This document shows positions 1-64,000 of a stretch of DNA of 64,000 bases, one piece after another. Each line of letters begins with the position of its first letter. The first letter of the stretch is position 1. Origin of the DNA: Pseudogymnoascus verrucosus. Its lineage: Eukaryota. Under the pieces are notes generated by a model. That model worked only from the letters and a program-made list of their open reading frames with translations. It was not told the DNA's origin and ran no database searches. The position numbers and the translations under genes were made by a program. The stretch lies in the NCBI GenBank assembly GCA_001662655.1, contig KV460234.1; one strand, written 5' to 3'.

Positions 1-933
1 CCACCAGCAATCTCTATCTCAGAGCCGCCAGCAATTTCCGTCTCCCGCCCGCCAGCCATCTCGGTCAATTCAGCACCAACGATTTCCGTCTCCACACCAC
101 AAGTTCCCTCTATCGTGGAGCCTTCTACCTCATCTCGCCCTGCTGCCCGCGCCCTTCCCGACCCCAAAGTCCTGGCGCGCAACAAAGACCCCTTCGCGCG
201 TCCTAATCGCATCTCCACAAGCCACTGGTCTCCCGCCCCCGCTCCCGCCGGTGCCCGCGCAACCGCAACCTGCCATTACTGCCGGCACCCAATTGCCGGG
301 CGCGTGATAGCGCTAGCTGGCCATGCCGAGCGCTGGCATCCGGGTTGCTTCTCCTGCCACTGCTGCCGCACGCAGCTCGCTGATTTCGAGATCAAGCCCG
401 AGCCCGAGGCGGAACGTGCCGCTAGGTTGGATCGGATTGCAAGGCGGCAAGGCGGAGAGGTAGTAGAAGGCGACGATGAAGGTGGCGCAAGGGCACAGGA
501 TGATGGCGATGAGAGGTTAAGGTTCTACTGCCATCTCGACTGGCACGAGCTATTTGCACCAAGGTGCCGCCACTGCAAGACCCCTATCGTTGGATCGCAT
601 GTCGTAGCGATGGGCGCACACTTCCACACCGAACACTTCTTCTGCGCGGAGTGCGGAGATCCTTTCCCACCTGGCAGTGCGCATGTGGAGTTAGAAGGGT
701 ATGCATGGTGCACAGAGTGCGTGGCTGTGCGAACGGAGCGGCGCGCGCCGAAATGCGGGTTGTGCAAGAAACCGGTTGTGGGACGCGTGGTGGGTGCGTT
801 GGGGAGGGAGTTCCATGAGGATTGCTTTCGGTGTGGGGAGTGTGGGGGGGGGTTTGGGGATGGGGAGATCTTTTTGAGGGGGGATGTGGGGGTGGCGTGT
901 CGGGGGTGTATGGAGAGGGGGTTGAAAGCTTGA
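1..933 (+). CDS. LIM-domain (paxillin-like) protein, 5'-truncated by the window edge
   Basis: Frame 1 is open from base 1 to TGA at 931-933. Three LIM zinc-finger patterns: CHYC...WHPGCFSCHCC, CRHC...FHTEHFFCAEC...WCTEC, CGLC...FHEDCFRCGEC...CRGC. Confidence 0.85.
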   Translation, partial: PPAISISEPPAISVSRPPAISVNSAPTISVSTPQVPSIVEPSTSSRPAARALPDPKVLARNKDPFARPNRISTSHWSPAPAPAGARATATCHYCRHPIAGRVIALAGHAERWHPGCFSCHCCRTQLADFEIKPEPEAERAARLDRIARRQGGEVVEGDDEGGARAQDDGDERLRFYCHLDWHELFAPRCRHCKTPIVGSHVVAMGAHFHTEHFFCAECGDPFPPGSAHVELEGYAWCTECVAVRTERRAPKCGLCKKPVVGRVVGALGREFHEDCFRCGECGGGFGDGEIFLRGDVGVACRGCMERGLKA

Positions 934-1218
934 GAGGCGGAGGGTAATCACTCTTTATATGTCTCGTTTGTGGTAATACGTCGGTCTTTATGATATTTTC
1001 TTTGGTTCGCATGGGTGGGAGCGTGGCGCGTTTTGCGTCTGGACACAGTCATTTTATTTGGATGGGGGAAAAGCATAGGGGTTGGAGCGATGATTGTGGG
1101 GGTGGCGAGCGAGACTGTTGTTATGGTCTCGGATAGAGCTTAATTGAGGAGATGATGAAATAAGATGATGTTGATGATTTAGATGCTCAATATTACGTGT
1201 GTGATGTTAACTCCCCAG

Positions 1219-2249
1219 TCAAGGAATCTCCTCATAAACCACATCCTCCGCCCCCAGAGGCACCAGGAAATCCGGTGGCACTTCCTCGGGCAATTGCCTC
1301 TTCTCCGCCCACTTCCTCACGGCGTCATAATTTCGACACTTATGCTCGGTATTGAAATCAACAAACGCACTCGGATCCTCGCGAAATGTCCATACTTGTC
1401 CCAGCACGCCCACATCAACCGCACACATGAGCTGCTGGCGCAGGATGTCGAGGCAGTGCGTAACGTGAAAGCGGACGACGTGGTCAGCATTAGAGAAGGC
1501 ACCCTGCCCAAGGGCGTGGTAGTAGTCGTAATTGTAGTAGAGAGCCTGGCGTAGTAGGTTCAGGCAGTGTAGATGGTGTAGGCCTTCGACGTTGGCGGGA
1601 TAGCCGCCACCGTACTGGGGGGAGATATGGACGTGGGTTTTGGGAGTAAGGCCGGAGCGAGGACCGTCGGAGGGGGAGACGACAAATGCGCGGTCTGGAG
1701 GAGTCAGTGAAGTTTTGGAGAGGGGTATGAGAGAAAAGGGAGACGGATTGGGAGGGACATACAATCGGTTCCTAGGGAGCCCCAGGCTGCATCTACTTCT
1801 GGCCCGGCTGGTTGGCGGAAGGCATTAAGCTTCATGAAGGAGCCATTGAAGCGTTGGAGGTTGTAATGGAGACCAATCCTTTCTTTTACTAAAGGTGCTA
1901 AAGATTGATTAGCTCGAGGTATGGGTGGACAGGACTTTCATTATGACATACAGTAATGAGAGACATGGCCTCCGCAGAAGCTATCGGCGTCGAAAAGTCT
2001 ATGGCTGCCAATCCAGATGCCGGCCAGGAATATGATGACAGAGTAGAGAAGGAATAAGGAACTGATGCCGTAATGCCAGAGGGGTCGTTTTGGTTTCTTC
2101 GTGTAATCATCAGTGCTTGACTGTGAGAGGAGGGTCTCACAGTCGTCATTCTGGGGGATTTTGTTGAAACGAGCTTCCTGATTAGGAGTATGATCAAACA
2201 TCTTCTTTAAACCGTTGGAATTCTTGAGTATGAAGATGCTTAATGGCAT
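1219..2249 (-). CDS. DUF3328 / UstYa-like oxidase (fungal RiPP cyclase family)
   Basis: Three exons: 2249 (or 2201)-1952, 1897-1763, 1694-1219, with GTATGT donors and TAG/CAG acceptors that keep frame. N-terminal single TM helix, EVDAAW segment, two HxxHC motifs (HHLHC, HVTHC) and C-terminal HKCRNYDAVRKWA. Confidence 0.9.
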
Positions 2250-3630
2250 TTTGAATTATAGAGGCGTGTGGATCTCAGAGACTACAGAGACAAGCTCGCA
2301 ATTTCAAGAGCCGAAAGGATCTTTTCCCGTCGTCAAGCTCGGATGATTGACTGGCATGTACTAAACATGGTAGATAAAGATGGTCATAAGAGTCGAGAGC
2401 AACGTCGCAGTGAGGATCCTGCAATAAGTTTATACATGTCGCCTTGAAATGCAGTGACGATATACCGCATGTGACTGCATATCTTAGGAATGGTCTATAC
2501 AAATCATGAAAAAGAATGGAGCACAAGAGCTGTATTTGTGTATATTCCTGTGTCTCAACTGCTGTATACTCATAATCACATTGCAGTGTACGAAGTTTGT
2601 CCCTCTGCATTCTTGTATGTTTATTTGTAAATAGATATAAATACTTATGCCGCCGAAAAGTTCAAATATGGAACGGGTACAGCGGCCAATGTTTGCAGCA
2701 ACTACTGTTAAAACGAGGCCTGTCAAATTATCTAAGAGTATTTTTTTTAATACCTACTAATAAATTGCACCCAAGAGTGATAGTCTATCGGTTTGGCAAT
2801 TTTCGGTTGCGTACAGTCTCCCTTCAGGTTTTCGGGCGACACGAGGGCCATAAGGACCGATATTGCATGATGGGCCAAATGACTGGCACTATAATGGCGC
2901 AGTTTCATTGTAAGACTACTCCCGCAGATACGAAAGATTTATAGCTCGCCTTGCATTCAACCTCCTACCATTTATGTTTCACAACAGGAGAAACTCTTCG
3001 ATGAAAATTTTCCACATCTACTGTCAGGTCATGTGTGACAAATATACATGTGCATATTTGCACACTGTACGACATGCCCTATGACGTTGGAACAGGGTAA
3101 GTGAAGCTCCCCTATAACTCTACTGAGCTTTGGCTCTCGTATTGTTGTCGCTATCAATTTTCTCGGGTCTCACGTAAGGAATGGCTGACAATGCCGATAT
3201 GATCTCGTGGATGATAAGTATGATAAGGAGGGTGAACGGCTCCATACATATGCAGGCATCCCTTCGGCAGCTTCATTCACCGACGTAGTGGCCTCGGATA
3301 GACGTAGGATGCCTCATTCTCGTGTTGGCTGCGGCTTTCCTGAGCCAGTCGTCATGTTGCATCACAGGCAATAGCCCAGCTATCACGATGGTCTCACCCA
3401 TACATGACATAATGGAAGGAAGAAAGCCCGGTGTTGCAAAATTAGAAGCCATCTGTCGAGCTCATCTGGTGACAGTCTTGGTGTTCACCGAGGTACTTAC
3501 TTTCATACACCCTCTGAGGCTAGAATTATTGCTTATATCTATCTGGTTGAGCCCACCTCTTTATACTCAAAGAATCTGTAGTATTTGCCTCCAAACCATC
3601 CGCCGAGAATTAGTCCCAAATATTTTTATC

Positions 3631-4662
3631 ATGAAGTTCCATATAAATGTGGTTGCCCTGGTGGCATTGATCTCCTCATGGGTCGTCGTCGCGTTTCCCA
3701 CTGAAGCTAGGAACGAGGATATTGCTATTGCGGATTCTGCAACCCCAGAAACAACACAGGAGACTCCTGTCCAGACTGACAACGCTGACGAGGACGAGGA
3801 TGAGGATGAGGACGAAATAGCCGCTGTTTCTAGTTACAAGTACTACGGAAAATACGCCAACTATGGCACATACCACTATAACAAATATGCAACCTACCGC
3901 AGGTATAGGCGTGACGCGACGCCGGAACCGGAAACTTCACAGGGGACTCCTGTCGAGGCTGACAACGCCGACGAGGACGAGGATGAGGACGAAATAGCCG
4001 CTGTTTCTAGTTACAAGGACTACGGAAAATACGCCAACTATGGCAAATATCCTCCCCCGGGATATGACCAGTACGGAACATACGTAAAATACCCGTCGAA
4101 GCGCAGTAGTTTTAGATCTACAAAGTACGGTTCATACGATGACTACGACCCACCCAACAATGGTAAATATACGGATTATCACTCCTATAAACCTGACGGC
4201 CTTCCAGAACAGGGCAATGATGGCGGCAAGAGCAATAAGTATGGCTCGTATAATGGCTACGCACGGCCGAATTATGGCAATTACACACACTATCCAAATT
4301 CCAGACGCGACAAAGTGGCAGACACAACTATTGACTTTGCCAAATACACCAAGTATGGTAAGCCGCCCGGAGGCTACGATAAATACCCTGGCTATGTCAA
4401 CTATGAGCGTTATAAAGAGAGTGTTGCCAACACCGCTGATGACACTCCTCCAACACGGTGGAATTATAGACGAGATCTTGCTCCTCAGGGAGAGAGTTCT
4501 GCCGATGCTGCTGGTACCGTTGTTTCAGGAGTGTTGTCTTATGGAACTATTGGTCCGTTCGGAGTAAAAAGGCGTGAGATGGCCCCGGAGAGTGACACAC
4601 AGGATAGAAAATATGCAAAATATGGTTTGTCTGCTCCGCAAATGCGATCGGATAATAGCTAA
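3631..4662 (+). CDS. Secreted Kex2-processed Tyr-rich repeat protein (candidate RiPP precursor)
   Basis: ATG at 3631 gives a signal peptide (MKFHINVVALVALISSWVVVA). Acidic spacers (DEDEDEDE), repeated xxY triplets, dibasic sites (RRYRR, SKR, SRR, YRR, KRR). About 42 Tyr in 343 aa and no Cys (hand count). Confidence 0.8.
   Translation: MKFHINVVALVALISSWVVVAFPTEARNEDIAIADSATPETTQETPVQTDNADEDEDEDEDEIAAVSSYKYYGKYANYGTYHYNKYATYRRYRRDATPEPETSQGTPVEADNADEDEDEDEIAAVSSYKDYGKYANYGKYPPPGYDQYGTYVKYPSKRSSFRSTKYGSYDDYDPPNNGKYTDYHSYKPDGLPEQGNDGGKSNKYGSYNGYARPNYGNYTHYPNSRRDKVADTTIDFAKYTKYGKPPGGYDKYPGYVNYERYKESVANTADDTPPTRWNYRRDLAPQGESSADAAGTVVSGVLSYGTIGPFGVKRREMAPESDTQDRKYAKYGLSAPQMRSDNS
3739..4046 (+). repeat. 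Internal duplication of the acidic-leader plus YxxY module in the precursor gene
   Basis: About 3739-3868 and 3916-4046 share long near-identical DNA (gacgaaatagccgctgtttctagttacaagNactacggaaaatacgccaactatggca). Confidence 0.9.
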
Positions 4663-5568
4663 TTCGCACTGATAGGGGGCAAAATATTGCCATAAATCTC
4701 AGTAAAGAGTAAAGAGCCTTGGCCGGGATGTCTGTAAGAAGACGATGGTGCTTTTTGAGACATATCGCAGGGCATTTGGGGCAGATCGCAGGCTTGGTTT
4801 CTTAAAAGCCGGTAGTCCACGGCTTTTAATTTTAAAATTCTCCGAATCAATGGTACCTTTTCTACGCATATGCATAGACTCATCGTGTTATAAGAAATTG
4901 AATACCTACTTTAAAAATTAGGAAATAGCTCGTTGGACCTAGATCGTGAGACCTGGCTGATGGATAATTATTAATGACTAAATAATAGAAAAAAAGTGAT
5001 AAATATAGATAACAGCAACACGTAACAAAAATGCCACCGAAAGCACCATTATTCGATACATGAGAGAAATAAAAATCCGGTGACTCTTAAAGCATGTTTG
5101 TAAATTCTCCACGAAAATAATGTATTAATAGTAGGTCGTGTGCTGTCGAAATGTTTGAAGCTCACTGCACGTCCACTGGTCTTGGCGCAGTTGAGAGGAT
5201 TTCTGGCGAGACCAGATTGGTTGCCATGGTAGCCAACATAACGTTGGGTAACAGCTGGGACGAAGCCCATGATTGCCAGACTCAAGAACTTCTACTACAA
5301 AACTCCGACCCTAAGGATTTTACACCTGAAATATAATTAAGGCTATTTTACTCTGATTGCTTTGCGTTACTATCGCGAAGTTCCAAGCTACCAGATTCCA
5401 TATCTACCCCGCCACTTGTGTAAACAAACCGGACATACTGATCAGGGAGCAGCGTTGTACCCACACAGCTACAAGTCAAGCCGACCGAGATCCCTACGAA
5501 CTTAAATCAAATACAATTTGACAAAAATATCGAAACAAACACACATCAACTCCATAGGCGGCGCCGTC

Positions 5569-6402
5569 ATGCGTTTGCGAACGCTAGTACCCGCACTCTC
5601 GGCACTCCTCCTCGCCCCTCCCTCAACGACCGCCTCTCATCTCCGTGCCTCCCCCTTCTCCGCCGCATACCTATCCACCAGCACTTTCGACTCCCTCATA
5701 AAGCGCCAAAGCTGTCCCGCAGACTACAACTCCTGCGCCAGCCTCTCCGCCCCCAATTCTGCCTCGAACTGCTGCGCCGCCTCATCCCTCTGCGCCCTCG
5801 ACAATGCTGGCAACATAGCCTGCTGCCCCCTCGGCTCCTACTGCACCGGCATAATCTCCATCGCGCCCTCTCCAACCACATCACATACAGGGCCTATAAC
5901 CTCCGCCCCGACAGAAACGCAAACCGCCGCCCCAGCAACGGGCTACGTCCCAAACACATTCTATCCGTTTCCGATCATCTTCGCCTCCGGAACAAACTTT
6001 GGTGATAAGGCGCAATGCGAGGCGGCTTATGAGTCGTGTGCGGGATACTATCAGCAGTGCACGCAGCGGCTTGAGGGTGGGGGCGGAGGATTTGGTGTCA
6101 CAGTTGCGGGACCAGGAGGTGGGATAACGGTTGCGGGAGGGGCAGGCGTGAGTGTGGGGATTGAGAGTGCGACAAAGATCTGTTCATCGCTGAGTGGGGA
6201 GGCGTGTCCGGGGACTGCGGCAACGTGTACGGCTGCTGGGGATGGCACGGATAATGGGGCGGGGGTGGCTACGACAACGCCCAGCCAAACGGGGTTTGTT
6301 GTTGGTGATCCGGGGGCTGGTGCGGCTCCTGGAATAGAAGTTGGGAGGTGGGGGTTGGGGATGGTGGTTATCGTGGGGTTGGTTACTGGTTGGGGGATCT
6401 GA
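5569..6402 (+). CDS. Cys-rich GPI-anchored cell-surface protein
   Basis: Signal peptide from ATG 5569, KR-Q processing site, CC-containing Cys-rich domain, Ser/Thr linker, second Cys-rich domain and hydrophobic C-terminal GPI-type signal. Confidence 0.8.
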   Translation: MRLRTLVPALSALLLAPPSTTASHLRASPFSAAYLSTSTFDSLIKRQSCPADYNSCASLSAPNSASNCCAASSLCALDNAGNIACCPLGSYCTGIISIAPSPTTSHTGPITSAPTETQTAAPATGYVPNTFYPFPIIFASGTNFGDKAQCEAAYESCAGYYQQCTQRLEGGGGGFGVTVAGPGGGITVAGGAGVSVGIESATKICSSLSGEACPGTAATCTAAGDGTDNGAGVATTTPSQTGFVVGDPGAGAAPGIEVGRWGLGMVVIVGLVTGWGI

Positions 6403-7212
6403 TTAAGGATACTTTTGGTTGTTGAGGGCGATTGTTATACGCAGAAACGAAACGGATGATTTGAGCGCGGGATATACGACGATGTGGACATGTATCATGA
6501 TCGAATTTTTGCAGCTACGGCGTTCCGAGTTTCATTAGCGGGTTGGATTTACAGCGCTGTTTGTCTGGAACAGAAGACCAGACGGGCTGGGCCTGAAGCA
6601 TCAGAATTATGTGTCTATTGGAAGGACCTACATGAGCGAGGAAATGGGTATGTACTGGATCGATGTTATCATCTCCACGGAATATCATAAAGCGATCTTG
6701 GCTTAATTGATATAAGTATGGTTTGTAAACTATGTCTTGGCATTCAATCACTTGGAGATGCAGAACCTGTGTGAGAGCGAACGTCGAATTGCGTATATAG
6801 AAAACCTTCTGTTCTGTAATGATATTTAATGTAACGACAGAGCGTCTTTCAGGCTATTTTGCTTCTGCTCCTGTCTTGTTACAACCCCCAATCTCTCTTC
6901 CTTTCTCCTGGCAGAACACTTCGCTACAGCCACCATAGCTCCTGAGAGAATTCCTTAACCATATGACAACACTTAACAGCACTTCTAGATATTTATTAAC
7001 GTAGATGTGTTGATGGAAATTTGACGTCAAATTGTAATTTTTAAGCCGAGTGCCAATGAGGGGCAATTTCGCTTGAGTACAAAAATTCGTTCCCTATAAT
7101 GATATGAGAGAGACGGGAGAGTGATGAGAGAGATATGAGAGAGACAAGAGAAAGACAAGGGAGAAATGAGAGTTGAGATGGCGAGAGAGAGAAGTGCCGA
7201 GCAAATCATGTT

Positions 7213-7329
7213 TAAACATCTAAAGAACACGGCATTACCCGAAGGGTACGTATGAGTTGTGATAGCATAAAACATGAAACATAACCGACTATGCGTAAAC
7301 ATCTAAAGAAAACGGCATTACCCGAAGGG
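7213..7329. repeat. 34-bp intergenic direct repeat, 2 copies
   Basis: taaacatctaaagaa(c/a)acggcattacccgaaggg at 7213-7246 and 7296-7329, one mismatch. Confidence 0.9.
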
Positions 7330-7780
7330 CATTATAACCCCACATCTACTAATCTTTTCTAGAATTGGGGAGCAAGTATTACGCAGCTTCATGTGACTTA
7401 ATTCTGTAACCAACAAGAGAGCCACGTCACCTAAACCTTCTCAATAATGAGAAACAACACATGCAGTCGAGTTTTCGTGACTATATTCCTGCCTCTCGTT
7501 GAGAAAGTAGAAAAAGCTTCGCCTTAATGCTTACGTCTTTAGAAACGACGACGGGGTCTACAATATCCACGCCTAGCAAGGAGTCAAAAGCTTCCCTTCT
7601 TAGCTAATTTAGCATGACCTTGAGAAGTATTAAAGCAAAGGAAATCTCTCCTCAAATGCTTTCTTTTCACCCTCGTTATCTAACATCATCTTCACAGTTA
7701 TTCACTTAGCTTCAAACGTTACTTTACATTCCTCCTTCCTAAATTATTTCCAAGAACCCACTACCACAACCACCTTCAAA

Positions 7781-8637
7781 ATGCATTGTTCATTCTCTAC
7801 CACTGTCATTGCTGCTTTCAGCATGCTCTCTGTTGTCTGCGCTGGTCCTATTGCTTCTCGCAAAGTTTGCGGTGCTGCTCCTGTTGGAACAGTGGCTCAG
7901 ACCCCTCTCTTGCAGCCAACTGGAATCAGTGAGCCCTATTCTTTCTCAATCCCTTGACACTTCTAACATTAACAGCCACTGCATCCGCCTGCGCTACTCA
8001 GTGCAAAGGCAACACAGCATGTCTCTCATTCCTCTTCGGACTTGTCGATGGCGTAGACAAATGCATACTCTACTCCGTTCCAGCATCCTCGCTCCCTCCT
8101 CAAACCAACCTCGTTGCCTATGATATCGCCTGTACCTCCATTCCTTCTGTTGTCCCAACAGCTGCCAACCCAGGCGGACTTCGCACCCGACAAACTCAAG
8201 GGACCCATGCCAACCCCTTGAATGCAGCCCCAGCAGGCGCACCAGCACCCATTGACACTCCTAAGGTCAACAATTTGGCCGCCTGCCTTGCATCCTGCAA
8301 GGGCAACCCATCCTGCATCGCCTATACCTTCAAGTCTGGTGTCTGTAAGCTTTTCGGCCCCACAAAGGCCAAGCGTGCCGAGGGCGTTGCAACTGGTGCT
8401 GGAAAGGCAGGTGCTGGAAAAGCAGCTCAGGATCATGCTTCTAGCTCAGATGGCGCTGTCCTACAAACACCAGTTGCGACCCACGAGGCTCCGCTTAACG
8501 CTATCCCAGCAGGCGCACCAGCACCCATTGACACTCCTAAGGTCAACGATTTGGCCGCCTGCCTTGCATCCTGCAAGGGCAACCCATCCTGCATCGCCTA
8601 TACCTTCGAGTCTGGTGCCTGCAAGCTCTTTAACTAG
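7781..8637 (+). CDS. Secreted protein with three PAN/apple-like Cys modules
   Basis: Exon 7781-7928 (signal peptide), intron 7929-7975 (GTGAGC..CTAAC..CAG), exon 7976-8637. Three CxxxC-x5-C-xx(F/Y)xF...C-xL modules. Confidence 0.8.
8229..8617 (+). repeat. 113-bp near-identical intragenic duplication (PAN modules 2 and 3)
   Basis: 8229-8341 versus 8505-8617, two mismatches by eye. Confidence 0.9.
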
Positions 8638-9168
8638 GCCATCTATTAGAGCTTCTTTGAACCAAGTGAGGCTTGGGTAGTCAAGGTTATGTTGTGGGCA
8701 GATGTGTTTGCATGTTGATTTAAATTTTGGCGTTTCTTTTCTCTTCTGTTTGCAAAATGTCTGTCCCTACAATCTCTGTATCATTCATAGAAAATCTCCG
8801 ACATTGGTCGGGGGATCAATAAAAGCTGTACTATTTTGATCGTCTCTTGTCTTTAGAACTCTCAGACCTCTATGCATCTGTGGGCTGCTAGTCCTGATAT
8901 ACTCTCGTCTAATATGAGCAACGTATAGAAACACCAAAAACAGAACGAATGTATAAGCATATACCAACAAGGTATATAAGCGTAGGGAATTATATAGTGC
9001 GGATGTTGCTTTTATTATCTATTAGAAGGTAGAGTACTGGCGAGTATAATGGGGGATGAAGGCGTAAATGAGCCAAGAGAGGATAAAAGCGCGCGCGAGG
9101 GAAAAGGGATTTACAGAATTACCTCAATCGGTTCCTGCCTTATAAAGGCTCCCACGGAGATATACCTC

Positions 9169-9222
9169 ACCTCTCACCATCGTACCTCTCACCGTCGTAC
9201 CTCTCACCGTCGTACCTCTCAC
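9169..9222. repeat. 15-bp tandem minisatellite
   Basis: ACCTCTCACCRTCGT x3 plus a partial fourth copy. Confidence 0.9.
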
Positions 9223-9548
9223 TGCCGTCCCCATGTGACTCTCCCTCCTCCCCCTCTCCATCCACACCCTCCATCACAGTAAGTTAGCGGCACAGCAACA
9301 ATCCGGATCAACAACAACACCCCTACGTTACCAAATGCCGCCGCGCCAAGGAACAGCCACACCACAATGCTGCAGCCTCCTCCTCCACTGTCACCCATGG
9401 AGCCCACCCACCCATGTACTGTACAGTACCATGCAGGCTGATACATAACCGCGCCAGGGATGGCCATCTAGCACTGGTTCTTGGACGGGGTGGGATGTTT
9501 CGATCTTTCCGTGTACCCCTAATGAAAGGGAGCTTCGTGTTTAGGCTG

Positions 9549-9617
9549 TGTTTCTGGTGTTTCTGGTGTTTCTGGTGTTTCTGATGGTGATGGGTGGTGA
9601 TGGGTGGTGATGGGTGG
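9549..9617. repeat. Compound short tandem repeats
   Basis: TGTTTCTGG about x4 followed by TGGTGATGGG about x3. Confidence 0.85.
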
Positions 9618-9913
9618 GGACAGGTTGGGGTGTTGTAGGTGTTTCTTGATGTGTTTCTTTTGTGGCGGGGATGAAGGATCTGTGGGTACGGTACGGACTA
9701 GGTGGGATGGGGATGGGGATGGGACTGACTGACTAACAGCACCCACAGCTGTTAGTAGTGTGTTTGTATGGTAGGTATGGCAGGTACGGGAGGGACAGAG
9801 TGTAGGACTGCAAACAGTAACAACCCCACACGTCTGCCTGCATCGTATAAGTAACCCTAAAATAATTCCCACACATCAAATGATTTCTTTTTAAATCTAC
9901 CTTCGAGAGCTGT

Positions 9914-10768
9914 TCATACAGGATATGATATATCACTAGTCTCACGATCGTGAATACTCATCCAATTCGGGCGTCGCATGCTCAGTTCCCTAACCCACTC
10001 CGACTTCTCTTCAATCCTTAAGCATTCTGGCTGTATGAGGTCCACCACCAGATCCTTATCCTCTAGATCAGGCATTTGCTCCCAGCGGTTCATGGCCTTC
10101 AAGATATCCCCACGGTTCCGCATCAACCAAGGATGCACGGTCGTGACATATTCATGAACGGTGACAAAGCCTGGTCCAGACGGAGATGCCGTTACTAGCA
10201 CGCCGCCCTCCTTGCCTCTTGGTCGGTCGGTGCCGCAGCATTTCAGTAAATGCGGTGGATCTCTATCATTCTCAGGATCATAGTCGGGCAAAGTGCCATA
10301 CTTGAGAATGTCGCTCTCCGTGTATGAGTCAGGATCGGAATGGTTTTCGTGAAATTCTAACCAGTCCGACTCCCAAATGTTCAAGTCATTGACATTTACT
10401 ATGATTTCTGACACGGGCGGGTGTGTCGCTGGCGACTTCGAGACGACGTGCCATGGTGTATTTGAACCTCCGCCGACCGATTGCTGGAAATACGGTTCCA
10501 GGACGTCAATGTTGTAGGCAGCGGCCATGACGGAAAGAGATGTCTCTAGGGAACCACTATCAAAAGACCAAACGATGCGGACGGCAGCGAGAGTAGGATA
10601 AGGCTTGATACTGCGGCTGCGGAGTTCTGAAAATGTTGGATACGTCTCCCGTTCTAGTTGAGAGTCCGAGTCCGAGTCCGCGTCAGATTCAAATTCAGCT
10701 TGTCGGTGGAGAATGAGTCGAGGCCTTGGCGCATTGCCAGTGCCGGGAGTGGCGTCAGATGTTAACAT
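9914..10768 (-). CDS. Fungal hypothetical protein (284 aa, intronless)
   Basis: Long ATG-started ORF with protein-like composition (LLKCCGTDRPRGK, GFVTVHEYVTTVHPWL). No function recognised. Confidence 0.65.
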   Translation of the reverse strand: MLTSDATPGTGNAPRPRLILHRQAEFESDADSDSDSQLERETYPTFSELRSRSIKPYPTLAAVRIVWSFDSGSLETSLSVMAAAYNIDVLEPYFQQSVGGGSNTPWHVVSKSPATHPPVSEIIVNVNDLNIWESDWLEFHENHSDPDSYTESDILKYGTLPDYDPENDRDPPHLLKCCGTDRPRGKEGGVLVTASPSGPGFVTVHEYVTTVHPWLMRNRGDILKAMNRWEQMPDLEDKDLVVDLIQPECLRIEEKSEWVRELSMRRPNWMSIHDRETSDISYPV

Positions 10769-11363
10769 TATAGGTAATTATCTGAACTTTGAAAGGAGAT
10801 GATTACGGACGCAGTGGGGAGATGACAGCTTTTATGAAACTTAGTCAGCTAACTTCCCTGTATTTACCCGCCAAGTCGTTAGCCCGTGCAGGCATCTCAA
10901 TTGCGTGAAGGTCAAGACCCTGTGGGGCCAAATAAGTCGCAGAGTAGTGATCTGCTTGACCTTATGGCGTTGTATTTTTGGCATGTTAATTGTGCCTATC
11001 GTTTCCTCCTCCGAGCGTGCACACGAGTTGCGGTTGGTGGGCCCACGATGCGCCGTGTTGTGACACGCAGATGTGAGAATACTTACAATTCAGCCATCTT
11101 TTTGATTAATTCTTAAAATTGAGGGTGGTTTCTACTTTATTTGTCTTATTATCCAGAGCACAAAACGGGGCGTGCCATTCTAAGCCGGGTAAAAATGTAT
11201 AGCTATGTGATATGTTATTGTCAAAATAAAGAAAGGGAGGGTGCAATTTTCTCATTTCCATCTCCGCAGTCCAAACCTATAAGAAGAAGAGGAAGCCACC
11301 TCTCTTAATAGCCCACAAGTTCTTCTCCCAATCTTTATCAAGTTTTCAGTCGAAATAGCAACT

Positions 11364-12327
11364 ATGAAAGCCAACTTCCTATTCTGCTGCTCCCTCTTGG
11401 GAGCAGCCCTTGCGGTAACATGCCCTGGCGATACTGGAGTCAACGGCTATGCTAGTGTCGAAGGTGGAACAACTGGCGGAGGAACTGTCACGGCTATAAC
11501 CGTTACCACCTTGGCCGACTTAAAGGCTAATGCCGGAGCCTCTGGCAGTCGTGTTATCATCGTCAAAGGCACAATCGATACTGGCTCCGCTATCAATGTT
11601 GCGAGTGACAAGACCATCAGAGGCTACGACACTTGCGCCACTATTATCGGAGGGTTCTCCATGAACGGAGTCTCAAACATTATCTTCCAGAACCTCAACA
11701 TCAAGGGCGGGGATGCTGTCGATACGATCGCAAGCAGAAATTCACACCATGTCTGGTATGATCATCTGAGCCTCTCGGATGCTTCTGATGGCCTTCTCGA
11801 TGTCACTAAAGCATCTGATTACCAGACTGTATCCTGGTGCAAATTCTTTTATACCGATACTACAAACGACCACAGGCTTGCGAGTCTCGTCAGCGCAGGA
11901 GGCGGCACTCAACCCGACGACGAGGGCAAGTTGCATTTGACTTACCACCACAACTGGTGGTCGTCAAATGTTGATCAGCGCAGGCCACGGGTCATGTACG
12001 GCGATGCTCATATCTACAATAACCAGTACCGCGCGGGAGGTAATTCCTGCTGTATTGGCTTTGGGTCCTACGCGTCGGTCCTTATCGAGAATAACTACTT
12101 CCAAGAAGTTAAAAGCCCCCACGAGTTCATGTAAGATGTGTACGCATGGGCCGATGCCACGGGAAATCTCTACGATGACACAACCGGTAGCAAGGACAAT
12201 GTCTACTTTGGAAGCACAAATGCCGAGGGACAGGAGGACTTCACCGCAGGCCCCTTTACGCCACCATACTCCTACAAGCTAGATGATGCTTCTGCCACTT
12301 GTCCAGGGTTGCGCGGGGCCTCGCTAG
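11364..12327 (+). pseudogene. Pectate lyase (PL1), apparently disrupted
   Basis: Signal peptide, GGTTGG, VWYDH, DGLLD, TYHHNWW and QRRPR motifs. In-frame TAA at 12132-12134 with coding-like sequence continuing, and the typical PL1 tail LVQGCAGPR* lies in a shifted frame (12298-12327). Confidence 0.7.
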
Positions 12328-12692
12328 ATAATGATATCTGTGTTAGGGTAGGAAAGTAGCAGCAGTTCAATGTGTTTGATGTCATATGACCAACTTTTGA
12401 TACTGTTACCTGGTGACTGTACTATCATGAGCATCTAAAATGCGGAAGTTCAACTGAACAGATCGAGGAAAATGTAATATAGTACAAGTGGAGCATAATA
12501 ATCGGGAGATAAGCCATATATGAGAATTCCATAAACTCCAAACCGGAATCATGTATATACAGTACAAGGTATGCTCAGAAGCAGCCACTCAATCCCCCCA
12601 ATCCGCTATCTCACATCGCCGCAATGATCCACATTGCTGCCTCCATAGATGTGCCAAGACCGAAACCTACTGTCCCTAGATTATTCCTCGAC

Positions 12693-13644
12693 TCAGCACT
12701 CCCCAACATTTATTTTGCTCTGGGTGACCAGCATCAACGCGACAATCATCCCGTAAAGACCTAGATACGATATTAGAACTTAATGGCCTCATCTATTGCT
12801 GTCTCCGAGAAAGCTTACCGAGTACTTCTGCGAAGATGAGAATGAGGATCATGGCCACGAATAATTTCGGCTGCTGGGCGACACCGCGAACGCCACCATC
12901 GCCAATGATGCCGATCGCGAAGCTGAGATATCGTTAGCTGTATTTCACCCATAGCCTTTGCTTCCCATCCCATATTATCAATATCGACCGATGTCTTTGG
13001 CTATTGACACACACATATTTTCCGGCCCAGTTTTTCCATCCTCCTTTCTATCATCTCTCAAAACTCGGCCTCACATGTCGCGTTTTTCCAGGAAAGGAAT
13101 TTATCACATACCCAGCCGCAAGACCACACAACCCAACACTTATCCCAGCTCCCAACTGCAAAAAGGCGCTGTATATAGGTAACCGCTCCTTCAAGTCTCC
13201 CGATATAATAACCGCGACCACGAGCCCGTAAATCGAAAGGATACCCGCGAGAATCGGAGGCATGAGGTCTGTAATAGCACGCCATTAGCAATATCCAGAA
13301 AGCCGAATGCAAGAGCAACGTACTCCGAACAATCAGATCAGGGCGCAAGATACTGGAGGCCATGATCCCAATGCTGGATTTAGCCATGCCGTAGGAGGCG
13401 CCGAAACAGGTGAAGACGATGGCGGCTGCGCAGCCCATGGCGCCGAAGAATGACTGAGGAGAAGGTTAGCATTATGGATGCTTCCGGGGGTTGTGGTTGC
13501 GGCATTGAGGTTGGAGAGAGCTCGTACGGCATAGCTGGGACTGGGGAGCTGTTAGCAGGGGCGCCTGGTGCGGATCGAGCATGGTTTGAACCCATGTAAT
13601 TCAAGTGCGGGGAAGGCTAACCAGCGATCGTGATCGTAATCCAT
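12693..13644 (-). CDS. vma3: V-ATPase V0 proteolipid subunit c (diverged Vma3-type)
   Basis: Spliced model: MDYDHDRC (13644-13622), 13-nt micro-exon PSYA (13540-13528), [22 protein letters not shown]...RPDL...[10 protein letters not shown]...GLCGLAAG...[23 protein letters not shown]. Proton-carrying Glu retained. Confidence 0.88.
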
Positions 13645-14123
13645 GGTGGGCAGGTCGTCAGCGAAATCAATTTTTCAAAGGATCGAATGTTGACACAGGA
13701 AGTGGTAAAGGATGTTAACACAAGATGCAAGAATTATCTGTGGTTGAAATGCATGGTGCCTCGTACAGCCGGATTGGCGCTGAGGCTGGGCCAAGACGGG
13801 CAACGACACATACGTATTACCCGCTCCTCAATTAGGCAACCATAAAATGTACCATAATCGCATTTAAAACATAACGTTACGTGGATTTCGCACTCTAGGT
13901 GGGTATTTACCCCAAAACATGTCCAACAGAGCAGAAAATCCGACGTAAAATGTAGATTTAAGATTATGAAGTAAGTGTCTATAAGCCATGGTTTACATGA
14001 ACCCGAACGGAGCGATTTGGTCTCCCCCTGCGCATCGCCAGCCAGACCAACACATCTGATCCACGACGCAACGATAAAGTAGAAACATTGCCATAAAATA
14101 CATATATTGATACAAGCCTTTAT

Positions 14124-14904
14124 TCATCCCTTTGTTCTCGTATTGAGAATCAGTGCGACGATTAATCTGTGAACTGTTAGCTGTGAGGGGCCCAATAACG
14201 CGACATAACATACCCATAGAGCCCTAGAACCTCAGCAAAAATCAACAGCAAAACCAAGGGCACGAATATCCGCGATTGTTTGATATAAGCTCGTATCCCA
14301 TGTTCTCCAATGACACCAATCCCATATCCAGCAGCCAGCCCCGTCATGCCCACTGAGATCCCAGCCGCCAAGTGCATGTTTCCGCTGCCAGTCTTCAGTA
14401 TAGCTTCGTTTAGTTTCCCACCGTGCTGAGTTTTCTTACCTGTACAAAGAGTAGTTCTGCTTTGGCGGAGGGCTCATGTCCCCGACTATGAGCAGAGATA
14501 CCACGAGCGCATAGACGGAGATGATACCCGCCATGACCGTTGGGAGCAGTGACTGGCATGGTATCAGTTGTCGATTTGGGCATTTGAGATGCAGCTGCAA
14601 AATGGAGCCATACCTTCATAACCAAGTCTGGGCGCTCAACACCAACTGCCGCAACTGCCGCACCGGACCTGAATGTCCCATATGCAGCTCCCATGCCTAT
14701 TGATCGTGTGAGCAACTGCTTTCAGCGAAAACGGAGGCCCCTGGCTCAGTAAGCCGGCGATCAAACACTACGCACATCCAAAAATCATGGCAAAGGCAGC
14801 CCCGGCCTGAGAGAATGTTAACTCCGGACCCCTCCATCAAGAACCAGAGAACTCACCATTCCAAGAAACGGCGCAAACTTGGGTGCGCGCTCTGACTCGG
14901 CCAT
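14124..14904 (-). CDS. vma11: V-ATPase V0 proteolipid subunit c' (diverged Vma11-type)
   Basis: MAESERAPKFAPFLGM...GAAYGT...RPDLVMK...MHLAAGISVGMTGLAAGY...[24 protein letters not shown]. The APKFAPF and MHLA features are c'-type. Confidence 0.85.
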
Positions 14905-16311
14905 CTTTACGTCAGTAGTTTCTGGCGCAACCTGCGGGTGGTTGGGGAAGTGAGATAATGAGGGGGTGAAGATTTGCGTTTATATCTTTGGTAACGAGAA
15001 AGATGATGCATTCTCTAGGTATTGTAGAGTAGTACTGCCTAGCCGCCAAGGAATATGATTATGGCGAGGCTGAGCAGCCTGACAGAAACTCGTCCTGAGG
15101 ATGCAGGGTTACACCAGTGGAGGGCTACTCCCGCCTTTAGTGGCACTTCCCCCGCTTTTCCATCTTATTTTCATCTTGTCAACCATTGAACCTGAACGAA
15201 CTGCTGCAAGTAATAATGCTAAACCTAGTCTAATAGAATGAATAGTTACACACTAACTCGGCTATACGTACTGTAGTAGCCGCGAGGAAACTGGGCGTCA
15301 GGTCCGGTCTGGTGTAGATAAGCTTAAGTATCAGCGGATTAATTGTCTCGGTCGTACTCGCAGGTTTAATGTAGAAAGCGGACAGGCCCCTTCCGTGCTC
15401 ATCACTTTTGGTCGGAGGGAGTTAGGGCTTAAAAAACGCCACATTTGATAGCATATTTATCTATTTATTGTAATAAAATCAAATTTTATTTGCCGTCAGA
15501 AGCGCGATACCCTGCCGCCCCTTCAGCTTATCGGCCAATATTGGCTCGGTTGGAGGCATCCGCAGTTGACCCGTCAGCGGCACAGGTACTGCGCACGGCC
15601 GCACCCCAAAACACGAGGGTAAGCAGGGTTAGCCACGTGAGGCATCCCAAGCGCGAACCAAAGTGTATTCTGATAGATGCTTGGCTGCATCGGTTACTCC
15701 CTCGGCTATGGCTTTGTATCGTCTCATATTCCATTCATCTGGATCAAGCCTGGGGTCAATTCTCCGACCCCGCAGCGCAGACCCCGCCAGTTCCTCAGAA
15801 TACTCTCTGCTTCGGACGGGAATTGAGAAGAGTTGGTGCTTTCGCGTTGAACAAGATAGCACTTCAAAAATAGAAATGTGGATACCAAGCACATGTTAGA
15901 AAGGGCCACGACGCAGACTATGGCGGCAAGACTATTGGGTTCTATTGAAACCAGCCGCGTACAAGAGGGGCAAGTAAGTTCCCTCGCATTGGTCTCGACT
16001 CTCGAACGCATTGACCCCGTTAACGCCACAACGTTCCCACGAGGGACCCCTCCTACGTCGCTGATCTTAAACTAAAATCTGTTATAGTTCCCCCAGATTT
16101 TCAGCCCTTGGAATTCAATTTAAATGCTACACTTCCGTGGCGAAGCTTTCCGATGTTTCCCTTCACACCTATATCCATTCCGCTATAGTCGCCGCGCAGC
16201 CCTGGGTTACAACCACAGTCCCAGATATTGGGGAATGCCATATCGTTGTTCGTGACCGGAAAATTCCGATTTCGCATGTGGAATCTCTGGCGCGGCACAG
16301 ACAAGTCGGCT

Positions 16312-17639
16312 ATGTCAGGCGGCGTTCCGCAAGGTGCCTTGGGACTCTCTGTTATAGTGCTACTATACTCGTTCCTGTGCCTTTTTTTGGGCCTTTTGCT
16401 GTTCATTGTTTGCTGGAGGCACGGCGCAAAATCTACATGTATGTGAAAGAGTCACACGAGGAACTTCTGACCGTTATTAACTGAAACGCAATTAGATGTC
16501 TCACTGATTGCTGTTACTGCATCGGTGGCCTGTGTTGCGTCGATCGCACAGCAAATACATTTTGCTACGGATTGGGTAGGAATTAAACAAGCGCAGTATG
16601 CGGCGAAGGAAAGAAACCCGACAAATCCGATATTGGTTGTGACAGGCTCCGCCCAGGGTGCGGACTTGGGCTTGTTCTGGATCCAATTCACGTCATACAA
16701 TATCAACTCTCTTTTGGTCCTATTCTGGTTTGTGACTTTCGTCAGTTTCGTGCGATAGTGACTGACGTTCACCTTGAAGGTCCGGCTCTTTATTCCAGGG
16801 AACTTGGAAGCTGAAACCCCTCGTCAAGCTCCAGTCTCGATCTACTCACCTCGAGACTGTAGCAAAGCTATTTGCCATCCTTTTCCCGGCACCGCTACTC
16901 GGTATAGCTCACGCGCCGAGTATCTCAAAAAATGCCGCGCCATATTTGATATTATGTAATGCATCGTGTGAGTGGCAAGGATCTCATCCGTCATATCAAC
17001 AGGGCTGATTTATATTACAGTGGTCATTAGCTTGTTAATAGGTGGTGTTTTGCTTATCCTAACGCTGTATAAATTTGTCACATTAAAGAATAAGTTTTCG
17101 TCAATTAGAGGTTCTAGCGGGAATAGCAGGCAAGAGACCCTGCGTTTGAGACGAAGAGATAAGTGGATCATTATCCGCTTCTCTATTGCGTTTTCCATTC
17201 TTGGGTGAGAGTTCACTTCATTGTTATTATCCCTCAGCCAATATTAACACATGTATCCAGTGTCTTCGAAATCGCAATAGTTTGTTTCGAAGTCCTCCAA
17301 TACAACGCCAACCATGCAGCCATACGCGCCACCCCAACCACCGCCGCCGAGCTCCCCGCAATCCTGACTGAGATCGCGCAGTTCGTGCCGGGTGTCACGC
17401 CACCCCTAATTGCGTTTTTGATATGGGGCACGACAGATACGTATTGGCAAGAGCTAAAGAGCATGTTCACTTGCTATATCAGCAGGAGGAAGAGTAGCCC
17501 GTCAGTGGTATCGCGGAAGGACGCGAGCAGTTTGACCTTTGAGAGGCTGAGCAGTAAGAGCAACCTGAAGGTATTTTCGCCAACTGAGTTGAAGGATATG
17601 AGAAACGTAGATAGAAGCAGGGGTGAGCAAAGGTGTTAG
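16312..17639 (+). CDS. Multi-pass (about 7 TM) membrane protein, GPCR-like
   Basis: Five exons joined by GT-AG introns yield about seven hydrophobic helices, a basic loop (LRLRRRDKWIIIRF) and a Ser/Arg-rich cytoplasmic tail. Confidence 0.65.
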
Positions 17640-17845
17640 ACGTTGTGGTAATAGATCTGCCATGGCTGGTTTGCCCTCCTGTTGCAACAACAATCTAGGA
17701 GCCAACCTAAATACTTATATGTAACAGCAAAGGAGAATGCGATTACTGTGTTAAGGCATGGCCAGCATGCAATGTTGGTTGCCCTTGATAGTACATATAT
17801 ATACGATATTAAATGGTATTGCTACTTCATGTTCTATGTGACGTC

Positions 17846-18992
17846 TTATCCGGCCCCTGTTTTCCCTTTCCGAGCTTTCATGCCAATAGTGATAAAAACA
17901 ACTCCGTTCCAGAACCCCCGTAACGAACCAGTTGCGCCAACAGCAAGCAGAAGCGGATCTGATAAATAACCAGGATTGGTAAATGAAGCAACGCGATTGG
18001 TTGTTGGCGCGACCCATATCGCCAATAAAACGATGAATATCATCAAAGGCATTAGAACGTATTGTCTAAATGATAATGTTGATCGACTGGGCGGTGGCCG
18101 GCGGTATAGGGTGATGGTCTTGGGAATGTTAGTACATAGTAGAGTGGCCGGGAGAAAGTAGTTACCGATTCCCCATCTTGGGCGTTGGCGTCGTCTGAAT
18201 CGCCGTCGTTATGGGATATAGTTTCCAGAGGAAAAGAGTCGTTGCTGATTGCTTTGAACGCTTGCTTTCGCTTGAGAATGTTCACGCCGATGAGGCCATA
18301 TAACACCATAGCAATTAAAATGAGAAACCTGAAAGGTTAGTATAGCTTAAAAAACGACAAGGAGACATACCATATTGGTCCATAGTAAAATATTAGGCGG
18401 AAGAGTACCCAATTAGGATTTATCGCACACCAAAGCTATCATCAGATGTTAGTTGTTGGAACACTGAACTCGGAAATATTCACATACGGTTACACTGCCG
18501 TACATGGGGCCTTTTTCTTGTGTGTTGACAAAGAGGAAGGCTATCGCAGGAATTGATACAAGTGTAGTGATCACACTGAAGTATTTCCATTCAAGCTTGC
18601 GCAAAGCTTCTGCGTCGTATCTATGGAAGACAATAAGGAAGACGTCAAAAGCCATGGCGGTTGTCCACAGTACATCAGCCGGCGGAAACCTATAATTGTT
18701 AATGTTGGCGAGTACTGTGTGCCAGATGAACATACATTTGCATCAAGAAGCCTTGGAATTGGCATAAAGCTGAGCCATTTCCCGCTCTTGGGCCGCTGAG
18801 GGATATCATCGTAGCAATTGCATCGAATAGGTTGAAGAAAGAATTAATGAGGATGAGACGATGGATTGGGTTCCGATAGTGTTCTGATAAGCAAAAGGTA
18901 ACGATAATAGTAGTTATACCCAAAAGGGAGAAGCCTGACGCGACGCGCTCGACGACTTGGAGGGTCCATAGCTGATCATCGGTGAGCGGCAT
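17846..18992 (-). CDS. cAMP-receptor-like (CRL-class) fungal GPCR
   Basis: ERVASGFSLLG, YRNPIHRLI, CQFQGFLMQMF, ADVLWTTAMAFDV, LEWKY, SFRQYVLMP, LRGFWNGVVF motifs over spliced exons. Confidence 0.85.
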
Positions 18993-19916
18993 GGTGGCCC
19001 TTCTTTGGCCCTTCGTTGGCCCGTCGTTGGCTCGGGGAAGAAGTAGGAGAGATTTCACATAATTTACATTGTCCGTATCTACATATCTACAATACTACAG
19101 AGGATCCAACAGATTATATGAAAAAGGAGACAAATGTATCGCGCGTGTTTCGTGGCATATGACGTGCTATCACGTTTAAATAATGCCCTATCACCCTCTG
19201 CAAGCCGCAAGGGGTAACAGGGATGGATAGGGTCCTACAGCGTGGGGGTTGAAATAAGCTCCTGGGATTATACACCCGAGAGTTTGTTTTCCTTCCTTTC
19301 CATCCTTCTCGAGAGATATTATTGGAAGATGTTTGAAAATACTCTTCGAAGGTGAGATGGCAGGGGTTTGTGTCGCATGAGCACCAACAAGTCGGGGCTT
19401 CGCTCACACGACCCCCACCCAGCCGAACTCCCCGTAGTGCTCAAACAGAGGCGAGTACCGACGGAGCCGTGGAGATGTTCCAGCAACCGAGTTGGCCTTT
19501 GAGACTTTTGGTCTTCTCCTCGTCTGTTGGCGCAGGATCGCCAACCGAGAGTAGGTACGGCGAGCCCATTATAGCAAGCGCAGTTTTCGAAATTGGCGTC
19601 AATTGATGCCCATTGACCGAAATAGTAACAATACTCGCAATACTACACAAGGTTAGATTGCGATGGGAGCTCCAACGAGATAAAATGACAGGAAGGCAAG
19701 GAGGACAGGAACTGTGGTGTGGCGGCTGGTGCACGGTTTCGCGGCGCGGGCCGTGCATATGTACATACCAAGTGTACATGTAAGGCACCGATGGTCCAGG
19801 CCACAACGCGACACAGCAACGACAGGAACACGATCGGCGCCTACGATCTGGTATCTCCCTCATATTTGGGATCCAACACCCAGTTATGCGGCCTTCTCCT
19901 TTCTCATCTCTAAAAG

Positions 19917-20798
19917 ATGACGCTCCAAGATGGCCTCAAGGAGGCAATGGCCCATCATAAAAACACGGAAAGCCTCGCCATAAACAATACATTCATCCGC
20001 CGAATGGTTACTCTCCTGGCGCTGAAAACCACTGGTAGAATTCTACACGCGATATGGCATATGTGTTCCCATCTCGAAACACAAAATCGTCAAGTCTGGA
20101 ATTTGGGTTCATCTGACGGAAGCGGTAACTATGAAGTATATTGCGGAGAACACATCGCTACCTGTCCCTAAAGTCTACTCCTCCTTCGTACACAAGGGGC
20201 GTGCTTACATTGGATTGTTATGGAGAGAATCCAGGGTGTTGGGTTCCCTGCAGCATCTAAGGAGCTGTCCGAAGAGTCGCTGGAAAACATATTTACACAG
20301 CTAAAGGACATGCTCGAGGAACTACGGGCGCTCCAACCTCCCCCCGACATAGGAGTGGAGAGTTGCGTTGGGGGATCTCTGTATGATTCACGCATTCTCC
20401 GGAAAGTATCGCGCTTTGGCCCTTTCAAGACCATCCAGGAGTTCCATCTTTATCTCAGAGAGTATTGTGACCCCTCTACAATCCAGAACGTGGAAATTGC
20501 CCAGGATCTGGAAGATGTCAAAGATATGGCCGCAAAGCAGGACGGACCCTGGCCGCCACCAGTTTTCACGCACGGCGATTTGAACCCATATAATATACTT
20601 GTGCGCGAGGGACAAGTTGTTGGTCTTATCGACTGGGAGTTTTCAGGATGGTATCCTCATTACTGGGAATATACATCTGCTTGGTGTGGCAATATCTTGA
20701 GAACAGGCTGGCGAGACCAACTCCACAAGTTTTTGGATCCGTTCCCTGAGGAGGTAAAGATGGAGACTACACGACAGAGGTGGTGGGGTGAGATCTGA
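19917..20798 (+). pseudogene. APH/choline-kinase-like phosphotransferase with two frameshifts
   Basis: C-terminal FTHGDLNPYNILV and LIDWEFSGWYP are intact. The N-lobe (VHLTEAVTMKYIAENTSLPVPKVY) is in a shifted frame between an extra A at 20040 and an extra GGATT at 20212-20216. Confidence 0.75.
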
Positions 20799-21423
20799 TA
20801 ATTTAGACAGGAAGATCATATGTAGTAAAAAATCACTAGTCCATGGTACAGTCTCTAGGTTTTTAAGCATGTTCCAAGCTGACCTGGGCCCCATCAGGTC
20901 AGTCGCATTGGTATACCGACCCGCAGACTTCTTTTTAGCCACATACTCTCTCCCAGTCTGCTCAATCGCGCGCCAATCCAGTTGAGAAGTCCCGACAATT
21001 CCGCCGTCACTGATTATACGAGCTAAAACCTGCTCGACCCACGTCCGACATCTCCAATTCGGGTCGTTCTGGACGAAGGGAGTTGTTCTGAACACTTCTT
21101 TCAAGCGCTCGTCATCCTCGATCTTGGCAATTAAAAGTCGTGCGAGTAGTGTAGTCGTGTTTTGAACATCTCTTAAACTCAGTTCCTCATAATTCCAGCC
21201 CGTGACTATGCTGTTCTTGACGTGGTAGCGCGTGCCCGGAACCTCCTTCGATTTCTCTGCTTTGGGCCCAACAAGAAATCCCCAACGATATCTACATACA
21301 TGATTAACTTGTGTATAAGTGGCAATATAGTTAATTTAGTTACTGTCGCTCTTCCGGGGTGACATCACCCGTAGCACCGCTAGGATAAAGGGCAATGTAT
21401 AATCTGTTCTTGTTGGATACCAT
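20643..21423 (-). CDS. Conserved fungal hypothetical protein (RLYIALY...YRWG...YHVKN...WRCRTW type), possible stop-loss
   Basis: Exon 21423-21344, intron, exon from 21291. The ORF runs past LETVP (TGG at 20843-20841) into the neighbouring gene. Confidence 0.65.
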
Positions 21424-22177
21424 ATTCGCTGTGTAGAACTGGAAAACGTAGGAGTATCGGGGCTGGAAATATAATCCTTGGAGCTGTAATTTATATATGC
21501 GTGGTATTGAGGTTGGTAATTTTTGATAGTAAGTCGTTGGAAGTGGTACACAGCTTGCTTTTATTACTTTGGATTTCTACATATGAGGTTAGTAACATGA
21601 GAATCACCAGGCGTGAGGCGCATGGGTCGTTTCATATCAAAACAATACAATCCATTCATATTCAGGCAGCTGTCTGTTGGTTTTTCTGTGGCTGGTTAGC
21701 CTGCATATATCAGAAAGCCTTCTGTTGGATTTATTGTGAGTATCATTGTTGTTTGGGCAGCCCATCTGCGACCAGGAACCACAGCACGGCGCTTCGCCTC
21801 CCTGACCGGTGGATTAACCACACCACGCGCTCAATATATAAATATCATATCACTAATTAATCAACTACTAACTGGATGCATCCGTTCCATCGTAGTTTTC
21901 CCATACCTGCACACTCAGCATCTCCACTAATGCTAGCCCGACAACCAACAACGAACAGCCCGCACGCCGACAAGACTTTCACTGAACACTTATCAGCGAA
22001 CTTCTCGTCTTAGTCTATCCTGACCGTGCAGAATATACTCATTTTGGTTGAGACTACGCAGTCCCACAGCGTGGACCTACTGAGCTTAGATACTTATATA
22101 CTTATTTACTTACACATATATGCCCGCATACACACTCGACCCCTAACGCCCAGACTCTAGCCCTTAGCCCCCATTCC

Positions 22178-24081
22178 CTACTCTGCCTTCCTCCTCCGCA
22201 TCCTCGCCTTAATCTCCCCCTTCGGCCCCATAACCCCAAACCCAAACTGCTTCTTATTCGGCTCCAGCACTCGTCCCGGCTCCAGCTGGAGCTCGATCTC
22301 AAACTTAGACAGGAACAGTGCCATCCCCGCCATTGCCTCCTGCTTCGCATAAAACCGGCCTGGACAAATGTTCTCCCCGCCACCATACGGGATAAACTGG
22401 CCCGCCACCTTCTCCGGCGCGAACTTTGGCGGCACCGCCTCGCCGCCCTCCGCCTTCTCCGCCTCCTCGCCGCCCTTCAACTTCGCGGGATCAATGAGTC
22501 TAGGGCCGCTAAGAGGATGATCCTTGTACACCAAGAAGCGCTCCGCCCAAAATTCCTCCACATCATGCTTCTCCCCATCCCTACCATGCTGATTCCACGT
22601 CTCCCGATTCCGCGCCTCTTGCCAGCTCGACGCGATGATCAGGTCGCCCTTCGGAAACTTCCATGGTCCAATCTTGAAGGTGTCGACAATGGGCGTGCGC
22701 TGGATGAAGATGGCGTTGCGCAGGCGCAGCTCCTCCGCATAGATGGATTGGAGGAGTGGGCTTGCCAGGAGGGCTTGCATGTCAATACCCCCGCCGGGGG
22801 AGAGTGCTGCGATCTCGGCACGCGCCGTAGCTGCCAGGGCAGGGCGCGTGAGGATGTCGATGAGGCACCAGCCAACTGTAGGGACAATGTTTGCGTTTGC
22901 GCTGGCTGAAGTTAGTAAAGTGCAGATACGACGTATGGGATGGGGTGAGTAGCCAGAGTATAGACTAAGTAAGAGGAGTGGTAAAAAATGCACTTACGCC
23001 CAAAGTAGTCCTATGTCAAATGTCGGGCGCACGTCGTCTGTCATGCCCTTCACGCCTGTATAATCCACAGCGCGGTCTCGCATCATCTTCGACCCGTAGA
23101 ACTCCTCCCACACCACGCCCTCCAGCTTTGGGTCGTTGAAGTCTAGGTTCGCACGCGCGTGTGCCTGCCACTTCTTGATGGAGGCGAGCAGGCGATCACG
23201 CACAGCGTAGGCTTTGGGCGCGAAGAGACGCGGCACTAGCTTGAAGAGCGTCGGGATGTGGTGGTCGTATTCCCAGAAGTCCTTGTTAATGTCGGGATTC
23301 AGTCCGATCAGGTGAGGACCGTAGATGGCGTTGGTGCTGGCGGCGAACATGGTCGACTGGATGAGGCCGTAGAAGTCAGGCACGTCAACCCAGTCTGTCT
23401 CTGATTCAGGGATAGCGCGGTCAAGCTCCTCGCCCATGTATTGGACAAAGCGCTCAGCGATCTCAACAAGGGGTGGGCCAACAAGGTTCGTGTGCACAGT
23501 CTTGTGCTGCAGGTACCAGATACGATCGCTCATATTGAGGGGGCGTGAACCAGGCAGCGGCTCCTTGCGGCTTCCCGTGTCGTCGAGGGCGTAGCTCTCG
23601 CGGCCGGCGCCGGCGCCACCGAAGGCGTTGTCAACGGTGATGATGATGATTTCGGTCGAGTCGAGGTAGCGCGAGCCGCGGAACATGGCGAGCACATTCG
23701 CGGTGCCGGAGATCAAGGTAAGTTTCCTATTGGCGAGGCGGAAGCGCACAGGGACGTCGCGGGCGTGTCTGCTGCTGTGGCGGGGTGTTAGTGAGAGTTA
23801 TGGAAAGGGGGCACGTGACATCGTCGGACGAACAGGGCATTGCGGACGGCTCTTTCGTTGTCGTAGAGAAAGGAGATCAGATTTCCCACAAATGGTACGG
23901 CGTAGGGGGCGATGGGAGCAGATCTAGAATCACTTTTATTGTTTGCGGCGAGGAAGGCGCGTAGGGAGGTGATGAGATATGTGAGGGCGAAGGGAAGCAG
24001 GGACGCGACGACGATGGTGAGTCGCCAGTCGCGTTGGGCGAGGGAGTAACCCTCCGCCACAAGATCATCAAACATTGCCAT
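22178..24081 (-). CDS. Cytochrome P450, CYP7/CYP8-like (cholesterol 7-alpha-hydroxylase-like) type
   Basis: Three exons. Heme motif PYGGGENICPG, EELR (ExxR), AERF, and I-helix WAANANI in place of AGxxT. Confidence 0.9.
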
Positions 24082-24927
24082 GGAGTAAGAGACAACCTTC
24101 AACTCATTGAGGTGAATTAGTCAAGAATTTGCGAAAGCGCGGTAGTTTTGACTTTATGGTTAAAATAGAGTAGGAAGCTGACGAGCTGTCTAGATAGGCT
24201 TAGCGTGGGCTATTCCGAATACGAAAATGGTTATCCTTCCTCACCATCGCCAATTAGCGGGCCGTCATCCTCTCTGACGCCCTCTCCCCAACCATCTTTT
24301 TAAAATCACCCTTCTATTATTTGCCATTATATTGGGAAATGATACTAATGCTAAACCCCATATATATGATCTAACGCCCGAATACAAACCCCCTGGGGAA
24401 GTGTATATTGGAGAAATATGCCTGTGGTCGGAGATCGGACGGATAAATATTCTGCCGAACAGCCTCAAATGGAAGATCTGACAGCCAGAACAGTGGCTTT
24501 CCTGCAACAGATATCAGCGAACACAAAACAGCAGTTTCTATGTCATCCCTGCCCATTGAAGCCCTTGATCTTAAATATTCGGTGCTAGATCTCGAAAGCA
24601 CATTGAGCTTGTGGTATAAAAAACGCCCTGTAAGTATTGTAGCGCTGACGAGATTCTCACCTCACGCACAGCCCTGAATCCCCATGGAGCTAAAATAAAT
24701 AAAAGGATATTAATATGCTGTGGCACTTGGCGTGGGGTGCACAGAGTGGCGGGTACATTCTTTTCATTGGCGAACTATGGCTTAGCCACCTCTTTTGTCA
24801 ATTTATATTCTGGATGGAGCATAATGAGATTGTAATCGTGGTGAAAGTACGCTGTATCACTGCAAACACCCCTCTATTAAATCATTGCGTTTATGTTACT
24901 TTTATCCTTCAAGCAGTTGACTCCCTG

Positions 24928-26372
24928 TCACTGCTCCACTAATCTAGGTACAGCTAGGCTGAACGCATTCTGAGGATCATACCTCCGTTTGAGACCCAGC
25001 AGGGCCTCGAAGTTGGAGCCAGGGCCATAAATTTTGGATAACGGTACGTCGCCCGGCTGAGTCACAGAGATGTACGTCCCTGAGAGAAGGTTTTTGGGGT
25101 CCATTTGGAGTAGTTCGTTTTTAAGACCCGTGGCCCACTCGATAGATTCATTCACCTCCTCCTCCTTTGCCACCAAAGAAATTAACTCTAGCATAAAGTG
25201 AGGCTCTCTCGATGAAAACACCGAATCGGAGTTTGGAGCTGCCGAAAGACCACGGAGCTCATGCACGCCGAATGACGTCCCAAAGCTGGAGGGCATCTTC
25301 TCAAATGCCCTACCTAGAATCTCCGTGGCATCCTCATTCAGCTTGCGAATACTCACGGTTTGGCACGTACCATATGCGCGCTGGGGAACTTGTGTTCCTA
25401 TAAAATCAATATGGTCTGCAATCGTCTTCGGTTCAACGGTGTTCATCATGACGGGGCCAAGGGCTGCGATCTTTGCGATAGTGGCGCGCGACCTGCGTCG
25501 TGATCTTCCGATGACCACACCAATGCCAAAGCAAATACTCTCCCATGAGGGGCGTTCATAATAAACTGGTATATGCCCAGCTCCAGTGGAACACTGCCAT
25601 CTTCCAGTAGTGCTTGATATCCGGCATTAAAGTTCTTATACGTCGATGTGATATCCTGTGAGTCAAAGATGATCATGCCAGCAAGAACCTGATTCGACCT
25701 CAGTTTCCCTTTCTAGGCGCCTTTAAAACAGCGACTTACCTGACCCAACGGATAAACCTTCACCGTCAGTTCCACAATTACGCCAAGTGCTCCTCCCGCT
25801 CCACGAATACCCTTCAGCAGTTCCTTATTAGCAACGACAACCTCTCCTTTTGCATTGACGACTTTCGCCGCCAGAATGTTGTCTACGCCGAGACCGTACC
25901 TAGACATGATCGGTCCGTATCCTCCGTATGTGCTCCACCCAACAATACCTAGGAAACCGAGCGCACCTGTAGGTGTCACAAGTCCGTCTTTAGACAGCTC
26001 CCTAAGAAGATTGGACACTATGACCCCCCCACCCACTGTTACGGATGACTTGGTCTGGTCCACTTCAATGTAGTTAATGTCCCGCAAGTCGATCATCAAA
26101 GCATCTTGGACGCAAGACAATCCGTATATATTGTTCCCACCTGAGCGGATGGTAAATTGGATAGAACTACCAACACAGAAGTAGACCAGAGCCGCTACGT
26201 CATTTGCCGTTTGGGGCCGGACGATGGCCATTGGGGCAACAGACACGGATTGGTTGTAGATTATCTTCAATGAGGAGAACTCGGGATCTGTGGGCGACAC
26301 ATATTTGATCTCTGGGTGATTGTTCAGGAAGAGCCTAAGGGTAGCTCGGCTGTTATCCAACTGAGAGGTCAT
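24928..26372 (-). pseudogene. FAD-linked oxidoreductase (FAD_binding_4/BBE-like) with an apparent frameshift
   Basis: IVRPQT, RSGG, GGYG...YGLGVDN, GAGGALGVI and C-terminal LKRRYDPQNAF. The frame changes near 25485-25490 in a CGCGCG run with no intron signals. Confidence 0.65.
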
Positions 26373-26830
26373 CTTCGACTGGAGGTCAACTTGTTGTACT
26401 GGTAAGTAAACCTGTATATTATAAAAGGTCGGTTATACGTTACTATATGCAGCGTCAGAAGATCGGACTACATAGCCTCTCTTATACTTCGTAGATGTGC
26501 TTACTTAGCTTCGTAGCTACGAATGCGCTAAAACTTTCCCGTCCGCCTTATAGGGCAAGTCTCGAACTTTAAGCATTACATCACACACTACTGACTAGTG
26601 ACCCTTCTTATCGTTAGGGAATCCATCTATACTTGACTTAGTCATTATCTCTTCCGCTGTAAGCTCCCACAGTAACCCTTGTTGCTCGTCATTCCACCAC
26701 ACCATAGACAGGATCATATAAAAACATGTTGGTAACTATATAAGTCTCATACTTTATGCATTTTGTTAATCTGCGCTCTATGGCCCATAAACCCAGAATT
26801 CCTCTTTCACCACAACTCATTCCCACGCCT

Positions 26831-27770
26831 CTAAGGCCACCCTTGAAGACCAAGTGTCAGGTCATCGGTTGAAAGGAGATGCTCCTTCTTAGCCTTTAGT
26901 TCTTCAATATCCCAATTCGACCAGACGAATTTGCCTTGTAGAAACTCTGCCTCAGGGCTAACAATCCACACTGCGAAAGAAGCAGGAAGTTCGACTAAAG
27001 CACATATATACATTAGCACAGTTAATCTTCATCAATTTATAAAGGGGGGGAGGGGATTAAATAAGATGTTACTCACTGTCATCAAACGCAAAATCAAGCC
27101 CACCTTCGGAACTCTTCTTATACATTTCTGTCTGGATAACCCCTGGGTGGATAATATGAACCCTTATCTGTGGGTTCTCAAAAGCGAGGTACTCCATCAT
27201 CCTAGCAGCAGCCATTTTACTTACTGCATACGCGCTATTTGCGGGCATAGGAGGTATGTGACAACCACCCGTGGACACGTGCACGAAAATCGGGTTCTCG
27301 GCGGCGTGCTTAAGGAAAGCTTTTGAAAGGATTAAGTTTCCTTTCACATTGACAGTCATTCCCCGGAACCATTCCTCGACGTTGCATTCCGCGATAGGCT
27401 TGGTATCCGGCAAGTAACCTGCATTGCTGACGAGTATATCGACTTTCCCTAGAGCCTTCTCGATGCCCTCGAATGCTTTGCTGACTGCAGATTCATCGGT
27501 AATGTCGGCAACTGAGGTGTAAACTGTGACGTTGGTATGAGCTGCTTCTACCTCTTTCTTTGTCTTCTCGAGGCTGGAAACAGTACGCCCGAGGATGACG
27601 ATTTTCGTGGCGCCTGAAGTTGCGAATGCTTGGGTTATACGAGGCCCAATACCAGAGCCGCCGCCTGTGACCACGATGGTCTTTCCAGCTGTAGAGAGCT
27701 CAGGACGTGAAGGGTCAATGCCGGAGTAGGGCGAGGTGTGGAAGGTTTTTGTGTATGGTGGGAAGCCCAT
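26831..27770 (-). CDS. Short-chain dehydrogenase/reductase
   Basis: TGGGSGIG, VSNAG, YAVSK (YxxxK), HPGVI. One intron (GTGAGT..GCTAAT..TAG) keeps frame. Confidence 0.92.
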
Positions 27771-28967
27771 TGTCTCTGTAATGAGGGTTTGAATGGTATC
27801 TGTAATTATTTGAATCTCAATGTCACTAATGACCGCCCATGGCAGGGCGGGGTTAATATACTACAAGTGAAGACAGACGTCATGGCTACCACTAAAGAAA
27901 AATCCACATCCCGCGCTATCTAGGACATACCCTTAAAGCCGCTAGTTAGTTCGCTTTCCCTTAAATGAAGCTTAAGGTGCATAAAGTGGTGCCGAGAGAA
28001 AGAAGTCTAGCTGCGGAAAAAGCCGATACGCGAAACTCTCAAGGTATCTGTGGTAGGTTGGCTTTTTTACTTCTTTTCCCGAGCGAGAAAGGTTTTAACG
28101 TGATCTTTAAGCGTAAACAGTTTAATTAAAAAGGCAGTAAATCGCAGAGCAATGAAACAATTTCATATTGCATTTATAACGCTAGGAGCCTTAAGAAGCT
28201 TGCAGTAATACGTACACACAAAGTGTAATTTTTACATTGCGTTATTACTAGCTAACAAGGTTTGTCTCGACAAGGTGCAAGCTTCGGGTAGGAGGAACGG
28301 GCGTTTGATAGAAGCGATCGCGATTAATCTTATCTCGCTCCCTCGGACTTATAGCGAGTACGAGTCGGAGCGAGTACGAGGCAGAAGGACGGCAGGCAAG
28401 CGGACACCTAATTTCTAGTCTTGGTACTCATAACCTTGTCGGTATCAACGTTAAACACCGGTGATATCTCCGTGCCCATTCTTTTGCGGTGCAGTATATG
28501 TTGTCAAGATCGGTTGCTATTCGCCCCGCTAGTGTTGTCTTTCCCAGTGGAGTTGGTCAGTCCTGCATCTGTTTTTTTACAGGGGGGTCGAAGCTAAACA
28601 GAGTCTAGAATTCCAGATATTCCCACAAAGAATCTATGCGACATATTCTCATGCCAACCCAATGATCACAAACTATTAGTCACTATTTCGAGTCTTACAA
28701 AAGATGGATATCCAGGTACTTTAAATCTTTGGAGTCAGCCGAGAAATCTCGTGGTCGAGGGTGGTTTTGTTTTGGTCCGATGAAGCCATGATTGCGATTC
28801 TACATCATGTAACATGGGCCAGCTAGTCAATCTTTGCGTAGTACCCCCCGCGGCAGAGGACTTTATCATTATGACCAAAAATTGATTTGGCCATCAAATT
28901 ATATGCTCGGCAGATATTGATCTCCCCCGTCGCTTATGAGCGCAACAAATGGGTGAAGTATGTTTTG

Positions 28968-29000
28968 TATGTTTGGTATGTTTTGTATGTTTTGCATGAT
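28968..29000. repeat. 9-bp tandem repeat GTATGTTTK
   Basis: About 4-5 consecutive copies in the SDR-laccase intergenic region. Confidence 0.75.
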
Positions 29001-29703
29001 TTGTTCTCGATGGGGTTGACACGGGCCTCTTCTTATGATGGGGTTCCCTGGCTTGAGATCCCTACTGTGATTTGGCACGGTATTACAGGAGTGATCATTT
29101 TCCATACTATATCAGTTGGCTATGTACACGCATGATGAGAATCTAGATAAAGTAGTCATCACATAAAGTTTGAAGGATGCATTCTAGAGGACGATGCCAG
29201 CACAGCCGGGTCTCATTTGATAGACAGATAGGCATGGGTGAACCGATATCACAGTCTGAGAGGCAATTTACTTCGTCCAACTCCCAGATATCTACAGCTT
29301 CCCTCGACCATAAGCGTATAGCACAGCCTCATCAGTTCCAGTTGGAGAACTTTAACTTTGAGCATGAACAAATCGTATAAATTGGCGTATGTAAACAGGT
29401 CGAGTAAATACTTAAGTCGGTAGAGTAGTTCCATATCATACAGAACCCGTTGTAAGAAAGTCAATAATATATTTGTCCACGTTGTGGTGCAGCATTTTAA
29501 TAAGTGTATGTCTGTCTTTGAAGATAATGAGGGATTTCAATCCGATAGCTATACTACTATCATGTACATACAATAAAGCCAGCTACTAATCGACCCCTCC
29601 TGATATGCGTCCTCTATCCATATCGCTCACTACTTCCATCGCCTCTTCTAGCTCTCGATAAACGAAACAGTCTTCATTTTGCTCCGTGTCAACAGAGGCT
29701 TGC

Positions 29704-31533
29704 TCAGACGCCAGAATCAGAAGAAACAACGCCACTGCTGCTCACATATGAGTTCCAAGCTGTACAAGTGTCGCTCAAAACTGTTTCATCAATAAGTGCT
29801 GTAATTTCACTAACACGCTCGACGAGCTGTAGTGCAAAGCCCTCTGAGGTGTGCCATCCAATGTGACAATGCATAAGCCATGCGCCAGGGTTGTCGGTCT
29901 GAAATCCAATAACTAGATAACCGCCACCAGGTAACATGGCAACATCACGACGGGGTGGGTTAGTGAGCTGCAGTGTTGGGGCGACCGTAGCATATGTACC
30001 AGTGCCTTGAGCCAGGATGCTGAAATCGTGACCATGAAGATGGATTGGATGTGGCACTGCATTGGTAGTTTCGATGATGAAATAAACCCATTCTCCAGCC
30101 GTTGGAAGTTCAATAACGTGAGACGCGGTCGTGTACGTGTCATTTCCCTCTGAGATCTGGAGCAAGGTCGGGTTGTCCCATTCAGCAACGAAGGTTGTCG
30201 CGGCCATGAACCATTTGAAGACATTTCCAGACCTCCCTACAGTAACAGCAAAGTCGTCACTTATGTCCGGGTCGGAGGCATCAAGTGCGAGGTAAGGAAC
30301 CAAGTCGGACATGGATTCATCATCGCAAGAATCAGTGTAGGTGTATGCGGTGGTAGTGGGGTCAGAAGTGCTAGTAGAGTCGTATCGTACTATGCCTTTG
30401 ATGTTGTCAGCAGAGTCGTTGTCGCTGCAGGTCGTCTGGGGAATGGCCCGCATCCAATAGTCGGCGGTGGCTTGGTCGGCGGTGACAATAATATCGTATC
30501 TCTGGCCTATGCCGATATTGAGGTAGGTAGTGCTGTATGGGACGATGGGGACAAAATCCATAGCTATCACTTCTATAGTGTGGCCGTCAATCATGAACTT
30601 AAACATTGTGTCGATGGCGGCGTTGACGAGTCGGAGGCGGTAAGAAGTTCCCGAGACGAAATCCATCTCGAATCGAGAACCACCAGTGTCGTAGACATTA
30701 GTGCCGTTGATGAGACCATTGTCAAGCGTTGGTGGGCCTGTAGTTTCAGCTGCAGAGTACAGAGCATCGGCTGTCTCGTGGGTCCAGTCATTCAAGAATA
30801 GGATGCCTGCATCTTCATCGTAGTTGGCCGTGGCCGGGCCATTAATTATAATGCCTCCAAGAACACCTTCCCAGGCTATTGGAATAGTTAGTAATTTAAG
30901 GCGACTTCAATTTGAGTAATATACATACCCTGAAGAGCGAAATGAGAGTGGTACCAAGATGAGCCGTACTGCGTAGCTCTCCAGGTGTAAGTGATCGACT
31001 CTCCAGGTGCAAGGGGGCATTGAGTAATAGAAGCAACTCCATCATTCTGATTAGTGAAATTCTGGTGCAGACCGTGAAAGTGAAGACTGGTGCCATTGTC
31101 TGAAAGGCCGTTGTAAAGATGGACAACTAAGATACTCTGTGAGAAAGCGTGGAAGCGCAAGATGCCAGGAATACATACCAACAGTGTCACCCCAATTAGC
31201 AATAATGGTTGGACCAGGGAATGTACCATTGACAAGAAGCACATTTCTCTCAACACCATCTAGGGAAGCTGTGGTATTAACCAGCTCTAAATAAACCTAC
31301 ATTTGTTAGTTGGTTCCCTTGTGATTATGCGGAAGGGTTTTCACTTCAACAGTGTCTCCAGTATCAGGGACTTCGTCGTAGTAGTTTGTTGAGAGATCAT
31401 AGTTGCCCCAACAAGATCTATCTTCTGCAGAATTTGTGCATCGTTTAGAGAGCGATCGGGTGGATGGAGACGCAGTAGCACCGGAAACAAGATATGTTGC
31501 AAGGCAAGAAGCTGCAAAGGCAAAAAAATGCAT
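29704..31533 (-). CDS. Secreted laccase / multicopper oxidase (AA1)
   Basis: Signal peptide plus KR propeptide. All four Cu motifs (HFHG, WYHSH, HPIHLHGH, HCHIGWH) and ascomycete C-terminal DSGV. Multiple introns. Confidence 0.95.
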
Positions 31534-32636
31534 GCTGCCGAACTCTTATGTGTTGTTTGGAGGGAAACAACTGCGATAATTTGTGAAATGAAAAAAGCTA
31601 GGAAGAATGCTGAACTGGATGCTTCTTCTCGTCGCAGCTTTCTTGACATTATATACGTTATTCTTCACCATGGTACTGGTTAACCCCTGAGAATGGGGAC
31701 CATGGACGACAGTCTGCCCCAGACTGGATGGGACCTAGGGTATACGTCTTTGATAGCAGAGAAGGGTCCGAAATAGGGTATGCATGAATTAGGAAAGAAT
31801 TGATACGTAACCACTCAAGTGAGAATAAAAAATATACCTAGTAAAAACACATGTCGTGGACCATACCATGAGTAATGAGTCCATTTTATTCGTGGACGCT
31901 TGTAGGTGGAAGTGGCCGCAAGAAATGCCGATGGTAAGACGATGACAAAGTAAGGAGAAAGAACGTCTCATGACTTACAACTGCGCCATTTGAATTACGA
32001 GCACCACAGGTCTCGATGCCCTAGTCAAAGTTTTTTTTTTTGGATCTTACTTAGATATGGGTGAGCTAAGAACATAATTAGCAAGGGCTGCGCGGCCCCG
32101 AAGCCTTGATAAAGCTTATACCGGGATCTTAAATGAAAAATATGCATAGAGAACAATAGCGGGGACCACAATAAGCATCCTGTTTTTGTATGGGATTGGT
32201 TGGTCTTGATTGGTATGATCCGTTTGGCAGATGGGTCAGGTACCGGCGTACTAACCCCAATCGTTCCGTTTCAGGTACCCGGACGCCTCGATCCTATAAT
32301 ACTGCTTAGCATAACAACTATACCAACGCGTCAGCACCGGACGAATCGGGCTGAGGCTGAGAACCTAATGATCACAACCCCTTGTTTCGATTATTGATCA
32401 ATGCGTTATGGGATTTGCCGCCCCTCAACATCGCACGTGGAAGGTGACCGAACGAGGCATTGATTTTATACTACCATTATCAAAGTCTATAATGCGTCCC
32501 TAAAGTGAGCTTACTTAAGAGTATCCTGGGTCCAATATTTATTTTTCACTTTCAACCTCCCTTACTATTATACCTACCTTCCCTACTTCTTAGCTATTGT
32601 CATCATTCGCCCTATCAGCCCTCACCGCCGTACACG

Positions 32637-33352
32637 ATGTTATTCAATTCCAAGTTCATCGCAGCTCTCTTGGCTATCCCTGGGGCCACTTCGAGCAATG
32701 CTGCCGACCCAATCGACCCGTCTAATCTCAGTCTATACGCCTACGGAAGAAACATCAGCGGTTTAACTGTTTTCTATGGCGATGGTATGGACAATTATTT
32801 TGAAGCTTTCACCACAGTATATTTATGTCCTAATACTGACAATTGCCGTAGGTCTTGCTTACATTGGCTCCACCCCGCTGAACGGAGTATCTGTGGCTTC
32901 GAATATTACATGTATTTTGCATCTACCCGAATATTCCTCCTCAAACGCTCACATACTCTATAGTTTCTACCACCGATCCTGCGTCCGAAACTGCAACTTG
33001 GAACGTCACGTCAACAAACGCTGCCTTTAGCACCACTCCCTTGTTGTACATTGTTCCAACCGACAGCGCCTTCACCCAAGTTGGCTTCTACGGCAGTAGC
33101 AACAATAGTTCACTTCCCACGGGTGGGGTAACAACAGGCTTCGTCCTCTTTGGTAACTACCTATCTTACATCGCTTCTGATGGAACTATGCAACAGCAAT
33201 TCTGGGCCCAGGCCACTGATACCATTGGCACTTGGAAGCTTATGTGGAATGCTGGTGGTGAGGGAGGTGTTATTGCCGACGGGTATACGATTACCCCTGT
33301 TAGCATCAAAATCCGCGCTCCACTTGTGATAGACGATTCGGCGACTAAATAG
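32637..33352 (+). CDS. Small secreted hypothetical protein
   Basis: Signal peptide, LYAYG..ISGLTVFYGDG, then two GT-AG introns joining LAYIG and the FVLFG...FWAQAT...WKLMWN segments. Confidence 0.7.
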
Positions 33353-34500
33353 ACAGTTCCAATGGGTATATCGTGATCCGTTGTGGGCATGAAGGGGGTT
33401 GGAATCAAGTATTTAAGAAAGTGATGAAGAGGGGGGGGGAGATATGGCAATCAGATTGTGGATGAGGATTATTACTTTCTGAGATCGATAGTTTGAACTT
33501 CTGTTAAATAGAACCAGTCATTCGTTAGTTTTGGACCCTTCATCGTAGCATATCCTATTATATGTTATTAGTGCTGGCTCGTGTCTGCATATTTTCTACA
33601 TGCTCTGCCTGTTGTAAAATGGCTAGACGACCAATGGAGAATGAGGCTCGTTTTAACTTACGGCTAGATTATAAAATGTTGGCTTGGCTGGAATGAGAAC
33701 TCCCTACACGACGACGAAATCACATCATAACGCATCTCAAATATTCCGTTGATTTGTAACCAAGTGTTGAATGTACGGCAATGTACAGTCCCGCCAAAAT
33801 TCTGTAGAGATTTCAAATATCCCCCTTATGATTTACAATAGAATTCCACACCAATAACCACAATTATTTTTGCAAAAGTAGAAAATCTAGCAGATTGACG
33901 AGGGCATGTTCCGCGACATTTGGTTGGGGAGAAGATGGACTAAGCCACAATTACGACGACAGCCCGATGAACGTAATATACCCCACACTGACTCCCGAAG
34001 TAATGAATGGTACTGCTAGTTACAACGGCGAATATCTATTATTAACGTCCCACATGATGACAATAGAACACTATCGGCACTGGAAGGTTAAAGCAACAGA
34101 TGTGTGTTTCATTCGTGAGTGTGCACTGACGACGACGCAGACGTGGTGATATACGTACATCTCCAAATGTGGTGTGGTCATTTGGTGAATGAGGTGGAGA
34201 CTTGTGGGCACCCTGCCAATCTGATATGCACAAGCTCCAAATTTACTTGCCTTTTGCTCTCGACCCGCTCATCGGGGATCAAATTTGACTCTAATAATTC
34301 AACCCCTTAGAATCGAGTTATCATGGATGGCGTTTGGTCTCGCTGGCTGCTCGCGGGCTTGTGCAACACTGTTACTGAAAAAACTGAAAGGAATAAGGAT
34401 GTGCAAATTGAACAAATATCAAAACCCCAGAATAGATATTACTAATATCGCTAGTTGCCAACAGCACTATAAGCATGGTATACCCTTTCGTTTTTTTCCT

Positions 34501-37500
34501 TCAGAGATTGCCTATCGAATTATCCTCCATCAGCGTCTTGACTTCCGGACACTTTTTACAATTCTTATGAGCCTTGGCCTGCTCCTGATAGAGTTGTCTT
34601 GCAGACTTGGCACTCCCATCTTTGATACTTCTTTTGGCACCGTGCTGCAACAGCATTCTCACAGCGTCAATGATCTCTAGAGAGATTGCGATGTGCAATG
34701 GTGTTCTTCCATCTGTCGTATTTTTGACATTGACATTGGCTTTCTTTTCGAGAAGAAGACGCAAGATTTCTAGCTGATCGTGGTTTGTCGTTGCTGTCCA
34801 AGACCCCATCGCCAATTGAAGCGGGGTGAGACCAGCTCCGTTTTCGCCATCCACAGGCGCATTCTTTTCCAAGAGCATACCAACTGCCCAAGGATCCTTT
34901 CGTCGCACTGCAAGATGTAGGGGCCCATTCATTGTTCCAGGCGGCGAAACATTAATGTCTGTACTGTAGTTTGGTGCCAGAAGAAGAGCTAAAGCATCTC
35001 TTCTATGTTTCGGCAATGGCTCATTTCCACCATAGAGGATCTGCAATAGCGGGACATCTCCCATTGCATCTTTGATATTTGGGTCCGCACCTGCCGCAAG
35101 GAGTATGTAAATGAGATTTGAATATCCACTCCACGCTTCATGCTCAATCGCATACTGAAGTGGAGTCCGTCTGGATACCTTGTTCTTTGCGTTGACATCA
35201 ACACCATAGTTGATGAGCTCACGGACGCATTTTACATGCCTATCACTAGCTCCTCTTACCGCATTGAAAATGGGTTCCCAACGTGGTTCTCCTTTCTTAC
35301 CAGGGTTACAGCCAGATTTAAGAAGCAGACGGACAGCAGATACACTACCTTCCTTTGTATATTGACCTAAGAAATTGAGTGTCTTGTCTTGCCATGGCAA
35401 GAAGACACCGGCACTGCTAAAGCGTTTTGCTGTTCGAGATGACATAACAGATGTTGGGGCAGATGAAGCCGCATCATCCCAAATCTTTTTCATGTAAATA
35501 CTAGCATTCACTGGTTTGATTTTCTCCTTTGCCATGGGCTTGTGAATGAGGTTGTCAAGATTTCCCGCGGTAAGCGGTAGAGAAACCTCAGGGCCCATCC
35601 TTTTCATGTAAATATTGGTATTCACTGGTTTGATTTTCTCCTTTACCTTGGGCTTGTGACTGAGGTCATCAAGGTTTCCCGCGGTAAGCGGGAGAGAAAC
35701 CTCAGGGCTCATCCTAGTAGCTGTTGGCTGTGGCTCCTTCTTGTTTATTGACGGCCCTTGTAAGACGATTGGGCTATTTTGTGGAGACGATGAAGGCGCA
35801 CGCATGTTGCTGAGCCATTTCTTTATGCCATTTTCTTCGAGAGGTATGGATTTTGGTTGGTACTTCGGGCTCTCACCTTTGTCGGGTTCGGGGGGGTTGG
35901 AAGCCCTTTGAATCTTTAAGAGCTTCCCCACCCACAGAGGGCTAAGACGAAAGGATAATAATTCTTCCTTAATCCTCATAAAGGTATCCGGTACGAGATT
36001 TTCATAGTCGTCCTGTAGAGATTCGTAGCTAGTGCTCCGCCGTAATCGATCATTATCCACCGAGGACATATTCTGCAGTAGAGCAATAGAAATATGATTT
36101 AAATTATCATAGCTTCTTCTCCGACGGATGCGGGTTTTGAGAATGTAAGATGGCGAAGTGTGGATGTCATCAGAATTTGTCCATATGAGTTGAGCAAACG
36201 GCGTAAGCTGTATGTGATTCTGTATAGGAGCCTCAGTAGGTAGCAAAGAGAGGGTTGAATCATCGCATTGGATTGGTAAACCCTTATTCTCTTCTACAAT
36301 AGGCGGAAACCATACGACCATCGCAAGATCCTCGTTGTCCTGCACAGGAGCTGCAGTGGCTTTCTGAGGGATGTTTAAAGCATTGGTTTGGGTTGGCAAA
36401 TCCCCATTATCTTCCACGACTGGCGCAAGATCACTGGTATGCTGCACTGGAGCTGTAGTGGCTTGCTGAAGGACATTCAAAGCATCGGGTTGGATTGGTA
36501 TATCCCTATTCTCTTCCACGATCGACACAATCTCTATGCTGTCCTTCACAGGCGCTGTAATGACGTTCTGAGGGAGAATTGAAGGCTCAGATTCGAACGT
36601 AATATCCTTGTCTTTTTCCAGAACTGGCGCCGGATTATACGTACATGGTTCAACTGTGATAATGAGGGGAAGCTCCTCGTCTGGCGTTTCTGGAAAAGCA
36701 CCAGGAAGTAACTGTGTATCATACTCAATTGAAGCCTGTTGCGGATAGTTGACGTACGTATACGGTGATGGTACAGCGTACTCGAAATTTGGCTTTGAGG
36801 CCTGGCTTATGTTTTTTTCTACTTCCTCTGCCTCGATCACTATCTTAGAGTCTTGGAGGGTATATTCGTCTGCTTTCCTAGCAGGTTGTAATAAGGGCGA
36901 CAAATGACTAGGTTCCATGACCTCTTTATTTTGTACCGGCATTGGAAGATCGGGTCTAATCGTGTTGTCCATGTCTTCATCTGTATCCGACATACTTTCG
37001 GATTCAGATTCTGTTTCCTTGCAACATCTGCCACACCAGATTCCACCATCAGCTTCACCAATATCTTCAAAAAGATCGACTGCGGTACGACGGTTGATGG
37101 GATCTTTACTGATCATCTCTTTTATCCATTGGAGTGGAGTGTTATCCGAAAGTCCCGGCATGGGTTGCAAGACTCGAAACCAGCTGATAGCAGCATCTAA
37201 GTTGTGGAAGACGAAAGGGTTTGCGGTTCCGTTTCTATGGAAATGGTCTTCCAAATTCTTCAGGGTTTTGCCTCGGAGTACCGTTGTCATTTCAAGAAAT
37301 ACAACGCCAAGCGACCATATGTCATTGGAGGACCGTCTAGGAGCCCCTGAATTGACTTCTGGGCTTTGATACCGAGGTGTAACGGAGGTGATATTTCCTT
37401 TTGTGACGCTATTGGAAAACTCAGTCCCTGACCAATCCAGCGCGGTACCAAAGTCTGCGATGTATATGTGCTGATTGTGAAGCAGAATATTCTCTGGCTT

Positions 37501-38323
37501 GATATCGTTGTGGCGAATCTGGCTGTCTTTGAGGTATCTGACAGCATTTGTGAGGCAGCCATAATAAGTCCTAAAGACAGACTTGTCACACTCCGGTAAT
37601 GGTTGTTGGAGATATTTCTTCAAATTACAGTCTGCAACAGGTGTTATGAGTAGGGCGACATAGTTCAAGTCAGTATAGCTTCCTTTGACCGCAACTAAAT
37701 GATCGTGGGAAAGCTTTCGGAGAGTATGAAGTTCCTTTTCGAATCGTTTGAAGACTTCTCGTCCATTGCCTTTCTTTATTCGTCTCATTCTTTTGCGAGC
37801 GTAAATGATGCCAGTGAGTTTACTCTGGACCTTTTCGACGGTTCTACATACCAGATTAGCCTACTTGATGTTTCGTTTTGCTATGAACTAACCCAGAACC
37901 ACCTTTACCGATCTTCTCGATGTTAGACTTGAAGAAAGAATTGCCATCTTTGACAGTGCAATGCCCTCCTTTCTCCAGGTCGTATGCAGTGCTCAATACA
38001 TAGTGTTGGAACTGGCAGAATTTGCTGAACATCTCCGGAGACTGCAGATCGCGAGGTAGGCTGGTTTTGGTTTCGTAAGGTAGGGAGATATCTGTATGGC
38101 CTAAACTTATGAAAGCATCCATCTCTTTGACGGCGTGAATCATGGAGAGAAGAGCATATGTTCTCGGTCTTCGAGCCCATTGTTCTTTTTTCAAGTCATA
38201 ATAGAGAATGTCGGATATCACATCAAAGGCCTGATCCAAGATTGGTTGAAGCTCGCCGGAATCTGCTACTTCCGGTGTACAAAGAGAGTTCAAGGAGCTG
38301 AGCGCTGTCTGATGAAAGTCCAT
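34501..38323 (-). CDS. Ser/Thr protein kinase with a long repetitive linker and C-terminal ankyrin repeats
   Basis: Exon 38323-37893, intron, exon 37843-34501. IGKGGSGTV, YARK, HNDIKPEN, DFG, YQSPE, DIWSLG. Several ankyrin repeats (RTPLQYA, GPLHLA, TPLQLA, RTPLHIA). Confidence 0.9.
35487..35714 (-). repeat. 117-bp (39-aa) tandem duplication in the kinase linker
   Basis: RMxPEVSLPLTAGNLDxLxHKPxxKEKIKPVNxxIYMK occurs twice. Confidence 0.9.
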
Positions 38324-39239
38324 ATTCGGGTCTTGGTATAAGTTGTCGCAGCGATACTGGGCCAAATTTTTGTCTCCAACAGTACACTGCTTGGACGGTT
38401 TCGGCGAAAATGGAGAGACGGGGTTAGGTATGCTTCTGCGAATAAATTCATGATTCTATGGAAACAAGGCAGAAAAAAAGAAAACAGTCTATATTGATTA
38501 TGTTACAATAAAAGGAGGGGTAGGAGGCGAGGCTGTGAGGTTGTGAGGCTGTGAAGCTGTGATGCATGAAGGATTGTGTGGGTGGATAGTATGAATGCGT
38601 CCCTCTTCGCCATATCGCTAATCATTGGACGATCAAGGACAACACATCATACATGCATGACTTCGCATCAGCCTATCTAATCGCCCATCCAATCTAAGGC
38701 CAAGTACGAGATTAATTGAGGCTGGCGAAGGCGCATGCCTATTCCGAGATGTATTCTCTAATTCTCTGTGGTTCAGAAAGCATATACCTGTGATGATGAG
38801 TTGATAGGGCGAAATCATCACCATCGGTCGGGGGTTTGAAATGCTCAACCATCAATACATAAGGGTATGAACGCGCAAAATATGCCGGACTTTTGTTATC
38901 GCTGTCGATTTCTATATCGATCGCGAATTGTTGGTGTTTTCTATTGTTGCACTCGCCGCGGATGCATTTAGGCAGTTGGTCTTCTTTTGTGGATGTGATC
39001 CACGTGCTTGCATCGCGTTGCATTGGCGTACTTCGGTTGGTGAACAATATTGTAAGCGTCTTCATCTTACCCTCATCTCTGTTACATTTTACGCAGAGTA
39101 AAATGCTATATATTTTTTTAGGAAAGAATGCATGTTACATCAACTCTGCTAGCAATTATTTGACATCTGAGATCTTATCTTGGTTTGGATCTCGACTTTC
39201 TGTCTCCCACTTTTCATCTTCCGTTGGGACCTTACCATC

Positions 39240-41087
39240 ATGAGCGGTTTCGACGTCGCAGCAGGTGTAGTTGGCGTCGTTTCGTTAAGCGTGACCATCT
39301 TTCAAGGCTGCATCCAGGGATTTGTGCTCCTTTCTACAGCGCAGAACTTTGGTCGAGATGCGGATATTGTTCGTTGCATGATTGAATGGGAACAGTACCG
39401 ATTGTGTGAGTGGGCAGAAAAGGTAGGACTGGAGACGAAGCCAAATCGGAAAATCAACTGGAGCCTTGTTTCCCAGCATCTCCACCAGTTGAAGGCAATC
39501 CTTACGGACGTGAACAAAATTAAGAAGGACTATGAACTTCGTATTGAGGTTACAGATGACGATCTCAAACTGGAGGACATTGCAGCAACGAGAAAAGGAC
39601 TTCAGGGGAGACTGGCTATGTTGAAACCCAAACTTCAGAACCAGACCGCTCAGAGATTACATAAGAGCAGCACGCCATGGAAGAGACTCCGATGGGCGGC
39701 ATTCGACAAGGAGCGACTTCAAATACTCATCCAGGACGTTAAATATTTTAACGATCGTCTGTACGATTTGCTAGAGAACTCGGATCGAGAGTTCTTCAAA
39801 CAGGCACTAGAGGCACTATTGAGAAATGTAATTTCTCAGACCGAAAGTTCCAGTGACTTAGATAGTATCAAAATGCTTCTCAGTCCCGACATATCGAAAG
39901 AAGGGTTGGAGAGTGCTGTTTCTGCTGCTGCCACCTTGAAACAACGACGTTTAGCCCTTGACTTTACCGAATATGACACGAATAGGACGTCTCGATCTAA
40001 TATCGCTTCGACGATGTCGCACAGGCCTTACCCTTCCCGGGGAAGAATTCCAATCAACAATTCCAGGGGTCCTCGCAAACTCCATCTTGCTTCTTTATCC
40101 GGGTTTTCCCCACCTTCTGCGGAAAAGAGACGAGAACTCGCAGTATACGAGGGTCAAAGGGTTCTCCTTGAATGGAAGACAATCAAAAAAGCTGACGAGT
40201 CGAAATTAAAGCACCGCGTGGAAGCTTTGGCAACATTGCTTGGGAACATTACTCATCCCTCGTTCCATTCCTTGAAGTGCAAAGGTTCGTTGAAGGTTTC
40301 TAGCGGAGAGTTCGCCTACATATTCGAGGCGCCACCTCTTCAATCAGTGGATTTCTGCTCTTTACTTCAGCTTCTGCGCATGGAATGCCGACCAAGCTTA
40401 AGCGATCGTGTCTCTCTCGGAGCCGCACTTGCTGAAACAGTTCTACAACTTCACACATCCGGTTGGCTGCACAAAGGTATCCGATCTGATAATGTGATCT
40501 TTTGCCGAGAGAAAGATCATAATTGGAAAGCTGATAACTTATGTCCTGTCTACCTCGGGGGCTACGAATATGCACGCGCGGATAACCCTTTGGATATCAC
40601 AGAAGCGCCATCATCACAAAAAGAAACAGATATATACCGCCATCCAGAACTTACCGGCGGTTCCCACAATTCATACAAGAAGCAGTACGATTTATATGCT
40701 CTCGGTTGCGTGCTTTTAGAGATTGGACTTTGGTGCTCTTTGCAGAATATTTTGCTGCTTGCTCTGCGGCGGAAAACTGAAGATTTTAGAGTTCGGCATG
40801 GTCTACAGCTTGAATTTGGTGGACAGGTAGAGGTCGCTGAGCTCAGCGAGAAAAGGAGGATGCTAGTCACCGACATTCGTGACGGGGCCATCATCAAAGA
40901 ATTGGAGTTTATGGCAGGGAAGAAATACGCGTCAGTGGTCATGGCTTGTCTGACGGCTGGCGATGAGGTGCAATCCAACAATGAAAAGGAAGAGGAGGGT
41001 GACTCAGGTGAAGAGGAGGGTGATTTTGCGACACTGTTGGATCTTCAAGAATGGGTGGTGATGGAGCTAAAAAGCTCCATCGTTTAG
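39240..41087 (+). CDS. HeLo (prion-inhibition) domain fused to a degenerate kinase-like domain
   Basis: N-terminal hydrophobic helix, FQGCIQGF, EQYRLCEWAEKVGL and RLRWAAFDKE...FNDRL are HeLo-type. C-terminal LHTSGWLHKGIRSDN, LGGYEYAR, IYRHPE, YDLYALGCVLLEIGLW are kinase-like. Confidence 0.88.
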   Translation: MSGFDVAAGVVGVVSLSVTIFQGCIQGFVLLSTAQNFGRDADIVRCMIEWEQYRLCEWAEKVGLETKPNRKINWSLVSQHLHQLKAILTDVNKIKKDYELRIEVTDDDLKLEDIAATRKGLQGRLAMLKPKLQNQTAQRLHKSSTPWKRLRWAAFDKERLQILIQDVKYFNDRLYDLLENSDREFFKQALEALLRNVISQTESSSDLDSIKMLLSPDISKEGLESAVSAAATLKQRRLALDFTEYDTNRTSRSNIASTMSHRPYPSRGRIPINNSRGPRKLHLASLSGFSPPSAEKRRELAVYEGQRVLLEWKTIKKADESKLKHRVEALATLLGNITHPSFHSLKCKGSLKVSSGEFAYIFEAPPLQSVDFCSLLQLLRMECRPSLSDRVSLGAALAETVLQLHTSGWLHKGIRSDNVIFCREKDHNWKADNLCPVYLGGYEYARADNPLDITEAPSSQKETDIYRHPELTGGSHNSYKKQYDLYALGCVLLEIGLWCSLQNILLLALRRKTEDFRVRHGLQLEFGGQVEVAELSEKRRMLVTDIRDGAIIKELEFMAGKKYASVVMACLTAGDEVQSNNEKEEEGDSGEEEGDFATLLDLQEWVVMELKSSIV

Positions 41088-41583
41088 GAAATCTTGACAC
41101 CACTTGAAGATTAGTCTCAGATCTAGCTTAAACACAGAGCCAATCATTTTATCTCGTACATGTTCCCAGAAAGAGATCCGAAAAATATATAGATTGGAAA
41201 TCCTGTCGCGGAGAGCTTCTGTCCAGGAAACAAAATCCAGGGATTCCCCGCAATCTTACAGAAAGTGGGGGAGAACGAACCTGAGCCTAACAAGGTAGTA
41301 CAGTTGCGCGAGTTTGTACCCCGCCTTCGTCGGGTCCCCATATACCAATAGAGTCAAGCTCTCCCCGCACACTTACCCCAAATCGCCCTGTGGCCCAAAC
41401 ATCTCGGAATTACTCCGACATTGCCTGGCCTACTATATCTAGGCGTCCCATAAATCCGAGCGTTACCGCTGTTATCCAGAAATGTACACATTTTTCGTTA
41501 TTTGCCAACCAGTGCGACACAACGGCTATTGAGCTATCCCCGCAAGCAAATATTGACAACAAATAGCGATAGAAAGAGCGCAG

Positions 41584-44500
41584 ATGGAGGGTAATTTACA
41601 TGGTGCCAACAGCGTGGAGACGGAGGCACGGGTGGATGTACCTAATACAAACCAACAACCTCGCCGTAAATCACGCGCGGATAACTCATCTGCAAAGGGA
41701 TTCAAACGTGCATACAAAGCTTGCGTGCGTTGTCGGATGAGCAAGGCTAAATGCGAACTTCCACAAACTGGGGATAGCTCTCTGCCATTGGGATCTTGCA
41801 GTAAGATCTCTTCCGCGAAACCTTCCCCCGGCTACTGCATGCTTTTGGATTTCACTAACCTACTCTATCCAAGTGAAATGCCAACGGGAGAGAAGAAAGT
41901 GCGAGTTCACGGTTACTAGATCCTCAAAAAAACGTCAAAAGCCTTCCAATGTCCAGCCGGATAGCCTCGACTCTGAACGGCCCCATCATGGTTAGTTATA
42001 TCCCTAAATAACTGTAATAGATGTTTAGGATAGCATTAATACCCCTTGCTAGTTCATCCCCCGTCTACTGACCACTCTAGAACTGCCGAAAATGTCACAA
42101 ATTCCGACGACGACGACAACGACGACGACAATCAAGCGCATGGAGGAGACTCCCAGTCTTCATTTGACTACAACTCACACCAATCACATAACAGACAAGA
42201 GTTCCAGGGGTCTCCTAGAAGTAACTGGTTAAATGCGAGTTCTATAATAGAACCACACAAATCAGCAGACGCTGATGGCTCGGATTCGGAACTGTCGAGT
42301 ACATCCAAACGCCCAAGACGCCAAAGTATGATACAAAGATCTGTATTGAGTAATCGAGTCATGCGAACAGTCGTCTCTTCTTCAAACGACGCCCTAGGTC
42401 TTCTTTTCGAAGCAGTTGAGCAAGAGCAAAACGGTTCATTCAGCGGCGGCTTACAAGCTCTTGAAACTAATACTAACGGATCTCATGCTTCCCAACATCC
42501 AGCTCAGCATATAAGTCCCCATTCAGCCATGTCAACTGTTTCAAAACCGGGACCAATTCTCCAAAACGAGCTCTCATCTGCAACCCCTGAAATATTAAGG
42601 CTCTGGAACCGATGTCGCTTTGTGAAACAAGGGTGGTTTACTGCAAGGGAAGCTATTACATATATTGACTTGTAGGTGATTATTTATTGTTCATGTCATA
42701 TGAGAAAATCTTTCTCCTTTACATGGTGCTGAATATACTAGGTTCTTAAAAAACTGTGCTCCTCATACGCCAATCTTAACGGATTACTATTTTCATCATT
42801 CAAACCATCATGCTCTTGTTACAGAAGAACCCCTTCTATGTTGTACAATACTCATGATCTCTTCTCGCATCCATGTTTTACCGGGCATGGGCGGTATCTC
42901 CCGGGCCCATTTTATTCATGGGCGGCTCTGGCAGCACCTCGAGCATCTTATCTCCCGTGTGATCTTTGGCCAGGAAAAGATTTCGACTGCAAAGACACGA
43001 ACACTTGGTACTATAGAGAGTCTATTGCTCATGACGGAATGGCACCCTCGAGCCCTTCACTTCCCCCCAGAAAGCGATGGATGGGATTTTGATCTTCTGG
43101 CGAACCCTGATATGCCCGAGGGAACAGGCATGGCGGATGCTGAAGATTCCTCGGCACTGTATCGGTGGCGAGAAGAGGTTTTTGAGCCTGCTAAACGGTC
43201 CGATCGCATGTCATGGATGTTAGTGGGCGCTGCAAACTCTCTAGCACACGAGCTAGGGATTTTTAATGACTGGGATGCGTCCGCTGGTAAGGAAGGTAGT
43301 TCGACTCCCGTAGATGAGATGCGAAGATTACGCGCGCGAATGCTTCTATACGTCTATATTAACCAGCTCGCCGCGCGGCTAGGGTGCACGACGTTGGTAC
43401 CAGAAAATGCTTGTCATACCGTTATGGATAAATCGTTGCTGCCAGCGATGACAATACCAGATCAGCGCTGGTATTCTTTTATGACTTGCTGGATAGAAAT
43501 AACCGCATTGATGGAGACGGTCACGGATATGTTTTTTCCTTCTGCAGCCTTTACACGTCAGCTGCTCTTAAGCGGTCGGTATAAAGGACTTGTGAATCAT
43601 TTCCAACCCTTGCTATCACAGTGGAATGAGAAATCTAAAAAACTAGAAGGTGAGGTTGATTTCTGTGGTTTTCAAATGTTGTAGAGAAATATTATTATTC
43701 TCATATCCATCACTGGCATATACAATACATCAAGCTCACATTTTCTGGCCTTGCAGGAATCTCAACGCCATTTAGAGATATCCTCTTTCTCGAATACCAC
43801 TATATCCGAATGTATGTCAATTCTCTCTCGATTCAAGCCATCGTCGAGCGTACAGTCTCTCAAAGCAACAACTCCGCCACCGCTGAGACAGCACCCTATG
43901 AAAGGAGTGCATCCCAACTGCCTTCCGACGATCTTCTTGTTACATCTATCTCTGCGAGCGATTACAATCTTATCTCAGAAGTCATTGACGCCAGTGTTCA
44001 AATTCTTAAAAAGTCTATTTCACTTTCGCAGTTGGGTCAGCTTATTCACGCTCCAATGCGCACGTATGTGCGTATAGTATCTGCCTCAATTTTTCTTCTC
44101 AAAGCCATTTCGCTCGGCGCGCGCAACACCGATATCCAGACTTCTCTAGACGTCTTAGATGAATTCATCCAAGCCCTTCAGATATCCACCACCGATGAAG
44201 TGCATCTGGGCTCCCGTTACGCCACTCTCCTTGAACGACATGTTCGCCGCTTCAGGCGGAACTTCGTGGGGCTATTCAAGGCTAGCAAGGCAGGACTACA
44301 TCGGCCATCGACGTTAAATGTCCCGCCATATGCGCAGATGACCTCTTCATCGCTAAACCACTTAAGTCCAAGGCAGAATGACCACACGGCTAATTCAGAT
44401 GGGCCCTTAAATGGCGAGCAAGGGCTGGGAGAGATGGCGGGGCAAGCCAGAACGTTGGATTTTGATGGCATGCAATTCACAGGTGATGGTGGGCTGAACG

Positions 44501-44634
44501 TTGCCGGCTACTTGGGGGATGATTGGCTTGCACAGCCGTTTGACCCCAATATTGCGCCGTTTGGCGTAGGAGGCTCGCAATCCATGGGTGGGATAGATTT
44601 GGGTTCTCTAGATTTTTTGTGGAATTTGCTTTGA
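41584..44634 (+). CDS. Zn(II)2Cys6 transcription factor (Aro80-like type)
   Basis: AYKACVRCRMSKAKC...C..CQREKKKC, split by an intron. Fungal TF middle region (FVKQGWFTAREA, LLLMTEWHPRA, RSDRMSWM) and acidic tail. Confidence 0.88.
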
Positions 44635-45247
44635 TACCTGTATTCGTTTCTATCAGTAACAACGGGGTTCGGTTTCAGGAATATGTATCAAAGAAACTAC
44701 TTGAGTTTTGTGTAATATTAATGCTTTTATACAAGTTTGGTAGGTGCTCTGGCTTAAAATGGTTTGATTATGCTGTGCGTTACTATATTTGTAGTGCTTG
44801 ACAACAATTTGAGGATATATTCAAGCTAAAAGGGTAGATGGGCAGATCCAGAATATTTAATGGTGGATTATGAGCGCCATGCCAATACCACCGCGGCGGA
44901 GGCAAGAGAGAGCATATAGTACGCACATTATTGGAAGAATCCTTCTATCAAACTTATTTGGAATGATTAATATCTGACATTTCTCGGTATCAGTACCCAA
45001 AAATACGTACCTTTCGGCTCAAGAGTCAAGAGGGTCCGTCATCAGTCAGAAACGAGTAGTCTTGGGTGTGAACTATGGGTTTATTATACGGAATGAGAAC
45101 CCTTACTTTTTTAGGATATGCATCAATGAACTTCGTGGCTTTGAGACGGGGCCGTCAATACCATAATATGCTAGTTAAAATGGGTGGCCAATCCGCCTAC
45201 AATAGTGATTTGTGTGATACTCGGGGCTAGGTATGGTACCGGATTGT

Positions 45248-45276
45248 TTTTGCGGGGTTTGCGGGATTTGCGGGGG
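45248..45276 (+). promoter_or_regulatory. Clustered CreA/Mig1-type SYGGRG sites upstream of the ICL/PEP-mutase gene
   Basis: TTTTGCGGGG-TTTGCGGGA-TTTGCGGGGG with AT-rich 5' flanks. Confidence 0.5.
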
Positions 45277-45621
45277 ATCCACACCCCTCCAGTTGGGGGA
45301 TCATAGCATTGCCTGAAATATCCGAGTGATTGGCAAATACCGGATGGGTCCGGATATCGGCGGATTTAATTATAAACGTAGCCACACCCAACTTACTTTG
45401 CCCTGCAAAATGGAGGCCAAATATCCTCAGAAGACGAAGGCGGAGACAGAGTCGGATGGATCGATATCACTTCCGGATGGAACGACTTATATTTTTTGGT
45501 ACATCCTCTATATATACACACTGAGTCTCCCGCAATGGGCAGTTCACAGAAATCACTCGATATCTTCTGAAGAACAAAGCCGAAACACCTGTGAACTCAA
45601 TTCCAAACTCGAAATAACAAA

Positions 45622-46846
45622 ATGACTGCCTCCATTGTTAACACTCATGAATATCCATTCAAGTTCGATGAGCCAATAATTACGAAGCCGGGCAATCCAG
45701 GCAAGTGAACTTTTTCAAATGGCCAATCTGGCAATGACAATCCACTAATCATTCCCTCAGGTGTCATCCAAGATGTGACAGTAACGCTGAAGAACGTACG
45801 CGGCAGGATTCCTTCGCTCCAAGCATCCCGCCTTCGAACCATGATGCTTGAGGCCCACAACGACCCATCGAAAATTCTTGCCCATGTCTGCAGCTACGAT
45901 GGCATGTCATCTCGACTCGTTGAAGAGTCAGGCCAGCCCATGGTTTTTCTAGCGGGGTACCCAGTTGCCTCGGGCTATGGCCTCCCCGACACCGGATATA
46001 TTGCCATGCAGGAGATGTGTGACAAGATTCAGGATTCAGTCAGACAGGTCTCAATTCCTGTTATGGCGGATGGGGATACTGGTTACGGCTCTCCGATGAA
46101 CGTCCGCCGCACTGTGGAGAGCTATGCACTCGCGGGTGCAGCTGGAGTCATGATTGAAGACCAGACTTGGCCAAAGAGTAAGTTGTCTGTCCAAAGCTTC
46201 AAACTCCACTAACTGAAAATGTAGGATGCGGCCATACCAAAGGCAAAGCCGTTGTCTCACGCGGTGAAGCTTACGCTCGCATCCAAGCCGCGTGTGACGC
46301 ACGCGACCAAGGCCTCGACATATTTGTCCTTGCCCGCACTGATGCGCTCATTCACGGCTGGGAGGAGGCCATGGCACGTGTGCAGGAGTTCAGGCGCATT
46401 GGTGTCGATGCCGTTTTCGTCGAGGCTCTACCTGACCGGGAAGCGATGAAGCAATGCGTCAAAGAGTCCGGAATCCCTACATTTGCCAATATAATTGAGG
46501 GAGGTAAGACGGAGAACTTATCCGCGAAGGACCTTGCCGAATTGGGCTTCTGCGCTGTGGCGTACCCGTGGACACTAGTCGCCGCGAACCTGAAGAGCAT
46601 TAGGGGTACGTATTATTCAATATTCATTCATTTTTCGCTGTCGCAAACTCTAACGAACACCATCCAGAAACTCTTGAGGCATGTAAGAAGTCGATGACTA
46701 TTGGAGCACCACCAGTTATTCTGAGTTTCGACGAAGTGTGCTTAGGCGTTGGATTTAACAAGTACTGGAAGGGAGAAGAGAGATACAAGTATGACGAGAA
46801 TAACCTTGTGACACCAGTGGAGAAGGTTGTAAATGGTCAATCCTAA
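45622..46846 (+). CDS. Isocitrate lyase/PEP mutase superfamily enzyme (oxaloacetate hydrolase / methylisocitrate lyase-like)
   Basis: YDGMS, GLPDTG, ADGDTGYG, IEDQTWPKRCGH (spliced), ARTDA, FVEA, NIIEGGKT. First intron 45701-45760 is GC-AG. Confidence 0.9.
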
Positions 46847-47661
46847 AAGATTTCTCTTGCTCGGCTTTTCAAGTTGAGATATAAACCTCACAAAAAGAAT
46901 ATCGGTTTAACGGGTGGTGCACAAAGTCTTATGTACATAGCTATTAAACGCAAAATAGAACACAGGTCATATCTTTTCAAATCATTGCAAACCAGTATCC
47001 AAATTCAAACCGTCAATCCAGCCTAAGTTATGGAAAGTAATTAGGTATATGTGAACTCGCCTTTATTTTCTTCGGGAGATAATAGTCGTAGGCCAGAGTT
47101 GGGCGCTGGAGAGGGCGATCGCATCGCATGATATGGCAGTTGTTGGTGGAAATCTTACTGGATTTTAAAACGTGATGCAAACTCCGGCATGAAAGTCTAG
47201 CTGTTTCCCCCAACAACTCTTTCCAGGGCCGGAGGGTCGTGTAGAATAGTTTCAGGACGTGTGCATGAGTATACTATACCAACGCCCGTAGGCAATCGTC
47301 GTTTATTCTAACGTAACGCACAGAGTTTATCAGGGCGGACGGATACATATATGCTCTTCAAGTTATGTGCCTGGGTTATGGGGATTTTTCTAGCTGGGTC
47401 CTTATTAGGGGGTACATTTACGAATCTTGATTCTTGGCAGTAGTCCATTAATTGTATAAGTTATAACGTACCTAACCTATGGGAAAGTAGAATATTTCCG
47501 CAAGACTTTATCAATTGGGTGGACACCAACCTAAACAAACCAAGTATCACAATCAAAACATGTAGGTAATACCTCCTCGAATGACTGCATTTCAATACTA
47601 ACAGTAAAGAAATATAGCTATTTCAGCAAACATTCCCCAGAGGCTGCCAAGTATTCCAGCC

Positions 47662-49398
47662 TTATGTAAAGTATCTAAAGTTTGGGTGCTTGTCACTGAG
47701 CTGCGTAAGATCCAATGCCTCGGTTGGGTCGATGGGTCCTGTAGCCGTATCCCTCTTCTTGTTCTCATGGGCCAACTTGAAATGAAGACCAAGGGACAAC
47801 ACACAGATGAGCCCCGTGAAGGCACAACCAATTGCACATCCCTTGACAAAATAGGGTCTTTCATAATAGGTCAGCATCAGTTTCAAATAAATAATCGCCA
47901 ATAAGATGAACTCACCCGTCTTCTTTGGGAAACACAGCACTGCTGAGGAACGAGCTCGTCTGCCCAAATATCGCAAGTATTGCAAGTCCAGCTCCACGCT
48001 TTGATTCTCCGCCTTGATTGTTGAGTAGCCAGGTGATGTTAATTGACAGTGCGGGAAAGACGCCGCAGCAGGCAAGCCAGATTCCGAAATAACGGGCTCC
48101 GTTGTATTTCGCATCTTCTAGAGTTGCAAGGAGTAGATAGCCGACGGCTCCCATAAAAGAAAATCCTGCGACGACAAAGCCTCTGTTCCCATACTTATCA
48201 CTGTAAAAGGCAACCAAAACGCATAGCAAAAAGGCTGCAAGATATGGTGGAGCAGTAAGTCCCTGAGCTTGAATGCTGGTGTAGTTGAGATTCTCAACAA
48301 TGGTGGGAAGGAAGTTGGAGAGACCAGCGAAGGAATAATTGCAGCAGAAATGTATAAGCGCATGTACATAGTTCTGATAGTCTGAGAGACCAGCGGTCAC
48401 TTGTCTCCAGTTCATCTTGGTCTTGGCAGTGGTATCCCGAGTATGCATGCGTTCGACTGCCCCAGTCTGCTCATCTTCGGTAAGGAATTTAGCGGTGCTT
48501 GGGGAATCTGGGAGTAAAAAGAAGACCACGGGAGCAAATGCTATGGTCGGAGCACCCTCTGGGAACTATTAGCACTAGCTTTATGATCAGGAGAATTCTT
48601 AACTTGCCGATAAGGAAGAGTAAACGCCATGGCTCAAGGGATCCTTTTATATGTGTAATCCCATAGGCCAAAGATGCTGCAAAACAATTTGCCAATGGGG
48701 ACATGCCTGTCAGCAAAGCAACTCTCAGGCCTAATTCTTTTCGCTGATAGAAGAGAGACAGGTAGTAGGGAGCTCCAGCACCGAAGCCTGCCTCCAAAAC
48801 TCCTAAAACACATCGAGCAGCAACGAGTCCCGCCATGTTGTGGGTAGCTCCTGCGGACATTGCGGCGATACCCCAGCTATTGAAAGTTCAGTCAAAGAAA
48901 TTTTCTGACTTAATTTTAACTTACGACAGACAAATAACTGACACGTAAATGTGCGCAGGAAAAATCTTCCATAGTACTGTCGCCCATTCGAATACCGTAT
49001 AGCATATATAGAATCCATTGAGAACCCAAGTCCACTAGACAGTGTCAATATAAAGAGGGGACGTATGAGGGTTGTTGAAACATACTTGTGCACTGCTCAA
49101 TCCTAAATCGGCTTGAGCGCCGGCAGTTTTGGCATTGCCGATATTTCCACGATCGAGGTACGATAGGACATATAAGACACAGACAATCCAAAGCATATGG
49201 CGATCATACTATTCTTTCATCAGTAACTACTACCAAGGAATATTTGCAGGAACACACCTTTTTCACGAAATAGATCTGTCTATTTGCATCAACGAGGACG
49301 TGAGTTGCCTCAGCCTTCAGCTCGCTCACCATCTCTGCGTGGCTTACTTCAGCATCGAAGTCCTTGTTTACAGAAGTATCTGTAACTGTATTGCTCAT
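47662..49398 (-). CDS. MFS transporter, anion:cation symporter (Dal5/Tna1-like) family
   Basis: SYLDRGNIGNAK, RCVLGVLEAG, YQRKELGLR, PWRLLFLIEG, LPDSP..AKFLT, FLPTI, SDK..NRG and C-terminal NFRY. Multi-exon. Confidence 0.9.
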
Positions 49399-49633
49399 GT
49401 TCACTGTTGTATTGTGTCCAGATAATGTTGAGGATGGATGAATGGAAGATTGATCATGTAGCCCCAAATAGACGGCGGATGTCAGGGGCTATATCTTGAA
49501 CGACAGCAACGCCAACTCTTCATATCTTAAACCACTGAAAAGGATGCCCAATCATATCGACGTAATATTTATTATACTGGCGACCTGAGCCACTGACCCA
49601 TGGGGATGGTCCGTGGTTTCCTGTACCCCAGAT

Positions 49634-49666
49634 CCGGGGTATGCGGGGAAATTGCTTTTGCGGGGT
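49634..49666. promoter_or_regulatory. Clustered SYGGRG sites upstream of the MFS gene
   Basis: CCGGGG at 49634, GCGGGG at 49643 and TTTTGCGGGGT at 49656-49666. Confidence 0.45.
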
Positions 49667-51155
49667 AAAAATGGACTAATCTCATGCGATTGAATTCTGA
49701 ATATCCTGTTATAACCGGCACCCCACCAGCCTCTACATCAATCCCGGATACTGTCCCACATCTCGGCCACAACTTTAGGCATAGGCTGTGGGACTTTAAT
49801 AATGTTTCATGAATGAAGCCAATGGGCTCGGAAGAAAAAAATGTGGATATTATCTTGAATCCTATTATTATACGCGCCCGATCGGTCCAATCATGGAATT
49901 TTTATATCCGCTGGGAGCGCTGCTTGACAGTTTCGCCACGTAGATTACCTTAGGGGTTTGAGTTGGATGCTTGTGTCTCCCGCTGCTTAGTTGCCAAACC
50001 TGGCGCCTATATGCAAATACATATCGGCCATCTTCTCAAGCGCTTCCAAATATAACTCCCTCAGCTCTCAAGGTAACTCTCCACCATCGCTCCAAGCAGT
50101 TCCAGCCCCTGAAACATTGTGCATCGATGAGTATACGCGCTGGCCGCTGCTCAGCTTAAGATATGTGGATCAAGTAGGGCAGTTACAACTACGTGACCAC
50201 CCTCTACTCGAACCTATCTATCACTAGTAAAGCTTTTGGCAAATTGGGCAATTTACGGTATAACAAAAGTTGTTCTCTAGCCCGAGTTTCGAATACAAGG
50301 ATGGAAGCTTGGTTTTGAAATACTCTCCTCTCAAATGCGGATCTACCAGGAAATAGGCGGATCTATGTCCCATCGCTTTCCGGCACAATCCATCCCCCAT
50401 CCAGGCCAGTGGGCATTCCGTCACACAGCACTAAGCTACAGATATAACGCATAGCCTTTCTCTGGGGATTATACTCACGGTATTAATTCCGTGCTTATAT
50501 GAAAGATTATAGCCGGCCCGTCATGATATTTGAGATACCATGCGTTACGAGTTACTTTTTACAAATCATTAAGTGCTAGTTTTATAATCTTGAGCAACCT
50601 CTACTCTAGCTGTTCTTTTTACCCCCACACCATATCATTCAAGATCTAGAACACTTTATTATGTCTTTCTCACACATAGATTTTTGATATTACCACTACA
50701 CATGGCACCAAACAATATCAGCATCTTATTACAAGGCCCAATACTCTGCAACACCCTGTTGAGCCAGTTACACCAATAAATACGACCATCCTAGGGCATC
50801 GCCGATTCGTAATGTTGTCGTTAGTTGATCGACATTATCGTGTGTGCTCGACGAGTAAAATGCCCCTATAGGAGCATATCTGGTGTTGGGAGGAAGTTCA
50901 CGGCATAGTTACCTCACATGGAATTCCACTAGAGATAGCAGAGTTGATTGCGGACATGGCAGACGATTAGCCAGTCAGTATGGATGAGGCGAGTAGAGAT
51001 TAAGAGCAACTCATGAGAGAACAAAAGTGGGCAGAGTAGGCGTTTACTAATAGTTTGAGTTGCCTGGTAGTTGGCGAAAAATACTAGACAATTTGCCTCC
51101 GGTGCGCAAAACATATTCGTATTCAAGACAGCTTATGCGCGTCTATGTACAGAAA

Positions 51156-53299
51156 CTAACTTAATGTCTCGTAATAATCAATTGGATATCCCAACGAAGC
51201 GCACTGCGGCCCATCGTCGATATAATGGATATTCCTTCCACCCAGCTGCAACATCCTCACCTCGTTACCATCCCCGGTCAACTCTCTCCACCTCCCAAAC
51301 TCCTTCACCTGTCTCAGAGTCTGCACATACCCTCTTGCCGCCAAGTATCCCGCATCCGGATTGGGATCCTGCGTCCGCGCAAACGACGTCCAGTAATCCA
51401 CCACCAGCTGTGCAAATGGGACATCGCCCCCATCCCGATCGACGAGGCCGTCGTGCAGAATGTTCCCAAAGACGAACTGAAGCTCTCCAGCATGACACTT
51501 GTAGTACTCAGCGTTAGCATCGCCAGCCGGGTGCTCTGTAGTCAGAGGGGCACGGCATTCATCTCCCCCGAAGCCGACGGGTTGGTAGGTGCGGTTGAAG
51601 GTAAATGCGTAAGCTTTGGGGAAGACGCCGTGCTTGACAGCAGAGGCCACCATTGCTTGTTCGCCGCAGCGCAGGGCGACGTCGGTGAGGATGCGGGAGG
51701 TGATGTTAAAGATATTACCTGCAGTGTTTGCGCCAGGAGGGAGCGGGAAGATGCCGGGCGCGGCGGCGGCAGTTGTGTTAAATCCGAGGGCAGCGCCAAG
51801 ACCCAGGATGGCTTCAGTGGGATCGGTGATGGGGAGGTAGAGGCCGAGAACAGCAAGTTCGTCGCGATTGCCGCCGTTCATTACGGGAACATGGGCCGCG
51901 TATCCGCCGCCAGTGACTTCGAGGCGGGGTGTGGTAAGGTAGGTTCCGTCGACGACGGGGTAGCTAGGAAGGTTAGCTTTGGAATAGACGCATGGATATG
52001 GACGTACTTTGCCACTGCCGCCAGGTTGTTGAGCTCAATGGGATCATAGGCTCGAAGGCAGGCGAGCTTATCAGCAGCTTCCGAGCAGCTGGTCTCGTTG
52101 AGGACAGCAGCACCAACAGTGCTGGATACTTGCTGTATGGATTGTAGCTCGGAGTACGGGCCATTTGCAAGGGCACCTGCTGGGTTCGACTGCATAATTC
52201 CAGCCTCAAAGAGGCCTTTCGCTTTGGGAGATGCTAACAATGCGCGAACTAATGATGCGCCGGCAGAGGAGCCGAAGACTGTGATCCGAGAGGGGTCGCC
52301 TCCGAACGCCTTTACATTCCGCTTCACCCATTCTAATGCAGTGATGGCATCTTGAATCCCGTAATTCCCGTTAGTCACACCGTCATCGAGGGCCAGGAAG
52401 CCGAGATTCGCCATCCGGTAGTTGATCGAAATAACAACCACGTCGCCTCGAGACGCCATATTCCCAAGATCGTCGACGCTTGCTGATCCGCCTACAAAGC
52501 CACCGCCAACCATATAAAACATGACAGCTTTAAGCTTCTTTGTCGCCGGTGCAGTCTTCTGTGACGGTAGGTACGGAGTCCAGACGTTTAAGAACAGGCA
52601 GTCTTCACTTCCTACTCCAGGGGCTTGCACGCACTCAGTACCAGACTCGAGACTCTCCGCACTCCCCTCTCCATCATAAACCGTAGAGTAGCTGAAGCGC
52701 TCTGGCTGTGGGGCAAAGCGGACTCCAAAGAAACGCCAGTTGTAGAAGTCGCGATACCCGGTAAGCGTCTGCTTGCCAACCTTCTGTGCCACCTGGAACC
52801 GCGCAGAGGTGTCCGTGAAGGTGGCGTTCGGGATTGGCGCGCTCTGAGTGCATAGAGCTGGGAGTTTCTGGGAGCACGATACGAGTTTCGTTTTCCCTTT
52901 GGCATCAATAGCTTGGCAGGCTTTCCGGTCGCTAGCTACCCAGAACAACTGGCTTTTGCCATAGTTACCTTGGTAGACCTGATAGGCGAGACTTCTATCT
53001 AGTCCGAGGTTGAAATCCTCTGCCGATGGGTCCCAGAGTGTTTCTGCGAAGCTAGTGCACCGTGCTGCCGCATCTTTTTGGCAAAACGCGGTGTTCACAA
53101 GGAGTGCACCGGTTGTCCGCGTAGTATGGCTAGCTGAAGCTTCATGTTAGATATGATGCGCAATTGGGGTTTCACACATACAGTATAGATCATTGTTTGA
53201 TAGAATTGTCACATCTGATCCAAGTGCTGGCAGATTCGGAGCAGCACAGGCAGCAAGGCGGGCTACAGAGAGCAATGCGCTGGCCTTGAGGAAAGTCAT
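51156..53299 (-). CDS. Secreted type-B carboxylesterase
   Basis: Signal peptide, EDCLFLNVWTP, GGGF, INYR, GNYGIQD, FGGDP, GSSAG nucleophile and CHAGEL His. Two introns restore one frame. Confidence 0.92.
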
Positions 53300-53998
53300 G
53301 ATAGCTGGCTTCTTACATTGAACAGGGCGTATTTAGCACATTATATATTATTTTGCCTCCTCCCCCGAAGCACGGCCAAAACTATCGACCCTATCATCAT
53401 ACCTGTGGAGATGGTTTAAGCATATTACCCCATTGGAGGGTATGGTATGGCAGGAAATATGGGACAAGGTTCTCAATCCTCACAAACGCCACTACTGATC
53501 CACAGGCGTATTTCGGTCCGTCAGAACCTGAAGTATATAATGGGGAGGAGGGTGGAGATAGAGGGTGGGGACGTTGAGCATGGGTAAATACCCATCGGCG
53601 GCGGCGTGGAAGCTTCCGAATGCTCACTGGCAATCTCCCAGCTCAATTTAAAGCTAAGCGCTAGTAGAGAATAGAAGGCCTGAGGCCGCGCTAATCGACG
53701 AAATTGTCTCCGAATGAGGGGTACGGAGGGGTACAATCACTAGTCCTATATTAGCTAGTGTGGCGCGCGGTAAATTACCCGAATGGCTCTAATCGGGGTG
53801 GCATCTGCATGGTAAGCGCACCACATGGCTTTCCGAATTCTCATTCTTGCTACCCCACGTTGTCTAAGTGTCCCACTGTCTGCCCGCCGGATAGCAGTTT
53901 CTCGTAGGTTCACGGCCTTCTAAGCTGCTTCACCAAAAGCTAATCCCCAATCCACAGACTTCTCAAGCTTCATACATTCTTCCACACAAACCAGATCA

Positions 53999-55030
53999 AT
54001 GGCGACAGAAAACGCCCTCCCCCGGGACACCCCCGTCCTGTCGACTATCGAAGCCGCGAAGCGCGCCGCGGCCTTCAAAGCCGTCGAGGACCACTTCGAT
54101 CCCGCCTACCGCTACATCGGCATCGGCTCCGGTAGCACTGTAGTCTATGTCGTCGAGGCAATCGCCGCGCAGGGTCGCGCCATAACCAACAACATGATCT
54201 TCGTCCCAACAGGCGACCAGTCCAAGCAGATCATCATAGAGGCCGGGCTTCCTCTCGGGAGCATCGATTCGCTACCACCCGTGCACGAGAACCCACCTGC
54301 GATCAGCGGGGCATCGTCGCAGCTTCTTGCCGTTGGGGAGCAGGACCTCGCGCTGAAGGGGAAGCGCCAAAGTCTGGACGTTGCGTTCGATGGTGCTGAC
54401 GAGATCGACGAGGAGCTGAACTGCATCAAAGGCGGTGGCGCGTGTTTGTTCCAGGAGAAATTGGTAGCGACGAGCGCGAAGAAGTTTGTTTGCGTTGCTG
54501 GTATGAATACCCCTCTCTGTCACATGTGAGTCACAGCAGATACTAACATGGCGTGCACAGATTACCGCAAGCTACAGCCCCGCCTCCTCACAGCCTGGAA
54601 GGCCATCCCGATTGAGATCGCGCCCATGTCTGCACCGGTCATCAAGCGCATGCTCATCACCCTCGGCTCCCCCGACCCGCGCATCCGACAGGGTGGCTCT
54701 GCAAAGGCAGGGCCCGTCGTTACGGACAACGGGATGTGGATTATCGACGCTCCCTTCCCCGCGCTGAAGCTTACCAAGGACCTCGCAGAGGGCGATAATG
54801 GTGATGGCACGAAGGGGACGTGGGAGGTGCACGCCCTGGGAAGGAGACTGAAGAGGATAGTGGGCGTGCTGGATGTTGGCCTTTTCCACGGCCGGAATGG
54901 GATTCAGGTTGCGAATTCGGGAGAGGAGGGAGGGGGACAGAAGCCCGTTGCGGCGTACTTTGGGATGGCGGATGGAGGAGTGGAGGTCAGGGTCGCTCAG
55001 GAGATTGAGGGCGTGAAGTCAAAGCCATAG
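53999..55030 (+). CDS. rki1: Ribose-5-phosphate isomerase A
   Basis: [32 protein letters not shown]. Intron 54501-54560. A possible upstream exon from 53825 is described in findings. Confidence 0.95.
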
Positions 55031-55494
55031 TTGGACAGAAGACGGGGAAAAGCTAAGTCGTCTTTCATTGGCAAAAATTAGAATACTAGACCCATTTACT
55101 GGTCCACAACACTGCTTCCAATTGCGTGAGTATCCTAATATGTCCGTTTTCCAGCTAGGATTTGACTGCTCTATTGCAACCACTTGGGCACAGCCAGTCG
55201 TCATAGAGTCCCAAGTCAACGGTTCTAACACCAATCACCCAGCTTCAAAAACCACAGGCTTCATATAGATAGTGGCTGTGAGCGAATGTTACCTCAAATT
55301 GATGCATTGTTGGGGTGGGCGTCACTTATAATTGAGATAGAAAGGCAACGAATAGTTTATGAAGCTGTGCAAACGAATTTAACTACAAACGACTCTTCTA
55401 TTAAACGCTCGCCAGAAAGCAAATAAAGGGTGCACAATGCACATCAAGAAGCAAAAGCTGACCCTCTCTCTTCTGTTCGCCTTGTTCGCCACAC

Positions 55495-58400
55495 TCACAT
55501 CGCCCTTCCCTTCCCCTTCCCCCCTCCATCTAGAGCTGGAAACTCCTCGCTCACTTCTGCAGCAATAGCCCGGCTCTCTTCCTCCGCCAAACTGAGCTGA
55601 AGCGCATAATCCAAATCCTCCATGGCAATCTCGGCCTCCTTCTGCTTTCTGCGGCGAGTCTTCGACGCTTGGCTAGTAGACGGCGACGTTGATGCCGAGC
55701 GCCTGCTCTTCTTTGTCTTCACCACAAAAGGGACGTCGTAGCTCCTGCTCCCACTGCCCGGAGGTGAAGATGCCTCGCTCTCGAGCAGCGACAGCCGGAT
55801 CGCCTCTTCCACCTCCCTCTCCAGCTCCATCTCGCTCTTCATATTCGGCGACGACGCGTTGTATCCTGCGACACTCGGCGCGGGTGAGCCAAACGTACTA
55901 CTAACGGCGCTCTGGCTCGGCTCAGGTGTTCCTTGACCACGATCACCGCTGGCACTAGTGAGCCTTCGCTCTTCCTCTTGCATAAACGCCTCCTGTGACA
56001 TCAGCTCTGCATATCGTAGCGCCTCTTCCTCGCTCAACCCCGCGAGACCAACGCCAAAGCGGCCCTGCAGATGCAGCTGCTCCTTTTCCTGCGCGATAGC
56101 CTCACGCTTGAGTTCCTGCTGCTCGTTGACGATATAGTCCATCAGCGCGCCGCGGCCGGTATTTGTGTACCTATCGGTCGCGCCATTGTGGCCGCGCTCG
56201 CTTGACCGCCGTAGACGGCGTTTCTTGCTCGCGAGGGAATCAGCGCCGTTGGAACTGTACGCCCAGTACCGCAGGTGCGTTCCGAGCGTCACCATGCCCC
56301 GCAGAGCTGTGGGGTCGGGGTCCAGTGCCAAGGCACCGGCAGCGTAGAGGTTGATCCCCACGCCCTGGACTGAGGCCTCAGCCTGGACTAGACGACGGCG
56401 CGCACGCGACGAGAAGCGTGAGTTGAGAGTGCGCAGAGGTTCTGTGATGGATGCAAGTGGGTCCCATGCCTGTACGAGGCCGTCGTTGCCGCCGTGGACG
56501 AGGTATAGCGCCGATAGGGCCAGACAGGAGATTTGAGGAGAGTCGGTTTGAATAGTGCGAAGAGGCTGGAGGGTGTTTGTAATTGACGCGTTGCGAGATT
56601 GCGGGCCTCGCATATCCCAGATATAAACAGCCCCAGTCTTGGTACCAACAGTGAGAAAGCGGCCACGATGGCCTGGGATATTGTGCAATGAGTTTCCTTC
56701 ACTATGTTCTGGAGTCGCAAAGATCGCAGATGCAGTATTGCCGCCATTCATGGTGAGAATCGGGTCCTCTGGCACCCAGAGAATTGCAAACGTCGACATA
56801 TCAACCGCGTTCGCCGTAAACTCGATAGTTTGCGCTCCGTCCCACGCCAATGCAGTGGTTCTCCACTCTTCTACGAACGTAGATGCACCATTCCGTTTAA
56901 CAGGGCTCATTGATATCGCCTGTTCAGCCGCTTTAACCTTCAAACTAGCCGGTTTTCCACCACCAAAGAGCGAAGCGACGGTAGTCGCCTTCTCCTGAAC
57001 CGGCGGGGTTTTCGGAATTGGGAAGCGATCGAGAGAAGCCTGTTCTGCTCTCATACGGGTGAACCGTGTAATGTGTGCAGGCTCTGACTCAGGGGCACCA
57101 CACTGGATGACGACTGCGCACTCTCCTGCACCGCGTCCATCGTCGCCCGCAAAATCGACCTGAAGCCTACGGCGCATGTCCCAGCCATTGCAGACTTTAC
57201 GGAAGATGGCAGGGCGGAAAGCAAAAAATGTTTCGAGCTCTCGGTTCTCCGCTAGCAGTTGCTTCTTGGTAAGACCAGAGGAGTGGGGCGAGGATCGGGG
57301 AGAGTAGCTCCCGTCGAACTCGGCGTCTTGGTATGGGTCTTCACGCGCGACACGACGGGTGGGTTCAGCGAGCTTCCAAGCGACGCTACGGCCAGTTTCC
57401 CAGGCCATCGTTGCAAGGCTTTCTTCGTCCAACTTTGCGTTTTTCTCAATCGGAGCTCGGTGGATACTTTGGGTCAAGTAAAATACTTCACCTAGAGCAT
57501 TCAAAGCCATTGCCCAAATACGCTCTGAATCCTTTCGCTTCGCGTTGTATGAGTCGTCCACGCTGATGGCTATTATGGGAACACCCGGACTAATGGCCCA
57601 ACGAGCTGTAATCTCCCCCTTGGCCAACCGATGCCCATCTAGGTTGTCAACGCCAAATGAATACGTCGTGATGATTCCGCATGAAGAACCCGTCATGATT
57701 CCCACAAGGCCATCCGTCATCGAAGGCACAGCAATCGACTTCGCAATCCATACGGAAGATACGGACTCGAAACGGCTCGGCACTTTGGGAACCTCAGGCG
57801 GATGAACTTCGTAATCCGCGGTGCGAGCCAGGAACCTGCCACGCATCTCTTCCGACGAACGGAAGTAGGCCTGCCCCCCTGGAAAACCTTCGCCGCACAC
57901 CATGCCAAACGGCTGGCTAACATCCATGACATTCGGCGCACCGATCACTGATCCGTCTCCAAGACCATAGGGCTGGTCGCCCGGGAATAGATCAGCAAAC
58001 TGAGGCAGCGCCTGTGGGTCGGACAAGCCCCAAGTGTCAACTTTTCCAATATTCGGATCGCTGGTGCAAGCCGTACCCGTCTCATCGCTTCCATGAATGA
58101 ATCTCGGAGACTTCCTGCCATTATCAAAAACGGCATGGATATGGTTCACAGTCGTAAACAGCTGCGAGTTATACGTCACAGCTGCATTCGCATTGTTCGC
58201 CGCGCTATTCGTGCGAGACGACGCTCCATGACCTTTCGCGATCTGCTGCGGCTTACCGCGAGCAAGAGAGCGCAGAAGCCTCGTCCGAAGAATATACTCG
58301 CTGCGCCATGATGCAAGGGCCGTCAGCCGCGCGAAAAACCGTTGCTCGGCACGTTGTCGGTCGCGAGTTTCTTGATCAGAGCTGCGGCGGTTGTTGCGCG

Positions 58401-59006
58401 CGGCGTAGCCTTCATCTGTGGCATCTTGTCCAGGGAAGAATCGCGAAAAAGCGATGCGCCAGGCGTGCGGCGTGGTAACAAGATTATAGAACCTTCGGGA
58501 CACAAGTGATACCGTTGACAGAGATGTTGCGGGTAAATGCGACAATATGTGAGTCAGAACCTCTGCTTGGTATTAGCTTGCGCTCGTAATTTGCGGGCGA
58601 ATTTGGGCTCACCATTAGGGAATTGCTCCAGTTGGACCCCATCATTGCTGCTTGTTCTGCCCTTGGTTACTTTGAACCCAGGACCGCTTCTCCGATTCTT
58701 TGGAGATTCGGGTCCTAGATCAATTTCACCTCCTGCGGTCGCATTGAATGATGGGTGGGGCAGGTTATCGCCCTCCAGAACCCCGTTCAGTGGCAATTCG
58801 CCCACCACGCCGCCCTCTGCGCCATCGACGGATTGCAGAGGGACGATCGCGGAAGCACCGACAACTGACTGCGGTTGCTCATTATACGAGCTTGCCGCGA
58901 GGGCAGCGATGTCTGGATCTGAAAAGCCATGTTGAGAAGATTGGGTAAAACGTTCCGGAATTGTATGAGTAATCGTGTTTGAGATATCGGTAGGCTCAGA
59001 TTGCAT
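55495..59006 (-). CDS. pof10: F-box/WD40 protein with C-terminal UIMs (Pof10-like)
   Basis: Spliced F-box LEQFPNEVLTHILSHLP, WD-type segments (VYIWD, VQAWD), UIM-like motifs (EEAIRLSLLE, LDYALQLSLAE). Confidence 0.8.
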
Positions 59007-59435
59007 ATATGGAGGCGGAAGAAATTGGTAAGCGCGTTTGACTGAGCCAGTTGGTCTGGGTCAGTCTATATATAAGGGTGAGAAAGTGCGTAGTGCGTTG
59101 CGGTCTATAATTGTTGTGTTGAAGTAGAAGTAGAAGCAACGCGATCAAGCAAGATAAAAGGATTCATCGCGTCGGGAGATTTGACGCACGTGCATTTTCA
59201 TTGGTAGATAGCGGAAAATTTATGATCCGGGTTTATGGGCTGGTTCCGAGAATCAACCCCTCTACACCCTCCAAGGACGAATGGCCGAGTAACTCTGGAA
59301 GAGCATAATTATAGTGGGAATACATCATAAATATGGAGGTAGCCTTAAGATTTTCTCTTAGAATATATTTTTCGTGTCATTTTATAACTCATATATGGGC
59401 AGTTATAAGTATCCAAGCTCTCAGACTGCTCTCAC

Positions 59436-61541
59436 CTATTTACGGGATCTCTTCTTAATCAAATCTGCCGCCTTCTCAGCAACAGCGTACATCGTCGCAC
59501 AGGTGTGCGTTGACGGGATCATGGGGATAAGACTGATATCTCCAATGCTCAATCCAGTAACTCCGTAGACTAGTAGCTCTGGGCTGACAACACCCGCCAA
59601 GTGGCGAGGCGCCATCGCTGCGGATCCAGAACTATGGGCAGTCGTAGAGCCCATGGACCTGACAACATACGCCGCGAGATCCGCATCAGACGTGATGTTT
59701 ACGCCTGGTGACGTCTCCGATGGTGACAGCTGCTTCATCGCCTCAGTGGCGAACCACTTGCGGGCAAACTTGAGCGACTCGACCATGATGTCAGTGTCGG
59801 TTGGGTTGATGAGGGTGTTGAAGTCGACAATCGGCTCGGCGTAGTGGTCCGTCGTGTTCAGGCGCACGGTTCCGCGGCTCAGGGGCTTCTCATTGCTTAG
59901 TGAGGAGGTACCACCGCCAGAGAAGGTGATTTCAACAACGCCGTTGTTGCGCTTGCTAAAGGTCTTGAGGAGGAGATCACGCTGCGCGACGAAACCTTTG
60001 ACGTTCACAGACGTGTAGGTAGAGGGCAGCAGCTTGGCAGCGTTCTGGACCTGCGCTTTGGCAATGATGGACTTGTAGTTGGGGCTCATCTGTGGGAGGG
60101 AAGGGACAGAGAGAGAGTTCCCAACGCCAACTGAGAGGGGACCCTTACGGTCGAGCCATTGCTCAGCAGCCCATGCTGCGAAGGTCGCATTTGTATAAAG
60201 CGAGCTAGGATTCGGACTGAGATCCGTCGCATCTGCATGGTGTTAGGATCAAGGTCAGAGAGGCCAATCCAGGAGTAACTTACAGCTGTAGCCGATGCTC
60301 GTCACGGCGTGATCTTGGAGGTTTGCTCCTACACCTGGCAGATCGACAATCAGCTTGATGCCAGCTTCATCCAGGAGGTCCTTCGGCCCGAGGCCACTAC
60401 GCTGAAGCACCTGTGGGGTGTGCAACCAGCCGGCACAGAGGACAATCTCCTGCTTTGCCTTGACGGAGATGGTAGGCGCGCCATTTGGGGTGCCTCTTTC
60501 TTGAATCGTGATTGACTCTGCATGCTTTTTGGCACTGAAGAGAACCTCGTTGGTCCTGTATCCAGTGATGATCTTCAGGTTCTTTCTGCTGGCCACAGGG
60601 TCGTAGTATCCGCTTCGCGCGTATGAGCGGCGATAAGTCTGATCGTTGTTGGTTGGTACCCAGAACGCGCCATAAGCATCTCCCGCCGCAGCTTCCTTTT
60701 GGATCGGGACGCCAAGTTCAGCCCATGCTTTCCACTGGACCTCTGCGAAGAGTTAGAATATGTCGTATATTATGAGTTAGGAGAGGCCTAACTAATAGTA
60801 GGCCACAGCCAGTCTGGGAAGGTGGCTTGGATAGGACCATTTGTGCCGTAAGCTTTCTTGGCATCCCAAGTGATACCGTACTCCTCAGCTAGGTCCGCAC
60901 GCGGGGCGGTGAAGTTCGTGCTCTACAAGAATTAGCATTTATTAAATCACATCCGCACCCCCGCGGTGGCAATAATAGTTAACTCACCTTCTTAAAGTAA
61001 GGTAGCAGGCCAGAAAATCCCCATCCAGGGTTCCCTAGCTTCTCCCAGTTGTCGTAGTCGTCGGCAGCACCACGATCAAACATCATTCCGTTCACAGTAG
61101 AGCCACCTCCAACAACGGAAGCGGCGAACGCCCCAGAAACACGTCCGCCAAGTCCAGGCTGTGGCACAGACGAGACGTTGAACATGTTGATCGGACGGTA
61201 GTTTACCGCGCTTGACGGGTCCAGCTGGGCCGGGTTGTTGTCGAAGTATCCATATTCGACCACCAGAACGGACTCTACAAGAAAGTGATAAGCAACCGAG
61301 CAAGGGATATGCCTTTCCAAGTTCAACTATGCTTACTGGATGGATCCTCGCTCAAACGGTTGGCAATCACAAGTCCGCTCTGCCCTCCACCAACAATCAC
61401 ATAATCATAACTAGCTTGAAGCTGTTCCGCGTTGACCTCGCGGTCGCGTAGAGCTAAAAGAGTGCTTGGATACGCGTTTACCACTCCTGAGAGCGCCAGC
61501 AGTGGGGTAAGACCCAGTAAAGGGGCTTTGAGCCAAGCCAT
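59436..61541 (-). CDS. Secreted GMC oxidoreductase (AA3)
   Basis: Signal peptide, YDYVIVGGGQSG, VGGGSTVNGM, TPQVLQRSG, GVGANLQDH, PLSRG, VYGVTGL, AEKAAD. Multi-exon. Confidence 0.93.
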
Positions 61542-62359
61542 TGTGAATTACAGAGAGAAATACTTCGACTGGGGAGACGAGGCAAAGCTAAGGACGAGCT
61601 TGGATGAGAAAGAAGTGAGCGGAGAAGACGGACACCTGCCTTCTTGTACTTCATGAAATCAAATTTCCAATCATCCCAACTACCGTAAGCAGCTAATGCC
61701 GAGCGGGGAAGCTCCTATACCTTCATATAGCCTCCAATGGCAAATGGCATTATGGTCGCCGGCATAGGAACGAGGCTAAAGCTCATGGCTAACCGGACAA
61801 GGGGACTGGGAGAAGTTTGTAATATACTCGTAAGTGCAAACAAAGCATCGAGGTATGTCGTGATTGGCGCCCACAGATAGCGTCCGTACCTGCTTCTCAC
61901 CGGGCGTTTGTCGGCGCGCGAGGATAATCTAAGATTACAGTCTTAGGCGGATTATTTTCCCGGCTGGGCGTTCTAGTTAAAATCGAACACGAGAAGTCCT
62001 GGTTGGTAAGTGCTCGGAGCCGGTGTTGTAGCATAAAGTAACGCGGACTTAGCTGCAGGATCACTCTTGGTCTAGACGCTTGGATGGATCCTTTCCATCG
62101 AGTGTTACAGATACATTCACATACGAGCACTATAAGAAACGTGCGCAGAACGTGGCAATGGTGAAGATCTGCATCCATTGCGGGGTGAATAGGGGAGATA
62201 GAACTGTACTGGGAAATATCCGACGATATTTGGATTGCGTAGAGAAATAGGCTGTTCTGTACCGTACAATTCAAACATATTGTCGTTGAGAAATAAAGTA
62301 AACAAGCATACTTCGTGGCGGCGGCGGCGCGATAACAAGATTTGCCCCACATGTTGGTC

Positions 62360-62397
62360 AATCACGTGTGTATGTCACGTGATACATCCACGTGATT
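62360..62397. promoter_or_regulatory. Three phased CACGTG E-boxes
   Basis: CACGTG at 62363, 62376 and 62389 (13-bp period); outer arms AATCACGTG...CACGTGATT are inverted. Confidence 0.6.
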
Positions 62398-62413
62398 ACT
62401 AACTTCGCCTCAC

Positions 62414-62586
62414 AGAATATTCTAGCATCACCGACATCATTCCAGCGCCTTCACCATCGTCCACTACGATTACCACCCAACCTTCGAGAAAGACGACGAT
62501 GCCTCTAGAATGACTTATCAGCATGTTGCGTACCACTTCTCGTAAGTAATAGAATATTCTCGCAAACGTAAGTTAAGTCTATATAA
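62414..62586 (+). promoter_or_regulatory. Heat-shock elements and TATA box of the small HSP gene
   Basis: AGAATATTCT at 62414 and 62551, TTCgaGAA at 62483 (nGAAn inverted units), TATATAA at 62580. Confidence 0.7.
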
Positions 62587-62731
62587 CCATCGTGAACACA
62601 CCGAGTAAGTGCTTTTCTTTCTTCATCAAAACACAATCATCCATCAAGATCTTCATACAATCTCGAACAATCCAACAAGCCCTCAGCGAATTCCTCTTAC
62701 CAACATTATCACTCCAACACAAACACGCAAA

Positions 62732-63364
62732 ATGTCTTTCCACCCACACGCATTCTTCTCCTCCCCATCCCAGTCCGCCTCCTCATTCACTCCTCTCTTC
62801 CGCCTCCTCGACGACTTCGACACCTACTCGCGCCACACACCTCGCCAATGCGCACGTGCTGAGAAGACCTTCGTCCCAAAGTTTGACGTCAAGGAGCTCC
62901 CAGCCCACTTTGAGCTGCACGGCGAGCTCGCGGGCATCAATCAACGCGATGTCACCATCGAGTTCACGGACCCACAGACACTGAGCATCCGCGGACGCTC
63001 TGAGCGCTCCTACACCGCCGGCACTCCACCTGCCGCCATCGAGGCCGATACCCCAACACCTGCCATCAGCGAGGACGGCGCCACCACGCCAAAGAGCGAT
63101 CACCAGCCTACAGTTGAAGATGAGGACACACCAACCACCACCGTCGCAGCCCCTGAGGCAGTTCAGCCAGAGAAGCCGCAGAAGAAGGAGCCTGAAGAGC
63201 GCTTCTGGGTCTCGGAGCGAAGCATCGGCTCGTTTGCGCGCTCCTTCACTTTCCCGGGACGCATTGACCAGGATGGGGTTACTGCATCGATGAAGGATGG
63301 GATCTTGAGCGTTGTGGTTCCCAAGGCGAAGAAGCATGAGAGCCGCAAGATTGAGATCATGTAA
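62732..63364 (+). CDS. hsp30: Small heat-shock protein (HSP20/alpha-crystallin; fungal Hsp30 type)
   Basis: SFTPLFRLLDDFD, PKFDVKE, ELAGI, LSIRGRSER, WVSERSIGSFARSFTFP, DGILSVVVPK and C-terminal IEI motif. Confidence 0.92.
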   Translation: MSFHPHAFFSSPSQSASSFTPLFRLLDDFDTYSRHTPRQCARAEKTFVPKFDVKELPAHFELHGELAGINQRDVTIEFTDPQTLSIRGRSERSYTAGTPPAAIEADTPTPAISEDGATTPKSDHQPTVEDEDTPTTTVAAPEAVQPEKPQKKEPEERFWVSERSIGSFARSFTFPGRIDQDGVTASMKDGILSVVVPKAKKHESRKIEIM

Positions 63365-64000
63365 ATGACTTGCGAGGAAACTTTACTGAGTCTATTCTGC
63401 ATCGAGATGGGAGTTGGAAGGAGTTTTTAGTTCAAGCGAGAGGTTTACTTTGAAGCAAACAATGACGCTTTTACAGTTCTGCTTTAGTTGTACTCTACCA
63501 AATCAAATAATACAAATCAATCCAATAAATCCAATAAATCCAATACATTAGTGCAAACCCAACATAAATTTGCTTTGAATGTGACGGCATCTCATTGTGA
63601 TTATTATCGTGAACTCAGTAATATAATTTACTTCTAGATTTAATAAATAATATTAATACATCAAAACCTCCCCAAAAATAAAAGCCGGATCCATATTAGA
63701 GTTTCTTTCTCCGGAATATATTCTAATCAATTAATGACACCTTGTCGGATACTTTAACTGACGAGGCATGACCACACGAGACTCTGACCACACCTAGTGT
63801 TGAGAAGCCAGTGCATCTTGGCGGGGTATTTCACCCGTTTTACCTCCGTCCTCTCCGTCACATCTCACAAAACATCCATAATTTTAGACGACGCAAGCTA
63901 ACGCACACTCACAAGCTACCCTAATCATTTATCCCATCATAAATACTGTTTGGAGATTCAGTCCAAAAACGGCGACCGGCTTCCGCTCGTCCGTTGGCGG

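Follow-up and report, generated by a model that had tools for sequence, protein, structure and literature searches.

Two divergent genes of the fungus Pseudogymnoascus verrucosus, one encoding a protein kinase with ankyrin repeats and the other a HeLo domain fused to a dead kinase fold, form a two-gene module that is conserved in other fungi. The pair is probably a kinase-controlled cell-death switch. For the fuller proposal, that the two genes are one conserved module in which a kinase-ankyrin regulator triggers an MLKL-like HeLo-pseudokinase executioner, we consider the chances about even. The window, i.e., the whole stretch of DNA analysed, comprises 64,000 nucleotides of contig KV460234.1, and both genes lie where the sequence-only reading had placed them, on either side of a short spacer:

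34501..38323, (-): kinase-ankyrin gene, 1257 aa; start codon ATG at 38323, stop 34503-34501
38323-37893, (-): exon 1 of the kinase-ankyrin gene
37892-37844, (-): intron of the kinase-ankyrin gene, 49 nt, GT..AG
37843-34504, (-): exon 2 of the kinase-ankyrin gene
38324..39239, (.): shared intergenic region, 916 bp, between divergent start codons
38529-38562: (GAGGCTGT)x4 repeat in the shared intergenic region
39240..41087, (+): HeLo-pseudokinase gene, 615 aa, single exon; stop TAG 41085-41087

The spliced kinase-ankyrin product is identical over its 1257 aa to an annotated protein (P0123), and the HeLo-pseudokinase product shares 98% identity with an annotated Pseudogymnoascus protein, also of 615 aa. 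A contig of a related strain spans the whole pair; it differs at 60 substituted and 7 gapped positions and lacks one copy of the 114-nt repeat. Three sequencing runs, possibly of DNA, gave short low-depth contigs within both coding regions, and neither the intron nor the spacer was spanned. Pfam matched no NACHT or NB-ARC domain in the pair or in the 53 other window ORFs of at least 120 aa, no further Pkinase among the latter, and no prion-forming domain on the effector, in agreement with the earlier remark that neither a NACHT/NB-ARC domain nor an amyloid motif was visible.

The left gene has the complete set of catalytic motifs and the ankyrin end that had been read from its sequence:

37018..37920, (-): active protein kinase domain; Pfam Pkinase E 1.7e-32, motifs read in the sequence
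(-): G-loop GKGGSG, the codon of its last Gly interrupted by the intron
37792-37803, (-): beta3 Lys motif YARK
37489-37512, (-): catalytic motif HNDIKPEN
37447-37455, (-): DFG
37357-37365, (-): SPE (APE-like motif)
37021..37035, (-): Cys motif CGRCC, just past the kinase domain; family consensus G-x-F-C-G-x-C-C
35296..37017, (-): long linker of low complexity, containing two tandem repeats
35483-35715, (-): linker tandem repeat, 114 nt x2
36336-36559, (-): linker tandem repeat, 102 nt x2.2
34573..35295, (-): C-terminal ankyrin-repeat domain; Pfam Ank_2 E 4.4e-30, Ank E 2.5e-26

By this motif set, the product is predicted to be an active eukaryotic Ser/Thr kinase. Its homologues keep the same residues: among 95 kinase-Ank proteins, the catalytic Asp (HxD) and the DFG Asp are invariant (95/95 each) and the Asn is present in 94/95, and the distant partner kinases (clade II) retain HxD..N and DFG too. 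The partner kinases appear to be mostly non-RD, because Lys or Asn commonly precedes the catalytic Asp (K in 62, R in 24, N in 6 of the 95). The family alignment (A2) shows three near-invariant positions in the Cys motif (G415, C417, and C418), and 32 of its 46 invariant columns fall in the ankyrin domain, where no high-identity internal repeats were found. The ankyrin repeats had been read as a sensor, by analogy with fungal NLRs; such strong conservation fits a fixed ligand better than a fast-evolving sensor of that kind, and this part of the proposal needs revising. The N-terminal 140 aa of the protein match no Pfam family, and their Atlas scores (at most 0.81) are uninformative.

The kinship of this kinase appears to differ from what had been suggested. 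Solved structures gave the kinase domain 222 matches, of which the best 60 (E 3e-15 to 2e-13) are PknB-like kinases, DAPK1/2 (E about 8e-15), CDK1, and PDK1; RIPKs are absent from these best 60 and may rank lower. No RHIM family occurs among the Pfam matches of the protein at E ≤0.01. The label "RIPK-like" is thus not borne out by the best 60 of the 222 solved matches or by Pfam. RIPK4/ANKK1 and DAPK1 are kinases with C-terminal ankyrin repeats, and they share with the left gene the order of kinase domain, linker, and ankyrin repeats. A specific kinship with DAPK is not supported, because its score ties with those of PknB-like kinases, CDK1, and PDK1.

The right gene combines a clear HeLo domain with a kinase fold lacking both catalytic Asp residues, as had been proposed:

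39267..39869, (+): HeLo domain, residues 10-210, with a hydrophobic helix N-terminal to it
39972..40070, (+): predicted disordered linker from HeLo to pseudokinase, residues 245-277; AF2 pLDDT <50
40092..41084, (+): pseudokinase domain, residues ~285-615, with LEWK (beta3 Lys retained) and YRHPE
40470-40493, (+): HKGIRSDN, standing for HRD..N
40560-40568, (+): GYE, standing for DFG
40599..40604, (+): Thr454-Glu455, candidate phospho-acceptor in the activation-loop equivalent, from family conservation

The identity of the N-terminal domain was confirmed by Pfam (HeLo PF14479, E 3.6e-38, profile positions 3-202 of 205), and relatives from clade II match the same profile (1.6e-41, 8.4e-41, and 2.8e-33). 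The family profile also matches the HET-s HeLo structures 2wvo/2wvq/2wvn (E 5.9e-13 to 3e-12, positions 4-179), and the hydrophobic N-terminus is conserved in the family, with A8, S15, G23, C24, and F28 at ≥90%. The C-terminal kinase-like half is below the Pfam threshold (Pkinase 3.1e-5, DUF7580 2.9e-5). It was recognised in the AF2 model of the protein (pLDDT 78.7, pTM 0.80), of which residues 275-615 adopt a kinase fold in structure searches (Z about 20). Loss of the catalytic residues is a family trait: in 166 HeLo-pseudokinase sequences, the position of the DFG Asp is Gly in all 163 filled cells, the DFG equivalent being G-Y/F-E, and most members have G/S/C/A where the catalytic Asp would stand, with the beta3 Lys/Arg retained. 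Position 454, where a loop modelled by AF2 with low confidence (447-453) ends, is Ser or Thr in 142/143 clade I residues and in 21/21 of clade II. A search of longer proteins for fused forms yielded a single weak match (P0243, E 4.7e-11, HeLo+DUF7580, 1137 aa); a HeLo-pseudokinase-ankyrin fusion was not found among them, which is weak evidence.

The two genes are neighbours well beyond this genome. HeLo-pseudokinase and kinase-Ank genes have consecutive locus tags in 10 species, locus-tag order being how pairing was judged in named NCBI genomes. Among the matches listed, 26 of 120 HeLo-pseudokinase clusters share a contig, as judged by its length, with a listed kinase-Ank cluster. The pairing spans three classes of Pezizomycotina (Leotiomycetes, Lecanoromycetes, and Candelariomycetes), across which identity within the family is 35-50%. 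Metagenome loci with at least 3 kb on both sides have a Pkinase gene within 4.5 kb in 12 cases out of 16, and those with at least 3 kb on one side in 10 out of 14; 13 distinct metagenome partner kinases carry Ank. The diverged partners of clade II were missed by tblastn at E 1e-5 and were recovered with relaxed tblastn, HMMs, and Pfam. Exceptions exist. A nearby kinase is absent from 4 of the 16 fully evaluable loci (L004, L033, L036, and L054), and since L004 is closely related (41-50% identity), the partner may be dispensable or located elsewhere. Ankyrin repeats are missing from some partner kinases (those of L015, L020, L027, and L029), and L029 has a PfkB gene between the two. The survey of adjacency, set beforehand as a refuting test of the coupled unit claimed by the sequence-only reading, thus found wide conservation, which supports such a unit. 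Since many fungi that are only distantly related have retained the pairing, the two genes probably work together.

The two proteins have also diverged together. The pseudokinase tree splits into two clades (SH-aLRT 99/99). All 12 loci with a clade II partner ("HGD..DFGFS") fall in one of them, and all 34 rows with a clade I partner fall in the other. Pairwise distances of the two proteins are strongly correlated (r 0.967; 0 of 2,000 permutations as high). The co-phylogeny check proposed at the outset gave matching clades, a result, like the distance correlation, also expected from shared descent alone. The sequences point to two ancient HeLo-pseudokinase clades, each paired with its own kinase clade.

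In the mechanism that we favour, the right gene would provide a HET-S-type HeLo membrane-attack domain restrained by a catalytically dead kinase fold, and the left gene its dedicated regulator, an active Ser/Thr kinase of the non-RD type. The ligand of its conserved ankyrin domain would be a fixed one, whether some cellular cue or the executioner. Upon a trigger, the kinase would phosphorylate the near-invariant Ser/Thr-Glu in the activation loop of the pseudokinase, which would change conformation and release the HeLo domain. The freed HeLo would then put its N-terminal helix into the membrane, leading to regulated cell death or ion leakage. We infer the physical contact between the proteins, the phospho-site, control by activation rather than restraint, and the lethal outcome. 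At slightly less than an even chance, we would extend this to an ancient, co-inherited module of Pezizomycotina, of which at least two clades would have co-diverged since before Leotiomycetes, Lecanoromycetes, and Candelariomycetes split. Its dedicated kinase would phosphorylate the GYE/GFE-type pseudokinase activation loop and fire the HeLo pore, a necroptosis-like process without NLRs or amyloids that may share ancestry with MLKL, in which case kinase control of an MLKL-type executioner would not be an animal invention.

The direction of control could be the reverse. The kinase-ankyrin protein might keep the executioner off, by inhibitory phosphorylation or sequestration, so that loss or inhibition of the kinase, e.g., by a competitor's effector, unleashes HeLo as in a poison/antidote unit. 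Linkage that survives changes of orientation, as in poison/antidote and allorecognition pairs, is what such a guard would produce, and so are the matched rates of change of the two proteins and an ankyrin domain conserved as expected of a surface for a fixed partner. Yet strict restraint would be lethal in the four loci without a nearby kinase, unless it is encoded elsewhere in the genome, and we regard this reversal as unlikely. The pair could also simply be co-regulated, through a common promoter region or chromatin domain, with proteins that do not act on each other. Clade I genes usually lie head-to-head across little DNA (916 bp here, and about 0.4-1.1 kb in L026, L027, and L014), a layout typical of bidirectional promoters. 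However, adjacency persists in convergent (L006 and L038) and tandem (L010 and L015) orientations, which have no common promoter, and the rest of the neighbourhood is not conserved: among 10 further neighbour ORFs in the window, not one recurs in 55 loci, generic SDR similarity aside. Moreover, the two products match specifically in function, one being an active kinase and the other a dead kinase fold whose loop keeps a near-invariant Ser/Thr, and mere co-regulation seems improbable.

Other readings concern what the switch is for. The pair looks vertically inherited and moderately conserved and has no hypervariable repeats, unlike typical fungal immune receptors, which leaves room for a non-immune role. 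One such role would be non-lethal signalling, with HeLo as the membrane-targeting or channel part of a control of membranes or ion flux in stress or development, e.g., in lichen-forming and cold-soil fungi. Vertical inheritance over three classes at 35-50% identity with no sign of hypervariability is consistent with it, as is the lack of an NLR or amyloid partner among the Pfam matches of the pair and the window ORFs. In contrast, the hydrophobic N-terminal helix is conserved, and all HeLo domains characterised to date are death effectors, e.g., HET-S, according to the sections available of PMC12881547; we find this reading rather doubtful. Allorecognition, in which incompatible allele combinations kill fused cells of different strains, draws on the same partial source, where fungal het systems are frequently two linked genes with a death effector (PMC12881547). 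It seems very improbable here: the one related strain compared, whose differences are given above, shows no divergent haplotype, and instead of being highly polymorphic the orthologues stay conserved from class to class.

Several known systems resemble the pair in part. HET-S/NWD2 of Podospora anserina and HELLP/PNT1 have effectors activated by amyloid templating from an NLR. There, as here, a HeLo or HeLo-like death effector, a putative one in our case, adjoins the gene of its actual or presumed activator; unlike those systems, the present pair has no prion-forming domain and no NACHT/NB-ARC gene by Pfam, and its control would pass from kinase to pseudokinase. The fungal gasdermin/protease pairs HET-Q1/HET-Q2 place a pore-forming executioner beside its activating enzyme, as described in the accessible part of PMC12881547. 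The logic is common to both, whereas activation there is by proteolysis rather than phosphorylation and the protein families are unrelated. The two-domain architecture of the right gene is shared with plant MLKLs (AtMLKL1-3 and Pm13) and with fungal fusions of HeLo-like domains to kinases or pseudokinases, which reviews, in the portions consulted, already note. In that partial literature we found the fusion described alone, with no dedicated neighbouring kinase for these fusions or for plant MLKLs, in keeping with the earlier suggestion that the coupled pair may be undescribed. The linked active kinase offers a concrete, testable answer to how fungal HeLo-pseudokinase proteins are controlled. 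The system is small, with two genes and a predicted phospho-site, and lends itself to being rebuilt in yeast. Proteins of the HeLo-pseudokinase architecture are widespread and form 275 clusters at 50% identity with E 1e-30 or better, so the pathway, if true, would be common.

The vertebrate parallel is necroptosis, in which the active kinase RIPK3 switches on the pseudokinase executioner MLKL. We set the fungal pair against it from sequences and models alone. The family profile matches PERK best among solved kinases (1.5e-4), followed by mouse MLKL (4btf), a weak match (E 4.7e-4, domain E 0.0041); of the 34 PDB matches at E ≤0.01, 31 are kinases, 12 of them MLKL. Fold searches with the pseudokinase model gave Z 20.6 for RAF and 18.3 for RIPK1. 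MLKL was absent from the Foldseek top 50, and a wider search placed rat MLKL at rank 18 (Z 18.3, against a best of 20.5). Fold alone does not single out MLKL, because the highest-ranking entries are all TKL/TK-type kinases whose Z values differ by about 2 at most. In sequence and model, the right-gene protein is nonetheless MLKL-like, a predicted helical domain joined to a kinase fold that has lost its catalytic residues. Like MLKL, it unites an N-terminal helical domain, putatively for membrane attack, and a C-terminal pseudokinase in one chain, the GFE of mouse MLKL aligns with the fungal GYE, and Thr454 aligns inside the activation loop of mouse MLKL. The fungal axis differs in its N-terminal domain, which is a Pfam HeLo, in a partner that has ankyrin repeats, no RIPK among its best 60 of 222 solved matches, and no RHIM by Pfam, and in the adjacency and co-inheritance of the two genes. 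In both, a separate active kinase is the switch, presumed so in the fungal pair; if true, the kinase-to-pseudokinase logic of necroptosis, from RIPK3 to MLKL, would reach a second kingdom.

The DNA is fungal: in a protein search, the left protein of the divergent pair matches a Pseudogymnoascus verrucosus entry at 100% identity, and the right one matches a protein of another Pseudogymnoascus strain at 98%. A 916-bp spacer separates the two start codons, and the motifs that a sequence-only reading had listed for both genes can all be read from the sequence. The elements of the pair are as follows.

38323 (ATG) to 34503–34501 (stop), minus strand: left gene, kinase-ankyrin; 1257 aa after splicing, the annotated protein P0123
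37892–37844, minus strand: intron of the left gene; 49 nt, GT..AG, interrupting the glycine-loop codons at the end of exon 1
35483–35715, left gene: tandem duplication in the linker; unit of 114 nt (38 aa)
39240–41087, plus strand: right gene, HeLo-pseudokinase; 615 aa, intronless

The left protein has a protein kinase domain (Pfam, E = 1.7e-32) and C-terminal ankyrin repeats (Pfam Ank_2, E = 4.4e-30), separated by some 550 residues of linker that contain two tandem repeats; residues 1–140 have no Pfam match. The copy number of the 114-nt repeat differs between strains, since exactly one copy is missing from the contig of a related strain (sequencing run X4), which skips 35547–35660. The other repeat (36336–36559, 2.2 copies of 102 nt with 75% matches) is older and encodes proline/valine-rich repeated peptides. 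Directly C-terminal of the kinase domain lies a cysteine motif (37021–37035, residues 414–418 of P0123; consensus G-x-F-C-G-x-C-C) that is near-invariant among 33 homologues and may serve for lipidation or metal binding. The right protein carries a full-length HeLo domain (Pfam, E = 3.6e-38), as had been proposed for it, and its C-terminal half scores below threshold for both Pkinase and DUF7580.

Adjacency of the homologues elsewhere, whose absence would have counted against the earlier proposal, recurs in other fungi and in metagenome contigs. The protein-search tables give consecutive locus tags in ten species, and species with the pair belong to the Leotiomycetes, Lecanoromycetes, and Candelariomycetes.

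Consecutive locus tags of the two homologues
Pycnora: 003939/003938
Mollisiaceae: 002606/002605
Hymenoscyphus albidus: 6774/6773
Drepanopeziza: 4516/4517
Xylographa trunciseda: 4684/4683
Pleopsidium: 7499/7500
Alectoria: 2956/2957
Pyrenodesmia: 1601/1602
Gyalolechia: 6170/6171
Flavoplaca: 4012/4013

Among the 120 HeLo-pseudokinase clusters listed, 26 have a longest contig identical in size to that of a listed kinase-ankyrin cluster (at most 12.2 kb in seven cases); these matches were made by eye across two tables, which list 120 of 233 HeLo-pseudokinase and 120 of 342 kinase-ankyrin clusters, and unmatched rows are no sign of absence. A metagenome scan with the family alignment resulted in 55 loci, including the near-duplicates L008/L010, L016/L018, L037/L038, and L052/L053, whose flanks were searched by tblastn, custom HMMs, and Pfam. 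Twelve of the 16 loci with at least 3 kb on both sides have a Pkinase gene within 4.5 kb, directly adjoining in 11 and beyond an intervening PfkB gene in L029; these searches revealed none near the other four (L004, L033, L036, and L054). The count is 10 of 14 for loci with one flank of at least 3 kb and 1 of 25 for short loci. Ankyrin repeats are also present in 13 distinct partners, two of which add a ZZ finger. Ten other ORFs around the pair in the window served as a control: none reappears in the 55 loci, save for a generic short-chain-dehydrogenase similarity. Hence, general synteny has decayed and only the kinase-ankyrin neighbour has been kept. Pfam found no further Pkinase gene among the 53 other ORFs of the window.

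Positions 1–31300 of the window hold ORFs for a UstYa-like mycotoxin-biosynthesis protein (1222–1824), a P450, an FAD/BBE oxidase, a short-chain dehydrogenase, a multicopper oxidase, a DUF6914 protein, and an APH-type phosphotransferase, and may be a secondary-metabolite cluster, possibly RiPP. Downstream of the HeLo-pseudokinase gene, a multi-exon ORF set (41557–44631) with a Cys-rich N-terminus resembles a Zn2Cys6 regulator by eye and has no Pfam match at E 0.001; tblastn detected no similarity between it and a Zn_clus/Fungal_trans gene on the downstream side of locus L004. A large ORF on the minus strand (55498–58572) encodes 1025 aa, with an F-box at the N-terminus and a weak match to a beta-propeller.

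The two families diverged in parallel. The diverged partner kinases make up a clade of their own, clade II, with the catalytic loop H-G/S/C-D-V-K-S-E-N and the DFG region DFG-F/C-S, and score about 20 bits against the clade-I kinase HMM (clade-I partners score 150–320 bits). We inferred a maximum likelihood tree of 79 pseudokinase domains, from 46 loci and the 33 rows of the family alignment; three loci were omitted as near-duplicates and six because too little of the domain was present. It splits, with SH-aLRT support of 99 on both sides, into a clade of 21 rows, with every one of the 12 loci whose partner is clade II, and one of 58 rows, with every one of the 34 rows whose partner is clade I, the partner labels being set by HMM score and motif (L048 was put in clade II without a motif check). 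Over 27 matched pairs, pairwise distances in the one protein are correlated with those in the other (r = 0.967; 0 of 2,000 permutations as high). The split and the correlation are the pattern that co-inheritance predicts; because shared descent alone would yield the same pattern, they are by themselves no proof of interaction. In clade-II partners, a ZZ-type zinc finger follows the ankyrin repeats as the last domain (L010:12521–16624, L011:497–4823), and in some a Sel1 repeat precedes these repeats (L006, L038, L039). Locus L039 (3–5414) has two adjacent divergent kinase-ankyrin genes upstream of one HeLo-pseudokinase gene, which suggests a local duplication of the partner.

We aligned the homologues of the right protein as 33 sequences and then as 166 pseudokinase domains. 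The position of the DFG Asp is Gly in all 163 filled cells of the 166-domain alignment (motif G-Y/F-E). Most members have G, S, C, or A for the catalytic Asp, which a few keep, and the glycine-rich loop is absent. The family retains the beta3 Lys/Arg, the Asn of the catalytic loop, and the Asp of subdomain IX. An HKD catalytic-loop Asp is present in some clade-II members (L010, L011, L017) and in the clade-I protein P0096. All of these lack the DFG Asp, which indicates that the two aspartates were lost stepwise. The partner family is the opposite, with conserved catalytic residues: among 95 homologues, the HxD and DFG Asp are present in 95 each and the loop Asn in 94. The catalytic Asp is preceded by K in 62 of them (R in 24, N in 6), and most partners are therefore non-RD kinases.

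The AlphaFold2 model of the right protein, built on the alignment (pLDDT 78.7, pTM 0.80), consists of a helical domain at the N-terminus, a disordered linker (245–277), and a kinase fold. Residues 275–615 superpose on RAF, MerTK, CTR1, RIPK2, RIPK1, and IRAK1 with Z about 20; a search independent of Foldseek gave BRAF (Z = 20.5), the rat MLKL pseudokinase (18.3, rank 18), RIPK1 (18.3), and RIPK3 (17.8). When the family profile was run against all PDB sequences, its N-terminal part matched HET-s HeLo structures (E = 5.9e-13) and its kinase part matched PERK (1.5e-4), mouse MLKL (4.7e-4), and then more MLKL entries and IRAK4, the mouse MLKL match being weak (domain E = 0.0041). In the profile alignment, which is uncertain in the loop, the family's G-G-Y-E lies opposite A-G-F-E of mouse MLKL, GFE being the established stand-in for DFG in MLKL. 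Thr454 is aligned, with the same uncertainty, to the Thr of SRTAK in the MLKL activation loop, in the segment where mouse MLKL has its RIPK3 target sites. Position 454 lies between the degenerate DFG and the APE-like YRHP motif, at the end of the sole low-confidence loop of the modelled kinase fold (447–453). Of the filled cells at this position in the 166-domain alignment, 142 of 143 in clade I and all 21 in clade II hold Ser or Thr, with Glu as the next residue in 138 and 17 of them, respectively. This conserved residue is a candidate switch.

Of the RIPK/MLKL-like label given to the pair, the MLKL part suits the pseudokinase, which may be specifically homologous to MLKL, and the RIPK part has no backing in the best sequence matches of the partner. 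The best 60 of 222 solved matches to the partner kinase domain are headed by PknB-like bacterial kinases, DAPK1/2, CDK1, and PDK1 (E = 3e-15 to 2e-13) and include no RIPK, and Pfam found no RHIM in the protein. The proposal that the ankyrin repeats act as a sensor, like those of fungal NLRs, fits less well than a fixed ligand would: the domain has 32 of 46 invariant columns in an alignment of 33 partner sequences and lacks high-identity internal repeats, and for these reasons looks like a fixed binding surface rather than a diversifying sensor.

The two genes very probably work as a unit in some way. For its nature, we give about an even chance to a module of two genes whose active kinase would phosphorylate the conserved loop Ser/Thr of the MLKL-like executioner, so that its HeLo domain would be released and could attack the membrane. 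It is unlikely that the kinase restrains the executioner instead of activating it, and somewhat less likely still that the pair serves membrane signalling of a non-lethal kind. Mere co-regulation of two neighbours is improbable, weakened as it is by changes of orientation: the pairs are head-to-head in most loci, convergent in L006 and L038, and tandem in L010 and L015. An allorecognition locus is very improbable, and no divergent haplotype was seen in the one related strain compared.

The text available of a 2025 review notes the HeLo(-like) plus kinase/pseudokinase architecture as reminiscent of MLKL (PMC12881547), and that of a survey from 2022 on the effector domains of NLRs covers MLKL-like N-termini without kinase neighbours (PMC9815663). 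The suggestion that the coupled pair may be undescribed agrees with our full-text search of the main text of openly accessible papers, which turned up neither an account of a kinase-ankyrin gene coupled to one for a HeLo-pseudokinase nor a mention of DUF7580. We place the pair with a known kind, the fungal gene clusters of an executioner plus its activator, from which it would differ in the proposed control of the executioner by a kinase.
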